Source of the DNA: TPA_inf: Saccharomyces
Taxonomy: Eukaryota
Direction: 5' to 3'
Length of the DNA stretch: 64,000 nt
NCBI GenBank assembly: GCA_000146045.2
Contig: BK006946.2
Span: forward strand, 128,001 to 192,000
Shown: positions 1 through 64,000 of the stretch, piece by piece
Numbering within the stretch: position 1 is the first letter of the stretch
Layout: each line of letters starts with the position of its first letter
Position numbers and translations under genes: made by a program
Notes under the pieces: model-generated
The model's database searches: none
The model's input: only the letters and a program-made list of their open reading frames with translations
What the model was told of the DNA's origin: nothing

Positions 1-1367
1 ACAAAACTCTTCAAACCAGGCAAGAATGACATAACATCAAGACCTAAAGTATCACCACCAATTGGTTTCAGTGCGAAATCAATCAAAGGTGGTTCTAAAA
101 GTTGTAAAGAAACAATTTTGATATTTGGGAAAGCTTTACCAAATTCAACTTTAATACGCATTTTACCAGCAACGTTAATGTCTTCAACCAAAATAGGCAT
201 TGTTTTAGAGACAAAACTTTTTCCTAACGTGACACCCAGAGATATTTTTGGATTGATCTTCTCCCTAGCTTCAGTAGCTGTCATATCCGAGACATCGCTT
301 GGGGTGAATGCAAATGACCAATCCATTTCAACAGTGTTTTTACCAGTCTTGGTGTACGATTTAATACCTTTTATGGTGGGAGCTTTAGAGCCCAGAGTGA
401 ATTCATCGATAGCTAACGCATCGATACCGTAACCTGGAGCAACACCTGCCAGTTGAGGGTTAACGTTATCTTTGACTTGTTGAGATAAAACTGGCATGTA
501 AATCACCCAAAATTTTGATAAAAATGAATTCAACCACGTAGTGGATTCAACGCGATCCGACAAGGTTTCTTCGACTGTAACTCTTTTCAAGTCATCTCTG
601 ATATTTCTGTTGAATCTTGTATATTCTGCGTTGTAAACGGTCGCAGTTCCCAAGAAGATAAATATCATAGACCACCATGAAAACCCAATGTAAGCAAATA
701 ACCATGAGAAGAAACAAGTTCCAAGAACGGTGGCTATATTACAGTACCAATCGTTATAAAAATTTTCCAGAATGTAAGCTTTTATAACCCTGGACATCTT
801 TGTATTTGGCGAACCCTTTCCTGAAGCATGGAACTCACCAACATTTTGCCATGGAAATAACTTGTCGTCGGAATCTAGGTGAAATTTTTCCTTAATATCC
901 TTTTCATCAAGTTTGCCTAAGTCGTCTAAGACGCCAGGCTTAGTAATCGAAGTGTCGAATTTATTTGGCTTCCTAGATGGTGCTGATCTGAATTCCTTCG
1001 GACGTAAACCTTCCAATGGCACGGCTCCTATGCTTCCCTGTGGGTTGGGACCGGGCAATTGATTGGTTTTTTGAGCGCTGGAGGCAACAAATATGTCTTT
1101 TGATGACTGTTTCTTACCTTCCGGGTTGGAGTCAGCAGTTTTCTGACCTTTAGACACATCAGAAACTGAATTTGAGGTCTTTGTGTCATTTGCGTCATGG
1201 TTAATCAGTTGGTGGTATTGATGGTGACCCGATGGAGCGTGATCAGAACCCCTTTCTTGTTGATTTATGACCTTTTGAGGTAAATTGCCTCCTACTTTCT
1301 TCTTCTCCTCCTCATGAAATAGGGTACTATCAGGTGGGGGATGGACTTGAGCTTTGATGCCAGTCAT
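1..1367 (-). CDS. TCB3: Tricalbin (N-terminal part; gene continues beyond window start). The minus-strand translation from the ATG at 1367 begins MTGIKAQVHPPPDSTLFHEEEKKKVGG... and contains TM/SMP-like segments.
   Basis: Open minus-strand frame from 1367 to the window edge, translated by hand. N-terminal sequence and the position next to COG8 fit YML072C. The ORF track shows only antisense fragments here because the gene is truncated by the window. Confidence 0.75.
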   Translation of the reverse strand, partial: MTGIKAQVHPPPDSTLFHEEEKKKVGGNLPQKVINQQERGSDHAPSGHHQYHQLINHDANDTKTSNSVSDVSKGQKTADSNPEGKKQSSKDIFVASSAQKTNQLPGPNPQGSIGAVPLEGLRPKEFRSAPSRKPNKFDTSITKPGVLDDLGKLDEKDIKEKFHLDSDDKLFPWQNVGEFHASGKGSPNTKMSRVIKAYILENFYNDWYCNIATVLGTCFFSWLFAYIGFSWWSMIFIFLGTATVYNAEYTRFNRNIRDDLKRVTVEETLSDRVESTTWLNSFLSKFWVIYMPVLSQQVKDNVNPQLAGVAPGYGIDALAIDEFTLGSKAPTIKGIKSYTKTGKNTVEMDWSFAFTPSDVSDMTATEAREKINPKISLGVTLGKSFVSKTMPILVEDINVAGKMRIKVEFGKAFPNIKIVSLQLLEPPLIDFALKPIGGDTLGLDVMSFLPGLKSF

Positions 1368-1748
1368 TTTTCTTGACTTTCAATGCGTAGCTCTACTTAT
1401 TTTCTTTCTAGCAATATTGCGTATGTCAATAAACAAAGCTAGCTAATGATGCTCTTTATATTGTTAAGAAGAAAACTGATTAAATTAAGTAACGCTAAAA
1501 AGCAAAGTTGTCTATCAAAGTGAAATGTATCGCAATTGGAAAAGGTAAGTGCAATTCTAAAGGATGTAAGGTACAATTATCCCTTTTTCCCTTTCTGACT
1601 GCAGCAGTGTGTTGTAAAGGTATACATACATTCTCGTATTGTTGTTTCTCCCCCTTCTCGCGCTGGCGAAGAAGTGAAAAAAAAAAATAAAAAAATGGAA
1701 ATTTCGGACGATCGTCATTTTGAAAATACATAGTGAGCCAATATTATA

Positions 1749-3572
1749 CTAGGAGTATATATATTTAGAGGCCAGTTCTGCTCTCTTGTCAATTGCCCGG
1801 GCGAGCTGCTCGGTCGTAAACAAGCTAGTGTCATTGATTTTTTTTAGGAAGAGGTGGTGGTAGTTTCGATTCAGGTCGCAAAGACGGAATGAACAGTACA
1901 CCAACTGCAGGCAAACGGAGTCACTCAGCTTGATGCTATTTAACCCACGAGTGAGGTCTTTTAATACGTATGTTATGCACTTATCAACGAATTGCAACAT
2001 GACTGCATTTGTAGGTATTTTGTTTTCCCTTTTTGAAGTCCGAATCTTTTTGCTTGGCTCCTCTGGGGTCACTTCAACCTTATTAATTTCTTCTTCTTCT
2101 TTTTCTGCCTTGTTATCTATGCTTTTGCTTGGCTCTTCTGGGGTCACCTCAACCTTATTAATTTCTTCTTCCTCTTTTTCTGCCTTGTTATCTTTGGTAT
2201 TTACTTCTTCCTCTTTTTCTTTTTCAGCCTTGTCTTCTGTTTTGTTTACTGTTTCATTTTCTATCTCATTTTCTGTTTTCCTTTCTGCTCCATCATCTTC
2301 GCCTTCCACTTTGCCTTGTACTTCCTCTTGTACATCTTCTATCGATTTATTTTCTGTCACATCTTCTTCATTGTTCGCTACGCTATCTTGTTTTTGATAT
2401 TCTTCCTTCTTTGTTTCTTTCTCCTTTTCTTCAATTTCTTTCTCTTCGTTAGTCCCATTTATCCTTAGCACAGTACTTTCTAGTTCCTCTGGGAAAGGAA
2501 TCTCTAAGTCATTTGTATCATACAAGAAGCTTTTCAGAAAGACATTCAAGGACATGTAGACATGTTCCCTGAGGACTTCAATTTTCCTCTTAACCATCAT
2601 TTCAATTAAAGATTCATTAGAAGACTCAACGTCCAAAGGATATGATGCTATTTCATCGGTAATGAATTTGTATCTCATGGCTAAAAACACACTTAATAAT
2701 GATTTATTAGTCTTTCCATCAAATGGTGGAATTGAATTCAAGTACTGTAGTATTTTCTTTAGTGAGTTTACTGATACATTAGTAGACAGTAATTTTACCA
2801 GCCCGGATAACATGGTAGTACTAATTTCGTTTAAAACTTTTTCGCAAACTTCATCCACAATGGTTGAACCAGGGAATCTTGACCTCAGGGAAGTAGTGTG
2901 TGTGTATAGCATGACGGCCTCCTGGTAATGACCTGTTCTGATACATGTGCGGGCCAAAAATGGTAGTTCCATCAAATCCGTAATGCTATCCAAATTTTCT
3001 AGTACAGTGACTAATGTGTCAGATCTAATGTCGTCCTTGTCATCTTCTTTAGTTGAAATTCTGTTTCTTAACCTACTTAATGCCTTGTGAAACTCATCCT
3101 CCTTCTTCTTTCTTGCCAGATTGTTACTCTCAGTCGTCATGATGCGACCTGTGTCGTTGTCTTCTTTATCGTCTTCCAAAAAGTCATCAATAGAAACGCT
3201 TTCATTGTTTATATCGTCATTTGTAACGTTTCGATCGGCTGCCTTATTAATATTAGTATCCAATTCCCATAATTGCTCCAAAGACTTGGCTATATCATCC
3301 AATTGAGCCCTATCATCGTTTTCAAGAATATTTCCGATAATCTGAGACGTATTATCTAGTAGTGTTTTCCTTATCTTTCTATCAAGGGCAGATAATTCAG
3401 CATCAATTTCTGCTATGTCTTCAGTTATGCTACCAGGAACAGCCCTAGATGAAAAATAACTTTCATAGTCTTTCGTGTTAGATTGTAGGATATCCTGTAG
3501 GAAATCAAGACTTAACCGTTTTTGTTCCTCTGTTAAATCATCAGAAATGAGGCTGTTTAGTATCAGCTCCAT
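1749..3572 (-). CDS. COG8: Conserved oligomeric Golgi complex subunit 8 (607 aa from the first ATG; the track ORF begins 3 codons upstream at a TTG)
   Basis: ORF-track 610-aa minus ORF, with the first ATG at 3572 giving 607 aa. Acidic KE-rich C-terminal half; synteny TCB3-COG8-DAK1. Confidence 0.85.
   Translation of the reverse strand: MELILNSLISDDLTEEQKRLSLDFLQDILQSNTKDYESYFSSRAVPGSITEDIAEIDAELSALDRKIRKTLLDNTSQIIGNILENDDRAQLDDIAKSLEQLWELDTNINKAADRNVTNDDINNESVSIDDFLEDDKEDNDTGRIMTTESNNLARKKKEDEFHKALSRLRNRISTKEDDKDDIRSDTLVTVLENLDSITDLMELPFLARTCIRTGHYQEAVMLYTHTTSLRSRFPGSTIVDEVCEKVLNEISTTMLSGLVKLLSTNVSVNSLKKILQYLNSIPPFDGKTNKSLLSVFLAMRYKFITDEIASYPLDVESSNESLIEMMVKRKIEVLREHVYMSLNVFLKSFLYDTNDLEIPFPEELESTVLRINGTNEEKEIEEKEKETKKEEYQKQDSVANNEEDVTENKSIEDVQEEVQGKVEGEDDGAERKTENEIENETVNKTEDKAEKEKEEEVNTKDNKAEKEEEEINKVEVTPEEPSKSIDNKAEKEEEEINKVEVTPEEPSKKIRTSKRENKIPTNAVMLQFVDKCITYVLKDLTRGLNSIKLSDSVCLQLVYCSFRLCDLNRNYHHLFLKKINDTSLFTTEQLARAIDKRAELASKYIYS
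2051..2200. repeat. Two near-identical 75-bp tandem copies inside the COG8 coding region (encodes DNKAEKEEEEINKVEVTPEEPSK twice)
   Basis: Direct comparison of 2051-2125 with 2126-2200 shows only a few mismatches. The period of 75 is a multiple of 3, so the frame is preserved. Confidence 0.8.
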
Positions 3573-3824
3573 TTTACTCAATGATTATGTTTATTGTTGA
3601 AATATGTTCCCTCAAATGTCCTAACACTTCTATGATTATTTTTTCTGTGCTTCTCTTTTCAGTATGTTACTACGCTATATTTTTAGACATTGAAGCCATG
3701 ATCGCGAGATCGATCTAATGTACGTATAAAAAGAAAATGGACTTCAAGAGTACAACTAACTAAAGGAAAATCCAACTCTTCCTATAAATTTAGAATTAGC
3801 ATATTCAAAAAAGAAGAAACAAAG

Positions 3825-3896
3825 CACTCACGATGGGGGTCGAACCCATAATCTTCTGATTAGAAGTCAGACGCGTTGCCATTACGCCACGCGAGC
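3825..3896 (-). tRNA. tR(UCU): tRNA-Arg (anticodon UCU), 72 nt
   Basis: Reverse complement reads GCTCGCGTGGCGTAATGGCAACGCGTCTGACTTCTAATCAGAAGATTATGGGTTCGACCCCCATCGTGAGTG. It has a cloverleaf with TCT at the anticodon position and a GGGTTCGACCCCC T-arm. Confidence 0.9.
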
Positions 3897-4029
3897 TAAA
3901 TTTCTTGAATTGTTGGGTAAACAAATATTACTAATACAAATGTTATTAGAAACCAAAAATGCACTTTTCCGGGGTTAATATATATGATTGAGTGATGGAT
4001 GAAGAATGAGATAATTGTTTAAATTCTAT

Positions 4030-4322
4030 AGTTGTCAAGCGCTGTGATACCAGATACACAAAATGTACTAGAGGTTCTCCTCGAGAATATGAAAATCCAC
4101 AATAGAGAACCGATATTTCTGTGTAGGAATATTATTATTTCTTCTTTCATTTTGTATGTTCTCGTTCATTTTCCTAGCACATTATCAACCCTTTCATTTC
4201 AATTTCCATTAAAATTGGTGACTGTTTCTCAATATTTATTTGACCGTCTTATACCCAATATGGTAATATACCAGTAATATAAATACTAGTCGTTAGATGA
4301 TAGTTGCTTCTTATTCCGAAAA
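4030..4322 (-). mobile_element. Diverged solo Ty1/Ty2 delta LTR, reverse orientation, about 135 bp upstream (5') of tR(UCU)
   Basis: Contains delta hallmarks in reverse complement: ...TACTAGAGGTTCTCCTCGAGAATATG... and ...CCAGTAATATAAATACTAGTCGTTAGATGATAGTTGCTTCTTATTCCGAAAA. Boundaries are approximate because the termini are mutated. Confidence 0.55.
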
Positions 4323-5474
4323 TGAGTATGGAAGTGTTGCATATGATAGGGCGGCTACAGTGATGGTAAACATAAGATACTTTAGCGGGAAATTAGCAAC
4401 TGGAAGTTAAATTATCTAGACATAAGTGTGGCGGTCACGCTGAACGCAGGAGATCGGATAGATTGATAAGCTGATCAAGAACATTGATCGGTTTGTTGTT
4501 TAAAGAATGGTTTTTGAAAACGTTTGACCAGTTGCTTCTCCCAGACGCTTACCGATATGATGATAAAGATAATATCTTCAATTGAATACCCCGTGGATCA
4601 GCACGAATAACAGAAAAAAAGGGTGAAATTCACCGTAAGCATGATACGCACTACGTTCTTCTTACCTTTGCCAACGTGTTGTCTTTGACGTACGTAATTA
4701 TGGGAGATCGTTGATGATTAGCCCCAGCTCACTTTCTTCTTAATGACTGACCCGCTACTATCAAAATTAAGGTGTCAAATATCATGATGAATGAGGTCTC
4801 TAGGCGACTCAATTATACATCTTTTAGAGATTTTTTTACTACTTGCAGATAATTTCTCAAGGGATTAGATTCAAATCTGGCTTGTCAATTACGCCCTTTT
4901 CAAGCTCATCAAATTGCGTATGTCATTCATGCTTCCATTAGGAACCATAGAAGCATGGCTGAAATGGCAATATACGGCTTCCCAATTTCAACTCTAAAGT
5001 AATGGCGGTCGAATTTAATCTATATTTTACAGTTTTATACGTACTTTAAAAGCAATCAGTAAACACCTCTGGTGCTATTCAAGGGTTTTTTGCCTTTATT
5101 TGTTACTGTCAATTGTCTGGCGCTGTGATAAAAAACAAGGCATAAAGCTCCCCCGTCATGAACATTAAGACTCGCTAGACGAGAGAGTGAAATATAATGC
5201 ATTTCCTGATTTAAATGCGCTACAAACATGGTGTAAATCTGGCCCGGAGTGAGTGCTTGCCAATTTGGCTTCTAAGGGAGAAAGATCAAACCACTCCCAA
5301 TTGCGTCATTTTGAAAGAGTGGCCACCTCGCGAGCGTCTGTCGAACTAACTGATGAATAAATATATAAGGAGAAAATCACTTCAACTTCGCTACAAGTAG
5401 TCACTATTTGTAGCAACTGTAAACGAACACATCAAAGAATAAGATTACATTCTATATCTAAGACTAAATTTTAA

Positions 5475-7229
5475 ATGTCCGCTAAATCGTTTGAAGTCAC
5501 AGATCCAGTCAATTCAAGTCTCAAAGGGTTTGCCCTTGCTAACCCCTCCATTACGCTGGTCCCTGAAGAAAAAATTCTCTTCAGAAAGACCGATTCCGAC
5601 AAGATCGCATTAATTTCTGGTGGTGGTAGTGGACATGAACCTACACACGCCGGTTTCATTGGTAAGGGTATGTTGAGTGGCGCCGTGGTTGGCGAAATTT
5701 TTGCATCCCCTTCAACAAAACAGATTTTAAATGCAATCCGTTTAGTCAATGAAAATGCGTCTGGCGTTTTATTGATTGTGAAGAACTACACAGGTGATGT
5801 TTTGCATTTTGGTCTGTCCGCTGAGAGAGCAAGAGCCTTGGGTATTAACTGCCGCGTTGCTGTCATAGGTGATGATGTTGCAGTTGGCAGAGAAAAGGGT
5901 GGTATGGTTGGTAGAAGAGCATTGGCAGGTACCGTTTTGGTTCATAAGATTGTAGGTGCCTTCGCAGAAGAATATTCTAGTAAGTATGGCTTAGACGGTA
6001 CAGCTAAAGTGGCTAAAATTATCAACGACAATTTGGTGACCATTGGATCTTCTTTAGACCATTGTAAAGTTCCTGGCAGGAAATTCGAAAGTGAATTAAA
6101 CGAAAAACAAATGGAATTGGGTATGGGTATTCATAACGAACCTGGTGTGAAAGTTTTAGACCCTATTCCTTCTACCGAAGACTTGATCTCCAAGTATATG
6201 CTACCAAAACTATTGGATCCAAACGATAAGGATAGAGCTTTTGTAAAGTTTGATGAAGATGATGAAGTTGTCTTGTTAGTTAACAATCTCGGCGGTGTTT
6301 CTAATTTTGTTATTAGTTCTATCACTTCCAAAACTACGGATTTCTTAAAGGAAAATTACAACATAACCCCGGTTCAAACAATTGCTGGCACATTGATGAC
6401 CTCCTTCAATGGTAATGGGTTCAGTATCACATTACTAAACGCCACTAAGGCTACAAAGGCTTTGCAATCTGATTTTGAGGAGATCAAATCAGTACTAGAC
6501 TTGTTGAACGCATTTACGAACGCACCGGGCTGGCCAATTGCAGATTTTGAAAAGACTTCTGCCCCATCTGTTAACGATGACTTGTTACATAATGAAGTAA
6601 CAGCAAAGGCCGTCGGTACCTATGACTTTGACAAGTTTGCTGAGTGGATGAAGAGTGGTGCTGAACAAGTTATCAAGAGCGAACCGCACATTACGGAACT
6701 AGACAATCAAGTTGGTGATGGTGATTGTGGTTACACTTTAGTGGCAGGAGTTAAAGGCATCACCGAAAACCTTGACAAGCTGTCGAAGGACTCATTATCT
6801 CAGGCGGTTGCCCAAATTTCAGATTTCATTGAAGGCTCAATGGGAGGTACTTCTGGTGGTTTATATTCTATTCTTTTGTCGGGTTTTTCACACGGATTAA
6901 TTCAGGTTTGTAAATCAAAGGATGAACCCGTCACTAAGGAAATTGTGGCTAAGTCACTCGGAATTGCATTGGATACTTTATACAAATATACAAAGGCAAG
7001 GAAGGGATCATCCACCATGATTGATGCTTTAGAACCATTCGTTAAAGAATTTACTGCATCTAAGGATTTCAATAAGGCGGTAAAAGCTGCAGAGGAAGGT
7101 GCTAAATCCACTGCTACATTCGAGGCCAAATTTGGCAGAGCTTCGTATGTCGGCGATTCATCTCAAGTAGAAGATCCTGGTGCAGTAGGCCTATGTGAGT
7201 TTTTGAAGGGGGTTCAAAGCGCCTTGTAA
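5475..7229 (+). CDS. DAK1: Dihydroxyacetone kinase, 584 aa
   Basis: ORF track; begins MSAKSFEVTDPVNSSLKGFALANPS with a GGGSGHEPTHAGF DhaK motif. Length matches DAK1. Confidence 0.95.
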   Translation: MSAKSFEVTDPVNSSLKGFALANPSITLVPEEKILFRKTDSDKIALISGGGSGHEPTHAGFIGKGMLSGAVVGEIFASPSTKQILNAIRLVNENASGVLLIVKNYTGDVLHFGLSAERARALGINCRVAVIGDDVAVGREKGGMVGRRALAGTVLVHKIVGAFAEEYSSKYGLDGTAKVAKIINDNLVTIGSSLDHCKVPGRKFESELNEKQMELGMGIHNEPGVKVLDPIPSTEDLISKYMLPKLLDPNDKDRAFVKFDEDDEVVLLVNNLGGVSNFVISSITSKTTDFLKENYNITPVQTIAGTLMTSFNGNGFSITLLNATKATKALQSDFEEIKSVLDLLNAFTNAPGWPIADFEKTSAPSVNDDLLHNEVTAKAVGTYDFDKFAEWMKSGAEQVIKSEPHITELDNQVGDGDCGYTLVAGVKGITENLDKLSKDSLSQAVAQISDFIEGSMGGTSGGLYSILLSGFSHGLIQVCKSKDEPVTKEIVAKSLGIALDTLYKYTKARKGSSTMIDALEPFVKEFTASKDFNKAVKAAEEGAKSTATFEAKFGRASYVGDSSQVEDPGAVGLCEFLKGVQSAL

Positions 7230-7499
7230 GTACTTGGCTCACGAATACATATCAAGATACTTATGATATATATATATAGAAAAAGCTTACTTTTCTTGGA
7301 GTTATTGTTATTATCATCGCGAAGAACGATTGTATAACCCGGTTCAACGCGAAACGAATCGTTAAACTGGTGAAATGTTAACGCGAGTGTCAGAGATATA
7401 CATAGTATGAGAGTAGCTAGATGTTGAATCGGTGGTAAGAACAAGAAGGAAATACCGTTAACAAGTGAAGGAACAATCTAGTATTGTTGAACAAGAATT

Positions 7500-9158
7500 A
7501 TGAGTACCGACTTTGATAGAATTTACTTGAACCAATCTAAATTTAGCGGTAGATTCCGTATTGCTGATTCTGGGTTAGGGTGGAAAATTAGTACCAGTGG
7601 TGGCTCTGCAGCAAATCAGGCAAGAAAACCATTTTTATTACCAGCCACAGAATTATCTACCGTCCAATGGAGTAGGGGCTGCAGGGGTTACGACTTGAAG
7701 ATAAATACCAAAAATCAAGGTGTTATCCAACTAGATGGATTTTCTCAGGATGACTATAACTTAATCAAGAATGATTTCCATCGCCGTTTTAATATTCAGG
7801 TAGAGCAAAGAGAACATTCCTTACGTGGTTGGAACTGGGGTAAGACAGACCTTGCCAGGAATGAAATGGTTTTTGCTTTAAATGGTAAACCAACTTTTGA
7901 AATTCCTTATGCTAGAATAAATAATACAAATTTGACCTCTAAAAATGAAGTAGGAATAGAATTTAATATTCAAGATGAAGAGTACCAACCAGCCGGTGAC
8001 GAATTGGTAGAGATGAGGTTCTATATTCCTGGTGTTATTCAAACAAACGTCGATGAAAACATGACCAAAAAGGAAGAGTCAAGCAACGAGGTCGTACCAA
8101 AGAAAGAAGATGGTGCTGAAGGAGAAGATGTACAAATGGCAGTAGAGGAAAAGAGTATGGCAGAAGCATTCTATGAAGAACTAAAGGAAAAGGCAGACAT
8201 CGGGGAAGTCGCTGGTGATGCAATAGTTTCCTTCCAAGACGTCTTTTTTACCACGCCAAGAGGTCGTTATGATATCGATATTTACAAGAACTCCATTAGA
8301 CTCAGGGGTAAGACCTATGAATACAAATTGCAACATCGTCAAATACAAAGAATTGTTTCGTTACCAAAGGCAGATGATATCCATCACTTATTGGTTTTGG
8401 CAATTGAACCTCCTTTACGTCAAGGACAGACCACCTACCCCTTTCTTGTCTTACAATTTCAGAAAGATGAGGAAACAGAAGTGCAATTGAATCTAGAAGA
8501 TGAAGATTATGAGGAAAATTATAAGGATAAATTGAAAAAACAATATGATGCTAAAACTCATATAGTTTTAAGTCATGTATTAAAAGGTCTGACTGACCGT
8601 AGAGTCATTGTTCCTGGAGAATATAAATCCAAATATGATCAGTGTGCAGTTTCATGTTCTTTCAAAGCAAACGAAGGTTATTTGTATCCATTAGATAACG
8701 CTTTCTTCTTTTTAACTAAGCCAACTTTGTACATACCATTCAGTGATGTTAGCATGGTAAACATTTCAAGAGCAGGACAAACTTCTACGTCATCGAGGAC
8801 GTTTGATTTGGAAGTGGTACTGCGTTCAAATAGAGGTTCTACCACTTTTGCCAACATCAGTAAGGAAGAGCAGCAATTATTGGAACAATTCCTAAAGTCT
8901 AAAAACCTAAGGGTGAAGAATGAAGATAGAGAGGTACAAGAAAGGTTACAAACCGCTTTAGGTTCAGACAGTGACGAAGAGGATATTAATATGGGTTCCG
9001 CTGGTGAAGATGATGAATCAGTAGATGAGGATTTTCAGGTCAGCTCTGATAATGACGCAGACGAAGTTGCAGAAGAGTTTGATTCAGATGCGGCTTTAAG
9101 TGATGCTGAGGGGGGTAGCGACGAAGAAAGGCCTTCGAAGAAGCCTAAGGTAGAATAG
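7500..9158 (+). CDS. POB3: FACT complex subunit (SSRP1 homolog), 552 aa, acidic C-terminus
   Basis: ORF track; begins MSTDFDRIYLNQSKFSGRFRIADSGLGWK. Length and sequence fit POB3. Confidence 0.95.
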   Translation: MSTDFDRIYLNQSKFSGRFRIADSGLGWKISTSGGSAANQARKPFLLPATELSTVQWSRGCRGYDLKINTKNQGVIQLDGFSQDDYNLIKNDFHRRFNIQVEQREHSLRGWNWGKTDLARNEMVFALNGKPTFEIPYARINNTNLTSKNEVGIEFNIQDEEYQPAGDELVEMRFYIPGVIQTNVDENMTKKEESSNEVVPKKEDGAEGEDVQMAVEEKSMAEAFYEELKEKADIGEVAGDAIVSFQDVFFTTPRGRYDIDIYKNSIRLRGKTYEYKLQHRQIQRIVSLPKADDIHHLLVLAIEPPLRQGQTTYPFLVLQFQKDEETEVQLNLEDEDYEENYKDKLKKQYDAKTHIVLSHVLKGLTDRRVIVPGEYKSKYDQCAVSCSFKANEGYLYPLDNAFFFLTKPTLYIPFSDVSMVNISRAGQTSTSSRTFDLEVVLRSNRGSTTFANISKEEQQLLEQFLKSKNLRVKNEDREVQERLQTALGSDSDEEDINMGSAGEDDESVDEDFQVSSDNDADEVAEEFDSDAALSDAEGGSDEERPSKKPKVE

Positions 9159-9549
9159 TAATAATTTTAGACTGTATAAGTTAAATTTATTGATATTGTG
9201 TAAAAACTAACTAATATATTTTGCCAATTGATATTATCATGACATGGTGAGTGTAAGACACCACCTCTTAATTACTGGTGTTATTCTATACATTTATTTG
9301 AAATTGGTTTTGTTTTGCAAAATATTTATGTTTTGTTAATCTCCTCTACCCTTTCAATGCTTGAAAAATACTTTCAACTTTTCGATTGGGTGATGAAAAA
9401 AAGACAAATAGTGTAAAGGGTTCAAAAATAAATAACAAGCAAGAGAAAGGGACTTTGCTTTTCTCATTTAGTCACCAGTAAGTTATGTCATGGTGTAGAA
9501 TAACGAATTACAGAAAACTAATATAACTGATGAAAGACCAGGGAGTAAA

Positions 9550-10944
9550 ATGGCTTTGACTCAGTTTGAAAATGATTTGGAAATATTAAGAGATATGTAC
9601 CCAGAACTGGAAATGAAATCGGTAAAAGTAGAGGAGGAAGGTGAATTCCCTCAAAGAATTAACGGAAAGTTACTGTTCAAGATATCACTATTGGCCGATG
9701 TAAATATTGAGTTCGGCGAGCAACATATGTTACTTTCAAACTTATCTAATGAATGCGTGGAGTTCACCATATATAGCTGTCATTATCCGGACATTCGACG
9801 GTGTGTTGTTATGGATATCAAATCCTTATGGATATCAACAGATGAAAAGAAGATGTTAATTGACAAAGCGCTGAGACTCGTTGAAGAAACTGTAGATATG
9901 AGTATTGAGTTCGCGGATTCGTTTACCTCCATCCTTATCCTCATCTTTGGGTTTCTTATAGATGATACAGCTATATTACTATTCCCTAATGGAATAAGAA
10001 AGTGCCTGACACAGGATCAGTATGACTTGTTTAAGCAGATAAGTGAGGAAGCCACCCTCCAAAAAGTGAGCAGATCTAACTACCATTGTTGTATTTGTAT
10101 GGAAATGGAAAAGGGTGTTAGAATGATCAAATTGCCATGTGAAAATGCGAATGTAGAACACTATCTTTGCAGAGGATGCGCCAAATCTTATTTCACTGCA
10201 ATGATTCAGGAAAACCGAATATCCAGTGTAAGATGTCCACAATGCGAATACAAAGAATTAAAACTAGAAGATTTCAAGAGCTATAAAAAAATGCTGAAGG
10301 CATTGTTTACACCTTTGATTCCAGTGTCCTTCTTAAAAGAGGTTATCGATACAGAGCTATGTGAAAGATACGAAAAAATGTTCTACAACCAGGCGGCTAC
10401 AAGACTCTCAAAATATTGTCCGTATGCTTGTGTGACTTGTCGAAGATGTGATAGTTGGTGCACAAAAGAAGACCTCGATGATGCGATGATTCAGTGTCAA
10501 AAATGTCATTTTGTATTTTGCTTTGACTGCTTGCATGCCTGGCATGGTTACAACAATAAATGTGGCAAGAAAGTTTCGTTATCGACCGATATTATTGAGG
10601 AATATCTAGATGATACCGTTACTTCATATGAGAGAAAGCGGAAACTGGAGGCAAAATATGGGAGAAGAGTATTAGAACTTGAAGTCAATGATTACCTTGC
10701 TGAAAAAATGTTAGATTTAGCGATTAAAAAAGAGGGTTCGAATTTGCAGCGATGTCCAAAGTGTAAGGTAGTTGTAGAAAGAAGTGAAGGTTGCAATAAA
10801 ATGAAATGCGAAGTATGCGGGACGCTGTTCTGTTTTATATGCGGAGTATTACTTTATCCTGAGGACCCTTATGAACATTTTAGAGAAGCATATTCAGGCT
10901 GTTATGGACGATTGTTTGAAGGTATGCCTGGCACAGAAACTTGA
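9550..10944 (+). CDS. ITT1: RING-IBR-RING (RBR) type E3-like protein, 464 aa
   Basis: ORF track; several CxxC clusters (RING/IBR) in the translated protein. Position between POB3 and ERV41 fits YML068W. Confidence 0.8.
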   Translation: MALTQFENDLEILRDMYPELEMKSVKVEEEGEFPQRINGKLLFKISLLADVNIEFGEQHMLLSNLSNECVEFTIYSCHYPDIRRCVVMDIKSLWISTDEKKMLIDKALRLVEETVDMSIEFADSFTSILILIFGFLIDDTAILLFPNGIRKCLTQDQYDLFKQISEEATLQKVSRSNYHCCICMEMEKGVRMIKLPCENANVEHYLCRGCAKSYFTAMIQENRISSVRCPQCEYKELKLEDFKSYKKMLKALFTPLIPVSFLKEVIDTELCERYEKMFYNQAATRLSKYCPYACVTCRRCDSWCTKEDLDDAMIQCQKCHFVFCFDCLHAWHGYNNKCGKKVSLSTDIIEEYLDDTVTSYERKRKLEAKYGRRVLELEVNDYLAEKMLDLAIKKEGSNLQRCPKCKVVVERSEGCNKMKCEVCGTLFCFICGVLLYPEDPYEHFREAYSGCYGRLFEGMPGTET

Positions 10945-11062
10945 GTGCGATCGCTCTGCCTTCAGTCTCACACTTTTTCTTATAATCTATTGTCATGAAA
11001 TTTATACAGATGAAAATGAAACGTTATCTTGGGTATACTGCATTCTCTTTTCTTTTACATAT

Positions 11063-12214
11063 CTACCTATCTAAAATACCCTTAGTTTTATCATCTGGCT
11101 GATAACGCAAGGACCACTTAGGTCCCATGATGGTGATAAGAGCCATATCCAGTAGTGTGAAAATCCACGAAGCACAGTAGACCAAAAATGAGCAGATTGC
11201 CACTAATCTGACCAAAAACTGTATAAAGCTTAAACGAACATCAGAAACTACTATGGATAATGGTTCGAAATTGTATTTGAAGAAGATGCCCGGCATTTTA
11301 TCACCTTTAGCAGCGACATCTTTGTACAAATAGCGGTAATCGTTAACAGAATATTGATTAGTATCCACTTCTGCCCCCAATTTCTTGAAAAGAGTGGGCA
11401 CAACAGATGTGTAATAGACGTAAGTAGTTAAAGGTTCATCCTGATTAAACTGTGCAGTGTTATCCAATGGGTTATCAATATATGGATAGAAATCACCAAA
11501 AGAGAACTCATTAATAACATGATTAAATTTTAATTCTTCCAGTGGTGCTTTGCGTGAAGCCACGTAACCTAAACTCTTCGCTGTAATCTGCAATTCGCCA
11601 CTAACTCTATTTACCGGAATGGACCCAAATACATGGCACCCATTGAATTCCGGAAGATGTGCCTTGTTAGGATCACTTTCATCAAAAAATGACCTAGTAT
11701 CTAGTTTTTCTCTAAATTCTGCTGGGATAGCTTCCCCTAAGATTTCATCCAATTCCGGCGTAATAATTTCATTGATATCATTGACTTTTGTGTCATAAGG
11801 AATAAAGAATGGCATCTCTTCCAATTGCAATTCCTCTAATACAAGTTTCCGATCCATTGTTTGGTCTCTGACGTTGATTTGCAACCAATCACATTTCGTG
11901 TTGACGTATATATCCATATTAATTTGAACGGTATCTCTAACTTGACTGTCCACTACGTACTGCTGGTCAATATAACCACCGAAGTATTCACCAAACTCGG
12001 TCCATGCTATAAACAACAGAAACAGATATGTCAACAAAGATGTTAAGCCACCCTTGGTGGATTTCTTCTTGTACTGTTCTTCAGTTTTTGCTGTAAAGTT
12101 AAATTTCCATTGTTAGTGAAAAAGCAAAAGCAAAAATAAAATATGCTGAAGCGGGCTACTTCAGAAAAATCCATATAACATACGAAACGCATCAAATGTC
12201 TTCAATCCTGCCAT
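11063..12214 (-). CDS. ERV41: ER-vesicle protein Erv41, spliced. Exon 1 is 12184..12214 (MAGLKTFDAF + 1 nt), the intron is 12091..12183 (93 nt) and exon 2 is 11063..12090. Total 352 aa.
   Basis: Minus-strand ATG at 12214, GTATGT 5' splice site at 12183-12178, CACTAAC branch point at about 12118-12112, and a 3' TTTACAG ending at 12091. The frame joins the 324-aa track ORF, whose reported start is a TTG. Confidence 0.85.
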
Positions 12215-12423
12215 TATATACTCCTGAAGTCTCTGCCTGTACGTTACAGCAAAAGCATTTTGGAGGAACGCTTTTCTCAGTAAGAATAGAACATTGATAA
12301 TATCTTTTCAAAGCCTTGACCGAGCGGGAAAAAAGGACGTTATGCAAAAATACTTAATATACTGAAAGGCTGTGTATATGTTTACATATTTACTGTCATT
12401 TGAAAAAAAAGTTCTGTGGTGAA

Positions 12424-13533
12424 TTACTTCTCCATCAAGTCTGGAGAAGGGGAGTTAGATGTGTCTTCTGTATACTTATCAGACTTTTTGGGCTTAGCTT
12501 TGTAATGATTTGCTGCAAGAAATGCGAGTACCAATAGGACCCACTGGATGGCATACCTGGCGAGCCCCATAATGAACCCACTTCCCACGTTTACTTTTAA
12601 CAGTTCCCAGCCTGTAGTGTGTACAGCAGCGTTGTCAGATCCTACGTCTGTTACCTCTTCAGGTTCTAATGTTTTCAGTGCAATCAAATATACGATGTTA
12701 CATAATATTGTCAATGTAGCAATAACAACTAATATTGAACTTGATGACTTCAAAAGCATAGGAAATAAGCGGTGTCGTTTCCCAACACTAAGTGCTCCCC
12801 CAAAGGCTGACACTACGCAGATACTGAGGAATCCGACTATTATTTCCAACACTGCAAAGTAAAAAACCATGCCGTTGAACATCATCAGTATAAATGCCAG
12901 GTTGACGCCTTTCAGATAGTTTTTTGTTGGTGACACGCCTTTTACATTTGGATCAGGACTGCCAATCAAAGCCTTTGATAGGGCATTTCCTGTGTGCTTG
13001 TCGTGTTTCAAAAAATCACGAATAGATGTCAATGCCAAACGGTAGGTCAATACGAGAGAGTCTCCGAATTTTTTGGTTTCATTCGATCGTGTAGTGGAAA
13101 TGTTACCTAATTGAATCCCGACGTCTCTGACAAGTACTTCAAGTACGTCCATGCCATAATTCTCATTAGAGGTACAATAAACTTTGCTTTTATTACTCCG
13201 TTTACAAAATCCAAAATAATTGAGCTCAAAAACCTTATCAGGCTGAAATGTGTCCACCAAATTTTCATCCTCATACACACTTGGATCAGTGAATTCATTC
13301 GACCAACCCATGTCAATTGTCAGGTACGAAATCAATCGCAGAAATTCTCTTACACTTGCAATAAACTCATTTGCAGTACTGGATCCTCCAATCACAGTTA
13401 TAGTAAACTGTGGAGCGCATAACCTAAGTCCCTTAGAGTTCGTACATGTTGTGGCTGGCAGGTAGAGGACAAATTGTGATAAACTTAAAATCAATAGAAC
13501 ACCCCACACAATCAGACGTTTAGGGAATAACAT
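12424..13533 (-). CDS. SMA2: Spore membrane assembly protein, 369 aa, multi-pass membrane protein
   Basis: ORF track; hydrophobic segments; size and position between ERV41 and ORC1 match YML066C. Confidence 0.75.
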   Translation of the reverse strand: MLFPKRLIVWGVLLILSLSQFVLYLPATTCTNSKGLRLCAPQFTITVIGGSSTANEFIASVREFLRLISYLTIDMGWSNEFTDPSVYEDENLVDTFQPDKVFELNYFGFCKRSNKSKVYCTSNENYGMDVLEVLVRDVGIQLGNISTTRSNETKKFGDSLVLTYRLALTSIRDFLKHDKHTGNALSKALIGSPDPNVKGVSPTKNYLKGVNLAFILMMFNGMVFYFAVLEIIVGFLSICVVSAFGGALSVGKRHRLFPMLLKSSSSILVVIATLTILCNIVYLIALKTLEPEEVTDVGSDNAAVHTTGWELLKVNVGSGFIMGLARYAIQWVLLVLAFLAANHYKAKPKKSDKYTEDTSNSPSPDLMEK

Positions 13534-14209
13534 GCTCGCCCTTTTATATTATGACAGAAAGAATATATATATTCATATATAACATGCTTCTATTTATTAG
13601 TTTTATCTTTTAATTGATGGATGTGTCCATAGAATTTAAGTAAGTGCATGGTATGGAGTGTATAATGGTTTATAATTTCCCCTAAGATGACACAAAAAAA
13701 TGTTCTCCCAAAAATTTACCAAGAAAAAAAATTAAGAATACTACACAATTGATGCTTGGGTTATTTTAAATATCCGGTACATTCTATTACAAATATGTTT
13801 GTACAATGTAAGCCCCTTCATAATGGTCAGTATTAAGATAAGGACTGCTATGGGGCATTTTTTGTCTTACTGGGTATCACAGGATAATAACTTGGCGCCA
13901 AATTAGAAAAGATATAAACCTCAAATATTTGAAATTCTTTGGTGACCTGTCTCATCGTTATATCAACAAATATTGCACCAACGAACACCACTACATATGT
14001 AACTACTCTCTTCCTCGACTTATTTTTTATTAACGTTGACACGGCCAGATCGAAAATCATAGAAAAACAACAACATTGAGAAGAGATGAAGTTGCGCAAA
14101 GGGAAAGAAAACTGCATAGGCGGCAAATTCAGCCTAAAAGTTTCCAGAAGCAGGAACTCATTCCCTATTGATTAATACTCATTACAAAAACCACAATAGA
14201 GTAGATAAG

Positions 14210-16954
14210 ATGGCAAAAACGTTGAAGGATTTACAGGGTTGGGAGATAATAACAACTGATGAGCAGGGAAATATAATCGATGGAGGTCAGAAGAGATTAC
14301 GCCGAAGAGGTGCAAAAACTGAACATTACTTAAAGAGAAGTTCTGATGGAATTAAACTAGGTCGTGGTGATAGTGTAGTCATGCACAACGAAGCCGCTGG
14401 GACTTACTCCGTTTATATGATCCAGGAGTTGAGACTTAATACATTAAATAATGTTGTCGAACTCTGGGCTCTCACCTATTTACGATGGTTTGAAGTCAAT
14501 CCTTTAGCTCATTATAGGCAGTTTAATCCTGACGCTAACATTTTGAATCGTCCTTTAAATTATTACAATAAACTGTTTTCTGAAACTGCAAATAAAAATG
14601 AACTGTATCTCACTGCAGAATTAGCCGAATTGCAGCTATTTAACTTTATCAGGGTTGCCAACGTAATGGATGGAAGCAAATGGGAAGTATTGAAAGGAAA
14701 TGTCGATCCAGAAAGAGACTTTACAGTTCGTTATATTTGTGAGCCGACTGGGGAGAAATTTGTGGACATTAATATTGAGGATGTCAAAGCTTACATAAAG
14801 AAAGTGGAGCCAAGGGAAGCCCAGGAATATTTGAAAGATTTAACACTTCCATCAAAGAAGAAAGAGATCAAAAGAGGTCCTCAAAAGAAAGATAAGGCTA
14901 CTCAAACGGCACAAATTTCAGACGCAGAAACAAGAGCTACAGATATAACGGATAATGAGGACGGTAATGAAGATGAATCATCTGATTATGAAAGTCCGTC
15001 AGATATCGACGTTAGCGAGGATATGGACAGCGGTGAAATATCCGCAGATGAGCTTGAGGAAGAAGAAGACGAAGAAGAAGACGAAGACGAAGAAGAGAAA
15101 GAAGCTAGGCATACAAATTCACCAAGGAAAAGAGGCCGTAAGATAAAACTAGGTAAAGATGATATTGACGCTTCTGTACAACCTCCCCCCAAAAAAAGAG
15201 GTCGTAAACCTAAAGATCCTAGTAAACCGCGTCAGATGCTATTGATATCTTCATGCCGTGCAAATAATACTCCTGTGATTAGGAAATTTACAAAAAAGAA
15301 TGTTGCTAGGGCGAAAAAGAAATATACCCCGTTTTCGAAAAGATTTAAATCTATAGCTGCAATACCAGATTTAACTTCATTACCTGAATTTTACGGAAAT
15401 TCTTCGGAATTGATGGCATCAAGGTTTGAAAACAAATTAAAAACAACCCAAAAGCATCAGATTGTAGAAACAATTTTTTCTAAAGTCAAAAAACAGTTGA
15501 ACTCTTCGTATGTCAAAGAAGAAATATTGAAGTCTGCAAATTTCCAAGATTATTTACCGGCTAGGGAGAATGAATTCGCCTCAATTTATTTAAGTGCATA
15601 TAGTGCCATTGAGTCCGACTCCGCTACTACTATATACGTGGCTGGTACGCCTGGTGTAGGGAAAACTTTAACCGTAAGGGAAGTCGTAAAGGAACTACTA
15701 TCGTCTTCTGCACAACGAGAAATACCAGACTTTCTTTATGTGGAAATAAATGGATTGAAAATGGTAAAACCCACAGACTGTTACGAAACTTTATGGAACA
15801 AAGTGTCAGGAGAAAGGTTAACATGGGCAGCTTCAATGGAGTCACTAGAGTTTTACTTTAAAAGAGTTCCAAAAAATAAGAAGAAAACCATTGTAGTCTT
15901 GTTGGACGAACTCGATGCCATGGTAACGAAATCTCAAGATATTATGTACAATTTTTTCAATTGGACTACTTACGAAAATGCCAAACTTATTGTCATTGCA
16001 GTAGCCAATACAATGGACTTACCAGAACGTCAGCTAGGCAATAAGATTACTTCAAGAATTGGGTTTACCAGAATTATGTTCACTGGGTATACGCACGAAG
16101 AGCTAAAAAATATCATTGATTTAAGACTGAAGGGGTTGAACGACTCATTTTTCTATGTTGATACAAAAACTGGCAATGCTATTTTGATTGATGCGGCTGG
16201 AAACGACACTACAGTTAAGCAAACGTTGCCTGAAGACGTGAGGAAAGTTCGCTTAAGAATGAGTGCTGATGCCATTGAAATAGCTTCGAGAAAAGTAGCA
16301 AGTGTTAGTGGTGATGCAAGAAGAGCATTGAAGGTTTGTAAAAGAGCAGCTGAAATTGCTGAAAAACACTATATGGCTAAGCATGGTTATGGATATGATG
16401 GAAAGACGGTTATTGAAGATGAAAATGAGGAGCAAATATACGATGATGAAGACAAGGATCTTATTGAAAGTAACAAAGCCAAAGACGATAATGATGACGA
16501 TGATGACAATGATGGGGTACAAACAGTTCACATCACGCACGTTATGAAAGCCTTAAACGAAACTTTAAATTCTCATGTAATTACGTTTATGACGCGACTT
16601 TCATTTACAGCAAAACTGTTTATTTATGCATTATTAAACTTGATGAAAAAGAACGGATCTCAAGAGCAAGAACTGGGCGATATTGTCGATGAAATCAAGT
16701 TACTTATTGAAGTAAATGGCAGTAATAAGTTTGTCATGGAGATAGCCAAAACATTGTTCCAACAGGGAAGTGATAATATTTCTGAACAATTGAGAATTAT
16801 ATCATGGGATTTCGTTCTCAATCAGTTACTTGACGCGGGAATATTGTTTAAACAAACTATGAAGAACGATAGAATATGTTGTGTCAAGCTAAATATATCA
16901 GTAGAAGAAGCCAAAAGAGCCATGAATGAGGATGAGACATTGAGAAATTTATAG
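14210..16954 (+). CDS. ORC1: Origin recognition complex subunit 1, 914 aa from the first ATG (MAKTLKDLQGWEII...). It has BAH-domain-like N-terminal sequence, acidic D/E runs, and AAA+ Walker A GTPGVGKT and Walker B VVLLDELD motifs.
   Basis: The track ORF of 928 aa starts at an upstream TTG; the first ATG is 14 codons in. Start placed at 14210 to stay in frame with the track ORF (14168..16954). My hand count of the printed line puts the ATG one base earlier. Confidence 0.9.
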   Translation: MAKTLKDLQGWEIITTDEQGNIIDGGQKRLRRRGAKTEHYLKRSSDGIKLGRGDSVVMHNEAAGTYSVYMIQELRLNTLNNVVELWALTYLRWFEVNPLAHYRQFNPDANILNRPLNYYNKLFSETANKNELYLTAELAELQLFNFIRVANVMDGSKWEVLKGNVDPERDFTVRYICEPTGEKFVDINIEDVKAYIKKVEPREAQEYLKDLTLPSKKKEIKRGPQKKDKATQTAQISDAETRATDITDNEDGNEDESSDYESPSDIDVSEDMDSGEISADELEEEEDEEEDEDEEEKEARHTNSPRKRGRKIKLGKDDIDASVQPPPKKRGRKPKDPSKPRQMLLISSCRANNTPVIRKFTKKNVARAKKKYTPFSKRFKSIAAIPDLTSLPEFYGNSSELMASRFENKLKTTQKHQIVETIFSKVKKQLNSSYVKEEILKSANFQDYLPARENEFASIYLSAYSAIESDSATTIYVAGTPGVGKTLTVREVVKELLSSSAQREIPDFLYVEINGLKMVKPTDCYETLWNKVSGERLTWAASMESLEFYFKRVPKNKKKTIVVLLDELDAMVTKSQDIMYNFFNWTTYENAKLIVIAVANTMDLPERQLGNKITSRIGFTRIMFTGYTHEELKNIIDLRLKGLNDSFFYVDTKTGNAILIDAAGNDTTVKQTLPEDVRKVRLRMSADAIEIASRKVASVSGDARRALKVCKRAAEIAEKHYMAKHGYGYDGKTVIEDENEEQIYDDEDKDLIESNKAKDDNDDDDDNDGVQTVHITHVMKALNETLNSHVITFMTRLSFTAKLFIYALLNLMKKNGSQEQELGDIVDEIKLLIEVNGSNKFVMEIAKTLFQQGSDNISEQLRIISWDFVLNQLLDAGILFKQTMKNDRICCVKLNISVEEAKRAMNEDETLRNL

Positions 16955-17138
16955 ATTCGGTTTTTATTATTCATGACCTAGCATACACATACATATACCT
17001 ACATAGTAGCGCATTTATCCAAAACATACGATATTGTGGATGTACATACCTTCTATATCTCCTTAAAGCTATTGTGTAGCTTGATTTAAAATATGCTAAC
17101 GCCAACTCTCACATGGTAGCAGGCGGGTATAGTTGTTT

Positions 17139-17876
17139 TCATGTATTAACGCCCGGCGATGGTGCCTTAGATGAGGGCGACGAGGAGGGCTTCCTGATAT
17201 TATGGCTCTTTCTATCCTGACTTTTGTTATGATGTCGATGTTGCTGGCCACCTAGGTGCTTATATATCAAAAGAGGATCGCCGATTTCATTGATTTCTGG
17301 GATGGTTAATGTCAAATTAAAGATCTTTGCCAGTGCAATTTTGAAAATTTTTTGAATGTTTATAGATTTGGCAGTAGAGCAGAATATAAGAGGAGCATTC
17401 ATGACCTGTGCATACTTCATACTCGTTCTCGAGATTTGTTCCTGATATTCCGGGTCTAAGTCTATTAGTAAATCGTACTTTGTGCCCACCAAAATAGGAA
17501 TTGCCGAATCATTTAGCCCGTACGCCTGCCTATACCACTCCTTTATTGAACTCAACGTCTCTGGACGTGTCAGGTCAAACAGAAATATGATCACTGAAGA
17601 CCCTACCGTCGCAATTGGGAGCATGTTGATGAATTCTCTTTGTCCGCCTAAATCCATTATAGAAAATATAATATCCGTGGAGCGTATGCTTACTTTTCTT
17701 TTCAAAAAGTTCACTCCCAGCGTCTGTGTGTATTCCTTATCGTATATGTTCTGTACGTACTTCACCATCAGCGATGTTTTCCCTACTTGTGCATCCCCTA
17801 CTAATCCAACCTGAACTTCAACCTGATTTCGTACCGCAGGTATAGAATTGTTTGCTCCCGTGCTTGGTGTAGCCAT
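17139..17876 (-). CDS. TEM1: Ras-like GTPase of the mitotic exit network, 245 aa (P-loop [14 protein letters not shown])
   Basis: ORF track; GTPase motifs; length 245 aa. Confidence 0.93.
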
Positions 17877-18083
17877 CTTAGCTTAACTCAATTTAATTTC
17901 TACAGCAAAATCCAAACGTAATATCTATATTTTTCTCGAAAAACTGAGGACAAGAGCCAATCAATCATCTATAATCCAATTTATATTATTTTTTCCCTTC
18001 TGGGTTCTTTTCTTCCTTTTCTTGTTTACCTTTTTTGCTTTTTCATAAAATAATTTCTCTAGATTTGAAGACAGCATTTTTGT

Positions 18084-18118
18084 ACATCCATACACCATAC
18101 ACCATACACCATAGCACC
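18084..18118. promoter_or_regulatory. Candidate Rap1 (RPG-box-like) sites in the RPS1B promoter: ACATCCATACAC followed by two ACACCATACACC repeats
   Basis: ACATCCATACAC fits the ACAYCCRTACAY RPG-box variant and lies about 390 bp upstream of the RPS1B ATG. The following C/A-rich repeats resemble Rap1 half-sites with one C missing. Confidence 0.4.
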
Positions 18119-18481
18119 AGTACACTATATTTTTATGAATTTTACTAAGAATTATTCCTGCAGGAGCTCCACTGAAAAAAAAAGAGCAGCATGGATGTCC
18201 GGTAGAAGTGCTACTGAGTAAATGGGAAGGACGCGGTAGATCCAGTGTGGAATCAAGGTGGTGCCGGTGTGAAGCCGCCTCGGCCGGCTGGACTCTCCAG
18301 GCCGGAGTGATGATTGCCACGCTGAACGTAACACAGTTTCACAATACCAGTGTCCTCATTAGTGAGTTCCAATGTATAGTTAGTAGTGGTATTTTGATAT
18401 ATGTGAGTGGTAGCAGATTTGAACTTAGTTAGTTGTATTCGCCTTTGAGGAAACCAAGCAAAAAACCGATCTAGACTAATC

Positions 18482-19249
18482 ATGGCTGTTGGTAAGAATA
18501 AGAGACTATCCAGAGGTAAGAAGGGTTTGAAGAAGAAGGTCGTTGACCCATTTACCAGAAAGGAATGGTTCGATATTAAAGCCCCATCCACTTTTGAAAA
18601 CAGAAATGTTGGTAAGACTTTAGTTAACAAGTCCACTGGTTTGAAGAATGCTTCCGATGCTTTGAAGGGTAGAGTTGTCGAAGTTTGTTTGGCTGACTTG
18701 CAAGGTTCTGAAGACCATTCTTTCAGAAAGGTCAAGTTGAGAGTCGATGAAGTTCAAGGTAAGAACTTGTTGACCAACTTCCACGGTATGGACTTCACTA
18801 CCGACAAATTGAGATCAATGGTCAGAAAATGGCAAACTTTGATCGAAGCTAATGTTACCGTTAAGACTTCCGATGATTACGTTTTGAGAATCTTTGCTAT
18901 TGCCTTCACCAGAAAGCAAGCTAACCAAGTTAAGAGACACTCTTACGCTCAATCTTCCCACATCAGAGCTATCAGAAAAGTTATTTCTGAAATCTTGACC
19001 AGAGAAGTTCAAAACTCTACTTTGGCTCAATTGACCTCCAAATTGATTCCAGAAGTTATCAACAAGGAAATCGAAAATGCTACCAAGGACATCTTCCCAC
19101 TACAAAACATCCACGTTAGAAAGGTTAAGTTATTGAAACAACCAAAGTTCGACGTTGGTGCTTTGATGGCTTTGCATGGTGAAGGTTCCGGTGAAGAAAA
19201 GGGTAAGAAGGTTTCTGGTTTCAAGGATGAAGTCTTGGAAACTGTGTAA
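18482..19249 (+). CDS. RPS1B: 40S ribosomal protein S1 (eS1/S3a), 255 aa, intronless
   Basis: ORF track; begins [35 protein letters not shown]. High codon bias. Confidence 0.95.
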
Positions 19250-19504
19250 ACAAAATAAATATAAATTATAAGATTTGACATGTACACAATTTATTAATAT
19301 GTTTTCTCTTTATTATTAATATAATTAATTATTACTAAAAAAAAGAAGGTGACGCACCATACAGAACTTGCTCTTTTGTCCAATACTGTCTTTTTATGGT
19401 TGTTATTTTTTACGTTACCGATTTCGGTTTCTATTGAACTGTAATAACTTGCCTATGTGTCTATATGCCTTTTCTATTTAGTAAGAGCTATGCATTATAC
19501 GTGG

Positions 19505-20683
19505 TCATTTTACTTCTTCAACAGAGGAAGACGCACTAAAATCGCTTGTAGTGCCTCCAAGTTTCCTGCTTGAGTGATCGCTATCTGCCTCCTCTGCGTC
19601 ATTAACCGCATCTGGCTCTTCTATCACTCCAGTTTCTTTGTCTGTTTCCTCATTATTACCCTGGCGACTATTATCTTCTTGTTGACTGCTTTCCCCATCA
19701 ACTTCATTATCCTCTTTTATATCCTCAACGTCTACTTCCATATCATCTTCCTCTTCATTTTCTTCATCCTCCTGATCGTCATATTCATGATCGCTTTCCT
19801 CTTTTTCGTCCACATTTTCTATAGTATTCACTTCCACCATTGATCTCTGCCTTTTAAACCTCTCTTTTCTTTCCTCATCTTCATCCGATTCATAATCTTC
19901 ATCAATGTTATCTCCTTCTGCCTCATTGAGCAGGCCATCTCTCTTCAGAAGTTCTTCTTTGAATATTGATGTGATCTTGCCAAATATTTCTGCATCTCTT
20001 AGCCACTTCTCTTTGTAAGACGATACCTCCTGCCTTACGTTTTCTATATCCGATTTCATTGAGGCGTTGATACTTTCTAACTCTTTTGGGCCCTTAGAGA
20101 AATCGTCATAAATACGATATCTCTCCTCTGAACTATCCTTTTTCAGGCCCGGATCAACTAGTTTGAGATAATTCTTTTCAATTAAAAACTTGACCAGATC
20201 AGTGCCAAGTTCTTTCTCCCATTCCGCACGTGTCACCACAAGGCTGGTACGGCCTTCTGACAAGCCTTCCACCTCTCTGTTAATTACTTGGACAGAATCG
20301 TAAAGACCTTGTAGTTTTCCAATACGTAAAAGCAACTTGCTATGGATGCTCTTTATATCAGGCAATTTATCTTTGAGATTTTCCAGCTTGGCCAATGTCT
20401 CCTGTTGGCATGTTTCCCAATTTTCGTCTGCTACTTTCTTTGTGTCAATTGATGACTGCAGATCCAAAAATCGAAGATGAGCACTTTCTTTTAGTTGGGA
20501 GATATTTTGCTCAGTAAGTTTTTCAATCTTGCTATCATCATTGGATAATGTGCCATTTATAATGCTTCCTGTCAGCTTGGTTACTTTTCCTAAGATGTCT
20601 AAATATTTATTGAATGGAGTATCTACTTCACTGTAGTGCACTTTGGTTCTAACTTGGTCTATTTGTTTTTGTGACAGAGGCAT
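19505..20683 (-). CDS. MFT1: THO complex subunit, 392 aa, acidic C-terminal tail
   Basis: ORF track; length and coiled-coil/acidic composition; synteny next to PIF1. Confidence 0.85.
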   Translation of the reverse strand: MPLSQKQIDQVRTKVHYSEVDTPFNKYLDILGKVTKLTGSIINGTLSNDDSKIEKLTEQNISQLKESAHLRFLDLQSSIDTKKVADENWETCQQETLAKLENLKDKLPDIKSIHSKLLLRIGKLQGLYDSVQVINREVEGLSEGRTSLVVTRAEWEKELGTDLVKFLIEKNYLKLVDPGLKKDSSEERYRIYDDFSKGPKELESINASMKSDIENVRQEVSSYKEKWLRDAEIFGKITSIFKEELLKRDGLLNEAEGDNIDEDYESDEDEERKERFKRQRSMVEVNTIENVDEKEESDHEYDDQEDEENEEEDDMEVDVEDIKEDNEVDGESSQQEDNSRQGNNEETDKETGVIEEPDAVNDAEEADSDHSSRKLGGTTSDFSASSSVEEVK

Positions 20684-20952
20684 TGTGAGTTAGTCTCCTT
20701 TGGCTTTAGTTCTTTGATTCCTTTTTTACAGCCAGTTGTTGTATTTTACTTTAATTTAGATAATGTTTCACTTTTTTCTATCGAAGGAGGTTCACCAAAA
20801 TAATAGAATGAACAAAGCGCAAGAAAGAAAGATAAAAAGGTGTCAAAGAACCAATATCAAAATAAATACAGATAAAACCGCGGAACTATGTATCTCGGCC
20901 TTGATTATTATAGCAGTTTGTATTCTATATAACTATGTGTATTAATATGTAC

Positions 20953-23532
20953 TTATTCTAAGATGTGGTCTTCGGTATCCTGACCACGAGGTTCGTCGGA
21001 AACCAATGAATGAACTTGATTACTATTAGACTCTTTTTTCAACTGAAATCTCTTCCTACTGTGTCTTTGCAACATCGCTGCGATACCATTATTAGATTGT
21101 GTGGTCGCTGATATGGGTGCTGGAGAATTTGACTTTGACTTGGATTTAGCCTTATATTTAGGGCCTGGTGCGTAGTCTAACTTCCTTTTTTTCACTTGCT
21201 CATCTGCCTCAAGTTGCTTATAGGCACTTTCGGCTGAAGATAAAGTAAGATAAAAATCAATTACCTTTTGATGTGCTTTGATCCTAGTTCTGTCAAAATT
21301 TAACACCTGTAGTCCTTCTCTTGAAACAGCTCTAGAAAGGGCAACGTACGCCTGACCCTTTTCGAATACTCTACGTAAATCCACTTTAACTTTTGGAAGT
21401 GTCTGACCCTGAGATTTGTGAATGGATAGTGACCAGGCAAGCATTAGCGGTAATTGAACCCTTGATACCAGTGGCTTTTCATTTTCGTCTTCTATCGCCC
21501 AATCCTCCGGCTCGACAAGCACCATCCTCGTACTCATATCAGAAGCTTTGAATCTCACGAGAGGTAACCTTCGTTTTCCTGCAGAGTTTTGATGTATGGT
21601 CTGCATCAGTTGTTCCTTGCGTTTTATATTTTCCAGCACAACTTCGTCATCTGTCTTGACTCTCTTCATGAAGTCAAAAACTGAGGAATCTAGGGGAGAG
21701 ACCGGCTCACCTATATCACTCTTAGCAAATCCCTCCTTCACTGAAGATTTGCGACTAGCTACCGCACTTTCTTCCCCATCACTTTGCTCCCTCTCCATTG
21801 CAGCTTTTAGTTTTGAAGGGTTTTCTGCCCAAGTCTCGAGTTTTTCTGGAGGCATAGATGGATCGTTTGTTAGCGCCTCATAGCAAAAATATGTTTCTGG
21901 ATCCATGAATTCGATGACTTTACCAAGGGATCCATTAACTAATGTTGCGTCTAGATTTTTTACCATCATAACCTGAGCGCCAACTTTCAAATGTAATTCC
22001 TTTGGAGCTAAAAAATTTTGTAACAGCCTTTCCTTTAACTCTTCGTCTTCCAAAGCACCGCCATCGATTGCATTAAAAATATGCACCTGGCCTGGCAATT
22101 TACTTAGCCTTGAATTATTGGCCCTTTCTACTTCCATTCTGGTACTATAAAGTTCCGCGGGAATAATTTCATCGTCTGGCAATGGTCTAGAAAGCTTCTT
22201 GAACTCTCTTTCTGTTTCATCATCAATATTGCCTAGTCTCATCCGATTCAACATGTCAATGAACTTAACATCGCCTCGCTGTCTAAAAACCTTTTGTAGC
22301 ATAATCGTCATCTTTACACCTTCTTTCCAAGCCTTGGATTCGAAAGCAAACTTAGTTGGTCTATTAGGATCTTTTGATACTGGCGGTAACTGGAAAAAAT
22401 CGCCACAGAAGATGAGTTGAATTCCACCGAAGGGTTGATGATTTTTCCGTATTTTTCTAGCTATGAAATCGAGTTTATCAAGCAGTTCTGCGTCTAACAT
22501 TGATATTTCATCGACAACCAAAGCACCAATATTTTCCCAGCGCCTTAGGTGCTTTCGAGACCTACGAACTTTTTTATAGAGTTTATCCGCATCACCTTTT
22601 CCTAATCCTATACCAGCGAACGAGTGTATGGTTATACCACCGATATTACAAGCAGCTAAACCCGTGGAAGCAGTGACTGCAACATTCTCCCTACCATATA
22701 TGCCTTTTAAAACTTTTATCATTTCACGTAAAAGAATGGATTTACCGGTACCGGCACTCCCTGTATAAAAAATGTTGTGGCCATTTTCTGCCAACTTGAT
22801 GATACTTTCTTGTTCTTTGCTTAAGCAAATCGGTATCTTGACTTTCACACCATTATGGGGATTCAAGTTACTGTCATCTTGGTCATTCTGCAATTCAGTG
22901 AAGCTAGGTCTTTGCGTCAAAACAGCAATCTTTTCTCCAAATTGCATTTTCTTCTTTTCGTTTTCATTTATCATTTCCAAACTTCTCTCTTGAGATATAG
23001 AATTATTTTGAAGTTCATCAAAAGAACTTTCCTTTTTCAACGCTGGTCTTAATGGATTCTTGAATCCTGTCGATCTCGATTTTTTTTGACTGCTCTGGTC
23101 AAATGAGTTTTCAGAAATTAACTGCGGTGGTTGTATTATACTGGGTTTAAACATATCGTTCCAGGATAAAGGACTGTCTTTATTGATAAAATTCATGACA
23201 TTTTTATCCCTCATAGGCTTTTTGTCCACCGGGTCTTCTTTATGTATGTCAGTGATAATTTTCTTTTCTTGCTTCTCAGTTTCTAACTGTATGCAATCAG
23301 GTTCTTCCCAATCATCCGAATCAGAGAGCAAATCTAGGTCTTCTTTTGAAAGTATGGAAGGATGCTTCAATTGTGCTTGAATAAAGTTATTAGACCTGAA
23401 ACCACGACTACTCATAGAAAACGATAGTTTGGCGTGCGATACGTTTTTGAGTAAAAGAAAACTGTTGAAACTACAGATAAATGGCCTTCTTGGTATAATA
23501 TGATTCAATGTTGATCTTATCCACTTTGGCAT
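20953..23532 (-). CDS. PIF1: 5'-3' DNA helicase Pif1, 859 aa (Walker A GSAGTGKS). A second in-frame ATG at codon 40, at 23415, is the known nuclear-isoform start.
   Basis: ORF track; helicase motifs; N-terminus [18 protein letters not shown]... followed by M40 SSRGF. Confidence 0.95.
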
Positions 23533-23870
23533 GTAAAATTGATTGATACAAGTAAGCTAATCGCTCAATGGATAATATTACAAATAAAAATATCGAGGCA
23601 ATACCAGTATTTCAATGTCTGGCCAAATAAATAGTTTAGTACAGCAATTTGATTAACGTTAAAGTTACTCTCCTCTTTGAATAATGTCGTGGTTAAAAAG
23701 TAAAGTATTTGTTTATACATTAAGTGAAGAAAATTAAGACGCGCCTTTCTTAATGTAACGCCAAAAATTTTTAAGAGATGAGCTGAACAGCATCACAAAA
23801 CTACTATTTCCAGCGGAAGAAGGCATTTGAAGCGTCCTGATTCATAATTGCGATTTTATTTATCAACCAG

Positions 23871-25001
23871 ATGTCTTATAAATTCGGCAAACTTGCCATT
23901 AATAAAAGTGAGCTATGTCTAGCAAATGTGCTACAGGCTGGCCAATCCTTTCGATGGATTTGGGATGAAAAGTTAAACCAGTACAGCACTACAATGAAGA
24001 TAGGCCAGCAAGAAAAGTATTCAGTAGTGATTTTGAGGCAAGATGAAGAGAATGAGATCCTGGAATTTGTTGCTGTCGGCGACTGTGGCAATCAGGACGC
24101 CTTAAAAACTCATCTAATGAAATATTTTAGATTGGACGTGTCACTGAAGCACTTATTCGATAATGTTTGGATTCCAAGCGATAAAGCATTTGCGAAACTT
24201 TCTCCACAAGGCATCCGTATCTTGGCCCAGGAACCATGGGAGACATTGATTTCCTTTATTTGCTCGAGTAATAATAACATTTCAAGAATTACGAGAATGT
24301 GCAATAGCCTTTGCTCTAATTTCGGGAACTTAATCACAACAATAGATGGGGTCGCCTACCATTCGTTTCCTACAAGTGAGGAGCTAACTTCTCGAGCCAC
24401 TGAAGCCAAGTTGCGTGAGCTGGGCTTTGGATATAGAGCTAAGTATATTATCGAAACCGCGAGAAAACTGGTGAATGATAAAGCTGAAGCTAATATTACT
24501 TCTGACACCACATACCTTCAAAGTATCTGTAAAGATGCTCAATATGAAGACGTTAGAGAGCACCTCATGTCCTACAATGGTGTAGGCCCCAAAGTTGCTG
24601 ATTGCGTTTGTCTAATGGGACTTCACATGGATGGCATCGTCCCCGTAGATGTCCATGTTAGTAGAATTGCGAAGAGGGACTACCAAATATCTGCGAACAA
24701 GAACCATCTCAAAGAATTGAGGACAAAATACAACGCCTTACCTATCTCAAGAAAAAAAATCAACCTAGAGCTCGACCATATTAGATTAATGCTTTTTAAA
24801 AAATGGGGATCATACGCTGGTTGGGCCCAAGGTGTCCTATTCTCTAAAGAAATCGGAGGGACTAGTGGTAGCACTACAACTGGTACTATAAAGAAGAGAA
24901 AATGGGATATGATAAAGGAAACGGAAGCAATTGTTACGAAACAAATGAAACTGAAAGTTGAATTGTCTGATCTTCACATCAAAGAAGCAAAAATAGATTA
25001 G
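23871..25001 (+). CDS. OGG1: 8-oxoguanine DNA glycosylase / AP lyase, 376 aa (HhH-GPD motif LMSYNGVGPKVADCVCLMGL)
   Basis: ORF track; HhH-GPD signature with the catalytic Lys/Asp context. Confidence 0.9.
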   Translation: MSYKFGKLAINKSELCLANVLQAGQSFRWIWDEKLNQYSTTMKIGQQEKYSVVILRQDEENEILEFVAVGDCGNQDALKTHLMKYFRLDVSLKHLFDNVWIPSDKAFAKLSPQGIRILAQEPWETLISFICSSNNNISRITRMCNSLCSNFGNLITTIDGVAYHSFPTSEELTSRATEAKLRELGFGYRAKYIIETARKLVNDKAEANITSDTTYLQSICKDAQYEDVREHLMSYNGVGPKVADCVCLMGLHMDGIVPVDVHVSRIAKRDYQISANKNHLKELRTKYNALPISRKKINLELDHIRLMLFKKWGSYAGWAQGVLFSKEIGGTSGSTTTGTIKKRKWDMIKETEAIVTKQMKLKVELSDLHIKEAKID

Positions 25002-25218
25002 CTTAAAAAGTCATAGTAAATACCACGATAAAAGCACGCGACCGAAAAGGCGATACATATTCTTTAAAGGAGCTTGAAAGGTAATGATTGAAATATTAGA
25101 GATATTTACAGTATAAAACACAAATATTTAGAACGATAAATAATACAGTAAAAAACAATGCAATACCTAAATCTATCTACAAAAAACGGTCACCAAGGCG
25201 TTGGAAGATAGAAATCTA

Positions 25219-28200
25219 TCAAATACTATTTCTTCTATGTAATAAAAACTCAGGAACTTGAGAATTCAAAGTGGTTTCTTGTGAACCAGGTATATATGGC
25301 ATCTTGTCGTCGTCAATAAGCCCTTGCAAAAAGATACGACCATAGTCTACACCCACATGATAAATTTCTTCGAACTTGCTAAAGTCTAATGTGGCATATT
25401 CTTCAATAGGTGGTCTCACATAAACGACACCTGGTGTATTTTTCGCTTTCTCTAAAGCATTTACTGATGCGACGTAACCCAATCTAACTTGAATCTCTGC
25501 CATATTGGGTATGTTTGGATGAGAAGAAAATGGATTCCATCTATTGAAAATGATCCAAAACCCATTTAGGGAGTCACCATATTCCATAGGCGTTCTATCA
25601 TCTGCAGAACCTACATCTACTGCAAATATAGTTTGGCAACCACGCGCTCTCATCTCAGTTACTGGTAAATTATCAACATAACCACCATCCAGTAACATAG
25701 ACCCGTTCTCTTCCAAAGGAGGTAAAAGACCAGCAAGAGACATCGAAGCTCTGATGTACCTCCACGCATAACCAAAGGAATGTATTTCTTGAACCGAATC
25801 GGTTATATTAGTAGAATTACAATAATACTGGATCCAGAAGTCTTCAATTCTTGTATCCCCGAAAGTTTTCCAAATACCTCTATTAAATTCGTGACCAGTA
25901 GTATAAGAAGTAACCGGCCAGGTTAAATCTGTTAACATTCTCCATATAGAGGAAATTCGACCAGCAAACTTCTTCACGCGGCCGTAAATTGGCACCAAAT
26001 CATAATCCTTCGCGTACAAACCGCCAACAAAGGAACCAATCGATGTTCCTCCAATAACGTCGACCGGAATACCTTGTTCTTCAATAGCTTGAATGACACC
26101 CAAATGACTAATACCTCTCGCACCTCCTCCTCCGAGGACAAGTCCAATAGCTTGTCCAGAAAGAATTCTAGCCAATCTTAGAAAATCATTTTTATGCCTA
26201 TGAACTGGTGTGTAATATTGTCTTTTACTTTTCATGAATCTTGAAGAAAAGTTTTCTACGGTGTTCTTGATAGAATCTGGAAGTAGTTTTGATATATTCT
26301 GTTGAGTTTTTCTACTGAATTCTGTTTGAATCAACTTATCCATTAATGCCAAGGCACCATTATTCAAAACGTGCATTTTGCCTTCGTTCATCAAGGTTGT
26401 TCCTGTCAAACTAAATTGAATGTGATGATGCGAATGAACCCATGGCCTATAGCGTAACCACTTATGGGTTAGTCCTGGTTCCACATACCTTTCAGGGTGT
26501 AGAAGAATTAACTCGGTCCTTGCGGTAGTCTTTGAATTTAGTAATAACTTTTCATATTCTCCTATTTCGGCTGATGGAGATCTAGCATCTGCTAGTAAGA
26601 GAATACAATCACCTTGCGCAATACAGGTTCTTGTCCAATTAGATTTAACTGGTGTATCTGATATATAAACAACAGTCTGGTACATTTCTTCTAGTTCAGC
26701 AAAGTAACCACTTTGTTTTAATTTGGACAATCTGTCAAATGCATGACGACCTAAATGTGTTAGGGTAGTTCTTTGATTTAAACCAATCGTGGTCCTTCCT
26801 ACCTGTTTGAAAGCTTGCACTAACTTCATAGCAAATGCTTCTACAGGTAGTCCACTGGTAATTGGTAAGATAGTGATGGTTCTAAAAGTAATTGTGCCAG
26901 AAGTAATATTTTGGGGTTTATGACTTAAAGAGCTAGAGTAAGACGCTTTCGTTGGAGGTATTAAAGAAGTGAAGTCGTTTTCCTTTATAGATAATGGATC
27001 GCCTGTTAATGCTGGAACAGTTCTATCTCCGACAATTTTTTTAGCAACTAATCTGGAAACTCTAATCATGATAGATGGATGTTCAAGAGCTAATAGTTCG
27101 AATAATGTTCTCGGAATTCTCGCTAATTCAGAATCCCTCACTGCCACTATCGTTGAATATCTATTCATAGCGGTAAGCACTTCAACTTCACCAAAACTCT
27201 CCCCCTGGGCCAGTTCTCCTAGAATAATGTTCTGAGTTTCAACTTCTTCGGAACTTGTATTGGAGTTTGACAATGACTGCTGTTGTAGCTGCCTTAGTCT
27301 ACCATTCAGGACAACATAAATACCGTTAGCCGAGTCACCTTGTGAAAATAGAGTTTCAGAAGCCCTCAAGTGAACCCATTCTAAAGCATGGTCGAGCTTT
27401 AATAACCTTGAAGATAGCAATTTGGTTAATGAATCAGAAATCCGTAAGTAGATTAGGAAATATTTATCAAACAATCTTTCTAAGGTTGCACTAGATAAAA
27501 ATCCAACATAGACATCGCTCTTGGCAACGATATTAACAAATGATTTGTAACCAATTAGAGAGGACAAGTAGCCCACAATACCACCAGATCCTACAGAGTA
27601 TAACAAATGTTGAGTATGATGAGGATTTTCACCCTTGTGTGAACTTTGGGCTGAAACCTGCTCTGGTTTAGACATTGATGATACTACTGACGAGGACGAA
27701 TTTGTTGTCACATTAACTTTCCCGGAAATGATATAGAATAGGCCTTTACCACGAGCGTTCTGCTCAACAATTGTGGTGCCCTTTTTAAAGAACTTCAACT
27801 GAATGCCTTGTGCAAAGTCTTTCTTGACATCTTCGAAATCCAAATTGGGTGTCAACTCCTCTTTGTAAGCTCTAGGTTTTTTTTTGTCCTGGCTTTTACT
27901 TTTATTATGCCTTTTATTGCTGATAGTGTATTCTTTGGGTAGGATTCTTAACATTGTCGGTTGAGTTTGAGGAGAGGCAAATGATGAAGCTACGGAAATG
28001 TCAGATGGTGTACAGTGAGGGGACATCAGAAAACTTGCGTTACTTGGACGGCGGCTATACATTTCATTAAGTTGAGGAGAGTTTAAAGAAGACATATTTG
28101 CTATCGAAGAAGATGAAACGGACATATTGCTTTTGTTTACACCCAAGTATGTTAACATTGCCTCAACTAAAGCCATTCTTAAAGCAGAGTCCTCGGTTTC

Positions 28201-30258
28201 TTCCTGGGCAGCAGAAAAGGATGTTGTGGGCAGTAAATTAGGTCTTGGAGAGACCCGTCCCTTCAAATGAACGGGACTTGGGTGGATATGGTCATGAACA
28301 GAAGTATTATCCAAGGACAAGGGCGATGTACTAAGTTGTGCGTTGCGCAATTCTGGGGACAAAGAAGAAAACTTCTTAGAGTGTACGGAAGCATTGTTAC
28401 TGCTACTCCTAGAAGATCGCTTATGTTGGTTAGAGGTAGAAGTGTTAATACCGTTTGATTTATTGCGGTTGTTATTATGGATTGGGTTGGGTGACAGAAT
28501 ATCCATAGTTCTAGACAGTGGGACATTTGACAGTAAATCACCAGGATTAAATTGGTCTCTTGAACCCAGTACGACATGTCTCGAACTTGGATGGTGGGTG
28601 AATTCTGGTTTCAGTGAAAGGGAATTCGAACTTGTGTTAGCGTTGGCGTTAGCAATCTTAAGCGATTGAATGATACCATCAGATGGCTTCGCTTTGGGCG
28701 GTTTCTTCAATTTAGAGGAAGCATTACTATTTTTGGGTTTCGGTTCTAAATCAGCCGATCCGCTCGACTTATCTACAGTTTTAAACTTACGAATAACGGC
28801 CTCTTTCAAATAATAAGGCAATTCATAAACGATGGATTTATTTAGTAAAACTTCGATATCCATGATCTCCTTTGTTAAACCTAAGTAGTCGTGAGCAGTT
28901 TGGAACGTAACATGGTATAGCTTGGTGAGAACCATCTGTATGATATGGGAAGCAGACCGTGGGTATTTTGCGGTTAATTTGGCAAACGATTGAGGTGGGA
29001 TAATACCAATTGTGCAGTCTGTAGCCGCACGGGCGACAAGTTTAGGCATTGAAGAGGGGAACGTTGGAAAGCTGTTGGTGGAGTTTGTCATGGAATCTGT
29101 GTTGGAGAAGTTCTGCTCTGATGAGCAGAACATATTGTTGACCGACACCGTTGTGTCTATAGGTGACGATAACTCAGAGGGAAAGTTACTGTTGCCATAC
29201 GAGGACATGGAATGCGTGAATAAGTTTAAAATGCTCACGAGGGAGGTCAGCGGGTTTCCTGGCTTGACTGTATTTAGCAGTTGAAAATTTCCCAGTCCAT
29301 TTTTCAGATGAATGTAACCAACGGATTCATCTTCTTCATCGATGAGGTTAGAAGAACAAGATTTGGTGTCGTAGTTATCAATGTCATCATCTTCTTCTTC
29401 GTCTTCTTCATCTCTATCCTGGTCGTCAAGACCATCCGTGTCACTGTGGTCAGTTTCATCGCCATGGTCCTTATCTGAATGATCTACTTCATGATATAAC
29501 TGCAGGGTGCCTTCAACGACGATGGCAAACCCAATAGTACTGTCCAACAGTAAAATCTCACCCTCATCCATTTTTTGAGTTTTCATATTCTTGGTCAGGT
29601 CATGGAAGACTGGTTTTTCCAGATAGCCAAAGATTTTGATGGCGCTGAGAAATTGGTCAAGGTAAGATGAAAGAAAGGTTTCGTTTTCGTTGCCATCTTT
29701 CAATGAATGCTTTTTTGAGTCTATAATCGAGCTTGCACCCGTGGTAGAGGAACCTATGGCGGGTGGCGCGTTGGCTGACTGAGTGGAAGCTGCATTGATA
29801 TTGGCGCTGGAGCCAGATTTACCTGTATTTTCCAGCGGCAAGAACTCCGGGGTCAGCCTCTTGTACTGGGATAGAATTCTCTCCTTCATGATGGTGTAAG
29901 TCACAAAGACTATGACGGCTAGGGCAAACAGGATCAGCCAAAAGGAAAGAGTGAACTGAACATGGTGTAACTTGAAGAAGATCCACTTCGGAATCCTTAA
30001 AAGCGATAAAGTTGCCAGATACCAACCGTACCTGAAGATCATACGAGAGGCACCCATAACAAAGTAGGACACAACCCACGAGAAGTTGAAGAGGGATGAA
30101 AGTGACCACGTCTGCGCCTCAGAAATAATCTGGTCGGTGAGACATGTCTGGAATCTATAAGAAGTATAATTACTGGAATTAAAGCTGGAGCCAAGACTGT
30201 TTTTCGTGTTTTGGCCGGTATTGTTGGTGTTGTTCGTAGTGCAATTCATTGAACGCAT
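25219..30258 (-). CDS. NTE1: Neuropathy-target-esterase family phosphatidylcholine phospholipase B, 1679 aa. It has an N-terminal TM segment, cNMP-binding-like repeats and a patatin domain (GGGGARG ... GTSIG).
   Basis: ORF track; patatin motifs near the C-terminus. Confidence 0.9.
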   Translation of the reverse strand: MRSMNCTTNNTNNTGQNTKNSLGSSFNSSNYTSYRFQTCLTDQIISEAQTWSLSSLFNFSWVVSYFVMGASRMIFRYGWYLATLSLLRIPKWIFFKLHHVQFTLSFWLILFALAVIVFVTYTIMKERILSQYKRLTPEFLPLENTGKSGSSANINAASTQSANAPPAIGSSTTGASSIIDSKKHSLKDGNENETFLSSYLDQFLSAIKIFGYLEKPVFHDLTKNMKTQKMDEGEILLLDSTIGFAIVVEGTLQLYHEVDHSDKDHGDETDHSDTDGLDDQDRDEEDEEEDDDIDNYDTKSCSSNLIDEEDESVGYIHLKNGLGNFQLLNTVKPGNPLTSLVSILNLFTHSMSSYGNSNFPSELSSPIDTTVSVNNMFCSSEQNFSNTDSMTNSTNSFPTFPSSMPKLVARAATDCTIGIIPPQSFAKLTAKYPRSASHIIQMVLTKLYHVTFQTAHDYLGLTKEIMDIEVLLNKSIVYELPYYLKEAVIRKFKTVDKSSGSADLEPKPKNSNASSKLKKPPKAKPSDGIIQSLKIANANANTSSNSLSLKPEFTHHPSSRHVVLGSRDQFNPGDLLSNVPLSRTMDILSPNPIHNNNRNKSNGINTSTSNQHKRSSRSSSNNASVHSKKFSSLSPELRNAQLSTSPLSLDNTSVHDHIHPSPVHLKGRVSPRPNLLPTTSFSAAQEETEDSALRMALVEAMLTYLGVNKSNMSVSSSSIANMSSLNSPQLNEMYSRRPSNASFLMSPHCTPSDISVASSFASPQTQPTMLRILPKEYTISNKRHNKSKSQDKKKPRAYKEELTPNLDFEDVKKDFAQGIQLKFFKKGTTIVEQNARGKGLFYIISGKVNVTTNSSSSVVSSMSKPEQVSAQSSHKGENPHHTQHLLYSVGSGGIVGYLSSLIGYKSFVNIVAKSDVYVGFLSSATLERLFDKYFLIYLRISDSLTKLLSSRLLKLDHALEWVHLRASETLFSQGDSANGIYVVLNGRLRQLQQQSLSNSNTSSEEVETQNIILGELAQGESFGEVEVLTAMNRYSTIVAVRDSELARIPRTLFELLALEHPSIMIRVSRLVAKKIVGDRTVPALTGDPLSIKENDFTSLIPPTKASYSSSLSHKPQNITSGTITFRTITILPITSGLPVEAFAMKLVQAFKQVGRTTIGLNQRTTLTHLGRHAFDRLSKLKQSGYFAELEEMYQTVVYISDTPVKSNWTRTCIAQGDCILLLADARSPSAEIGEYEKLLLNSKTTARTELILLHPERYVEPGLTHKWLRYRPWVHSHHHIQFSLTGTTLMNEGKMHVLNNGALALMDKLIQTEFSRKTQQNISKLLPDSIKNTVENFSSRFMKSKRQYYTPVHRHKNDFLRLARILSGQAIGLVLGGGGARGISHLGVIQAIEEQGIPVDVIGGTSIGSFVGGLYAKDYDLVPIYGRVKKFAGRISSIWRMLTDLTWPVTSYTTGHEFNRGIWKTFGDTRIEDFWIQYYCNSTNITDSVQEIHSFGYAWRYIRASMSLAGLLPPLEENGSMLLDGGYVDNLPVTEMRARGCQTIFAVDVGSADDRTPMEYGDSLNGFWIIFNRWNPFSSHPNIPNMAEIQVRLGYVASVNALEKAKNTPGVVYVRPPIEEYATLDFSKFEEIYHVGVDYGRIFLQGLIDDDKMPYIPGSQETTLNSQVPEFLLHRRNSI

Positions 30259-30546
30259 GCAAAAACTAGAGCCAAGCCTTTCTATTCTTTTCTTGTTTAT
30301 TTTATATTCGTTAGAGTTTTGTGGTGTTTCTTTAACTTAATAAACTTTCGAGAAAAGTGTCAAGTTTCCCAGATTTTTAAGATCCTTATAACCTGTAAAA
30401 AAAAAAAAAAAAAAAAAAAAGAAGGGTTTAAATAAAAATCGGACTTACTCAAAGGGTTGAAAAGCACTTTAATATAGGTTTTTAGTTTCGGGTAAGAAGA
30501 TGTGTCAAAGGTCTCGAAAAGGAAACATTAGGGCAAATACGTAAAG

Positions 30547-30599
30547 GTTGCCTTCGTATCTCGTTTCCACAGCAACGAGAAACGAGATACGAAGGCAAC
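30547..30599. promoter_or_regulatory. Perfect inverted repeat, 21-bp arms (GTTGCCTTCGTATCTCGTTTC / GAAACGAGATACGAAGGCAAC) with an 11-bp spacer, ending about 12 bp upstream of the HUG1 TATAAAAG at 30613-30620. Arms carry Crt1/Rfx1 X-box half-sites (GTTGCC / GGCAAC).
   Basis: Checked base by base. The arms do not extend further. Location is about 160-210 bp upstream of the HUG1 ATG. Confidence 0.5.
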
Positions 30600-30759
30600 T
30601 GATTCCCAGCATATAAAAGGCCATGAATTTTTGGCGTTTCCTATTGTCTTTTCGAAACTATTTCTTTCATTCCTTTCCTTTCTTGTTCTTTTACTTATAA
30701 GAAAAATAATATACGTATATATATAACTACAAACCACATCAGCAATAAAAAAAAACTAT

Positions 30760-30966
30760 ATGACCATGGACCAAGGCCTTAACCCAAAGCAATTCTTCCT
30801 TGACGATGTCGTCCTACAAGACACTTTGTGCTCAATGAGCAACCGTGTCAACAAGAGTGTCAAGACCGGCTACTTATTCCCCAAGGATCACGTTCCTTCT
30901 GCCAACATCATTGCCGTCGAACGTCGCGGCGGTCTTTCTGACATTGGTAAGAATACTTCCAACTAA
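30760..30966 (+). CDS. HUG1: Small DNA-damage/replication-stress-induced protein, 68 aa
   Basis: ORF track; begins MTMDQGLNPKQFFLDDVVLQDTLCSMSNRVNK. Size and position immediately upstream of SML1. Confidence 0.85.
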   Translation: MTMDQGLNPKQFFLDDVVLQDTLCSMSNRVNKSVKTGYLFPKDHVPSANIIAVERRGGLSDIGKNTSN

Positions 30967-31382
30967 GAGCATGCTTCTCTTTTTTTTTGTAGGCCAATGA
31001 TAGGAAAGAACAATAGATTATAAATACGTCAGAATATAGTAGATATGTTTTTATGTTTAGACCTCGTACATAGGAATAATTGACGTTTTTTTTTGGCCAA
31101 CATTTGAAATTTTTTTTTGTTACCTCGCGCTGAGCCCAAACGGGCTCCACTACCCGCCGCGGTCGCCATTTTGGGAAGTCATCCGTCCCAAAAAGGAAAT
31201 AGCCATAACATATCGTTACTGTTTTGGAACATCGCCCGTTTCGCCCGATTCCGCCTCAGCGGGTATAAAAAGAGATCTTTTTTTTTCCTGGCTGTCCCTT
31301 CCCATTTTTAAATGTCTTATCTGCTCCTTTGTGATCTTACGGTCTCACTAACCTCTCTTCAACTGCTCAATAATTTCCCGCT

Positions 31383-31697
31383 ATGCAAAATTCCCAAGAC
31401 TACTTTTACGCTCAAAATCGCTGCCAACAACAACAAGCCCCTTCCACATTGCGTACCGTGACCATGGCGGAATTTAGAAGGGTGCCTTTGCCACCTATGG
31501 CTGAGGTTCCTATGTTGTCTACTCAAAACTCCATGGGCAGCTCCGCTTCTGCCTCCGCTTCTTCATTAGAAATGTGGGAAAAGGATTTGGAGGAGAGACT
31601 CAACTCTATCGATCATGACATGAACAACAACAAATTTGGTTCTGGCGAACTAAAATCTATGTTCAACCAGGGTAAGGTCGAGGAAATGGACTTCTAA
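31383..31697 (+). CDS. SML1: Ribonucleotide reductase inhibitor, 104 aa
   Basis: ORF track; begins MQNSQDYFYAQNRCQQQQAPSTLRTVTMAEFRRVPLPPMAEVP. Confidence 0.9.
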   Translation: MQNSQDYFYAQNRCQQQQAPSTLRTVTMAEFRRVPLPPMAEVPMLSTQNSMGSSASASASSLEMWEKDLEERLNSIDHDMNNNKFGSGELKSMFNQGKVEEMDF

Positions 31698-31845
31698 AGT
31701 TCCTTTCATACTCTTTTCTTTTCTCTTTCCATTTCCCACTAGTTCTGTTCTTTTCTTCTCTTAGATACCCTTCTTTTCAGGGACTCTCGTCCTACTATTG
31801 TTGTCATTCTCGAAACATTCTCTCCCGTGCATTTTCCTTTCCCTT

Positions 31846-31876
<31 letters not shown>

Positions 31877-32179
31877 GTCTCTTCTACGTATTTTTGTATT
31901 TCTGTGTCTTTATCAAAGATAGTCTATAATACGTTTGATACAGCTAGATATCGCTAGCGCCAACATTGTCCCCCTCTCTTGATCAATGCTTTTTTTCGGC
32001 CCGAGACAAATGAGAAAATGTCCTAAAAATACCTTTCATCAAGACTCCTATTTTTCCTTAGAAAAAACATATATCCAACTGGAACAGTATTAAGCCAATT
32101 GCTACGATACAAACAAAAGGAGATATTCCTTCCCTCCCATAGAGTCACACAGGAGCCAGTACTTCTTCTTGAACCCGCA

Positions 32180-33994
32180 ATGTCTTCAGACGCTATAAGA
32201 AATACTGAGCAGATAAACGCCGCTATTAAAATTATAGAAAACAAAACAGAGCGTCCGCAATCGTCCACAACCCCTATAGATTCGAAGGCTAGTACAGTTG
32301 CTGCTGCTAATTCCACGGCCACAGAAACTTCCAGAGACCTTACACAATATACCCTAGATGACGGAAGAGTCGTATCGACAAACCGCAGAATAATGAATAA
32401 AGTGCCCGCCATCACGTCACATGTTCCTACAGATGAAGAGCTGTTCCAGCCCAATGGGATACCTCGTCACGAATTCCTAAGAGATCATTTCAAGCGCGAG
32501 GGCAAATTGTCGGCTGCGCAGGCGGCCAGGATCGTTACACTTGCAACGGAACTCTTCAGCAAAGAACCCAACCTTATATCTGTTCCCGCCCCAATCACAG
32601 TTTGCGGTGATATCCATGGCCAGTACTTTGACCTTTTGAAGCTATTCGAAGTTGGCGGAGATCCGGCCACTACATCGTATTTGTTCTTGGGAGACTATGT
32701 CGACAGAGGGTCCTTTTCGTTTGAGTGTCTTATTTATTTATATTCTTTGAAGCTGAATTTTAACGACCATTTCTGGCTACTGAGGGGTAACCACGAATGT
32801 AAGCATCTAACGTCATATTTCACTTTCAAAAATGAAATGCTGCACAAGTACAATCTAGATATTTACGAGAAATGCTGCGAATCGTTTAACAACTTGCCCC
32901 TGGCTGCGTTAATGAACGGACAGTATCTTTGTGTTCATGGTGGTATATCTCCCGAGTTAAACTCTTTACAGGACATTAACAACCTAAATAGATTCAGGGA
33001 GATTCCCTCTCATGGCCTGATGTGTGATCTGTTGTGGGCTGACCCGATTGAAGAGTACGACGAAGTCTTGGATAAAGACTTGACTGAGGAAGACATAGTG
33101 AACTCCAAAACCATGGTTCCTCATCATGGCAAGATGGCACCTTCAAGGGATATGTTTGTCCCAAACTCAGTAAGGGGCTGTTCATATGCCTTCACGTATC
33201 GTGCTGCGTGCCATTTTCTGCAAGAGACTGGCCTGTTGTCCATCATCAGGGCACACGAGGCTCAAGACGCTGGTTATAGAATGTACAAAAATACCAAGAC
33301 TTTGGGCTTTCCCTCTCTTTTGACCCTTTTCAGTGCGCCTAACTACTTGGACACCTACAATAATAAGGCTGCCATATTGAAATACGAAAATAATGTTATG
33401 AATATCAGACAATTCAACATGACTCCACACCCCTATTGGTTACCAGATTTCATGGACGTTTTCACGTGGTCCTTGCCATTTGTTGGTGAAAAAGTTACAG
33501 AGATGCTTGTCGCAATTCTAAACATCTGTACTGAAGATGAGCTGGAAAACGACACCCCCGTCATTGAAGAATTAGTTGGTACCGATAAAAAATTGCCACA
33601 AGCTGGTAAGTCGGAAGCAACTCCACAACCAGCCACTTCGGCGTCGCCTAAACATGCTTCCATTTTAGATGACGAACATCGAAGGAAAGCCTTACGAAAT
33701 AAGATTCTGGCCGTCGCCAAAGTTTCCAGAATGTATTCTGTTCTCAGAGAAGAAACCAATAAAGTTCAGTTTTTAAAAGATCACAATTCAGGCGTGTTGC
33801 CACGTGGCGCTTTATCTAATGGTGTAAAGGGTTTAGATGAAGCCCTGTCTACCTTTGAAAGGGCAAGAAAGCACGATTTAATTAATGAAAAATTACCGCC
33901 TTCACTAGACGAACTGAAAAACGAAAATAAGAAGTACTACGAAAAAGTTTGGCAGAAAGTACATGAACATGATGCAAAGAATGATAGCAAATAG
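32180..33994 (+). CDS. CMP2: Calcineurin A catalytic subunit (PP2B), 604 aa from the ATG at 32180 ([11 protein letters not shown]...). Contains GDIHGQ, GDYVDRG and GNHE phosphoesterase motifs.
   Basis: The track ORF of 631 aa starts at an upstream TTG; the first ATG is trimmed. PPP-family motifs present. Confidence 0.9.
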
Positions 33995-34193
33995 AGAAAG
34001 CTCCTATTTCCACTGTACATACTTCAATAAGTAAGTAAGTTGCATTAATTATCTATTTAGAAGCTAGATGCTCCTCAAATGCACAGAATCATATAGCGTT
34101 TTATTAGGTCTGTTCTTTATTTTAGTTTTGTTGATCTCTATGAAGGTATATTTATATGCAAAAATAAACTTTTAAATATCTATGGATGCTTAC

Positions 34194-36176
34194 TCAATTG
34201 TATAGACGTTTTTCATAGGAGTGCAAATTATGGACACCACCTTCTAATTGAGCAGAAGCGGTTCTGAATTCAAATCTAACTTCACCATTTTGAACATTCT
34301 CTTTCAATGAAGTTAGAGATTCGCAACCAATGTCTTGACAAGAATGTTGTAAACCGTTGTACAAATATGGAATAAACTTCTTGATGGAACCTTTGTCTAC
34401 GACAGCCCCAGAAACACCTTGTGCAACCAAGACACTGTCTGACTCAGAGAAATAACGAGAAGTAGAGGCATTACCCTTGTTACCGGTCTTTTGCATGGCG
34501 TCAATGGACCCCATACCACGATAAGCCTTCAATCTCTTACCATCCTTGTAGAAGTATTCACCTGGTGACTCGGTAGTACCAGCTAACATACCACCCATCA
34601 TGACGGTGGAGGAACCAAGGGCCAAAGCCTTGGTGATGTGGCCAATGTTTTGGACACCACCATCAGCCATACATGGAACGCCAAATTGGTTAGCAAATTG
34701 ACAAACGTTGTAGACAGCTGTACCTTGTGGTCTACCACAAGCCATAACTTCTTGAGTGATACAAATAGACCCAGAACCCATACCAATTCTTAAACCATCG
34801 GCACCGGCAGCAATCAAGTTAGCAGCTTGTTCTCTGGTGGCAACGTTACCAGCAATGATTTCCAAATCTGGGAAAGTTTCTTTAATCCATTTGATCATGT
34901 TCAATTGGAAAACAGAGTTACCTTGAGAGGAATCTAAGATAACAACATCCAAACCTGCTTCGACTAATAGTCTTAATCTTTCCTTATCAGCTTCGATAGT
35001 ACCAATTGCAGCACCACATAGCAATTGCTTGGTGGTGGCGGATTTAGAAGCTAACGGGTAGTTTTGATTCTTCATCAAATCCGCTCTTGACAACATGGAA
35101 ACGAGGTTACCGTTATCATCAACGATAAGCAATTTACCTTTCTTGGTTTGTTTTAGGATTTCATTACCTTCTTTCAAAGTAATACCCTTGATGCCAGTAA
35201 CTGGATTTTTAGTCATGACTTCAGAAACAACCAAAGAATCATCTTCTAAGAATTGTATATCACGAGAGGTGACTAACCCAACTAACTTACCTGGACACTT
35301 ACCGTCTTCTGTGTTCAAAAAGATGTACTTGTTTCCTTTTATTTTCTCAACTTTATGAAGACTGAAGAAATTTTCAGCCCAGCCAGAAAAGAAAAAAAAT
35401 AACAGTATTTACATAGCAATGTTAGTAAAATAAGCCACATATTTTTTTATCACATATATTAAGTTCCTCAAGTGCACTGCACGTCAATTAATCACACATA
35501 ATGGGCTTTCCGAAAAAGGTGCGAATATGATTTAATTCAGAGTAAAAGTTCTCTACAAGATCGTTTGATCACAGTCAGTAGAACGAAAGTTATTGATATA
35601 AAAAGTTGATCATCATCTTAGATCTTTTTCACACCTTGGAAAACTTTATGGATGATTAAAAAGCGCATTCTAATGAAAGAAACATAATACCAAAAATTTT
35701 GTCTATTATAACATACCAGTAACTGGGAAGCCAGAGAAACCAAACTTTCTCTTCATAACCTTAACTTCACCAACAGTGGTGGTTGGAGAAATTACTATTG
35801 GAGAATTGATGAAACCGTTTTCAAACATTTTAACTTTCTTGACCATGGAAGCCTGTTCCTTTGGAGTACAGTTGTGATGGATGAAACCAATACCACCCAA
35901 TAAAGCCATATAAATAGCCATATCAGCTTCAGTGACTGTGTCCATAGGAGAAGAGACAAAAGGAGTGTTCAAAGTGATTTTCTTGGTCAATTTGGTTTGC
36001 AAACTGACAGCAGAAGATGGGAAATTGACCAAGCCTGGTAAGACCAAAAAATCATTGTAGGTCAACCCACCTCTAGTTGTGGAGTCCATCAATTCCTGGA
36101 CAGAAAGACCGTCCTTGGAACTGTATGTCTTCAAATGTTCTAAAGCCTTTTTGTAATCCAATGGAGCAGCACTCAT
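34194..36176 (-). CDS. IMD4: IMP dehydrogenase, spliced. Exon 1 is 35717..36176, the intron is 35309..35716 (408 nt) and exon 2 is 34194..35308. Total 524 aa.
   Basis: Minus-strand ATG at 36176 ([10 protein letters not shown]...), GTATGT at 35716-35711, TACTAAC at 35427-35421, and a 3' CACAG ending at 35309. Exon 2 resumes at AAGACGGTAAGTGTCC (E-D-G-K-C-P) in frame with the 374-aa track ORF. CBS and IMPDH catalytic motifs are present. Confidence 0.9.
35533..35622 (-). ncRNA. SNR54: Box C/D snoRNA inside the IMD4 intron (consistent with snR54)
   Basis: The minus strand reads GATGATGA (box C) near 35617-35610. CTGA motifs (D' and D) lie at 35578-35575 and 35540-35537. The block is about 90 nt, positioned well between the 5' splice site and the branch point. 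Ends are approximate. Confidence 0.55.
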
Positions 36177-36789
36177 CGTAAAATGTTTGTTAGGTTTCTT
36201 CAAAGCTATGGAATTGGTCCAATATCCTTTGGTTCAAGCAGCAAAGAAGACCAGAGAAAATGTAAAAGCCACCATTTTTTCGTAAAAAAATTTAAGCCCA
36301 AGAGTTTGAGAAAAAGAGATGAAAAAATGCGATGAGCCAAGCATGATTTGAATCGGATGGATTCTCAACTGATATTTATATGGCTTTTTCAGTTTTTTTT
36401 TTTTTTTTTTTTTTTTTCAGCATCTCGAAGAGCAAAAAAAAGGAACGAAAAAGTGCCACGGCAAAGAGTTTTTCACATTAGGGCTGCCAGAAAGAAAAGA
36501 GTAAGCAGATTTGAGGATTAAAAGCACTAGTGCGTCCCTCAAGTCTATCATAACAATTTTATGTATTGATGGAGTGTAGTTGTTTTTTAAATAGTACCAT
36601 TAGCTAGCTTCTTGTAAGATCAATGTACTTTTGTAAAGGAATATGCCTTCTTGATGAGGCGGAACCTTTAAGAGATTTTTTCAGTTCTGCAAAATCATAC
36701 CAGACAAAAAATGACAATTGTACACGTTGAAACGGAATTATAGAAGGAAAAGCACAAGTTATTGTAAGGAAAAGAGACGCCTGTTCAAG

Positions 36790-37326
36790 ATGAGTTCTGC
36801 TAAACCTATTAATGTATATTCAATCCCGGAGTTGAACCAAGCTTTAGATGAAGCCCTACCTTCTGTTTTCGCGAGATTAAATTACGAGAGATCATACGCT
36901 TTACTCGATGCTAAATTGTACATAGGTTATTCCATAGCTGTTGTAGCTGGTTTGAGTTTCTTCTTGGATAAAAAATTTGAGAGAGATCAGATTGTTACGT
37001 ATCAAAAGCTTTTGGTAGGCGCATATTTTGTGCTCTCGCTACTTTTCTGGTATTTCTCTCGTTTTATTGAAAAGGGGACTGTTTATGTGGGAAAGAGAAG
37101 AGGTACAAAGGAGGAAATATATGTAAAGACAAAGTTCGAAAAGAACGAACCATTATATCTGGTTGAGCTTGTTCAGAAAAAAAAGGGAGAAAACTCCAAG
37201 AAGGAGTTGAAGGCAAAATTAGAAGTGAATAAGGTTTTTAATGAAAGTGGATATTTACAGAACGATGCGTATTTTAAGTGGTTCTCTGAACAGCACAATG
37301 TCCTCGACACCAAAAAAAATGAATAA
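36790..37326 (+). CDS. SPC2: Signal peptidase complex subunit, 178 aa from the ATG at 36790 (MSSAKPINVYSIPELNQ...)
   Basis: The track ORF is 202 aa with an upstream non-ATG start. Two TM segments; divergent from IMD4 across a T25 tract. Confidence 0.8.
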   Translation: MSSAKPINVYSIPELNQALDEALPSVFARLNYERSYALLDAKLYIGYSIAVVAGLSFFLDKKFERDQIVTYQKLLVGAYFVLSLLFWYFSRFIEKGTVYVGKRRGTKEEIYVKTKFEKNEPLYLVELVQKKKGENSKKELKAKLEVNKVFNESGYLQNDAYFKWFSEQHNVLDTKKNE

Positions 37327-37532
37327 ATAATGTATAAAACATATAACTTTGCAAATGATTCAAAAATTCAAATTTTCTCTCTCTCTCTCTATAAACATAA
37401 ATATATATGTGTATATGTTTTCTTTTTTTTTTTTTTTTTTTTTTGAATGATATTAAGTTATACGAATGTTCGATAATATATATGTATGAATAAATAAAAA
37501 GTTTTTAAAGTAGCCTTAAAGCTAGGCTATAA

Positions 37533-39308
37533 TCATGCATCCTCAAATTCTGTTAAAGTAGGTCCCTCATAAACTTCATTATACAGCACGTCGTTTGGTA
37601 CTCCAACTGTTCTTGCCTTTAGTGTTGATAGATCTAAAAGATCAGGCTTCAATTCCGCAATGCTAGTAACACCTAATAGTCTCATAGACATTTCAATTTC
37701 ATCTCTTAAAATTTCAATGGCTTTTTCAACACCATTACGACCATAGCATGAGTTCGCATACAAGAATGGTCTACCCAAACCAACACCTTTAGCACCTAGA
37801 CATAACGCTTTCAAGACATCTGTACCACGACGAACACCACCGTCCACGAAAACTTCCAACTTATCCTTCAAGTTACGTTGTTCCAGGATTGGCATGGTTT
37901 CAGCCAGGACTTCAATGGGAGCCCTTGAAAAATCTAATTGTCTACCACCATGATTGGATAGAACCACCCCACTTACACCGATTTCTGCTGCTTTGATAAC
38001 ATCTTCGGTACGTTGAACACCTTTGATAACAATAGGTAGTTTTGTCTTTTTCTTCAACTCTTCTATATCTTTCCAAGTCAAAGAGGGGTCAATAAACTTT
38101 GATAACGCTCTCGAAGCACCTTGAGATTCTTCTACATTAGTTTTCTTCATCGCTTTTGGACCAGCCTTTGTATTGGAAAATTTCAGCTTCATATCTTTTT
38201 CTCTTTGACCTAAACTTGGAGCATCCACAGTGACAAATAATGCCTTTACACCCAGCTTTTCTACATTTTTAACCAAATCATCAGTGATCTTTCTATCAGA
38301 GTTAACATATAGTTGGTACCATTGAATTTGTTTATCAGAGGGTGCTGCTTCAATAATTTCCTCAGGGGAACATGAAGCCAAAGTAGATATCATTTGTGGG
38401 ACTTTTGTCACACCTTGGCCACAACCTCTGGCGACATCTTTTTCACCTTCTAAGGGGTTTCCCAGTTTACACAAAGCTGTAGCAGACACGTAGAAGGGAA
38501 CATCCACATGAGAACCCAACATGTCAGTTGAAATGTCTACTTTGCGTACATCTACAAGGATCTTTGGTTTGAAAAAAATCCTATGATAAGCATTATGGTT
38601 TTCTCTGTGAGTAACTTCGTCGTTAGCACCGGAGGAATAGTAGGCCCACGCTTGTTTAGTCAAAGTTTGAGAGGCCAAGTATTCAAAGTCGTAAAGGTTA
38701 ATAATATTATCTAGAGGAGGTAGCAGCGATTTTAGTTGTTCTTTTCTAGCGATATCTTCCTTAGTTTCACCAGGAGCATAAGGAGGACAGACAAGTTCAG
38801 GAGGCATGGATCCTTGAAGGGGACCCAATTTTTTCTCGGGAGCTATATACTTATCGATGACATTAGGAGCATGTAGTGGTTCAAAAATAGCAGTGACATC
38901 TTTCCCGGCGTTAAACTTGATAACATCCTGCCCACCTGGATGATTTGGTAGGAATCGCGTTAAGTCGTATACGTAACCATTGATCACAACCCAACAATCA
39001 TCGGGCTTGTTATGCTTGGCAACTTCAGCGGGCGAAATCTTTTGTTTATTCATATCCAGTTTCGGCTCGTTGTCTATTTGGCCATTATGCCAGTTTAGAT
39101 ACGCCACGGAACTAGTAGCGGCTAGAATTGCACCGACTCTCAAGGCAGTCCATGACTGTGTGCGTTTTCTTGAGTCTTGTTCGAACGACTTGGATTTTGG
39201 AACGGTAGAACCGTACGCGCGGATTGTGTTCAATCTAGTCTTAGACGCTCTGAGGATAGCAGCCTCACAGTTCTTCGAGATTTTTAGTAAAGGTTTGTAT
39301 TTTAGCAT
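37533..39308 (-). CDS. CYB2: L-lactate:cytochrome c oxidoreductase (flavocytochrome b2), 591 aa. Has a cytochrome b5-like heme domain (HPGG) plus an FMN-dependent alpha-hydroxy acid dehydrogenase domain.
   Basis: ORF track; N-terminal mitochondrial presequence, HPGG heme motif, FMN dehydrogenase motifs. Confidence 0.95.
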   Translation of the reverse strand: MLKYKPLLKISKNCEAAILRASKTRLNTIRAYGSTVPKSKSFEQDSRKRTQSWTALRVGAILAATSSVAYLNWHNGQIDNEPKLDMNKQKISPAEVAKHNKPDDCWVVINGYVYDLTRFLPNHPGGQDVIKFNAGKDVTAIFEPLHAPNVIDKYIAPEKKLGPLQGSMPPELVCPPYAPGETKEDIARKEQLKSLLPPLDNIINLYDFEYLASQTLTKQAWAYYSSGANDEVTHRENHNAYHRIFFKPKILVDVRKVDISTDMLGSHVDVPFYVSATALCKLGNPLEGEKDVARGCGQGVTKVPQMISTLASCSPEEIIEAAPSDKQIQWYQLYVNSDRKITDDLVKNVEKLGVKALFVTVDAPSLGQREKDMKLKFSNTKAGPKAMKKTNVEESQGASRALSKFIDPSLTWKDIEELKKKTKLPIVIKGVQRTEDVIKAAEIGVSGVVLSNHGGRQLDFSRAPIEVLAETMPILEQRNLKDKLEVFVDGGVRRGTDVLKALCLGAKGVGLGRPFLYANSCYGRNGVEKAIEILRDEIEMSMRLLGVTSIAELKPDLLDLSTLKARTVGVPNDVLYNEVYEGPTLTEFEDA

Positions 39309-39969
39309 TGACTACTTTTGTTTGCTTTCTTCTCTATGCGGGAACTGTATTAGCGACATAGGATGTAAGAATACGAAAAGATGCAAGAAGATTAGTCGAC
39401 CAGGTACTTATATATTCACATACTCCAACTGAAAGTATTGGAGATCTAAGGTTCAGCAGTTGGTTCTTGGCGGTTCTTGTATGACATTATTATTGGTCGG
39501 GTCGTAGTTCTCTCGAACAGGAGGAGGGGGCAAGGAGATATCGGCAGGCTTTTTGCTAGCGCCTTGTTTGAAAAGCGTGGGGGTAGGTCTCCAAGCGATT
39601 ATTGAGGAAGTAGTTTCAAGTATTACAGAGTCCAGGGCACAAGGGTCTTCATTATAGAGAGAGAATTTTCGTGAAAAAAATGGGCAGAATGCCACATGTT
39701 AGCAATGCAACGACTTGAGTGGGGGGTGATCCTTCCGATGTATGCGTGAAAGATCTCGTGTTGTGCAGGAAAGGGAATCATTTCGGAAAAAAAAGATGCA
39801 ACAAGGAGGATGGCATGTGGATACTACGTTCTTGCGTAATATCCTTTTTGTTGCCTGTGTTAATACGTGAGCAACATTTTTTGTTAAAGTAGGCGATCAA
39901 CTATTGCCCCCTGATATTGGTAGTAATTCTGCTAAAATATCGGCTGAGAAATGGTGATTCTCAAATAAT

Positions 39970-40262
39970 TGCTGGGATTCCACTGGATATGGCCCCATTC
40001 TTAGATATATGGAACGTAGTAGAAGGCCTCTTAGAGGCTATGGGAGTCTCTCAAGAGAAAATCGACATTTTTACGTAATCATTCGTTCATTTCACTTTAT
40101 ACGTCATGATTCAATATCGTATTACTTTATCAAGTACCCGCGTTTAAACTTCATTAAATGACTGCGTCTCAATCTTTATGTCATCCTCCCTCCGCAAGTG
40201 ACAATGTACTGGTAAAATAAAAACTAACTAACTAGATGATATTTTTAGAGTTTTATTCCAAC
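39970..40262 (-). mobile_element. Degenerate solo LTR (delta/tau-like), reverse orientation. Its termini read TGTTGGAATAAAACTC ... GTGGAATCCCAGCA in reverse complement.
   Basis: Terminal similarity to Ty1/Ty2 LTR ends with a strongly diverged interior. Lies about 530 bp upstream of tY(GUA). Confidence 0.45.
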
Positions 40263-40375
40263 GTTTCTCAATAGGCGATGGAGGAACAGAGTGAATATAA
40301 GAGGCTCTGTGGATTTATGGTTACCGGATTTATTTCGTAAATTCTTATTGAAGAATGGGTGAATTTTGAGATAAT

Positions 40376-40681
40376 CGTTGGGATTCCATTTTTAATAAGG
40401 CAATAATATTAGGTATGTAGAATGTACTAGAAGTTCTCCTCGAGGATTTAGGAATCCATAAAAGGGAATCTGCAATTCTACACAATTCTATAAATATTAT
40501 TATCATCATTTTATATGTTAATATTCATTGATCCTATTACATTATCAATCCTTGCGTTTCAGCTTCCACTAATTTAGATGACTATTTCTCATCATTTGCG
40601 TCATCTTCTAACACCGTATATGATAATATACTAGTAACGTAAATACTAGTTAGTAGATGATAGTTGATTTTTATTCCAACA
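40376..40681 (-). mobile_element. Solo Ty1 delta LTR, reverse orientation, about 115 bp upstream of tY(GUA)
   Basis: The reverse complement reads TGTTGGAATAAAAATCAACTATCATCTACTAACTAGTATTTACGTTACTAGTATATTATCATATACGGTGTTAGAAGATGACGCAAATGATGAGAAATAGTCATCTAAATTAGTGGAAGCTGAAACGCAAGGATTGATAATGTAATAGG ... CTCGAGGAGAACTTCTAGTACATTCTACATACC ... GGAATCCCAACG. The internal region is diverged. Confidence 0.8.
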
Positions 40682-40794
40682 CTTATATTCTATATATCCA
40701 TAACATTGTCTACATATAATCCGAGAGGTTACGACAACATTCATATAATAAGGGTAGTACTGACACTTTATTTTGAAGTAAATCAAAATAGTCA

Positions 40795-40883
40795 CTCTCG
40801 GTAGCCAAGTTGGTTTAAGGCGCAAGACTGTAATTTACCACTACGAAATCTTGAGATCGGGCGTTCGACTCGCCCCCGGGAGA
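40795..40883 (+). tRNA. tY(GUA): tRNA-Tyr (GUA), 89 nt including a 14-nt intron (40834..40847, TTTACCACTACGAA)
   Basis: CTCTCGGTAGCCAAGTTGGTTTAAGGCGCAAGACTGTAA[intron]ATCTTGAGATCGGGCGTTCGACTCGCCCCCGGGAGA. The intron sits 1 nt 3' of the anticodon, the canonical position. Confidence 0.92.
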
Positions 40884-41115
40884 TATTTTTTTTCCCTTTT
40901 TCTCCAGGCCTAGTGAGGTTTGAGTTTTGAACGTTTTATAGATAGATGTAAGGTAGCCAGAATGAGCACTTAGCCTTTAAAGTAAATTGAGTAGAGATAC
41001 GTAAACAGTCGTGATAAATATGTAATACATTGTATTATTTTAAATAGGTTAAATTTTCTTTTTTTTTTTTCCATTTCATTTTCATTTTCATTTCCTGCAG
41101 TTATTTTTTTTCTTA

Positions 41116-41754
41116 TTAATCTATATCCATGTAATCGTTAGCGATATTGTTGTTAGTCAACGCGGCCATGGCAGTACCGGGTGCTTGTGATGCAATTATA
41201 CTTTGGGATGGTAGAAGATGATACTGGTGTTGTATAATACTAGCACTTCCAGTAGGACTCGTGCCTGTTATGTCGCGATTAGTGTTACCGAAATAACCAT
41301 GAATCATGTACTCTTCTGTTTCAGAATAAAATTCAGATTCGTTCAGTAAGCGGCTGTTCATAGTGTGGTGCATACTAACCGGTTTCAGGGGACATATTTC
41401 GATATTTTTTTTATAATGAATATTATTGTAGGTTGCAGTATTATTGCTGTTATTATGATTATGGTTATTATTATTATTATTGTTGTTGTTGTTGTTGTTG
41501 ATGATGATGTTGTTGTTGTTGTTATTAAGATTAGCACACCCGGAACCGACCGAAAACTTTGTACTTACAGAATCTCGTTTTGTTCTCTTCGATCTTTGGT
41601 AGAAAGTGTGTGTATCAAACTCGAAATGGTCATTTTTTCTTTTATTCATGATCGTATCATTATTGGCGTCGCTGTTGTATGTAGTGGCGGCATTGCTACC
41701 GGAATTGCAATTGTTTGTTTGGAACGCAGTATTGTGTTCATAGTATGAGAGCAT
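41116..41754 (-). CDS. YML053C: Uncharacterized Asn-rich protein, 212 aa from the first ATG (MLSYYEHNTAF...), with a poly-Asn tract
   Basis: The track ORF of 216 aa starts at a GTG; the first ATG is 4 codons in. The (AAT/AAC)n tract at about 41440-41540 encodes the N-run. Confidence 0.65.
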   Translation of the reverse strand: MLSYYEHNTAFQTNNCNSGSNAATTYNSDANNDTIMNKRKNDHFEFDTHTFYQRSKRTKRDSVSTKFSVGSGCANLNNNNNNIIINNNNNNNNNNNNHNHNNSNNTATYNNIHYKKNIEICPLKPVSMHHTMNSRLLNESEFYSETEEYMIHGYFGNTNRDITGTSPTGSASIIQHQYHLLPSQSIIASQAPGTAMAALTNNNIANDYMDID

Positions 41755-42401
41755 TTCACGCAGCACACTTGAGTCTTAAATTAATGAATAAAAGCAGCCA
41801 ACCCCAAGAAAAAAGAGCCCTTATCTGTTTCTGTCGCAGTCCTATTGTATTCTTCCTAACTATATAATTTTGTCAAAATGAAAAATATAAAAAAAATAAT
41901 AAAGTCAGCTGAGTGGTAAAGAGAAAGCAAAGGGAGAGAAAAATCGGTTACCCAGATGGATTAGGTTACCCAGATGTCATACGTGTATCATGATTTCTAG
42001 AAATTATTACCCTGTTTGGTACCATGACAACGGATATGGCAATCTTGCATTAAGTAAAATGTCTCTAATGGGACCGTGAAGGTACAAAACAGCAATGGTC
42101 TAGGTAGTGGCATTCGAAGCTTCGAAAGCGTGGCCTCGCCTCGAGCGTGAAGTCATATTTTCTCACTCTGCACTGCCGTGCTGTGCCATGTAGCCCACTG
42201 TATGCCTCTAGCACCCCAATCGGGAAAATTGTAAACATTAGCAGGTGTCGCCTCGAGGCCCCCGATACATTTTTCAACATCTCCTCGATACTTAAACAGC
42301 AAACAAACAAGCAACACCCACGCAAGAAGATTTATTAATACCTCTTGACTCCCGTAGATATTGAAGAGACTAAGTATAGTAACGCATATCCGCACAATAC
42401 T

Positions 42402-43310
42402 ATGGTTAAGGTCTGGAATATAGTACTACGTCTGGTAGTGTTGCTGTTTTTAGCAGGTAATACCTTGCTGTTAATTTTGATGATTATATCTGGTGCCACG
42501 GACCATTACCCCGTGAACAGATTCTATTGGGTGCAGGGCAATACAACAGGCATACCTAATGCTGGGGATGAAACACGTTGGACGTTTTGGGGCGCCTGTC
42601 TACAGGATAAAGACGGGTCGGATACCTGCACAAGCAATTTGGCACCTGCATACCCCATTTCCCCAGTAGATAACTTCAACACACACATCAATGTCCCTCA
42701 CCAGTTTATTTCCAAAAGAGACGCTTTTTACTACCTGACTAGATTTTCATTTTGTTTCTTTTGGATTGCGCTTGCCTTTGTAGGTGTGTCGTTTATCCTT
42801 TACGTTTTGACTTGGTGCTCGAAGATGCTTTCAGAGATGGTGCTTATCCTCATGTCTTTTGGGTTTGTCTTCAATACGGCAGCCGTTGTCTTGCAAACGG
42901 CCGCCTCTGCCATGGCAAAGAATGCTTTCCATGACGATCATCGTAGTGCCCAATTGGGTGCCTCTATGATGGGTATGGCTTGGGCAAGTGTCTTTTTATG
43001 TATCGTGGAATTTATCCTGCTGGTCTTCTGGTCTGTTAGGGCAAGGTTGGCCTCTACTTACTCCATCGACAATTCAAGATACAGAACCTCCTCCAGATGG
43101 AATCCCTTCCATAGAGAGAAGGAGCAAGCAACTGACCCAATATTGACTGCCACTGGACCTGAAGACATGCAACAAAGTGCAAGCATAGTGGGGCCTTCTT
43201 CCAATGCTAATCCGGTCACTGCCACTGCTGCTACGGAAAACCAACCTAAAGGTATTAACTTCTTCACTATAAGAAAATCACACGAGCGCCCGGACGATGT
43301 CTCTGTTTAA
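42402..43310 (+). CDS. SUR7: Eisosome / MCC plasma-membrane tetraspan protein, 302 aa from the ATG at 42402 (MVKVWNIVLRLVVLLFLAG...)
   Basis: The track ORF of 321 aa starts upstream; it is trimmed to the first ATG. Four TM segments. Confidence 0.88.
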   Translation: MVKVWNIVLRLVVLLFLAGNTLLLILMIISGATDHYPVNRFYWVQGNTTGIPNAGDETRWTFWGACLQDKDGSDTCTSNLAPAYPISPVDNFNTHINVPHQFISKRDAFYYLTRFSFCFFWIALAFVGVSFILYVLTWCSKMLSEMVLILMSFGFVFNTAAVVLQTAASAMAKNAFHDDHRSAQLGASMMGMAWASVFLCIVEFILLVFWSVRARLASTYSIDNSRYRTSSRWNPFHREKEQATDPILTATGPEDMQQSASIVGPSSNANPVTATAATENQPKGINFFTIRKSHERPDDVSV

Positions 43311-43421
43311 ATGGCGCAAGTTTTCCGCTTTGTAATATATATTTATACCCCTTTCTTCTCTCCCCTGCAATATAATAGTTTAATTCTAATATTAATAATA
43401 TCCTATATTTTCTTCATTTAC

Positions 43422-43438
43422 CGGCGCACTCTCGCCCG
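43422..43438. promoter_or_regulatory. Gal4-binding site (UAS-GAL) CGG-N11-CCG: CGGCGCACTCTCGCCCG, about 160 bp upstream of the GAL80 ATG
   Basis: Exact CGG(N11)CCG match in the GAL80 promoter. GAL80 is known to be Gal4-autoregulated through a single UAS-GAL. Confidence 0.7.
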
Positions 43439-43593
43439 AACGACCTCAAAATGTCTGCTACATTCATAATAACCAAAAGCTCATAACTTTTTTTTTTGAA
43501 CCTGAATATATATACATCACATATCACTGCTGGTCCTTGCCGACCAGCGTATACAATCTCGATAGTTGGTTTCCCGTTCTTTCCACTCCCGTC

Positions 43594-44901
43594 ATGGACT
43601 ACAACAAGAGATCTTCGGTCTCAACCGTGCCTAATGCAGCTCCCATAAGAGTCGGATTCGTCGGTCTCAACGCAGCCAAAGGATGGGCAATCAAGACACA
43701 TTACCCCGCCATACTGCAACTATCGTCACAATTTCAAATCACTGCCTTATACAGTCCAAAAATTGAGACTTCTATTGCCACCATTCAGCGTCTAAAATTG
43801 AGTAATGCCACTGCTTTTCCCACTTTAGAGTCATTTGCATCATCTTCCACTATAGATATGATAGTGATAGCTATCCAAGTGGCCAGCCATTATGAAGTTG
43901 TTATGCCTCTCTTGGAATTCTCCAAAAATAATCCGAACCTCAAGTATCTTTTCGTAGAATGGGCCCTTGCATGTTCACTAGATCAAGCCGAATCCATTTA
44001 TAAGGCTGCTGCTGAACGTGGGGTTCAAACCATCATCTCTTTACAAGGTCGTAAATCACCATATATTTTGAGAGCAAAAGAATTAATATCTCAAGGCTAT
44101 ATCGGCGACATTAATTCGATCGAGATTGCTGGAAATGGCGGTTGGTACGGCTACGAAAGGCCTGTTAAATCACCAAAATACATCTATGAAATCGGGAACG
44201 GTGTAGATCTGGTAACCACAACATTTGGTCACACAATCGATATTTTACAATACATGACAAGTTCGTACTTTTCCAGGATAAATGCAATGGTTTTCAATAA
44301 TATTCCAGAGCAAGAGCTGATAGATGAGCGTGGTAACCGATTGGGCCAGCGAGTCCCAAAGACAGTACCGGATCATCTTTTATTCCAAGGCACATTGTTA
44401 AATGGCAATGTTCCAGTGTCATGCAGTTTCAAAGGTGGCAAACCTACCAAAAAATTTACCAAAAATTTGGTCATTGACATTCACGGTACCAAGGGAGATT
44501 TGAAACTTGAAGGCGATGCCGGCTTCGCAGAAATTTCAAATCTGGTCCTTTACTACAGTGGAACTAGAGCAAACGACTTCCCGCTAGCCAATGGACAACA
44601 AGCTCCTTTAGACCCGGGGTATGATGCAGGTAAAGAAATCATGGAAGTATATCATTTACGAAATTATAATGCCATTGTGGGTAATATTCATCGACTGTAT
44701 CAATCTATCTCTGACTTCCACTTCAATACAAAGAAAATTCCTGAATTACCCTCACAATTTGTAATGCAAGGTTTCGATTTCGAAGGCTTTCCCACCTTGA
44801 TGGATGCTCTGATATTACACAGGTTAATCGAGAGCGTTTATAAAAGTAACATGATGGGCTCCACATTAAACGTTAGCAATATCTCGCATTATAGTTTATA
44901 A
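43594..44901 (+). CDS. GAL80: Gal4 repressor Gal80, 435 aa from the ATG at 43594 (MDYNKRSSVSTVPNAAPIRVGFVGL...), with a GFO/IDH/MocA-type Rossmann fold
   Basis: The track ORF of 454 aa starts at an upstream non-ATG codon. Sequence matches Gal80. Confidence 0.95.
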   Translation: MDYNKRSSVSTVPNAAPIRVGFVGLNAAKGWAIKTHYPAILQLSSQFQITALYSPKIETSIATIQRLKLSNATAFPTLESFASSSTIDMIVIAIQVASHYEVVMPLLEFSKNNPNLKYLFVEWALACSLDQAESIYKAAAERGVQTIISLQGRKSPYILRAKELISQGYIGDINSIEIAGNGGWYGYERPVKSPKYIYEIGNGVDLVTTTFGHTIDILQYMTSSYFSRINAMVFNNIPEQELIDERGNRLGQRVPKTVPDHLLFQGTLLNGNVPVSCSFKGGKPTKKFTKNLVIDIHGTKGDLKLEGDAGFAEISNLVLYYSGTRANDFPLANGQQAPLDPGYDAGKEIMEVYHLRNYNAIVGNIHRLYQSISDFHFNTKKIPELPSQFVMQGFDFEGFPTLMDALILHRLIESVYKSNMMGSTLNVSNISHYSL

Positions 44902-45138
44902 AAGCATCTTGCCCTGTGCTTGGCCCCCAGTGCAGCGAACGTTATAAAAACGAATACTGAGTATATATCTATGTAAAACAACCATATCATTTCTTGTTCT
45001 GAACTTTGTTTACCTAACTAGTTTTAAATTTCCCTTTTTCGTGCATGCGGGTGTTCTTATTTATTAGCATACTACATTTGAAATATCAAATTTCCTTAGT
45101 AGAAAAGTGAGAGAAGGTGCACTGACACAAAAAATAAA

Positions 45139-46074
45139 ATGCTACGTATAACTGTCAAAACTTTGCAGCAGCGGGCATCCTTCCATCATAGCTTCAAACA
45201 TATTAGCGTTCCTGATCTTCATACCCGTGCTCAAAATGATCAAACAAACTGTTATTGCCAAGAAATAAACGCAAGGCTGCCTTCAAAAACTGATCCATTA
45301 GATCCTCATATCAAGCTTCCTCATAGAACGCCCAATTACAATAAGCATGTTTTGCTGTTATCACCGGGTGATAGGTTTGCTCAACCATGGAAGGTAGCAT
45401 GGAATCATAATTTGGATACTAATACAAATCGGCCATATAATGCCATTAGTAAATTGCGCTCCCATTTAGGTGGTTCTCCAGGAATACTAATAAATGCGGT
45501 GCATTTGCAAAATGAATTTATTCCAAGGCCAAAACAACACGATGAATGGCTTTATTTTTTTGTTATTCCTGACATGAAGCTTTATGTAATTAAGGAAACG
45601 GACATCGAGGAATTTGCATCTTTTTTAGATGAAGGAGCTATTCAAGCACCAAAGCTATCCTTCCAGGATTATTTAAGCGGTAAGGCCAAGGCTTCCCAAC
45701 AGGTTCATGAAGTGCATCATAGAAAGCTTACAAGGTTTCAGGGTGAAACTTTTCTAAGAGATTGGAACTTAGTCTGTGGGCATTATAAGAGAGATGCTAA
45801 GTGTGGAGAAATGGGACCCGACATAATTGCAGCATTTCAAGATGAAAAGCTTTTTCCTGAGAATAATCTAGCCTTAATTTCTCATATTGGGGGTCATATT
45901 TTTGCTGGTAATGTCATTTTCTATAAACTATTCGGCAGAGAAAAGATGCAAAACAAGCTGGATTCATTATGGTTTGGTAAAGTTTACCCACACAACTTGA
46001 AGCTGTTATGTGAAAACTTGGAAAACGGTAAAATCATCGACGAAATGTACAGAGGTGGCATATCGATGAATTAA
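45139..46074 (+). CDS. AIM32: Mitochondrial thioredoxin-like ferredoxin family protein, 311 aa
   Basis: ORF track; begins MLRITVKTLQQRASFHHSF. CxxC / HxGGH motifs; position between GAL80 and RSE1. Confidence 0.78.
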   Translation: MLRITVKTLQQRASFHHSFKHISVPDLHTRAQNDQTNCYCQEINARLPSKTDPLDPHIKLPHRTPNYNKHVLLLSPGDRFAQPWKVAWNHNLDTNTNRPYNAISKLRSHLGGSPGILINAVHLQNEFIPRPKQHDEWLYFFVIPDMKLYVIKETDIEEFASFLDEGAIQAPKLSFQDYLSGKAKASQQVHEVHHRKLTRFQGETFLRDWNLVCGHYKRDAKCGEMGPDIIAAFQDEKLFPENNLALISHIGGHIFAGNVIFYKLFGREKMQNKLDSLWFGKVYPHNLKLLCENLENGKIIDEMYRGGISMN

Positions 46075-46219
46075 AACGGTTTCCTTTTAAAACAGAAATA
46101 AAGATGAGGTGAAATTTTATATTTCTTATATTTAAAGCTATCATATATTCCTTGTACATATATTTATTAAGAAAATACATTAACACGCCTTTATACTTGG
46201 TATTATTACTGTAAAATCA

Positions 46220-49200
46220 TTACATGTAATTTGTTCTGACTTCGTTGATTGTTTGAATTATATCCTCCACTTGTACACTCTTTAAATTTTTGGCCAAAAA
46301 TTCCTGCTCATTCAAGGAAAGTCTCAGGAAATTTTCACATAAATCACCATCAATAACTTTACGTACAGGGGCATAATAGCTTCTGTATTCTTGGTGGTCT
46401 CTACCTAAAATGGAACAGGAACCCTCACATATTATTTCATCCTCTATACCATGCCGTCCTTGTAACACAACACTTCCAGATTCCTCTTCATCGTCTTCCT
46501 TACGCATATTGTTATTCTTCTTTCTTGATTCATAATCTAAATAAAACGTATCATCCGCCTCAGCCATTATATTCTCAATGTTTCCCATCATAAAAACATT
46601 CCCCTTGGATAATAAGGGGATAAAGCATCCCACGGTTCCTTGTAAGCCCATATAGATACAACCAGGTCTATCAGAATTTGAAAGGCTGTCCAGGATATGG
46701 AAATCAGTGATGATATCATTAACAAAGAAGTGGTTCAGTAGTTGAAACTTGAACTTGCAATCATAAGTATTGGGTAATTTCTGCTGTAAAGTGATGACGT
46801 CTAGTGGGTACTTGATGGCCCCATTAGATAATTCGCTGGGATCATGATTTGACATGATTTTTTCGCACTCTGGTGGAGACCTTAAAGTCCACGCATTTCC
46901 ATATCTATCAGCGCCTATAACAGTTGCCTCATCTAGAAATTTCAATACCGTCACATGGCGTTTTACAGAGTCATCTACGTACGGAATAAATACATTCCCC
47001 GCAGGATCCCAGATAAATAAAGTGACAGATTCATGTATATCACCAACGGCCAGTCTTTCATAATTCCACTGGTGCATAGACACAATTTTTGTTATGGATA
47101 CCGGGGTCTGTGTTACGGACCTTCTTAATAATTGCTTTTTCCCCAAACCATAAAGGACAATAGTGGAGCCCATGGCTGTCAGCAAGAAGTTTTTAAACTT
47201 CAACATAGCATGTATTGGTGAAATGATTTCTGTTTGGTGAAGTAATTCAATATCAAAAGATAGTTTATCTTTGTTAACTAATATCTTGTATGTTAACAGC
47301 CTTTTGTCGCCAGCACAAATGATCAAATGATCAGCTTGTCTTGTGAAATCTATTATAGCAGCGGAAACGCAATCGATATCGTCCAGTATCTTGTATAAAT
47401 GATCCGAACTGCCAAACTTTAAGCATTCACCATCAATTTGCAGTGATATACGGCATTGTTTCTTACCACTGTGATTATCAATAAACAAAATGCTTTTCGG
47501 ATTATTGGGAAATGATAAAATAGTACGAGGTCGGAATGTAGATATTTGTAACATTTCCATTTCTTCTTCCATTTCATCTTCTTCCTCTTCATTGCTTTCA
47601 TCTCCTCCACCGTTCTCTTGCTTGTTAACACTTGATTCATGAACGTGAAACCAGTTATCCAAAGTTGGAAAGTTGGAAACTCTGCCAATATTTAAGCGTC
47701 CTGAGCTCGATATTGAACAAACACCGTTGATTGCAACATCTGCGTTAACAAATTTGGAACAACTTAGCATGTTTTGATCCTTTAACTGCCGTATGGTCCA
47801 CACATTTTTCCACGTGTAGCTTACCCATGTAGAAGAGGAATGGCAAACCACGCATGACATCCATTTAGCTCCACTACTATTTATTTCTTCTTCTTCTTTT
47901 TCATCATCATCGTCTTCTTCTTCTTCTTCTTCTTCCTCATTATTTAGTGATACAGATATCTCACGCAAATACGAAAGGGAAACAGGCTTCAAGCCAAGGA
48001 ATCGCCTTTTTATGTCAGTGAACGATCCGTCAACATCCCCTATATGAAATTTCATGTAAACGCCATTTTCTAAACCTACATGCAAATTAAGCTGTCCTAT
48101 TGAGGAATCTCTAACCATTATCATGTCAGAAATCTTTTCACTAACTAATTGCAAACTTATTACAGTTAAAAAATCTTCCTTTTGGTCTTTAAGAGACATT
48201 ATTTTGATCATACCCTCATTGTCAGCAATGGCTAATAAATCAGCATGCTGCGTATCTTGCACAATCGCAACTTTAGAGGGCATTGTGTCCAATTCTGGGT
48301 GGGTGGTTAATTCGATTAACGAATCCGAAGATACATCTATCTTGAAATAAACCAATTCGTAATTTGATAATGATATAATTAGTTGTGTTTTCGAGGACGT
48401 GGCACATACAATACGAATTCCCGCTGGTGGCACCCAAGTCAGCTTATTAGAATACCTAGATTTACCAGTCGGTACGATATGTCTTAGTTCTGCGGTGCAT
48501 ACTTGGATAATAGAGTGTGAGCCCATTAGGCATGTATGAATTGTTGTGTCCTGAGAGAGCTTGAAAGCTGAACGCGTTGCTTCATCCGGTGTTAGTTCCT
48601 CCATGGACTCGTTGTCAATTTGTAGTATCATAGTTTTCTTGGGAAAAGTTATGAACAAAAGAGTATTGTTATCGCCGGTTGTTGCAGGATCGGGTATTAG
48701 CCATAACTTGGTTGCGTTCGGGGGTAAACTAGTAGATATCAAATTAGAGTAATTCACAGCATTTGTTAAAGTTATTATCTTGTTGTTTGTAAAATGTTTA
48801 GTGGCGATAGACAGTGGCGAATCACTGACAATTTGAGATTTTATTGAAGGGTTCAAATTCAATTGTTGCGATAATATGCTCAAATTCTGCAACTTTATGG
48901 ATGGTTCGAAAACTAGCGACTTATTTGGATCTTTTGAGGTTAAAACATTAGAAAAATCATTTTTCTCTACACCAAGTTTCTCAAACTGGAAAAGAAAGTT
49001 GTTATTCATTTCAGATAGTGCAAAAAGATAACCGTTTTTGAAAATGTGTAATTGGTGTGAATTTTGGATTGTATCAAAGTAGGACAATTGAACTAAAGGT
49101 CTATTTCTATCATTAGTGTCTGGACTTACAGTTAACTTAAAAAGATCGCCATGGTTAGATTGTAAAAGTACGAAAAAATCATTTTTCAATTTCTGCACTA

Positions 49201-50305
49201 TGCCTGATATGATTGTTACATTTTTATGACGGCTATTTGTGATAGATCTTTTGGGTATTTCCACTTTCAGGCTGAAAAATCCGTTCATATCCTTTACCAG
49301 AATATGATTTTCGAAGCCTATGACAACAAAAGGGTTGAAAAGGGTATCATAGTCAGCATCATAGTTGTTGTCGCTTAGCGAAGTTGTTATATTATATCGC
49401 GATAGATCTGGCAAACTCAGTACGAAATTGGCAGATGGGTTAACTAAATAATCTGCCTTCTTGACGATGTGATTCAAACCCAACTCGAGGACATAAAATA
49501 TCAAGTGTACTGATAGTTGAGTAGCGGCATTGTCGATTTCTAAGGTAACAAAACATGGATTATTGAAATTTACATCAACAACTGCCATATCCAGCGTTAC
49601 CATATGGGGTCTGATGATTTCCAATGGAGACGAAATCCTCAATTTTTGAGCATAATCAACGAGGAAACACAATTTATTTTGTTCGACAGATGAGAGAATG
49701 ATACAACGCCCATTAGGGTCAATTTCCATGTATGATATGGGAGAGACTCTTCGAAGGGTGGTCCTCGTCAATGGCTGGTTCACTAAAGTCTTAAGTCTAA
49801 GAGCACCTGCATGCATAATGATTTGCACGATACTTAGGTTACCAGAATCGGAAGTTAGCGCTAGAAAAGTGGGCCAGTTGGAAGCTTTTGCCCTTGACCC
49901 TGAATGCGGCAGATCCAGCGACTTCATCGAGGTTATCGTCGCAAACAGGTTTTGAAACTTGGCAATAAGCTTTAGTTCCCCATCTGCAGTATCATAAAGT
50001 TCTAAATGCGTCTCAGTAGCTACGCACAATTGCGACTGCTCACGCTTGGACCCTGCTTCCAGATCGACGAAGTGTCCGATGCAGGAGTGCACGAAATTCG
50101 TCTGTTTCTTTAAAGTAAGATGGTACAAGTATAGCTCATCATCTTTAGCAACCATTGTTATGTTATGGTCACTCCTTGTTCTTCTTTCAGCCTCTCGTTT
50201 TAAACCGTCATAAGCCATCGTTGTGCTAGCTTGCCCAAATAGTTTACGCATCTTCGCCGTGTGGGGCGACAAGCTTACTACTGCCATTTTGCCACCTCCC
50301 CACAT
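46220..50305 (-). CDS. RSE1: SF3b complex subunit (SAP130 homolog), 1361 aa, WD/beta-propeller-like repeats
   Basis: ORF track; length 1361 aa; acidic insertions encoded by GAA/GAG runs around 47880-47940. Confidence 0.9.
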   Translation of the reverse strand: MWGGGKMAVVSLSPHTAKMRKLFGQASTTMAYDGLKREAERRTRSDHNITMVAKDDELYLYHLTLKKQTNFVHSCIGHFVDLEAGSKREQSQLCVATETHLELYDTADGELKLIAKFQNLFATITSMKSLDLPHSGSRAKASNWPTFLALTSDSGNLSIVQIIMHAGALRLKTLVNQPLTRTTLRRVSPISYMEIDPNGRCIILSSVEQNKLCFLVDYAQKLRISSPLEIIRPHMVTLDMAVVDVNFNNPCFVTLEIDNAATQLSVHLIFYVLELGLNHIVKKADYLVNPSANFVLSLPDLSRYNITTSLSDNNYDADYDTLFNPFVVIGFENHILVKDMNGFFSLKVEIPKRSITNSRHKNVTIISGIVQKLKNDFFVLLQSNHGDLFKLTVSPDTNDRNRPLVQLSYFDTIQNSHQLHIFKNGYLFALSEMNNNFLFQFEKLGVEKNDFSNVLTSKDPNKSLVFEPSIKLQNLSILSQQLNLNPSIKSQIVSDSPLSIATKHFTNNKIITLTNAVNYSNLISTSLPPNATKLWLIPDPATTGDNNTLLFITFPKKTMILQIDNESMEELTPDEATRSAFKLSQDTTIHTCLMGSHSIIQVCTAELRHIVPTGKSRYSNKLTWVPPAGIRIVCATSSKTQLIISLSNYELVYFKIDVSSDSLIELTTHPELDTMPSKVAIVQDTQHADLLAIADNEGMIKIMSLKDQKEDFLTVISLQLVSEKISDMIMVRDSSIGQLNLHVGLENGVYMKFHIGDVDGSFTDIKRRFLGLKPVSLSYLREISVSLNNEEEEEEEEDDDDEKEEEEINSSGAKWMSCVVCHSSSTWVSYTWKNVWTIRQLKDQNMLSCSKFVNADVAINGVCSISSSGRLNIGRVSNFPTLDNWFHVHESSVNKQENGGGDESNEEEEDEMEEEMEMLQISTFRPRTILSFPNNPKSILFIDNHSGKKQCRISLQIDGECLKFGSSDHLYKILDDIDCVSAAIIDFTRQADHLIICAGDKRLLTYKILVNKDKLSFDIELLHQTEIISPIHAMLKFKNFLLTAMGSTIVLYGLGKKQLLRRSVTQTPVSITKIVSMHQWNYERLAVGDIHESVTLFIWDPAGNVFIPYVDDSVKRHVTVLKFLDEATVIGADRYGNAWTLRSPPECEKIMSNHDPSELSNGAIKYPLDVITLQQKLPNTYDCKFKFQLLNHFFVNDIITDFHILDSLSNSDRPGCIYMGLQGTVGCFIPLLSKGNVFMMGNIENIMAEADDTFYLDYESRKKNNNMRKEDDEEESGSVVLQGRHGIEDEIICEGSCSILGRDHQEYRSYYAPVRKVIDGDLCENFLRLSLNEQEFLAKNLKSVQVEDIIQTINEVRTNYM

Positions 50306-50425
50306 TTAATGATGGAAAATATTATAAAAAAGCGAGAAAAGAAGCTAATGGTGCCATTGTTTTCCTTTTTAGAGAGGGGCAGCAGAGATCGGTGGACTTT
50401 GTTTTGATAGAGGGCGATTGCAAGC

Positions 50426-51637
50426 ATGGAGATTTACATTAGACTTAACGCAGATGTCGAGCACGACTATGCGTTTCAGGTGTCAAATGAAGACACCATA
50501 AATAACAAAATTAAGAAGATTTTCCCTTCCAAGACGGGTTTGGCGGACTTAATGGTGCTGAGACCATCAATTTTCCATGAGAAGGAGCCCGTAAAGTTCT
50601 ATAAGTCTATCCATCCAGGGTACCTGTCCGAAGGTGGTTGTTTGATGTTCCATTATGAAGCTGATAACGAAGAAAATCTCGAGGAGTTGAATGACTCCAA
50701 GCCGCTTATTGACCAGTTGTGGCCTGGTCAGCTAGTTGTTCCGGAGTGGAAGCTATCCAAGAAAAACATATGGGTATACACCATTATTATGTTGGCCTGG
50801 CTATATACCGATTTGCCCGACGCCATTTCTCCAACCCCAGGTATTTGTTTGACTAATCAATTGTCTAGACTATTGATTCCTGTAGCCAAGCACATGGATT
50901 TACCTGAAATTGCCGCTAAACTCGAACAAGAAGTTCAGGCAAACTATTCTAGTCTCGTAGCTCAATGGCTTTTCTTTGTCATGCACATTTTCAAAGTGGG
51001 CATAATTACTTTATTCCTCAAATTAGGCATTGCCAACCCCATCAGCTTCAATCCTTACAAGTTATGGAGTTTGAGAGATTTAACTTCTCCTTCTGCTAAC
51101 GGCGCTAAGAATTCTGGCGGCAATAACAACACTACTGACTTAAAGACACGTTTGCGCTCTCTGGGCTGGATTGGTGCTAAGAGAGCTACTTACGACGATT
51201 ACCAGACTAACTATTACAACTATGTCATAGATAAGATGGGTGGTGCAGTTGCTGCTTATAGAGCGGGCGCGATTAGGAAAGCTGCAGCACCAGGTATCCA
51301 ACTTGTGGCTGGAGAGGGTTTCCAAAGTCCTCTAGAAGATAGGTTCACTGCTTCCACTTTCACGGCTATTAAAACCGAACGGAAATTCATTTTAAGTGAA
51401 GAATACTTTGTGGAGCTGGAAAACAATCTAAAGAAGATCTTGGAAGAGTATGACGGGGATATTGGTAAGATGAATGCTGAAATTAGGAGGTTTAGAAGGT
51501 TTGGTATTTATGAACCAGATGAAAAACTGGCCTCGCTAGTTAAGCTCAGAAGAGAAATTGCTGATGAGAAAGAGAAAGCATCAAACAATGATGCTACTTT
51601 TGGTATAAAAAAGAATGATTTGAAAAAATCTAATTAA
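50426..51637 (+). CDS. GSF2: ER membrane protein needed for hexose transporter export, 403 aa
   Basis: ORF track; begins MEIYIRLNADVEHDYAFQVSNEDTINNKIKKIF. Confidence 0.85.
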   Translation: MEIYIRLNADVEHDYAFQVSNEDTINNKIKKIFPSKTGLADLMVLRPSIFHEKEPVKFYKSIHPGYLSEGGCLMFHYEADNEENLEELNDSKPLIDQLWPGQLVVPEWKLSKKNIWVYTIIMLAWLYTDLPDAISPTPGICLTNQLSRLLIPVAKHMDLPEIAAKLEQEVQANYSSLVAQWLFFVMHIFKVGIITLFLKLGIANPISFNPYKLWSLRDLTSPSANGAKNSGGNNNTTDLKTRLRSLGWIGAKRATYDDYQTNYYNYVIDKMGGAVAAYRAGAIRKAAAPGIQLVAGEGFQSPLEDRFTASTFTAIKTERKFILSEEYFVELENNLKKILEEYDGDIGKMNAEIRRFRRFGIYEPDEKLASLVKLRREIADEKEKASNNDATFGIKKNDLKKSN

Positions 51638-51694
51638 TTGTAAAACCAAAACACTACCATCCAGACTTTTTTTTTATTCAACCATAGCCTTTAA

Positions 51695-51748
51695 CTACTA
51701 CTACTACTACTAGTACTACTACTATTACTATTACTATTACTACTACTA
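51695..51748. repeat. (ACT)n / (ATT)n trinucleotide microsatellite in the GSF2 3' flank
   Basis: Reads ACTACTACTACTACTAGTACTACTACTATTACTATTACTATTACTACTACT directly. Confidence 0.85.
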
Positions 51749-52016
51749 GAGGGCCTTTTTTTACTCCTAGTATTTTTGTACTATCCTATTTACTCTCGTT
51801 GTTTTTATTAGTTTTTTCACTCTTTTTTTCAATTCCTCACGAATCTACTGTTTTCGTAGTGCTTTTTTTTGTTTCATTGTTTATAGCCATCAATGGTTTT
51901 TGTTACTATCATTATCATTATAAATATTTCATACAATATATACAATATATATACAATAAATGAGAATCGATTTACTTTTAATGCATTTTTGCAGTCAAAA
52001 AAAGCTTCGTTTACAT

Positions 52017-53075
52017 TTATATGTATTTATGTTTGTATTTCTGGGGGAAATATGCCTTTATGGGCGTATATACTCTTTCGTACGTTTCTACATCCGAGTA
52101 GCAGTAGTAACTCGGTATTGTGCTTTCGTCGCCATAATCAGGACTATCATAATCGAATTTTTTTTGCGTTTTGTTGTCACCACATATGGTCCCTTCTTCC
52201 TCATCATCTATCAATATTCCCAATTCGTAGACAGTTCTACTTAAATTCTCGTCAATGACTTTAGACACATACTTTCGTAGTTTCAATTCATACCCCTTAA
52301 CCTTCCTTTTACTAGACAAAAATCTCGGACGTATAAAAATGATGAATATTATTATGCTTAGAATTAATTTGCTTATTAAAATTACCCATATGATAAACGA
52401 GAACAACATGAAGGACAAGATCACACTTTCTTCGTAATTTGTCTTAGCAATATGTTTTATCTTGTTTATTATTCCATTTAGGTCATCTAAATTACCTAGG
52501 CTTTGAGTACTATGGGTTCCGCTACTGGTCTCATTCGAAACTGTCAGTAAAACTGACCACAAAGTTAATCCGTTGATTATTTGCCTTGGAGAGTCACCGA
52601 ACAATAGCCTCAAACATCCACTGATTTCAAAATATGAAAAGAATAACCACTTACTGAATTTTTTCTCATCAGTCAGCACTATTAGTTCGAAAATTTGATA
52701 CTTTTTGAAATTGAACAAGCAATTTATTAATCTGCTAATGCCATTCATGTAGTTCGATGTAATCTCTTTCTTCCTATACACTCTCAATCCAATTACCAAC
52801 TCCCAAATTAATATTAATGAGGAGCATAATATGCATCCGCTAAACAACCATTTTGAAATACGGAATTCCAAGAATGGTTGGATGATATTGTTCGACCATG
52901 TGTTAAATGCCAGTAATTTAATACACGTGTATATATCAGAAAAAAACATGGCCACATGTAGTATCGACTGACACCAGGTGTATAGAATATACTGTAATTT
53001 TGTGGTCCACTTCGCAGTAGGAATAAGATTTATGTCAATATCCTGGAATTTCAATTTTTGTAAACTTGATTCCAT
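52017..53075 (-). CDS. PRM6: Pheromone-regulated multi-pass membrane protein (Kch-family), 352 aa
   Basis: ORF track; begins MESSLQKLKFQDIDINLIPTAKW; hydrophobic helices; position next to PRP39. Confidence 0.78.
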   Translation of the reverse strand: MESSLQKLKFQDIDINLIPTAKWTTKLQYILYTWCQSILHVAMFFSDIYTCIKLLAFNTWSNNIIQPFLEFRISKWLFSGCILCSSLILIWELVIGLRVYRKKEITSNYMNGISRLINCLFNFKKYQIFELIVLTDEKKFSKWLFFSYFEISGCLRLLFGDSPRQIINGLTLWSVLLTVSNETSSGTHSTQSLGNLDDLNGIINKIKHIAKTNYEESVILSFMLFSFIIWVILISKLILSIIIFIIFIRPRFLSSKRKVKGYELKLRKYVSKVIDENLSRTVYELGILIDDEEEGTICGDNKTQKKFDYDSPDYGDESTIPSYYCYSDVETYERVYTPIKAYFPQKYKHKYI

Positions 53076-53473
53076 TATTTAGCGCTTTGTTGTCATTTTC
53101 CTTTCCCTCTTAGACAATGTGGTAAAAAATGCCAGCTCCAGGGCTTTCAATTAATCCATTATTGATTTTTAATCTGGAGGTTTGAGCATGGCTGAATAAT
53201 TTATATACAAATATCTTTTTTTATTGTTTCAGATCATTCGTTTTCAGTATGATTTACTATCATTCATTTTCTTTTTCTTTACCATTTTACGTCGCCGTCG
53301 CACATCTTAAAACAAATTTAATACAGAGTTGAAAGTTTCAGACTTAAACAGAATTTACGCAAGAAAGTTTTCAAAGTCCTAAAGTAAAAACGCGCCTTCC
53401 ACAGCCATTTCTTTGTTCAACAAAAAGTTTTGGCCCTTACTGCTATTGGATACTTGGCAATCCGTCTTTCGTT

Positions 53474-55363
53474 ATGCCAGATGAAACAAATTTTACAATA
53501 GAAGATATTGAGCCTAGGCCTGATGCCCTTCGAGGTTTGGACACCCAGTTCCTTCAAGACAACACAGCATTAGTACAAGCATATCGTGGTTTAGACTGGT
53601 CAGATATTTCTTCGTTGACCCAAATGGTAGATGTTATAGAGCAAACAGTGGTTAAATATGGCAATCCAAATGATTCAATCAAATTGGCCTTGGAAACTAT
53701 TTTATGGCAAATATTGCGTAAGTACCCTTTATTGTTTGGATTTTGGAAGAGGTTTGCTACTATTGAGTACCAGTTATTTGGTCTCAAGAAATCGATTGCT
53801 GTTCTGGCCACCTCGGTCAAATGGTTCCCAACTTCTCTGGAGTTATGGTGTGATTATTTGAATGTGTTGTGTGTTAATAACCCGAACGAAACGGATTTTA
53901 TTAGGAATAATTTTGAAATTGCAAAGGATCTTATTGGCAAGCAGTTTCTATCACACCCTTTTTGGGACAAGTTTATAGAATTTGAAGTTGGGCAGAAGAA
54001 TTGGCATAACGTTCAAAGAATATACGAGTACATTATTGAAGTTCCTCTACATCAGTATGCGCGGTTTTTCACATCTTACAAGAAGTTTTTAAATGAAAAA
54101 AATTTGAAGACAACAAGGAATATTGATATAGTTTTACGAAAAACACAAACAACAGTAAATGAAATTTGGCAGTTCGAATCGAAAATCAAACAGCCCTTCT
54201 TCAACCTGGGCCAAGTGTTAAATGATGATTTGGAAAATTGGTCGCGATATTTAAAATTTGTGACGGATCCTTCAAAATCCTTGGATAAAGAATTCGTAAT
54301 GTCCGTTTTTGACAGATGTTTGATTCCTTGTCTTTACCATGAAAATACGTGGATGATGTATATTAAGTGGCTAACAAAGAAAAATATATCCGATGAAGTG
54401 GTAGTGGATATATACCAAAAAGCCAATACGTTCTTACCACTGGATTTCAAAACTTTGAGGTATGATTTTCTTAGGTTTTTGAAAAGAAAATATCGGTCAA
54501 ATAATACCTTATTCAATAACATATTCAATGAGACAGTATCGCGTTATTTAAAGATTTGGCCCAACGACATATTACTTATGACGGAGTACCTTTGTATGTT
54601 GAAAAGACATTCTTTTAAGAATTCCTTAGATCAATCGCCAAAGGAAATTCTAGAGAAACAAACATCGTTTACTAAAATCCTAGAGACATCAATCACCAAC
54701 TACATCAATAATCAAATTGATGCCAAGGTGCATTTACAGACCTTAATAAATGATAAAAACTTAAGCATAGTCGTGGTAGAATTGATAAAAACTACATGGC
54801 TTGTACTTAAAAATAATATGCAAACAAGGAAATATTTCAACCTTTATCAAAAAAACATCCTCATTAAAAATTCTGTACCGTTCTGGTTAACTTACTACAA
54901 ATTTGAAAAGAGTAATGTAAATTTTACCAAGCTGAATAAATTCATTAGGGAGCTTGGGGTAGAAATATACTTGCCGACTACAGTAATGAATGATATTTTG
55001 ACGGATTATAAGACTTTCTATTTAACTCATTCAAATATCGTCACGTATGAATCCTCCATTATAGATTCAAATACATTTGACCCTATCTTGTACCCTGAGC
55101 TGAAAATGTCGAATCCAAAATACGATCCAGTATTAAATACTACAGCAAATGTAGATTGGCATAAAAAGACGGAATGGAAGGAGGCTGGTCACATCGGCAT
55201 AACGACAGAAAGACCGCAGATATCCAACAGTATAATTGAGTGCAATTCAGGAACTTTGATTCAAAAGCCCATCAGTTTGCCTAATTTTAGAAACTTGGAG
55301 AAAATTAATCAGGTCAAGATTAATGATCTATACACTGAAGAATTTCTTAAGGAAGGTAAATGA
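53474..55363 (+). CDS. PRP39: U1 snRNP protein with HAT/TPR-like repeats, 629 aa
   Basis: ORF track; begins MPDETNFTIEDIEPRPDALRGLDTQFLQDNTALVQAYRGLDWSD. Confidence 0.9.
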   Translation: MPDETNFTIEDIEPRPDALRGLDTQFLQDNTALVQAYRGLDWSDISSLTQMVDVIEQTVVKYGNPNDSIKLALETILWQILRKYPLLFGFWKRFATIEYQLFGLKKSIAVLATSVKWFPTSLELWCDYLNVLCVNNPNETDFIRNNFEIAKDLIGKQFLSHPFWDKFIEFEVGQKNWHNVQRIYEYIIEVPLHQYARFFTSYKKFLNEKNLKTTRNIDIVLRKTQTTVNEIWQFESKIKQPFFNLGQVLNDDLENWSRYLKFVTDPSKSLDKEFVMSVFDRCLIPCLYHENTWMMYIKWLTKKNISDEVVVDIYQKANTFLPLDFKTLRYDFLRFLKRKYRSNNTLFNNIFNETVSRYLKIWPNDILLMTEYLCMLKRHSFKNSLDQSPKEILEKQTSFTKILETSITNYINNQIDAKVHLQTLINDKNLSIVVVELIKTTWLVLKNNMQTRKYFNLYQKNILIKNSVPFWLTYYKFEKSNVNFTKLNKFIRELGVEIYLPTTVMNDILTDYKTFYLTHSNIVTYESSIIDSNTFDPILYPELKMSNPKYDPVLNTTANVDWHKKTEWKEAGHIGITTERPQISNSIIECNSGTLIQKPISLPNFRNLEKINQVKINDLYTEEFLKEGK

Positions 55364-55369
55364 AATTAA

Positions 55370-55650
55370 TCATAAATCATAAATTATATTTAAAATAATA
55401 ATTTACTCGGCCGGACCCCGAAGGAGTACCCAAATATTTACTTGTTTATAATTTATTATTGAAAATGTTTTATTCTATATTGGTAGAGTTAATAAATAAT
55501 TATATAATAAATTATTGTATGATAATATAAATAATAGTTTATGTAATATTTTAAGTTATTATTTATAATAAAAAAGTAACTATTGAACCTGTTAAATTAA
55601 AATATATTCAAAAAACATTAGAGGTTGGTAAGATTCTATTAAATCGCAGA
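55370..55650. other. Extremely AT-rich block (over 85% A+T) carrying one isolated palindromic GC cluster, TACTCGGCCGGACCCCGAAGGAGTACC. It resembles yeast mitochondrial intergenic DNA and may be a nuclear insertion of mitochondrial DNA (NUMT).
   Basis: Composition far from the nuclear intergenic norm. The GC cluster resembles mitochondrial M-type GC clusters (ACCCCGAAGGAGT). Sits in a gene-free gap beside tRNA/Ty, a typical capture site for such insertions. Boundaries are approximate. Confidence 0.4.
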
Positions 55651-55897
55651 AATCAAATAATATGAAGAGTAAAACAGGTAGATGAAATAAATTTATTATT
55701 AATTTAGTTTACGTAAATCGAAATGACAGGCCTTTTCTGTGTTTTTTGATGGTTATATAATCAGAAAAATTTGATAAATATTGTTTATATGTAAAGACTA
55801 TTAATGATTGTTTCTATCGTCAGGATATTTTGAAAACGTCCAAATATGTAAAACAACTTCTAAACATTAAATATTTTTGGTGAATTAAAAAAAAATA

Positions 55898-55968
55898 TGC
55901 GCAAGCCCGGAATCGAACCGGGGGCCCAACGATGGCAACGTTGGATTTTACCACTAAACCACTTGCGC
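55898..55968 (-). tRNA. tG(GCC): tRNA-Gly (GCC), 71 nt
   Basis: Reverse complement reads GCGCAAGTGGTTTAGTGGTAAAATCCAACGTTGCCATCGTTGGGCCCCCGGTTCGATTCCGGGCTTGCGCA, with anticodon GCC. Confidence 0.92.
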
Positions 55969-56169
55969 GATCTTTATTGGTATTTGTTGGAACATAGAGT
56001 TAACTAACCATATATAACAACTTCTTAAATGCACAGTACAGTCTATTCAAAACTGTAGCTATGCGCTGCATCTTGTGGCAAACTCGAATGGAATTGTGGG
56101 TTTGCTAGGTCTCTGTCCATCTGTAAACAATATTTCCCGGGAACGGGCAACAAAGGTAATGTTTATATG

Positions 56170-56501
56170 TGTTGGAATAAAAATCCACTATCGTCTATCA
56201 ACTAATAGTTATATTATCAATATATTATCATATACGGTGTTAAGATGATGACATAAGTTATGAGAAGCTGTCATCGAGGTTAGAGGAAGCTGAAGTGCAA
56301 GGATTGATAATGTAATAGGATAATGAAACATATAAAACGGAATGAGGAATAATCGTAATATTAGTATGTAGAAATATAGATTCCATTTTGAGGATTCCTA
56401 TATCCTCGAGGAGAACTTCTAGTATATTCTGTATACCTAATATTATAGCCTTTATCAACAATGGAATCCCAACAATTATCTAATTACCCAAATATATCTC
56501 A
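56170..56501 (+). repeat. Ty1 5' LTR (delta), 332 bp. The TYA ATG at 56461 lies inside it.
   Basis: Identical to the 3' copy, followed immediately by the tRNA-iMet primer-binding site. Confidence 0.9.
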
Positions 56502-57783
56502 TGGTAGCGCCTGTGCTTCGGTTACTTCTAAGGAAGTCCACACAAATCAAGATCCGTTAGACGTTTCAGCTTCCAAAATTCAAGAATATGATAAGGCTTC
56601 CACTAAGGCTAACTCTCAACAGACAACAACACCTGCTTCATCAGCTGTTCCAGAGAACCTCCATCATGCCTCTCCTCAACCTGCTTCAGTACCACCTCCA
56701 CAGAATGGGCCGTACCCACAGCAGTGCATGATGACCCAAAACCAAGCCAATCCATCTGGTTGGTCATTTTACGGACACCCATCTATGATTCCGTATACAC
56801 CTTATCAAATGTCGCCTATGTACTTTCCACCTGGGCCACAATCACAGTTTCCGCAGTATCCATCATCAGTTGGAACGCCTCTGAGCACTCCATCACCTGA
56901 GTCAGGTAATACATTTACTGATTCATCCTCAGCGGACTCTGATATGACATCCACTAAAAAATATGTCAGACCACCACCAATGTTAACCTCACCTAATGAC
57001 TTTCCAAATTGGGTTAAAACATACATCAAATTTTTACAAAACTCGAATCTCGGTGGTATTATTCCGACAGTAAACGGAAAACCCGTACGTCAGATCACTG
57101 ATGATGAACTCACCTTCTTGTATAACACTTTTCAAATATTTGCTCCCTCTCAATTCCTACCTACCTGGGTCAAAGACATCCTATCCGTTGATTATACGGA
57201 TATCATGAAAATTCTTTCCAAAAGTATTGAAAAAATGCAATCTGATACCCAAGAGGCAAACGACATTGTGACCCTGGCAAATTTGCAATATAATGGCAGT
57301 ACACCTGCAGATGCATTTGAAACAAAAGTCACAAACATTATCGACAGACTGAACAATAATGGCATTCATATCAATAACAAGGTCGCATGCCAATTAATTA
57401 TGAGAGGTCTATCTGGCGAATATAAATTTTTACGCTACACACGTCATCGACATCTAAATATGACAGTCGCTGAACTGTTCTTAGATATCCATGCTATTTA
57501 TGAAGAACAACAGGGATCGAGAAACAGCAAACCTAATTACAGGAGAAATCCGAGTGATGAGAAGAATGATTCTCGCAGCTATACGAATACAACCAAACCC
57601 AAAGTTATAGCTCGGAATCCTCAAAAAACAAATAATTCGAAATCGAAAACAGCCAGGGCTCACAATGTATCCACATCTAATAACTCTCCCAGCACGGACA
57701 ACGATTCCATCAGTAAATCAACTACTGAACCGATTCAATTGAACAATAAGCACGACCTTCATCTTAGGCCAGAAACTTACTGA
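56461..57783 (+). CDS. TYA1: Ty1 Gag (TYA), 440 aa
   Basis: ORF track; begins [39 protein letters not shown]..., a close variant of canonical Ty1-H3 Gag. Confidence 0.92.
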
Positions 57784-60700
57784 ATCTACAGTAAATCATA
57801 CTAATCATTCTGATGATGAACTCCCTGGACACCTCCTTCTCGATTCAGGAGCATCACGAACCCTTATAAGATCTGCTCATCACATACACTCAGCATCATC
57901 TAATCCTGACATAAACGTAGTTGATGCTCAAAAAAGAAATATACCAATTAACGCTATTGGTGACCTACAATTTCACTTCCAGGACAACACCAAAACATCA
58001 ATAAAGGTATTGCACACTCCTAACATAGCCTATGACTTACTCAGTTTGAATGAATTGGCTGCAGTAGATATCACAGCATGCTTTACCAAAAACGTCTTAG
58101 AACGGTCTGACGGCACTGTACTTGCACCTATCGTAAAATATGGAGACTTTTACTGGGTATCTAAAAAGTACTTGCTTCCATCAAATATCTCCGTACCCAC
58201 CATCAATAATGTCCATACAAGTGAAAGTACACGCAAATATCCTTATCCTTTCATTCATCGAATGCTTGCACATGCCAATGCACAGACAATTCGATACTCA
58301 CTTAAAAATAACACCATCACGTATTTTAACGAATCAGATGTCGACTGGTCTAGTGCTATTGACTATCAATGTCCTGATTGTTTAATCGGCAAAAGCACCA
58401 AACACAGACATATCAAAGGTTCACGACTAAAATACCAAAATTCATACGAACCCTTTCAATACCTACATACTGACATATTTGGTCCAGTTCACAACCTACC
58501 AAAAAGTGCACCATCCTATTTCATCTCATTTACTGATGAGACAACAAAATTCCGTTGGGTTTATCCATTACACGACCGTCGCGAGGACTCTATCCTCGAT
58601 GTTTTTACTACGATACTAGCTTTTATTAAGAACCAGTTTCAGGCCAGTGTCTTGGTTATACAAATGGACCGTGGTTCTGAGTATACTAACAGAACTCTCC
58701 ATAAATTCCTTGAAAAAAATGGTATAACTCCATGCTATACAACCACAGCGGATTCCCGAGCACATGGAGTCGCTGAACGGCTCAACCGTACCTTATTAGA
58801 TGACTGCCGTACTCAACTGCAATGTAGTGGTTTACCGAACCATTTATGGTTCTCTGCAATCGAATTTTCTACTATTGTGAGAAATTCACTAGCTTCACCT
58901 AAAAGCAAAAAATCTGCAAGACAACATGCTGGCTTGGCAGGACTTGATATCAGTACTTTGTTACCTTTCGGTCAACCTGTTATCGTCAATGATCACAACC
59001 CTAACTCCAAAATACATCCTCGTGGCATCCCAGGCTACGCTCTACATCCGTCTCGAAACTCTTATGGATATATCATCTATCTTCCATCCTTAAAGAAGAC
59101 AGTAGATACAACTAACTATGTTATTCTTCAGGGCAAGGAATCCAGATTAGATCAATTCAATTACGACGCACTCACTTTCGATGAAGACTTAAACCGTTTA
59201 ACTGCTTCATATCAATCGTTCATTGCGTCAAATGAGATCCAACAATCCGATGATCTTAACATAGAATCTGACCATGACTTCCAATCTGACATCGAACTAC
59301 ATCCTGAGCAACCGAGAAATGTCCTTTCAAAAGCTGTGAGTCCAACCGATTCCACACCTCCGTCAACTCATACTGAAGATTCGAAACGTGTTTCTAAAAC
59401 CAATATTCGCGCACCCAGAGAAGTTGACCCCAACATATCTGAATCTAATATTCTTCCATCAAAGAAGAGATCTAGCACCCCCCAAATTTCCAATATCGAG
59501 AGTACCGGTTCGGGTGGTATGCATAAATTAAATGTTCCTTTACTTGCTCCCATGTCCCAATCTAACACACATGAGTCGTCGCACGCCAGTAAATCTAAAG
59601 ATTTCAGACACTCAGACTCGTACAGTGAAAATGAGACTAATCATACAAACGTACCAATATCCAGTACGGGTGGTACCAACAACAAAACTGTTCCGCAGAT
59701 AAGTGACCAAGAGACTGAGAAAAGGATTATACACCGTTCACCTTCAATCGATGCTTCTCCACCGGAAAATAATTCATCGCACAATATTGTTCCTATCAAA
59801 ACGCCAACTACTGTTTCTGAACAGAATACCGAGGAATCTATCATCGCTGATCTCCCACTCCCTGATCTACCTCCAGAATCTCCTACCGAATTCCCTGACC
59901 CATTTAAAGAACTCCCACCGATAAATTCTCATCAAACTAATTCCAGTTTGGGTGGTATTGGTGACTCTAATGCCTATACTACTATCAACAGTAAGAAAAG
60001 ATCATTAGAAGATAATGAAACTGAAATTAAGGTATCACGAGACACATGGAATACTAAGAATATGCGTAGTTTAGAACCTCCGAGATCGAAGAAACGAATT
60101 CACCTGATTGCAGCTGTAAAAGCAGTAAAATCAATCAAACCAATACGGACAACCTTAAGATACGATGAGGCAATCACCTATAATAAAGATATTAAAGAAA
60201 AGGAAAAATATATCGAAGCATACCACAAAGAAGTCAACCAACTATTGAAAATGAATACTTGGGACACTGACAAATATTATGACAGAAAAGAAATAGACCC
60301 TAAAAGAGTAATAAATTCAATGTTTATCTTCAACAGGAAACGTGACGGTACTCATAAAGCTAGATTTGTTGCAAGAGGTGATATTCAGCATCCTGACACT
60401 TACGACTCAGGCATGCAATCCAATACCGTACATCACTATGCATTAATGACATCCCTGTCACTTGCATTAGACAATAACTACTATATTACACAATTAGACA
60501 TATCTTCGGCATATTTGTATGCAGACATCAAAGAAGAATTATACATAAGACCTCCACCACATTTAGGAATGAATGATAAGTTGATACGTTTGAAGAAATC
60601 ACTTTATGGATTGAAACAAAGTGGAGCGAACTGGTACGAAACTATCAAATCATACCTGATAAAACAGTGTGGTATGGAAGAAGTTCGTGGATGGTCATGC

Positions 60701-61729
60701 GTATTTAAGAATAGTCAAGTAACAATTTGCTTATTCGTTGATGATATGATATTGTTCAGCAAAGACTTAAATGCAAATAAGAAAATCATAACAACACTCA
60801 AGAAACAATACGATACAAAGATAATAAATCTGGGTGAAAGTGATAACGAAATTCAGTACGACATACTTGGCTTAGAAATCAAATATCAAAGAGGTAAATA
60901 CATGAAATTAGGTATGGAAAACTCATTAACTGAGAAAATACCCAAATTAAACGTACCTTTGAATCCAAAAGGAAGAAAACTTAGCGCTCCAGGTCAACCA
61001 GGTCTTTATATAGACCAGGATGAACTAGAAATAGATGAAGATGAATACAAAGAGAAGGTACATGAAATGCAAAAGTTGATTGGTCTAGCTTCATATGTTG
61101 GATATAAATTTAGATTTGACTTACTATACTACATCAACACACTTGCTCAACATATACTATTCCCCTCTAGGCAAGTTTTAGACATGACATATGAGTTAAT
61201 ACAATTCATGTGGGACACTAGAGATAAACAACTGATATGGCACAAAAACAAACCTACCGAGCCAGATAATAAACTAGTCGCAATAAGTGATGCTTCATAT
61301 GGTAACCAACCATATTACAAGTCACAAATTGGCAACATATATTTACTTAATGGAAAGGTAATTGGAGGAAAGTCCACCAAGGCTTCATTAACATGTACTT
61401 CAACTACGGAAGCAGAAATACACGCGATAAGTGAATCTGTCCCATTATTAAATAACCTCAGTCACCTTGTGCAAGAACTTAACAAGAAACCAATTACTAA
61501 AGGATTACTAACCGACAGTAAATCTACAATCAGTATAATTATATCCAATAATGAAGAGAAATTTAGAAACAGATTTTTTGGTACTAAAGCAATGAGACTA
61601 AGAGATGAAGTATCAGGAAATCATCTGCACGTATGCTATATCGAAACCAAAAAGAATATTGCAGACGTAATGACCAAACCTCTTCCGATAAAAACATTCA
61701 AACTATTAACAAACAAATGGATTCATTAG
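57767..61729 (+). CDS. TYB1: Ty1 Pol (TYB: protease DSGAS, integrase HHCC/DD35E, reverse transcriptase FVDDM, RNase H). Expressed as a Gag-Pol fusion by a +1 frameshift at CTT-AGG-C (57763-57769).
   Basis: The +1 frame is open from GGC at 57767 to the TAG at 61727-61729. The heptamer CTTAGGC is present 14 nt before the TYA stop. The track ORF 58010..61729 is the ATG-delimited part of this frame. Confidence 0.9.
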
Positions 61730-61751
61730 ATCTATTACATTATGGGTGGTA

Positions 61752-62083
61752 TGTTGGAATAAAAATCCACTATCGTCTATCAACTAATAGTTATATTATC
61801 AATATATTATCATATACGGTGTTAAGATGATGACATAAGTTATGAGAAGCTGTCATCGAGGTTAGAGGAAGCTGAAGTGCAAGGATTGATAATGTAATAG
61901 GATAATGAAACATATAAAACGGAATGAGGAATAATCGTAATATTAGTATGTAGAAATATAGATTCCATTTTGAGGATTCCTATATCCTCGAGGAGAACTT
62001 CTAGTATATTCTGTATACCTAATATTATAGCCTTTATCAACAATGGAATCCCAACAATTATCTAATTACCCACATATATCTCA
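61752..62083 (+). repeat. Ty1 3' LTR (delta), 332 bp
   Basis: Identical to the 5' LTR and preceded by the polypurine tract. Confidence 0.9.
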
Positions 62084-62243
62084 ATATGCTATGTTCTTTA
62101 TTATCAATATGCAAAATATTACTCTATGAAGTATAAATATATGTACTGCTTATATACATGCATGCTTTTTAATTACACTTAAAAACAAAAAATGTTTTAA
62201 GTTTCCCTAGTTGAAACCAAGTTATTAAAGTTTACTAGTTTGT

Positions 62244-63767
62244 TCACTCACTTGAGTCTTCATCACTGTAATGCATTTCGTCCAACCCGTTGTCCTCCGG
62301 CGATAAATCCATCAGCTGCGTATCTAGAAATTCTGCATTTGTTTCATACACGTCTCCAAAAGAGTTTTCCACTGAACTGTTATCAATGCTATCATATACG
62401 TTGGCTACATCCCTCTCTTGAATGTCTTGTGCTTCGCCGTACAGTCTTGACTCGAAGCTTTTCAGTTGATTTTCAATTAACCTGCTAGGGACGGCAAACC
62501 CACCTTTATCTAAGCAAATTTTTAAAAACGTTCTCACGTAGTGAATATGTTTTATAACCTGGTTGATCTTTATGTCTCTATCCAAACCAATTAGGTCATT
62601 ATTTTTGTTGTCATTGACAAATTGCCTCGACAATGTATCGGCCTTCAATAAATGACAAGATGCATAAATGAACCAAACTTCAGCGTCTTCCATAAACGGA
62701 GGGGTCAATACCCATTCTGATATCTTATCAATCAATTCTTGTAGTAAATCGTTTTCCGTATCAAAAGGTTTGTCAATGATGTTTGATGATGGTTCCATAG
62801 ATTTTTGGCAATTAATTAAAGAAGACCAAAGGTACGTGATAGCAAATTTCGCAGTATGTGTTCTAGAACCGGTTTGAAAAGGAGGGACAATGGAACGGTA
62901 ATTGATGTTCTGAACAAATCTTGACTTTGACGAATAGATTTGACACATCCATTGTAAGAAGTCAAGACCACTTGATGAATTTGATAAATTATCCAGTATT
63001 TCAACGCCAATGCCCCAAAGAGACTTGATTTGAACCCCTGGGATCCTTATTAATGTGGCGAATATTTTATATGCAAGCGACCAGTTATGTCTTGACACAT
63101 TCAAATGCAAAAGGTCGGTTAATGTTACTATATGTCTTGTGCGGTAGTTTCTGACTTCTGATGTTGATGTTTTTAATGGCTCTAACCCTCTAGATATAGA
63201 TTGGAAGTAAAGTTTATTTTCCTTTGTACAATGCAAAAGTGGAATTTCCATTTTCCTTAAAGGAATCTTTTCAATTTTTTTAAAATTATGATACGTCATT
63301 TTTTGTTTGTTAATGGGCTGTTTATTTTGTGAGGACACTGTTCGCCAAATTTCGAAACTCTTCTCAGGTTTTTCGTATTTTTTCCAAAATTTTCTCTCCT
63401 CATCACTATCTTCCTTGTCTATCCCGGTGTCATGTTCGCCACCTTCCTCAGTTTCCTCCTCTTGAGAGTCTGTTTCGCTTTCCGTAGTAGAGTAAATTTC
63501 ACCGACCACACTCCTCCAATGCCTTTCTCTTCTTCTTTTCTTCTGCTGTAGTACTGACCTCCTATATGTGCCGGCTTCACTGTTTTGACCTTCTTCTTCG
63601 TCATTATTTTCAGCTGCAGAATTTTCGGGCGTTGGCAAACTATCTGTGGTAGTAGATTTCTTGGAAATTCTGTCAAATCTTCTAGAAATGTAATTTATGT
63701 ATTGATACTTTAACTTTCTTCTTTGAGCAAACTTCCTATTAGTTAAAGTTATAGGGACTTCAAACAT
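62244..63767 (-). CDS. RRN11: RNA polymerase I core factor subunit, 507 aa
   Basis: ORF track; begins MFEVPITLTNRKFAQRRKLKYQYINYISRRFDR; acidic/Ser-rich N-terminal region; synteny after the Ty1/tG(GCC) locus. Confidence 0.82.
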   Translation of the reverse strand: MFEVPITLTNRKFAQRRKLKYQYINYISRRFDRISKKSTTTDSLPTPENSAAENNDEEEGQNSEAGTYRRSVLQQKKRRRERHWRSVVGEIYSTTESETDSQEEETEEGGEHDTGIDKEDSDEERKFWKKYEKPEKSFEIWRTVSSQNKQPINKQKMTYHNFKKIEKIPLRKMEIPLLHCTKENKLYFQSISRGLEPLKTSTSEVRNYRTRHIVTLTDLLHLNVSRHNWSLAYKIFATLIRIPGVQIKSLWGIGVEILDNLSNSSSGLDFLQWMCQIYSSKSRFVQNINYRSIVPPFQTGSRTHTAKFAITYLWSSLINCQKSMEPSSNIIDKPFDTENDLLQELIDKISEWVLTPPFMEDAEVWFIYASCHLLKADTLSRQFVNDNKNNDLIGLDRDIKINQVIKHIHYVRTFLKICLDKGGFAVPSRLIENQLKSFESRLYGEAQDIQERDVANVYDSIDNSSVENSFGDVYETNAEFLDTQLMDLSPEDNGLDEMHYSDEDSSE

Positions 63768-64000
63768 GGTTTATGCATCATATTAGAATTTAATTCTAAC
63801 TTTATTCGTGCTTCAATTTCTTTCTTCTTTTTCTTTAAAACACTTTTTTATTGAAGAATGCTCAAGTATAACCCACTCAAAAATATAATTGGCAATGAAA
63901 ATATAACTTTTTTAGATGTTAGCGATGCTATATCATCTGAGATGAGATGAGATGAGATGTTTATTATGATCCATTTCTTTTCTTTTTTTATTTTTTTTTT

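Follow-up and report, generated by a model that had tools for sequence, protein, structure and literature searches.

The closest described counterparts of the DNA element analyzed here are the Crt1-bound promoters of the yeast RNR genes, with which HUG1 itself is grouped in the literature. Crt1 binds the X-box of the RNR2, RNR3, RNR4 and HUG1 promoters (PMC3806659), and a second report describes strong and weak X-boxes in the HUG1 promoter that are recognized by Crt1-Tup1-Ssn6 (PMC12199148). For the RNR genes, PMC3245922, summarizing Huang 1998, gives synergism between strong and weak X-boxes, with values of 1.4-1.7-fold, 5-fold and 17-fold. The promoter structures of HUG1 and RNR3 are similar (PMC3044965). 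Crt1 represses HUG1, which hydroxyurea induces more than 1000-fold (PMC6695201), and deletion of rfx1 derepresses it (PMC11152081). HUG1 is also under a genetically defined repression that is Crt1-independent and Mck1-dependent (PMC6695201). RNR2-4 are repressed by Rox1 and Mot3 in synergy with Rfx1/Crt1. A role for Rph1 at HUG1 is ruled out, HUG1 being Rph1-independent.

HUG1 is among the most strongly induced yeast DNA-damage reporters, and its promoter is widely used in biosensors. We find beside its TATA box a 53-bp interrupted inverted repeat that is not random, contains one of the two best RFX matrix matches of the DNA analyzed, is conserved in seven Saccharomyces species and occurs in modular and mirror-image architectures. 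This repeat is probably the known Crt1/Rfx1 operator (upstream repressing element) of HUG1, a reading to which we give a probability of roughly 0.78. The kind of element and its location are both known already, so that it is no new class of element; its palindromic modular build, non-RFX invariant core and mirror-image species variants are, as far as we have checked, undescribed details of modest interest. Our literature search found the arm sequences in no paper, and found no paper linking HUG1 with a palindrome.

The inverted repeat and the HUG1 locus

The window (the whole stretch of S. cerevisiae DNA analyzed, 64 kb) has the gene order NTE1<-|->HUG1->SML1 at this locus, and the repeat is housed in the 501-bp divergent NTE1-HUG1 intergenic region, directly 5′ of the HUG1 TATA box (Table 1). 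The initial annotation had correctly named the downstream gene HUG1, since its product is 100% identical to the cluster member 'MEC1-mediated checkpoint protein HUG1, HUG1_YEAST'. Searches for homologs of Hug1 and Sml1 gave matches within Saccharomyces only.

Table 1. Positions of the features discussed (position 1 is the first letter of the window)
Feature	Position	Strand	Sequence or composition	Remarks
HUG1 element, 53-bp interrupted inverted repeat	30547-30599		GTTGCCTTCGTATCTCGTTTC-CACAGCAACGA-GAAACGAGATACGAAGGCAAC
Left arm	30547-30567	+	GTTGCCTTCGTATCTCGTTTC	16/21 columns invariant in 7 species
Spacer, 11 nt	30568-30578	+	CACAGCAACGA	Carries right half of central X-box
Right arm	30579-30599	+	GAAACGAGATACGAAGGCAAC	16/21 columns invariant in 7 species
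X1	30547-30560		GTTGCC-TT-CGTATC	2 mismatches; perfect outer half, degenerate inner half
X2, central near-consensus X-box	30563-30576		GTTTCCACAGCAAC (GTTTCC-AC-AGCAAC)	1 mismatch
X3	30586-30599		GATACG-AA-GGCAAC	2 mismatches; exact reverse complement of X1
Nested second inverted repeat, centered on X2	30559-30580		TCTCGTT (30559-30565) / AACGAGA (30574-30580)	8-bp core TCCACAGC
Tandem 7-mers	30577-30590	+	GAGAAAC GAGATAC	Mirror of GTATCTC at 30556-30562
Modular build of the element			L9 GTTGCCTTC + GTATCTC + X-box + GAGAAAC GAGATAC + R9 GAAGGCAAC
HUG1 TATA box	30612-30619	+	TATAAAAG
HUG1 ORF, regulated gene	30760-30966	+		68-aa product
NTE1 ORF	25219-30258	-		1679-aa patatin/cNMP-binding protein; named by size and domains
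SML1 ORF	31383-31697			104 aa; matches proteins named SML1
Metallophos-domain (calcineurin-like phosphatase) ORF	near HUG1			Domain taken from orthologous gene
NTE1-proximal conserved block	30341-30368		CTTTCGAGAAAAGTGTCAA	83-110 bp upstream of NTE1 start codon
A run	30389-30420		About 31 A
TTAGGGC motif	30529-30535		TTAGGGC	About 15 bp upstream of the palindrome
Conserved block after TATA box	30633-30650		GGCGTTTCCTATTGTCT	14 bp downstream of TATA box
(AT)n palindrome, 28 bp	31851-31878		ACATATATATATAT + complement	Perfect, no spacer; downstream of SML1
Other top RFX-matrix match	42018-42031		GGTACCATGACAAC	Intergenic, upstream of ORF 42345-43310
Other top RFX-matrix match	15914-15927		GATGCCATGGTAAC	Within 928-aa ORF

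A repeat finder and the sequence itself agree with the geometry given in the initial annotation: the 21-nt arms are 100% complementary with 11 nt between them, GCAAC stands in the spacer (30572-30576), and 12 nt (30600-30611) separate the repeat from the TATA box. The same annotation spoke of a 53-bp perfect palindrome; the structure is instead an interrupted inverted repeat of 21 + 11 + 21 nt. The arm cores are CGTATCTCG and CGAGATACG. With spacers of at most 60, this is the longest perfect inverted repeat of the window, the runner-up non-simple repeat having 12-nt arms; the longest arms in 40 first-order Markov simulations were 9-13 nt, and chance would yield about 3e-6 repeats whose arms reach or exceed 21 nt. 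The 53-bp repeat is far beyond chance. A scan of the sequence for bacterial promoters and terminators, which is irrelevant to yeast, gave no match.

We also note several other features of the surrounding DNA. The top-conserved block of the NTE1-HUG1 intergenic region is the NTE1-proximal one, with 19/21 columns invariant in 7 species, and it has CGAGAAA in common with the 7-mer units of the palindrome arms. Between this block and the HUG1 operator lies the A run, which is probably a nucleosome-excluding poly(dA:dT) tract and whose length and purity differ strongly among species. The TTAGGGC motif, of which TAGGGC is invariant in 7 species, resembles a Tbf1-type TTAGGG site. The block that follows the TATA box hardly varies within the genus and holds an RFX-like half-site, GTTTCC, together with the sole ATTGT (a Rox1/HMG-like core) of the intergenic region, which is TTTGT in S. 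arboricola. The (AT)n palindrome beyond SML1 is a simple-sequence repeat. Finally, the HUG1 allele of S. cerevisiae strain AIS carries three clustered substitutions (K32S, F40L and D43G) to the residues of S. kudriavzevii/S. uvarum and may be an introgressed or converted tract; its promoter element is nonetheless of the S. cerevisiae type.

X-boxes and conservation of the arms

Three 14-mers of the element, each with a 2-bp center, resemble the RFX consensus GTNRCC-N2-RGYAAC. A loose IUPAC scan of the window (at most 2 mismatches) gives 111 matches against about 94 expected, and clusters of three matches are also present in shuffled sequence; such a scan is uninformative alone, so we used a symmetrized matrix instead. 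Its source is a set of 30 C. elegans X-boxes with experimental validation (PMC3245922, Table 1) rather than footprints of yeast Crt1. RFX domains contact DNA through residues that are almost unchanged between yeast and mammals (PMC3245922). With this C. elegans-derived matrix X2 ranks second among 63,987 positions, and first when the central dinucleotide is ignored, in which case it scores 16.7 of 20.9 bits. X1 and X3 reach 4.7-5.6 bits on the same C. elegans-derived scale, which puts them at about rank 55-61, in the top 0.09%, and on a level with the weakest of the validated C. elegans X-boxes. The element combines one strong and two weak matrix matches inside 53 bp.

The RNR4 promoter, a known Crt1 target, served as positive control in S. 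cerevisiae and S. eubayanus with the same matrix. An X-box, GTTGTTGTGGCAAC, lies 84 bp upstream of the TATA box and scores 15.3 bits; another, GTTGCCATGGCAAA, lies further upstream and scores 13.7 bits; each is conserved in the two species. Around the proximal RNR4 X-box, these species share 92% identity over 140 bp. Two further top matches to the matrix occur elsewhere in the window (Table 1), and the one inside the 928-aa ORF is probably due to chance.

X2 is probably the strong Crt1 site, and the main RFX site of the HUG1 element, judged by matrix rank, is this central X-box and not the outer ends. The initial annotation had placed X-box half-sites at those outer ends (GTTGCC...GGCAAC); as the key sites these do not hold up, since the two are 41 bp apart, which makes a single X-box from both impossible, and they are the least conserved portion of the arms. 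At best, each outer half-site is the strong half of its own weak 14-mer. The "further GCAAC" that it had noticed is indeed present in the spacer and is in fact the right half of X2, which runs from the inner end of the left arm into the spacer. Its broader proposal of an extended Crt1/Rfx1 operator agrees with the best RFX site, the conserved arms and the literature, once the outer half-sites are given up as the key to it.

For conservation we compared the orthologous promoters of S. paradoxus, S. mikatae, S. kudriavzevii, S. arboricola, S. uvarum and S. eubayanus, with two strains each of S. kudriavzevii, S. uvarum and S. eubayanus, and 11 more assemblies of S. cerevisiae. Across all 13 S. 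cerevisiae sequences (the window, these 11 assemblies and one metagenome contig) the element shows no difference; the metagenome scan, made with TGCCTTCGTATYTCGT, gave that identical S. cerevisiae contig, chance matches in unrelated contigs and no new species. In the seven-species alignment 32/42 arm columns (76%) are invariant, compared with 26% of the upstream intergenic DNA and 22% of the DNA downstream of 30650 (hypergeometric P about 1e-9). All species keep the element 12 bp from the TATA box, apart from 15 bp in one S. uvarum strain, and the S. uvarum elements lie about 200 bp upstream of the HUG1 ATG. X2 holds 16.7-19.5 bits in all eight orthologous sequences.

Conservation of the arms in related yeasts, considered in the initial annotation, thus extends to three quarters of their columns, and the outer half-sites are only partly kept. 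The X1 matrix match is gone in 6/8 sequences (S. mikatae, S. kudriavzevii, S. arboricola, both S. uvarum and S. eubayanus) and the X3 match in S. paradoxus, S. arboricola, S. eubayanus and one S. uvarum strain, so that in most species X1, X3 or both score under 3 bits. Of the outer half-sites, GTTGCC and GGCAAC, weakened forms read GGCAGC in S. paradoxus and S. eubayanus, TTTGCC in S. uvarum and S. eubayanus, and ATTGCC in S. mikatae, and they are degenerate in S. arboricola (TGTGCC and GACAAT). The invariant inner core, TGCCTTCGTAT + TCGT on the left and CGAGATACGA on the right, is not RFX-like. The arms are under selection, but not simply as RFX half-sites, and with a non-RFX invariant core and decaying outer half-sites any binding of Crt1 to the arms is hypothetical.

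Two operator alleles occur in S. uvarum. The first is of the common 53-bp type and has arms of 20 nt. In the second, the 5 bp GCAAC are duplicated behind the central X-box, one A of the right arm is replaced by C and the TATA distance is 15 bp.

The Crt1 operator that we favor would work as follows. A dimeric RFX-type repressor would bind the near-consensus central X-box, and the mirror-image arms would contribute two weak X-box-like sites or half-sites that face opposite ways; X2 and the arm sites would correspond to the "strong plus weak X-boxes" published for the HUG1 promoter. Bound Crt1 would recruit Ssn6-Tup1 directly beside the TATA box, 12 bp away, and so silence HUG1, until phosphorylation of Crt1 by Mec1-Rad53-Dun1 (and Mck1) releases it and turns the gene on. 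The palindromy would then reflect a symmetric arrangement of protein sites around a dyad-symmetric X-box and not a hairpin requirement. That Crt1 binds the HUG1 X-boxes, recruits Tup1-Ssn6 and leaves on damage comes from the literature; which of X1-X3 are occupied, whether they cooperate and any contribution of TATA proximity we infer. The locus has these features of the operator class: an imperfect palindrome of 13-15 bp fitting the RFX consensus GTNRCC(N0-3)RGYAAC at a Crt1-repressed, damage-induced gene, strong and weak sites, and conservation.

An arm core that is invariant off the RFX half-sites, and X1/X3 matches that decay in several species, also point toward a composite operator, in which Crt1 would occupy the central X-box only and the arm cores would be symmetric sites of a second, cooperating factor that recruits Ssn6-Tup1. 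This possibility overlaps with the Crt1 operator and is not exclusive of it; we regard it as a tentative one, with the odds somewhat against it. Candidates for the second factor are Mot3, on TGCCTT/AAGGCA, or another protein recognizing TCGTATCTCG/CGAGATACGA. The Mot3 consensus is HAGGYA and that of Rox1 is YYYATTGTTCTC. HAGGYA occurs just twice in the 501-bp HUG1 intergenic region, once in each arm, and the sole ATTGT of that region (at 30643) is in the conserved block just after the TATA box. Consistent with the reported synergistic co-repression of RNR2-4 by Rox1, Mot3 and Crt1, ATTGTTC, TGCCTT and the conserved X-box GTTGTTGTGGCAAC stand in a row upstream of RNR4, directly adjoining each other. 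However, the Mot3 and Rox1 consensus sequences are short, a chance match being expected about every 340 bp, and while TGCCTT on the left does not vary, 2/8 sequences (S. arboricola and one S. uvarum strain) lack AAGGCA on the right. The RNR4 upstream region does not contain the arm core CGAGATACGA, and the 8-mers that the HUG1 element shares with the RNR4 promoter (TTGCCTTC, TCGTTTCC) are not significant (P 0.64). We know of no factor that recognizes CGAGATACGA. The Crt1-independent, Mck1-dependent layer of HUG1 repression (PMC6695201) is a further point in favor of a second factor.

Modular build and mirror-image forms

All eight orthologous sequences can be parsed as L9(GTTGCCTTC)-(GTATYTC)n-X2-(GAGAWAC)m-R9(GAAGGCAAC). 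Most species (S. cerevisiae, S. paradoxus, S. uvarum, S. eubayanus and S. kudriavzevii) have the pair (n,m) = (1,2), whereas S. mikatae has (2,1) and S. arboricola (1,3). With (1,1), the simplest symmetric case, the center of the palindrome would coincide exactly with that of the X-box; the 21-nt repeat of S. cerevisiae is off-center from X2 because the extra one-sided 7-mer shifts the dyad by 3.5 bp. The nested repeat centered on X2 is 12 nt long in S. mikatae, and in S. kudriavzevii the 8-bp X2 core is exactly inverted between 7-nt nested arms. The S. mikatae and S. kudriavzevii elements differ by 17 mismatches when compared directly and by only 2 when one is compared with the reverse complement of the other; each of these forms is backed by two independent assemblies.

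From these alignments we infer that repeat-mediated inversions and 7-bp slippage have probably remodeled the HUG1 operator. The mirror-image forms of S. mikatae and S. kudriavzevii would imply that operator function is independent of orientation relative to the TATA box, and such independence fits a symmetric repressor site, as expected. A more specific proposal is that the TCGTATCTCG/CGAGATACGA cores are symmetric sites for a second factor flanking the Crt1 X-box, possibly the Crt1-independent, Mck1-sensitive HUG1 repressor, in an operator whose parts have repeatedly been flipped and whose mirror forms work equally; taken as a whole, we think this unlikely.

The interspecies differences, which resemble repeat-mediated spacer inversions and 7-bp slippage, suggest that the repeat probably shaped the mutational history of the element. 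This brings up the cruciform or fragility potential proposed in the initial annotation: the arms might be kept for cruciform or hairpin extrusion, for example under transcription-driven supercoiling, and the extruded structure would regulate HUG1 or make a fragile or recombinogenic site. The single-strand hairpin is indeed stable (-24.6 kcal/mol, z = -9 vs shuffles), and perfect arms of at least 19 nt are kept, with an 11-nt spacer, in S. cerevisiae (21 nt), S. uvarum strain A (20 nt), S. paradoxus (19 nt) and S. eubayanus (19 nt). Against this, arms and spacers measure 17 and 17 nt in S. mikatae, 16 and 19 nt in S. arboricola, 14 and 16 nt in S. uvarum strain B, and 13 and 27 nt in S. kudriavzevii, so that spacers of 16-27 nt occur in four lineages. 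An 11-nt spacer disfavors cruciform extrusion, and palindrome fragility in yeast needs arms of roughly 100 bp or more. The arm differences between species are all one-sided, with 0 compensatory pairs among the eight orthologous sequences, so that selection acts on the sequence of each arm and not on arm-to-arm pairing. Nor is any instability visible in S. cerevisiae, where all 13 sequences agree, two alleles being found in S. uvarum only. We therefore consider a DNA-structure element very improbable. A recent "palindrome correction" of the S. cerevisiae arms was also considered and is ruled out by the arms of the same sequence, 19-20 nt long, in S. paradoxus, S. uvarum and S. eubayanus.

Least credible of all is that the element is a neutral by-product, the leftover of an inverted duplication with no function beyond the central X-box: tandem 7-mers and mirror forms do show a region prone to duplication and inversion, but the conservation of the arms across the genus, at over three quarters of columns against 22-26% in the surrounding intergenic DNA, contradicts a purely neutral origin.

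Comparison with RNR promoters and other systems

Read as the Crt1 operator of HUG1, the element offers some details of practical use, which may help in designing damage-responsive promoters that are minimal or tunable: the main X-box is probably the central one and not the outer half-sites, and the best-conserved arm bases are non-RFX-like, pointing to a further contact or a second factor. The mirror-image operators of two species would be a natural experiment on orientation independence, and the element as a whole a likely example of repeat-mediated inversion inside a eukaryotic promoter.

In that last respect the S. kudriavzevii and S. mikatae variants are like products of quasi-palindrome template switching, with its short inverted repeats and invertible spacers, and they show exact inversion between repeat arms both relative to the common form and relative to each other. 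They are unlike ongoing template switching in that the S. cerevisiae sequences compared show no inversion or polymorphism, and the events are deduced from 7 species only.

The nearest relatives of the HUG1 element are the X-box clusters of RNR2, RNR3, RNR4 and CRT1. Like these, it belongs to a gene induced through Mec1-Rad53-Dun1, carries its 14-bp RFX X-boxes on the upstream side of the TATA box, combines a strong site with several weak ones and shares Ssn6-Tup1 recruitment. The arrangement differs from that of RNR4, whose proximal X-box, 84 bp upstream of TATA, has no comparable repeat around it and whose second X-box is about 450 bp upstream, whereas HUG1 packs three sites into 53 bp as a perfect 21-nt inverted repeat 12 bp from TATA. 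Metazoan RFX/DAF-19 promoters likewise have the 14-bp imperfect palindrome GTNRCC-N2-RGYAAC, with strong and weak motifs in one promoter; they are mostly activating (ciliary genes), while the HUG1 sites repress and form a larger palindrome. As a functional analogy only, bacterial LexA SOS boxes are also dyad-symmetric operators beside the core promoter of a damage-inducible gene, and LexA, like Crt1, is a dimeric repressor inactivated by a damage signal; the two belong to unrelated families, and Crt1 acts through a corepressor and chromatin and is released by phosphorylation, not by self-cleavage.

What the first reader, a model, noticed from the sequence alone, without database searches (positions are those of the whole stretch)
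55370..55650. Mitochondrial-looking AT-rich block with a GC cluster between PRP39 and tG(GCC): candidate nuclear insertion of mitochondrial DNA (NUMT)
About 280 bp immediately after the PRP39 stop are over 85% A+T, with long runs such as TAATAAATAATTATATAATAAATTATTGTATGATAATATAAATAATAG. They are interrupted by one palindromic GC island, TACTCGGCCGGACCCCGAAGGAGTACC. AT-spacer plus GC-cluster architecture, and the ACCCCGAAGGAGT core, is characteristic of S. cerevisiae mitochondrial intergenic DNA, not nuclear 3' UTRs. Nuclear copies of mitochondrial DNA are known to be captured at repaired breaks, often near tRNA/Ty hot spots such as this one. If real, it is an insertion that gene models do not explain.
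Basis: partly seen in the sequence, partly recalled or inferred. Interest (0 to 1): 0.6.

Follow-up and report, generated by a model that had tools for sequence, protein, structure and literature searches.

The report
Mitochondrial DNA insert after PRP39
The AT-rich block right after the PRP39 stop codon is a 244-bp patchwork of three or four short mitochondrial DNA pieces that entered the S. cerevisiae nuclear genome, a well-known kind of event, and this locus very probably is already in the published yeast catalogue.

Summary
Window 55365-55608 (244 bp) begins 1-2 bp after the PRP39 stop codon and is the most AT-rich stretch of the 64-kb window. It is a mosaic of mitochondrial DNA pieces, all in one orientation:
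- P1, 55365-55409: spacer about 1.2 kb 3' of VAR1.
- P2, 55410-55459: the 3' part of a mitochondrial GC cluster plus its spacer flank, about 3.5 kb 3' of VAR1.
- P3, 55457-55500: the last 13 codons and stop of COB (43/44 identical).
- P4, 55522-55608: an internal VAR1 segment (82/87).

Each piece scores far above shuffled controls (z 7.7-21). The neighbouring nuclear DNA does not. The block is present in every reliable S. cerevisiae chrXIII assembly examined, including strains I believe are basal Chinese and Taiwanese lineages. It is absent from S. mikatae, S. kudriavzevii, S. arboricola and S. eubayanus, whose PRP39-tRNA spacers are 224-263 bp shorter. S. paradoxus could not be obtained.

The likely mechanism is end-joining capture of mtDNA fragments at a chromosomal break. 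Chatre & Ricchetti 2011 list NUMTs 10 and 11 at 292 and 193 bp from ARS1308, which very probably is this locus. So it is already known.

The parts
53474..55363 (+). PRP39 ORF (629 aa), stop TGA at 55361-55363. This is context: the insert begins 1-2 bp after it.
   Evidence: ORF list. The sequence is identical to Prp39p of S. cerevisiae S288C. Orthologues were named by their sources.
55365..55608 (+). Whole nuclear mitochondrial insert (NUMT), 244 bp, 83.2% A+T, made of pieces P1-P4.
   Evidence: The piece-wise mitochondrial matches are. The S. cerevisiae PRP39-tRNA spacer is 534 bp, against 271-310 bp in four other species. The alignment places one S. cerevisiae-only block here.
55365..55409 (+). 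P1: mitochondrial AT spacer piece. The best match is 'site A', about 1.2 kb 3' of VAR1 (L001 24987-25036).
   Evidence: The first 23 bases match 23/23 in 17 mtDNA loci. Over the whole piece the window allele matches 45 of 50 columns, and the L011 strain allele matches 47/50 without gaps. Score z is 7.7 for the window allele and 14 for the L011 allele against shuffles. A paralogous 'site B' also matches 55379-55407 at 29/29, so P1+P2 could be one piece from an unsampled paralogue.
55410..55459 (+). P2: 3' part of a mitochondrial GC cluster (remnant about 55408-55427) plus its right-hand spacer flank. The best match is 'site B', about 3.5 kb 3' of VAR1 (L021 27470-27523).
   Evidence: The flank 55432-55459 matches 27/28, and 28/28 in the HN1 strain allele. 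In mtDNA that flank follows the cluster TTCCGGGGCCCGGCCACGGGAGCCGGAACCCCGAAAGGAG. The whole piece scores z 11.3.
55404..55430 (.). It spans the P1/P2 junction and is a truncated cluster, not a stable hairpin.
   Evidence: Position. Fold is -3.2 kcal/mol, z -0.3. The motif CCCCGAAGGAG is unique in the 64-kb window and frequent in mtDNA.
55457..55500 (+). P3: last 13 codons of mitochondrial COB (I-E-N-V-L-F-Y-I-G-R-V-N-K) plus the stop at 55497-55499. It possibly continues into the COB 3' flank up to about 55521.
   Evidence: The six-frame translation reads ...ENVLFYIGRVNK*. The piece matches 43/44 in 20 S. cerevisiae mtDNAs and 43/43 in S. paradoxus mtDNA, with z 12.7. It overlaps P2 by 3 nt (TAT, 55457-55459), a junction microhomology.
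55522..55608 (+). P4: internal segment of the mitochondrial VAR1 coding sequence. Its left edge is uncertain within the AT-only stretch 55490-55527.
   Evidence: The match is 94.3% over 87 bp, E 1e-30, to VAR1 in all 21 mt loci, with z 21. Alleles in other strains are closer to mtDNA, reaching 85/87.
55609..55897 (.). Native nuclear spacer between the insert and the tRNA gene.
   Evidence: There is no mitochondrial match above chance (z 0.0). At 289 bp its length equals the whole spacer of the outgroup species (271-310 bp).
55898..55968 (-). tRNA-Gly(GCC) gene. The insert lies 289 bp beyond its 3' end.
   Evidence: ARAGORN. The gene is conserved at the same place in all five species.
56170..62083 (+). 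Full-length Ty1-type retrotransposon with identical LTRs, on the 5' side of the tRNA gene. This is context only and not part of the insert.
   Evidence: A direct repeat at 56170-56469 and 61752-62051 is 100% identical. Strain L005 has the empty site, with a 5-bp overlap. Gag- and pol-size ORFs are present.

Best explanation
Window 55365-55608 is a composite NUMT. Three or four short fragments of S. cerevisiae mitochondrial DNA were joined end to end and captured at a chromosomal double-strand break 1-2 bp downstream of the PRP39 stop codon. All fragments come from one ~8.5-kb stretch (COB 3' end, VAR1, VAR1-distal spacer) and all lie in the same orientation. Non-homologous end joining is the most likely route.

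The event happened in an ancestor of all sampled S. cerevisiae, after the split from S. mikatae. The copy has since drifted neutrally: SNPs, 1-5-bp indels and a truncated GC cluster. It encodes nothing.

Shown:
- mitochondrial origin of each piece;
- nuclear location;
- absence in four relatives;
- fixation within S. cerevisiae.

Inferred:
- the break-repair mechanism;
- the timing relative to S. paradoxus;
- that the insert now forms the PRP39 3' UTR and poly(A) region;
- that it adds ACS-like motifs next to ARS1308.
For: 1. Stringent blastn against 21 mtDNA loci gives VAR1 at 87 bp, 94.3%, E 1e-30, and the COB 3' end at 44 bp, 97.7-100%, E 1e-16 to 1e-18. The COB piece translates to the exact C-terminus of cytochrome b.
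2. The GC-island part matches mitochondrial spacer sites 3' of VAR1, with flanks at 29/29 and 27/28 around a GC cluster and 47/50 in the L011 allele.
3. All pieces score z 7.7-21 against shuffled queries. Three nuclear controls, including the adjacent 55609-55700, score z -0.6 to 1.1. The rest of the 64-kb window gives no mtDNA hit except a (TA)n repeat.
4. The PRP39-stop to tRNA-Gly distance is 534 bp in S. cerevisiae but 306, 281, 271 and 310 bp in S. mikatae, S. kudriavzevii, S. arboricola and S. eubayanus. The excess of 224-263 bp fits the 244-bp insert, and none of the four has the GC motif.
5. The insert is present, with a few SNPs, in 19 further chrXIII assemblies, 3 assemblies of the strains XXYS1_4, EM14S01-3B and HN1, and 2 metagenome contigs. 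So it is not an assembly artefact.
6. At several polymorphic sites the non-reference nuclear allele equals the mtDNA base, as expected for decay from an mtDNA original.
7. Junction P2/P3 shares only 3 nt (TAT) and P1/P2 shares 0-1 nt, which fits end joining.
8. Capture of mtDNA at double-strand breaks by NHEJ is established (PMC11372161 introduction; PMC3050842).
Against: - S. paradoxus, the closest relative, was not obtained, so the insertion is dated only to after the S. mikatae split.
- Only about 27 kb (about one third) of each mtDNA was searchable. P1 and P2 lie in repeated spacer DNA, so a better-matching paralogue may exist elsewhere, and the piece count (3 or 4) is uncertain.
- The nuclear GC remnant differs from the cluster at site B by three small indels and three mismatches, so its exact donor is not identified.
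- The P3/P4 junction cannot be placed within the AT-only stretch 55500-55527.
- The pre-insertion sequence is unknown, so the outer junctions cannot be analysed.
- The mechanism is inferred from anatomy and literature and was not observed.
Confidence: 0.93

Rival explanations
1. The pieces were not separate fragments ligated at the break. They were copied or captured as one unit from an already rearranged mitochondrial molecule (for example a petite-type rho- genome), or by template switching along one mtDNA or RNA template.
For: All pieces have the same orientation, which has a chance of about 1/8 for four independent pieces. All map within about 8.5 kb of mtDNA (L023: COB end 17.2 kb, VAR1 piece 21.0 kb, site A 22.8 kb, site B 25.6 kb). 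If the pieces were drawn at random, the chance that the three others all fall in the fetched ~27 kb of ~80 kb is about 3%.
Against: Only the COB-centred third of the mtDNA was searched, so P1 and P2 could have better matches elsewhere. The order in the insert (A, B, COB, VAR1) is not collinear. No rearranged mtDNA with these junctions was seen in 21 mt loci. Multi-fragment NUMT loci are described as multiple insertions (PMC3050842, Table 1 legend).
Confidence: 0.25
2. The block is native nuclear DNA, an AT-rich PRP39 terminator or ARS-flanking sequence, and its likeness to mtDNA is a by-product of low-complexity AT composition.
For: Permissive scoring (+1/-1) aligns almost any AT-rich stretch here to mtDNA at 60-68% identity. 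The block carries poly(A)-type and ACS-like motifs.
Against: With stringent scoring the matches are 94-100% and include G/C-containing coding DNA of COB and VAR1. Equally AT-rich nuclear controls score at chance. The block is absent from four related species.
Confidence: 0.01
3. The block is an assembly or contamination artefact: abundant mitochondrial reads were mis-joined into the chromosome XIII sequence.
For: Three long-read assemblies of divergent strains (L047, L048, L052) show different 650-870-bp deletions at this locus, so the region is error-prone in some assemblies.
Against: The same junctions, with strain-specific SNPs, occur in more than 20 independent assemblies from several projects and in 2 metagenome contigs. 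The copy differs from every mtDNA sampled by fixed substitutions and indels.
Confidence: 0.01

Closest known systems
Resident S. cerevisiae NUMTs (catalogue of Ricchetti, Fairhead & Dujon 1999, renumbered in Chatre & Ricchetti 2011, PMC3050842), specifically NUMT10 and NUMT11 next to ARS1308
   Same: These are short mtDNA fragments (22-236 bp) in non-coding nuclear DNA that are AT-rich, ACS-rich and sometimes occur several per locus (Table 1 legend). Table 1 puts NUMTs 10 and 11 at 292 and 193 bp from ARS1308 on chromosome XIII. If ARS1308 starts near window 55795, which is my recollection of its position beside tG(GCC)M, those distances give ends near 55503 and 55602. That is within a few bp of the ends of P3 (55500) and P4 (55608).
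   Different: The table of NUMT sequences is held only as an image, so the identity of the locus could not be verified directly. The catalogue lists two NUMTs at this locus, whereas I find 3-4 pieces. The left 95 bp with the GC-cluster remnant may or may not be included in NUMT10.
Experimentally captured mtDNA at induced double-strand breaks in yeast (Ricchetti et al. 1999; Yu & Gabriel 1999; Nat Commun 2024, PMC11372161)
   Same: The size range, the patchwork of non-contiguous mtDNA fragments, and the junctions with 0-3 nt of microhomology are alike.
   Different: This is an old event that is fixed across the species, not an experimental one. The break and the repair pathway are inferred.
Mobile palindromic GC clusters of yeast mtDNA (de Zamaroczy & Bernardi 1986; Weiller et al. 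1989; Wu & Hao 2015, PMC4478555)
   Same: The island carries the conserved 3' arm motif GGA(A)CCCCGAA(A)GGAG and sits in AT spacer DNA with the same flanks as a cluster-bearing mitochondrial site.
   Different: Only about 20 nt of the cluster remain, and the hairpin is lost. It is a dead nuclear copy, not an active element. The class names M1 and M2 that I use for the clusters come from memory of Weiller et al. and were not checked.

Membership tests
NUMT (nuclear copy of mitochondrial DNA) | Lies in a nuclear chromosome, flanked by nuclear genes | tested here: met
   It lies between PRP39 and tRNA-Gly(GCC)/RRN11 on chromosome XIII-size contigs (0.88-0.97 Mb) in more than 20 assemblies.
NUMT (nuclear copy of mitochondrial DNA) | Significant sequence identity to the mitochondrial genome of the same or a closely related species | tested here: met
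   VAR1 matches 82/87, COB 43/44, and the spacer pieces 29/29, 27/28 and 47/50. Scores are z 7.7-21 against shuffles, with nuclear controls at chance.
NUMT (nuclear copy of mitochondrial DNA) | Direction of transfer is mitochondrion to nucleus: the sequence is ancestral in mtDNA and an insertion at the nuclear site | tested here: met
   The COB and VAR1 segments are parts of conserved mitochondrial genes that are also present in S. paradoxus mtDNA. The nuclear block is absent from four Saccharomyces species. S. paradoxus nuclear DNA was not tested.
NUMT (nuclear copy of mitochondrial DNA) | Junctions typical of end joining (blunt or a few nt of microhomology) | tested here: inconclusive
   Internal junctions share 0-1 nt (P1/P2) and 3 nt (P2/P3). 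P3/P4 cannot be placed in AT-only DNA. The outer junctions cannot be analysed without the pre-insertion sequence.
Yeast mitochondrial GC cluster | Conserved GC-rich motif (…GGA(A)CCCCGAA(A)GGAG) embedded in AT spacer | tested here: met
   GGACCCCGAAGGAGT lies at 55413-55427. ACCCCGAAGGAGT occurs 5-13 times per 27-kb S. cerevisiae mt locus.
Yeast mitochondrial GC cluster | Palindromic, folds into a stable hairpin (PMC4478555) | tested here: not met
   The nuclear copy folds at -3.2 kcal/mol, z -0.3. An intact cluster at mitochondrial site B folds at -12.4 kcal/mol, z -2.8. The nuclear copy is a truncated remnant, not an intact cluster.
ACS-rich NUMT acting on a nearby replication origin (Chatre & Ricchetti 2011) | Contains matches to the ARS consensus sequence and lies close to an ARS | tested here: met
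   There are four matches with at most 1 mismatch to WTTTAYRTTTW inside the insert, starting at 55367(-), 55374(-), 55382(+) and 55522(-). Table 1 places NUMT10 and NUMT11 193-292 bp from ARS1308. The motif count was not compared with chance.
ACS-rich NUMT acting on a nearby replication origin (Chatre & Ricchetti 2011) | Measurable effect on replication (plasmid maintenance, 2D gels) | not testable with these tools
   The paper reports only an ssDNA origin signal for the region of NUMT10 and NUMT11. No direct test of these two was found.
Native conserved 3' UTR / terminator of PRP39 | Orthologous sequence present after the stop codon in related species | tested here: not met
   The four outgroup species have unrelated sequence directly after the stop codon and a spacer 224-263 bp shorter.

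The most novel reading that the evidence does not exclude
The insert starts 1-2 bp after the stop codon of the essential gene PRP39. It carries TATATA (55501) and AATAAA (55491, 55506, 55567) elements. So the whole PRP39 3' UTR and its cleavage/poly(A) signals in S. cerevisiae may be built from mitochondrial DNA, including a piece of COB and a piece of VAR1. That would be a species-specific terminator recruited from the organelle. A second element is that the left 95 bp with the GC-cluster remnant may be an uncatalogued extension of the known NUMT10/11 locus, and that the same-orientation, same-region pieces came from one rearranged mtDNA molecule.
Probability: 0.45. Interest if true: 0.35.

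Novelty: already known. Interest (0 to 1): 0.22.

Why it matters
The result shows that a reader working from raw sequence alone correctly recognised organelle-derived DNA, and it gives base-level anatomy of one yeast NUMT locus.

- It is a patchwork of COB, VAR1 and spacer/GC-cluster pieces.
- It is fixed in the species and absent from four relatives.
- It abuts the stop codon of an essential splicing-factor gene and lies about 190 bp from a replication origin.

NUMTs and their capture at repaired breaks are textbook knowledge for yeast, and this locus is very probably NUMT10/11 of the published catalogue, so nothing new in kind is added.

Two modest points of value remain:
- The copy is a dated fossil of the ancestral S. 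cerevisiae mtDNA. For example, it keeps ATT where all 20 modern S. cerevisiae COB genes have ATC.
- The idea that mtDNA now supplies the PRP39 3' end signals is directly testable.

Tried and rejected
- A concatenated Cox2+Cox3+I-SceI+Cox1 query, meant to reach the rest of the mtDNA in one protein search, returned only natural Cox1-Cox2 fusion proteins and no yeast entries. That search was wasted.
- The viral-contig scan for the GC island found nothing.
- The single metagenome scan for GAAGGAGTACCCAAATATTTAC returned only two copies of the same nuclear locus and no mitochondrial donor.
- Permissive blastn scoring (+1/-1) produced hundreds of meaningless 60-68% AT-rich alignments and was abandoned for +1/-3.
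- The NUMT sequence table of Chatre & Ricchetti 2011 is held only as an image. Ricchetti et al. 1999 is not in the library. No paper gave ARS1308 coordinates.
- S. paradoxus PRP39 and its neighbours sit inside the S. cerevisiae 90% clusters, and only S. cerevisiae members were listed, so the S. paradoxus nuclear locus was not obtained.
- I considered an S. paradoxus-like mtDNA donor, because the COB piece matches S. paradoxus 43/43 and one VAR1 site also agrees. I rejected it as unsupported. The L011, L039 and L044 nuclear alleles carry the S. cerevisiae mtDNA base at that VAR1 site, which leaves a single COB site that could equally be ancestral or a nuclear C-to-T change.
- A second apparent mtDNA hit at 31844-31876 is only a (TA)n microsatellite.
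- Apparent absence of the block or the tRNA in assemblies L047, L048 and L052 was judged an assembly artefact. The deletions differ from each other, and one truncates essential PRP39. Other assemblies carrying the same PRM6 allele (by protein names and accessions the same strains, which is not proven) are intact.

Full report
**Observation**

- A 629-aa ORF (53474-55363) is identical to S288C Prp39p and ends with TGA at 55361-55363.
- tRNA-Gly(GCC) lies at 55898-55968 on the minus strand.
- A full-length Ty1-type element with identical LTRs occupies 56170-62083.
- Both quoted strings occur exactly once, at 55404-55430 and 55490-55537.
- The block is the most AT-rich stretch in the 64 kb at three window sizes. 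At 150 bp it is 89.3% A+T, against a mean of 62.1% and sd of 5.7%.

Two numbers need correcting. The interval 55370-55650 as a whole is 80.8% A+T, not over 85%. The GC island is not a stable palindrome: its DNA fold is -3.2 kcal/mol with z -0.3.

**How the mitochondrial sequence was obtained**

No tool holds the yeast mitochondrial genome directly. A six-frame translation with the yeast mitochondrial code showed ...ENVLFYIGRVNK-stop in the block. I recognised this as the C-terminus of cytochrome b.

A protein search with cytochrome b returned the S288C protein at 100% identity. Look-ups of it and of two allelic variants gave 20 S. cerevisiae mtDNA stretches of about 27 kb (ATP6-COB-ATP9-VAR1 and beyond). 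A further look-up gave one S. paradoxus stretch.

**What the block is**

With stringent scoring, four pieces emerge. All are on the same strand as COB and VAR1, and all are on the + strand of the window.

| Piece | Window | Mitochondrial source | Match | z vs shuffles |
|---|---|---|---|---|
| P1 | 55365-55409 | Spacer 'site A', ~1.2 kb 3' of VAR1 | 23/23 at the start in 17 mt loci; 45 of 50 columns overall; 47/50 ungapped in L011 allele | 7.7 (L011 allele 14) |
| P2 | 55410-55459 | 3' part of a GC cluster plus its spacer flank, 'site B', ~3.5 kb 3' of VAR1 | Flank 55432-55459 27/28; 28/28 in HN1 allele | 11.3 |
| P3 | 55457-55500 | Last 13 codons and stop of COB | 43/44 to all 20 S. cerevisiae mtDNAs; 43/43 to S. 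paradoxus mtDNA | 12.7 |
| P4 | 55522-55608 | Internal VAR1 coding DNA | 82/87, E 1e-30, in all 21 mt loci | 21 |

- For P1, the L011 allele carries five extra bases that are also present in mtDNA.
- For P2, the same left flank as in the window (55379-55407, 29/29) precedes the intact cluster TTCCGGGGCCCGGCCACGGGAGCCGGAACCCCGAAAGGAG at site B. The two flanks are 64 bp apart in mtDNA and 24 bp apart in the window.
- Sites A and B are paralogous spacer repeats. P1+P2 could therefore be one fragment from a paralogue I could not sample.

Controls support these assignments. Two other AT-rich nuclear stretches and the DNA immediately to the right (55609-55700) score at chance, z -0.6 to 1.1. The rest of the window has no mtDNA hit except a (TA)n microsatellite.

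The insert is therefore 55365-55608, 244 bp.

**The GC island**

The motif ACCCCGAAGGAGT occurs 5-13 times in each 27-kb S. cerevisiae mtDNA locus. It occurs once in each S. cerevisiae nuclear locus, always at this spot, and not at all in the outgroup loci.

Only about 20 nt of the cluster survive. The 5' arm is missing and the hairpin is lost, whereas the intact mitochondrial cluster folds at -12.4 kcal/mol with z -2.8. Either the captured fragment began inside a cluster, or the palindrome was partly deleted in the nucleus.

GC clusters are mobile and vary in presence between strains (PMC4478555). An exact modern donor need not exist.

**Insertion polarity and age**

The distance from the PRP39 stop codon to tRNA-Gly differs between species:

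| Species | Distance (bp) |
|---|---|
| S. cerevisiae | 534 |
| S. mikatae | 306 |
| S. kudriavzevii | 281 |
| S. arboricola | 271 |
| S. eubayanus | 310 |

- The excess of 224-263 bp matches the 244-bp insert.
- A multiple alignment puts one S. cerevisiae-only block directly after the stop codon.
- Removing the insert leaves 290 bp, the outgroup size.

Within S. cerevisiae the block is present with a few SNPs in the following:
- 19 chromosome XIII assemblies besides the window;
- two metagenome contigs;
- assemblies of XXYS1_4, EM14S01-3B and HN1, which I believe are among the most divergent Chinese and Taiwanese lineages (strain placement from memory).

Three other long-read assemblies (L047, L048, L052) show different 650-870-bp deletions here. 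One of them truncates essential PRP39. They carry the same PRM6 allele as the intact assemblies L049-L051 and, by protein names and accessions, appear to be the same strains, though that is not proven. I regard these deletions as artefacts.

At several polymorphic sites the non-reference nuclear allele carries the mtDNA base. This is what decay from an mtDNA original predicts. The most mt-like alleles differ from modern mtDNA at only about 3% of sites. From that I infer an insertion on the S. cerevisiae branch after the S. paradoxus split. The S. paradoxus nuclear locus could not be fetched, so this remains a prediction.

**Mechanism**

The anatomy has these features:
- short non-contiguous mtDNA fragments;
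- internal junctions with 0-3 nt of shared sequence (TAT at P2/P3);
- location in non-coding DNA near a tRNA gene and a Ty element.

This is the pattern known for mtDNA captured at chromosomal double-strand breaks by non-homologous end joining (PMC11372161 introduction; PMC3050842; Ricchetti et al. 1999 from memory).

All pieces share one orientation and map within about 8.5 kb of mtDNA. That leaves room for a single rearranged donor molecule or for template switching. I rate that rival at about 0.25, with the caveat that only a third of the mtDNA could be searched.

The insert lies on the 3' side of the tRNA gene, and the Ty1 lies on the 5' side. The Ty1 is absent from the 19 other chromosome XIII assemblies compared (empty site shown in strain L005). 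The two events are therefore independent.

**Consequences (inferred, not shown)**

- The insert begins 1-2 bp after the stop codon and contains TATATA and AATAAA elements. The PRP39 3' UTR and poly(A) signals in S. cerevisiae probably lie in mitochondrial-derived DNA.
- It also contains four near-matches to the ARS consensus.
- According to Chatre & Ricchetti, NUMTs near origins can contribute to origin activity. For NUMTs 10 and 11 only an ssDNA origin signal in the region is reported.

**Comparison with what is known**

Chatre & Ricchetti 2011 analyse 31 resident S. cerevisiae NUMTs of 22-236 bp. Their Table 1 places NUMT10 and NUMT11 at 292 and 193 bp from ARS1308 on chromosome XIII.

My recollection is that ARS1308 lies beside tG(GCC)M, starting near window 55795. 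With that, the distances give ends at about 55503 and 55602, within a few bp of the ends of P3 and P4.

The table of sequences is not readable in the library. I estimate at about 0.85 that this is the same locus. Whether the left 95 bp with the GC-cluster remnant were catalogued is unknown.

**Verdict**

The feature is a real, old, species-wide composite NUMT of a well-known kind and is very probably already catalogued. Interest is low. The residual points of interest are the fine anatomy and the testable idea that mtDNA supplies the 3' end signals of an essential nuclear gene.

Noticed in passing
window 56170-62083: A full-length Ty1-type element with 100% identical LTRs and a 5-bp target duplication lies about 200 bp on the 5' side of tRNA-Gly(GCC). 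Strain L005 has the precise empty site. L010 carries a diverged solo LTR in the opposite orientation there. L038 and L045 carry about 340-365 bp of extra sequence between the tRNA gene and this site.
   Followed up: partly
L047, L048, L052 (assemblies GCA_903819205.2, GCA_903819195.2, GCA_903819125.2): These long-read assemblies show three different 650-870-bp deletions across the PRP39 3' end, NUMT and tRNA region. One truncates essential PRP39 to 456 aa. Other assemblies carrying the same PRM6 allele, apparently of the same strains (L049-L051), are intact, so these are probably assembly errors in AT-rich DNA.
   Followed up: partly
window 55481; mt loci L001-L004, L021-L036 (COB codon Ile, third base): All 20 S. 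cerevisiae mtDNAs read ATC at this COB codon. The nuclear copy in every strain, and S. paradoxus mtDNA, read ATT. The NUMT may preserve the ancestral mitochondrial state, or it may have had an early C-to-T change.
   Followed up: partly
L021 27383-27535; L001 24975-25060: The mitochondrial spacer 3' of VAR1 contains two paralogous segments, sites A and B. Both start CTATTTATTAAT and end AATAATAATTTACT(C/T)G. At site B a 16-nt direct repeat (ATTTACTTGTTATAAT) flanks the GC cluster.
   Followed up: no
window 31844-31876: A (TA)n microsatellite gives a spurious 97% match over 33 bp to mitochondrial spacer DNA. It is not a NUMT.
   Followed up: yes
window 55363-55364; loci L007, L010, L011, L049, L050: One A is missing between the PRP39 stop codon and the insert in several strains, so in them the mitochondrial DNA starts immediately after TGA.
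   Followed up: no
window 3824-3896: A second tRNA gene, tRNA-Arg(TCT), lies on the minus strand.
   Followed up: no

Follow-up and report, generated by a model that had tools for sequence, protein, structure and literature searches.

The Ty1 elements have been divided into a canonical Ty1 and a Ty1' subfamily (PMC7055915). Segments derived from Ty1' have been described in the pol region (Czaja et al. 2020). For canonical Ty1 it was shown that the Gag codons M249 and M259 are the start codons of p22, a restriction factor acting in copy-number control (PMC4551931, PMC7055915). Among Ty1 elements, those with weak expression were found to be the preferred targets of activation upon adenine deprivation. 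A fusion of the chromosome XIII element, Ty1(ML1)-lacZ, was shown to be expressed and to respond to adenine starvation with a Tye7-dependent 6.7-fold induction, the strongest among the three fusions tested (PMC3384299). At the same locus, approximately one extra Ty was reported for S288C-derived strains based on BamHI Southern blotting and cloning of the junction, while a BsaHI digest in the same study revealed 'no extra DNA' (Chan & Kolodner 2011, PMC3102749). A literature search for tandem Ty1 on chromosome XIII yielded no further reports beyond this study.

The window analyzed here, a stretch of 64,000 nucleotides, matches the S288C chromosome XIII records exactly and contains an LTR retrotransposon with a total length of 5,914 bp (56170-62083). 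This feature is almost certainly YMLWTy1-1 (Ty1-ML1; YML045W-A and YML045W), a full-length canonical Ty1 on chromosome XIII of S. cerevisiae S288C. In exact protein look-ups its Gag is identical to NP_058176.1/Q04706 ('Ty1-ML1 Gag') and its Gag-Pol to NP_013668.1/Q04711 ('Transposon Ty1-ML1'). The flanking ORFs PRP39, RRN11, PRM6, GSF2, RSE1 and AIM32 are all exact protein matches as well, with PRP39 located on one side of the element and RRN11 on the other. On the minus strand, a tRNA-Gly(GCC) gene was identified by ARAGORN and by Rfam (RF00005, 60.3 bits) at 55898-55968, which is transcribed away from the element. It is the Pol III gene to which the insertion was targeted. The LTR was computed to lie 201 bp away from the 5' end of this gene, in agreement with the proposed position about 200 bp 5' of tG(GCC) and within the region of up to ~750 bp in front of Pol III-transcribed genes into which Ty1 integrates. 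Apart from two tRNAs and snR54 the Rfam scan returned no matches in the window, and none within YMLWTy1-1. The sequence-only reading gave no identification of the feature as the annotated reference element. YMLWTy1-1 is real but ordinary, an already annotated and known element, and it is of little weight as a discovery, being in the reference annotation and having already been used in experiments. It featured in the Ty1(ML1)-lacZ reporters and served as a breakpoint both of gross chromosomal rearrangements and within the YMLWTy1-1/YMLWTy1-2 deletion/duplication hotspot. As an intact LTR retrotransposon that was correctly recognized from sequence alone it is useful as a positive control.

YMLWTy1-1 is classified as a Ty1/copia (Pseudoviridae) LTR retrotransposon of the Ty1 family. 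It is bounded by direct repeats of the delta type, which in this family measure ~330 bp, start with TG, end with CA and are flanked by a 5-bp target-site duplication. The 5' LTR (56170-56501) and the 3' LTR (61752-62083) both lie on the plus strand, as do all further parts of the element, and both comprise 332 bp as had been claimed. They were, however, said to be 100% identical, which does not hold: 331 of the 332 positions agree (99.7%), the sole mismatch being LTR position 322, with A at 56491 and C at 62073. The variant base is included in the translation NYPNISHG on which the sequence-only reading itself commented, while the 3' LTR copy would give H. A single mismatch still fits a young insertion and falls short of the several differences that had been named as refuting the reading, and a chance origin of a 332-bp repeat with 99.7% identity is impossible. 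The Gag ATG is located within the 5' LTR, and the A at 56491 is the cause of residue N11 of Gag. Further upstream in U3, a TATAAAA motif is found at 56331-56337, which we take, from established knowledge of Ty1, to be the TATA box. The sequence CTCGAGGAGAACTTC (56405-56419) contains the XhoI site and putatively the start of the R region, presumably the region where the Ty1 mRNA begins, as in Ty1-H3. As typical for the family, a primer-binding site, TGGTAGCGCC (56502-56511), follows immediately 3' of the 5' LTR and a polypurine tract, GGGTGGTA (61744-61751), adjoins the 3' LTR, both as described beforehand. As established for Ty1, the former is complementary to the 3' end of the initiator tRNA-Met; no tRNA-iMet gene was found within the window. 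An internal GGGTGGTA at 59950-59957 is a candidate for the central polypurine tract (PPT2); identical octamers are also present at 59512 and 59668.

The pentamer ATATG is present directly to the left (56165-56169) and to the right (62084-62088) of the element. Eleven other genomes, all with the S288C RRN11 allele, were compared at this position. The insertion is missing in eight of them, and here the site is uninterrupted and carries one pentamer (ATATG in seven strains, ATACG in L008). The junction of the empty site contains …GTAATGTTTATATGCTATGTTC…. As these eight empty sites carry only one copy, ATATG is a true and perfect target-site duplication and a chance 5-bp duplication is ruled out. 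Thereby, the insertion is also polymorphic among strains, a point that had been put forward for checking. It took place recently enough for the empty site to persist in other strains and for the two LTRs to have a single base of difference. In strain L002 a Ty2 is inserted at the identical ATATG 5-bp target in opposite orientation. Strain L010 has an extra 335 bp, which represent a solo delta ~50 bp nearer to the tRNA; a solo-LTR remnant of YMLWTy1-1 was considered and ruled out for these 335 bp, as they lie at a different position and the ATATG site itself is empty.

Another S288C-background assembly, GCA_010356925.1, shows a different structure at the locus. Over 9,709 and 1,917 bp, its flanks match the window with 100% identity. 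Enclosed by them are two units of 5,582 bp that are perfectly identical to each other, with LTR position 322 being A, A and C in the three LTRs. This perfect tandem dimer agrees with the published YMLWTy1-1A/B and raises the possibility that the single element of the window arose by collapse or recombination from a head-to-tail dimer (LTR-Ty1-LTR-Ty1-LTR), the latter being the true state of the locus in the S288C lineage. The extra Ty detected by BamHI Southern blotting together with junction cloning points in the same direction (PMC3102749). The A in the central LTR would also be the usual product of an unequal exchange between a 3' and a 5' LTR, as the variant is only 11 bp away from the LTR end. 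On the other hand, the element in the window is single and coherent and its target-site duplication is normal, and the BsaHI digest argues against additional DNA (PMC3102749). Moreover, recombination between LTRs or units easily interconverts single copy and dimer, so that some sublines may carry the former and others the latter. On balance, a dimer as the true state is nearly as probable as its opposite, falling slightly behind. The native structure of the locus in S288C-lineage strains may be incompletely represented by the single copy of the window, and a possible dimer in S288C-derived strains is relevant for read mapping or engineering at the locus. Considering the dimer together with the Ty2 that independently hit this 5-bp target, oppositely oriented, in another strain, it is somewhat more probable than not that the S288C reference under-represents the locus and that the interval upstream of tRNA-Gly is a nucleotide-precise and recurrently used hotspot of integration and rearrangement.

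In the single copy of the window, the coding region is uninterrupted in both Gag and Pol, as had been stated; the search for stops and frameshifts found none. The TYA/Gag ORF (YML045W-A, 56461-57783) encodes 440 amino acids and is an exact protein match with a Pfam TYA hit at E = 2.7e-233. The residues M249 and M259 are present (57205-57237) and may act as p22 start codons also in YMLWTy1-1, in analogy to canonical Ty1. The Pol frame is open from 57743 to 61729, and the heptamer CTTAGGC, which joins Gag to Pol by +1 ribosomal frameshifting, occurs once (57763-57769) and falls into the overlap of both frames. Skipping of the A at 57766 results in a Gag-Pol of 1,755 amino acids that is identical to NP_013668.1 and lacks internal stops. 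Formation of Gag-Pol by a +1 frameshift at CUU-AGG-C, a hallmark of the Ty1 family, is thus predicted for this element. The TYB/Pol part (YML045W, 57767-61729) shows the order protease, integrase, reverse transcriptase and RNase H, which together with a TYA-family Gag is characteristic of the Ty1 family. The protease domain (57836-58060) was assigned by Pol_BBD (Pfam PF22936) and by the DSGAS motif with D461. The integrase catalytic core (58448-58750; Pfam rve) with D671, D736 and E772 is preceded by an HRMLAH...CPDC zinc motif, and the reverse transcriptase domain (60302-60922; Pfam RVT_2) contains FVDDM with D1427/D1428. All these catalytic motifs had been claimed and all are present. RNase H (61289-61516) was assigned by motif with the catalytic residues D1610, E1652 and D1685, as no Pfam match was obtained in this region. 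In amino acid numbering the Pfam matches span 17-400 (TYA), 459-533 (Pol_BBD), 663-763 (rve) and 1281-1487 (RVT_2), and Gag-Pol additionally matches SH3_retrovirus. The processing-site motifs RAHNVS, TINNVH and LIAAVK are present as well.

Identity, intactness and insertion polymorphism of YMLWTy1-1 are established in this analysis. All coding and cis-acting parts are present, which upholds the view of an intact Ty1 located, as is usual for the family, upstream of a Pol III gene. As it carries all required Ty1 parts, YMLWTy1-1 is most likely retrotransposition-competent, and retromobility of this copy, which had been called 'potentially active', is predicted from its sequence. The literature search returned no direct measurement of retromobility for YMLWTy1-1. 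Integrase would have inserted the element at a distance of 196-201 bp upstream of tRNA-Gly(GCC), thereby duplicating ATATG, and the LTR promoter has been shown to drive expression (PMC3384299). The +1 frameshift at CUU-AGG-C would extend Gag into protease, integrase, reverse transcriptase and RNase H, and the tRNA-iMet primer-binding site and the polypurine tract complete the set of parts that a Ty1 needs. Mobility may be kept low by weak transcription of YMLWTy1-1 and by the p22-based Ty1 copy-number control. A weak basal promoter is suggested by the strong induction of ML1, as weakly expressed Ty1 elements are the ones preferentially activated (PMC3384299). The apparently weak expression in rich conditions (PMC3384299) would also be in line with an element that is structurally intact yet functionally dead, due to a missense change or a silenced locus, and Gag N11 and L67 are unlike other canonical Gags. 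This is unlikely, given that the promoter is inducible (PMC3384299), that neither stop nor frameshift is found with all catalytic residues and processing-site motifs being present, and that Gag-Pol is 98-99% identical to five other S288C Gag-Pol proteins. Curcio and Garfinkel (1994) reportedly found the majority of genomic Ty1 elements to be functional. A competent element is the preferred reading.

The variants in Gag and U3 relative to Ty1-H3 had been interpreted as marking a Ty1 subfamily. Gag residues 8-11 and 40-44 are indeed unlike the SQHSPISHG/KTEECEK type, and the first ~150 nt of U3 are unlike those in the LTR of the neighboring YMLWTy1-2, with an overall LTR identity of about 90%. 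However, the motifs SNYP.ISHG and KIQEYDK, and with these the N-terminal haplotype, are common to Ty1-OR, -DR3 and -BR, and the Gag falls into one 90% cluster with these and with the SQHSPISHG/KTEECEK type (five S288C elements), i.e., with both canonical types, while the Ty1' Gag of the Ty1-BL/Ty1-DR2 type forms a separate 90% cluster. Identities of Gag amount to 99.3% with Ty1-OR, 97.5% with the DR6 type, 85% with Ty1-NL1, 77-78% with Ty1' (BL, DR2) and 50% with Ty2. The likeness to Ty2 LTRs in the distal U3 belongs to YMLWTy1-2 and not to YMLWTy1-1. Membership in a distinct subfamily, either Ty1' or a Ty1/Ty2 hybrid, is highly improbable and was rejected based on the Gag identities and the LTR alignment. 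As judged from its Gag, which clusters with the Ty1-H3-type, canonical sequences, YMLWTy1-1 is a canonical Ty1 and no distinct subfamily.

Compared to the YMLWTy1-1/Ty1-ML1 reference there is no difference, as Gag, Gag-Pol, the PRP39/RRN11 flanks and the position of tRNA-Gly(GCC) are identical. The canonical S288C elements Ty1-OR, -DR3, -BR, -GR2, -ER1 and -JR1/2 show the same architecture with a Gag identity of about 99%, and 22-43 substitutions are found across Gag-Pol relative to canonical S288C elements. A look-up of contigs encoding the Ty1-OR Gag gave short metagenome contigs only, which were left out of the comparison. Among six S288C Gag-Pol proteins, N11, at the LTR mismatch, is the only residue private to YMLWTy1-1, and it is likewise unlike the residue in all other S288C Gags compared. 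L67 departs from nine aligned Gags, the other aligned Gags having P. The SQHSPISHG...KTEECEK Gag, also canonical Ty1 and shared by five S288C elements including Ty1-DR6, differs in 11 residues (8-11, 40, 41, 43, 44, 67, 364 and 438); we take it to be the Ty1-H3 Gag, its name in the database being Ty1-DR6. The Ty1' elements Ty1-BL and Ty1-DR2 share family and domain order, whereas their Gag is divergent. Ty2 resembles YMLWTy1-1 in its 332-bp delta-type LTRs, primer-binding site, frameshift heptamer and target preference. In contrast, the Gag of Ty2 is of the MESQQLHQNPHSLH... type, which is not that of YMLWTy1-1, its proximal U3 and U5 are divergent, and the element is longer (~5.96 kb in general), with the L002 Ty2, from which the Gag identity of 50% was obtained, measuring 5,960 bp compared to the 5,914 bp of YMLWTy1-1.

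The element at window positions 56170-62083 is the annotated YMLWTy1-1 (Ty1-ML1; YML045W-A/YML045W). This was settled by exact-sequence look-ups, in which its Gag was returned as NP_058176.1/Q04706 ("Transposon Ty1-ML1 Gag polyprotein") and its frameshift fusion as NP_013668.1/Q04711 ("Ty1-ML1 Gag-Pol"), both from S. cerevisiae S288C chromosome XIII (924,431 bp). The neighbouring ORFs PRP39 (53474-55363), RRN11 (62244-63767, minus strand), PRM6, GSF2, RSE1 and AIM32 are exact matches as well. A Ty1 element had been correctly recognized from the sequence alone; it is known, annotated and ordinary. Yeast Ty1 Gag and Gag-Pol fragments also occur in protein clusters under the bacterial names Streptococcus uberis, Flavonifractor plautii and Eggerthella sinensis, almost certainly due to yeast DNA contamination of those assemblies.

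YMLWTy1-1 is 5,914 bp long, and a repeat search returned a single direct-repeat family with a start-to-start spacing of 5,582 bp. The sequence-only reading described the 332-bp LTRs (5': 56170-56501; 3': 61752-62083) as 100% identical and proposed a pairwise comparison; exact comparison shows 331/332 identical positions, the one mismatch being LTR base 322 (A at 56491, C at 62073), fewer than the several differences that it held would speak against its claim. The pentamer ATATG adjoins both outer LTR ends (56165-56169 and 62084-62088), TGGTAGCGCC lies directly 3' of the 5' LTR (56502-56511) and GGGTGGTA abuts the 3' LTR on its 5' side (61744-61751). Gag and Pol are uninterrupted as claimed: the Gag ORF encompasses 440 codons from its ATG (56461-57783), the Pol frame extends without a stop from 57743 to 61729, and CTTAGGC is present once in the overlap, at 57763, where skipping of the A at 57766 yields on translation a Gag-Pol of 1,755 residues with no internal stop. 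The tRNA-Gly(GCC) gene (55898-55968, minus strand), called by both ARAGORN and Rfam, is divergently transcribed and its 5' end is separated from the LTR by 201 bp, matching the earlier estimate of about 200 bp.

Pfam identified TYA (E = 2.7e-233) and the Pol beta-barrel (protease), integrase core, retroviral SH3-like and RVT_2 domains, in copia order. The catalytic residues of protease (D461), integrase (D671/D736/E772, with the HRMLAH…CPDC zinc motif), reverse transcriptase (D1427/D1428) and RNase H (D1610/E1652/D1685) are all present, those of the first three enzymes as had been read from the sequence, together with the processing-site motifs RAHNVS, TINNVH and LIAAVK, the integrase C-terminal KKR…KKR motif and the Gag methionines M249 and M259, whose codons start p22. 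YMLWTy1-1 is intact and lacks none of the cis and trans components needed for the Ty1 cycle. Following established Ty1 biology, its transcript would extend from the 5' LTR into the 3' LTR and give Gag and approximately 3% Gag-Pol by AGG-pause +1 frameshifting; virus-like particles would assemble and be processed by the protease, tRNA-iMet would prime reverse transcription, integrase-AC40 targeting would place newly made copies upstream of genes transcribed by Pol III, and p22 from the internal AUGs would restrict mobility. A retromobility assay of this copy itself was not found in the literature searched. It was shown that a Ty1-ML1 TYA-lacZ fusion is expressed from its own promoter and is increased 6.7-fold upon adenine starvation in bas1Δ cells, for which Tye7 is required (Servant et al. 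2012, PMC3384299). Recombination of YMLWTy1-1 with Ty912 and the neighbouring element YMLWTy1-2 was reported to result in translocations, deletions and duplications (PMC3102749, PMC7668089), and the YMLWTy1-1/-2 pair is a published deletion/duplication hotspot with loss of RRN11, CAT2 and VPS71.

Integration of Ty1 and Ty2 upstream of Pol III genes is expected. Chromosome XIII loci of other S. cerevisiae assemblies were retrieved with the RRN11 protein of the window as query, and in eight of them (L004-L011) the site is empty and uninterrupted, …GTAATGTTT-ATATG-CTATGTTC…, with the pentamer present once (ATACG in L008). YMLWTy1-1 is therefore a proven insertion polymorphism, the strain check that had been suggested, and its perfect 5-bp duplication, already noted from the sequence, is a proven target-site duplication. 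In L002 (GCA_030036015.1) a full-length 5,960-bp element with 332-bp LTRs (one mismatch) occupies exactly the same ATATG in opposite orientation, between anchors matching window 56121-56164 and 62089-62130; its Gag starts with MESQQLHQNPHSLH and is 50% identical to that of YMLWTy1-1, which classifies it by sequence as a Ty2, independently inserted on the same five base pairs. L010 (GCA_000978315.2), with an empty ATATG site, contains approximately 50 bp nearer the tRNA-Gly gene than window 56165 a solo delta (Ty1/Ty2 LTR) that is 99.4% identical to YMLWTy1-1 LTR positions 1-312 and is the remnant of another separate insertion. These three insertions together make the tRNA-Gly upstream interval a recurrently used target. 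Elsewhere in the window, an older delta-like remnant (4005-4317, minus strand, 73% identity) lies approximately 110 bp upstream of tRNA-Arg(TCT) (3824-3896, minus strand) and marks another place where a Ty landed near a Pol III gene. At 40369-40681 (minus strand) there is a delta-like remnant of a solo LTR; across 318 aligned positions it shares 81% identity with the YMLWTy1-1 LTR, and no tRNA was called beside it. The C/D-box snoRNA snR54 (35535-35620, minus strand; Rfam 103 bits) is unrelated to YMLWTy1-1.

Within the collection, the exact YMLWTy1-1 Gag-Pol is found in one other contig only, chromosome XIII of GCA_010356925.1 (L001), where the gene called spans 10,851 bp. L001 9710-21205, corresponding to window 56170-62083, has the structure LTR-internal-LTR-internal-LTR with two mutually identical 5,582-bp units, and both flanks match the window at 100% identity, the left one across 9,709 bp and the right one across 1,917 bp. 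By these alignments, L001 is an S288C-background genome carrying a head-to-tail YMLWTy1-1 dimer, in agreement with the published YMLWTy1-1A/B, the same dimer that Chan & Kolodner (PLoS Genet 2011, PMC3102749) described on the basis of Southern blotting and cloned junctions. The single reference copy may be a collapse of the two identical units, or it may be a recombinant, with sublines differing through unequal exchange. Position 322 of the three L001 LTRs reads A, A and C in order; as only 11 bp separate the variant base from the end of the LTR, most exchanges between a 3' and a 5' LTR would be expected to leave the central LTR with A.

The proposal that SNYPNISHG and KIQEYDK in Gag mark a subfamily did not hold, as an alignment of ten Gag proteins revealed SNYP.ISHG and KIQEYDK to be common to Ty1-OR, Ty1-DR3, Ty1-BR and others. 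From Gags of this type YMLWTy1-1 departs at N11 (elsewhere H, Q or P) and L67 (elsewhere P), while its Q211 is shared by several. Its Gag is 99.3% identical to that of Ty1-OR, 97.5% to the SQHSPISHG/KTEECEK Gag, 85% to the recombinant Ty1-NL1, 77-78% to the divergent-Gag subfamily Ty1' (Ty1-BL, Ty1-DR2) and 50% to Ty2. The SQHSPISHG/KTEECEK Gag, which we take to be Ty1-H3-like, is by database record that of five S288C elements including Ty1-DR6. Gag-Pol is 98-99% identical to five other S288C Gag-Pol proteins, against which N11 is its sole private residue, encoded by the exact base at which the YMLWTy1-1 LTRs differ. Since the 3' LTR has C (His) there, like most other copies, it is most likely the 5' LTR that underwent a C→A change, either once integrated or through a mistake in plus-strand strong-stop synthesis. 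In the classification by Czaja et al. 2020 (PMC7055915), YMLWTy1-1 is a canonical Ty1 and not a variant subfamily, and its U3 difference is ordinary delta heterogeneity. The start of YMLWTy1-2, at L001 27454-30851, lies outside the window approximately 6.2 kb past YMLWTy1-1; the two elements are 98.5% identical internally and only approximately 90% in the LTR, which differs in the first ~150 nt and is the same in the remainder. The distal-U3 likeness to the Ty2 LTR belongs to YMLWTy1-2, in these first ~150 nt.
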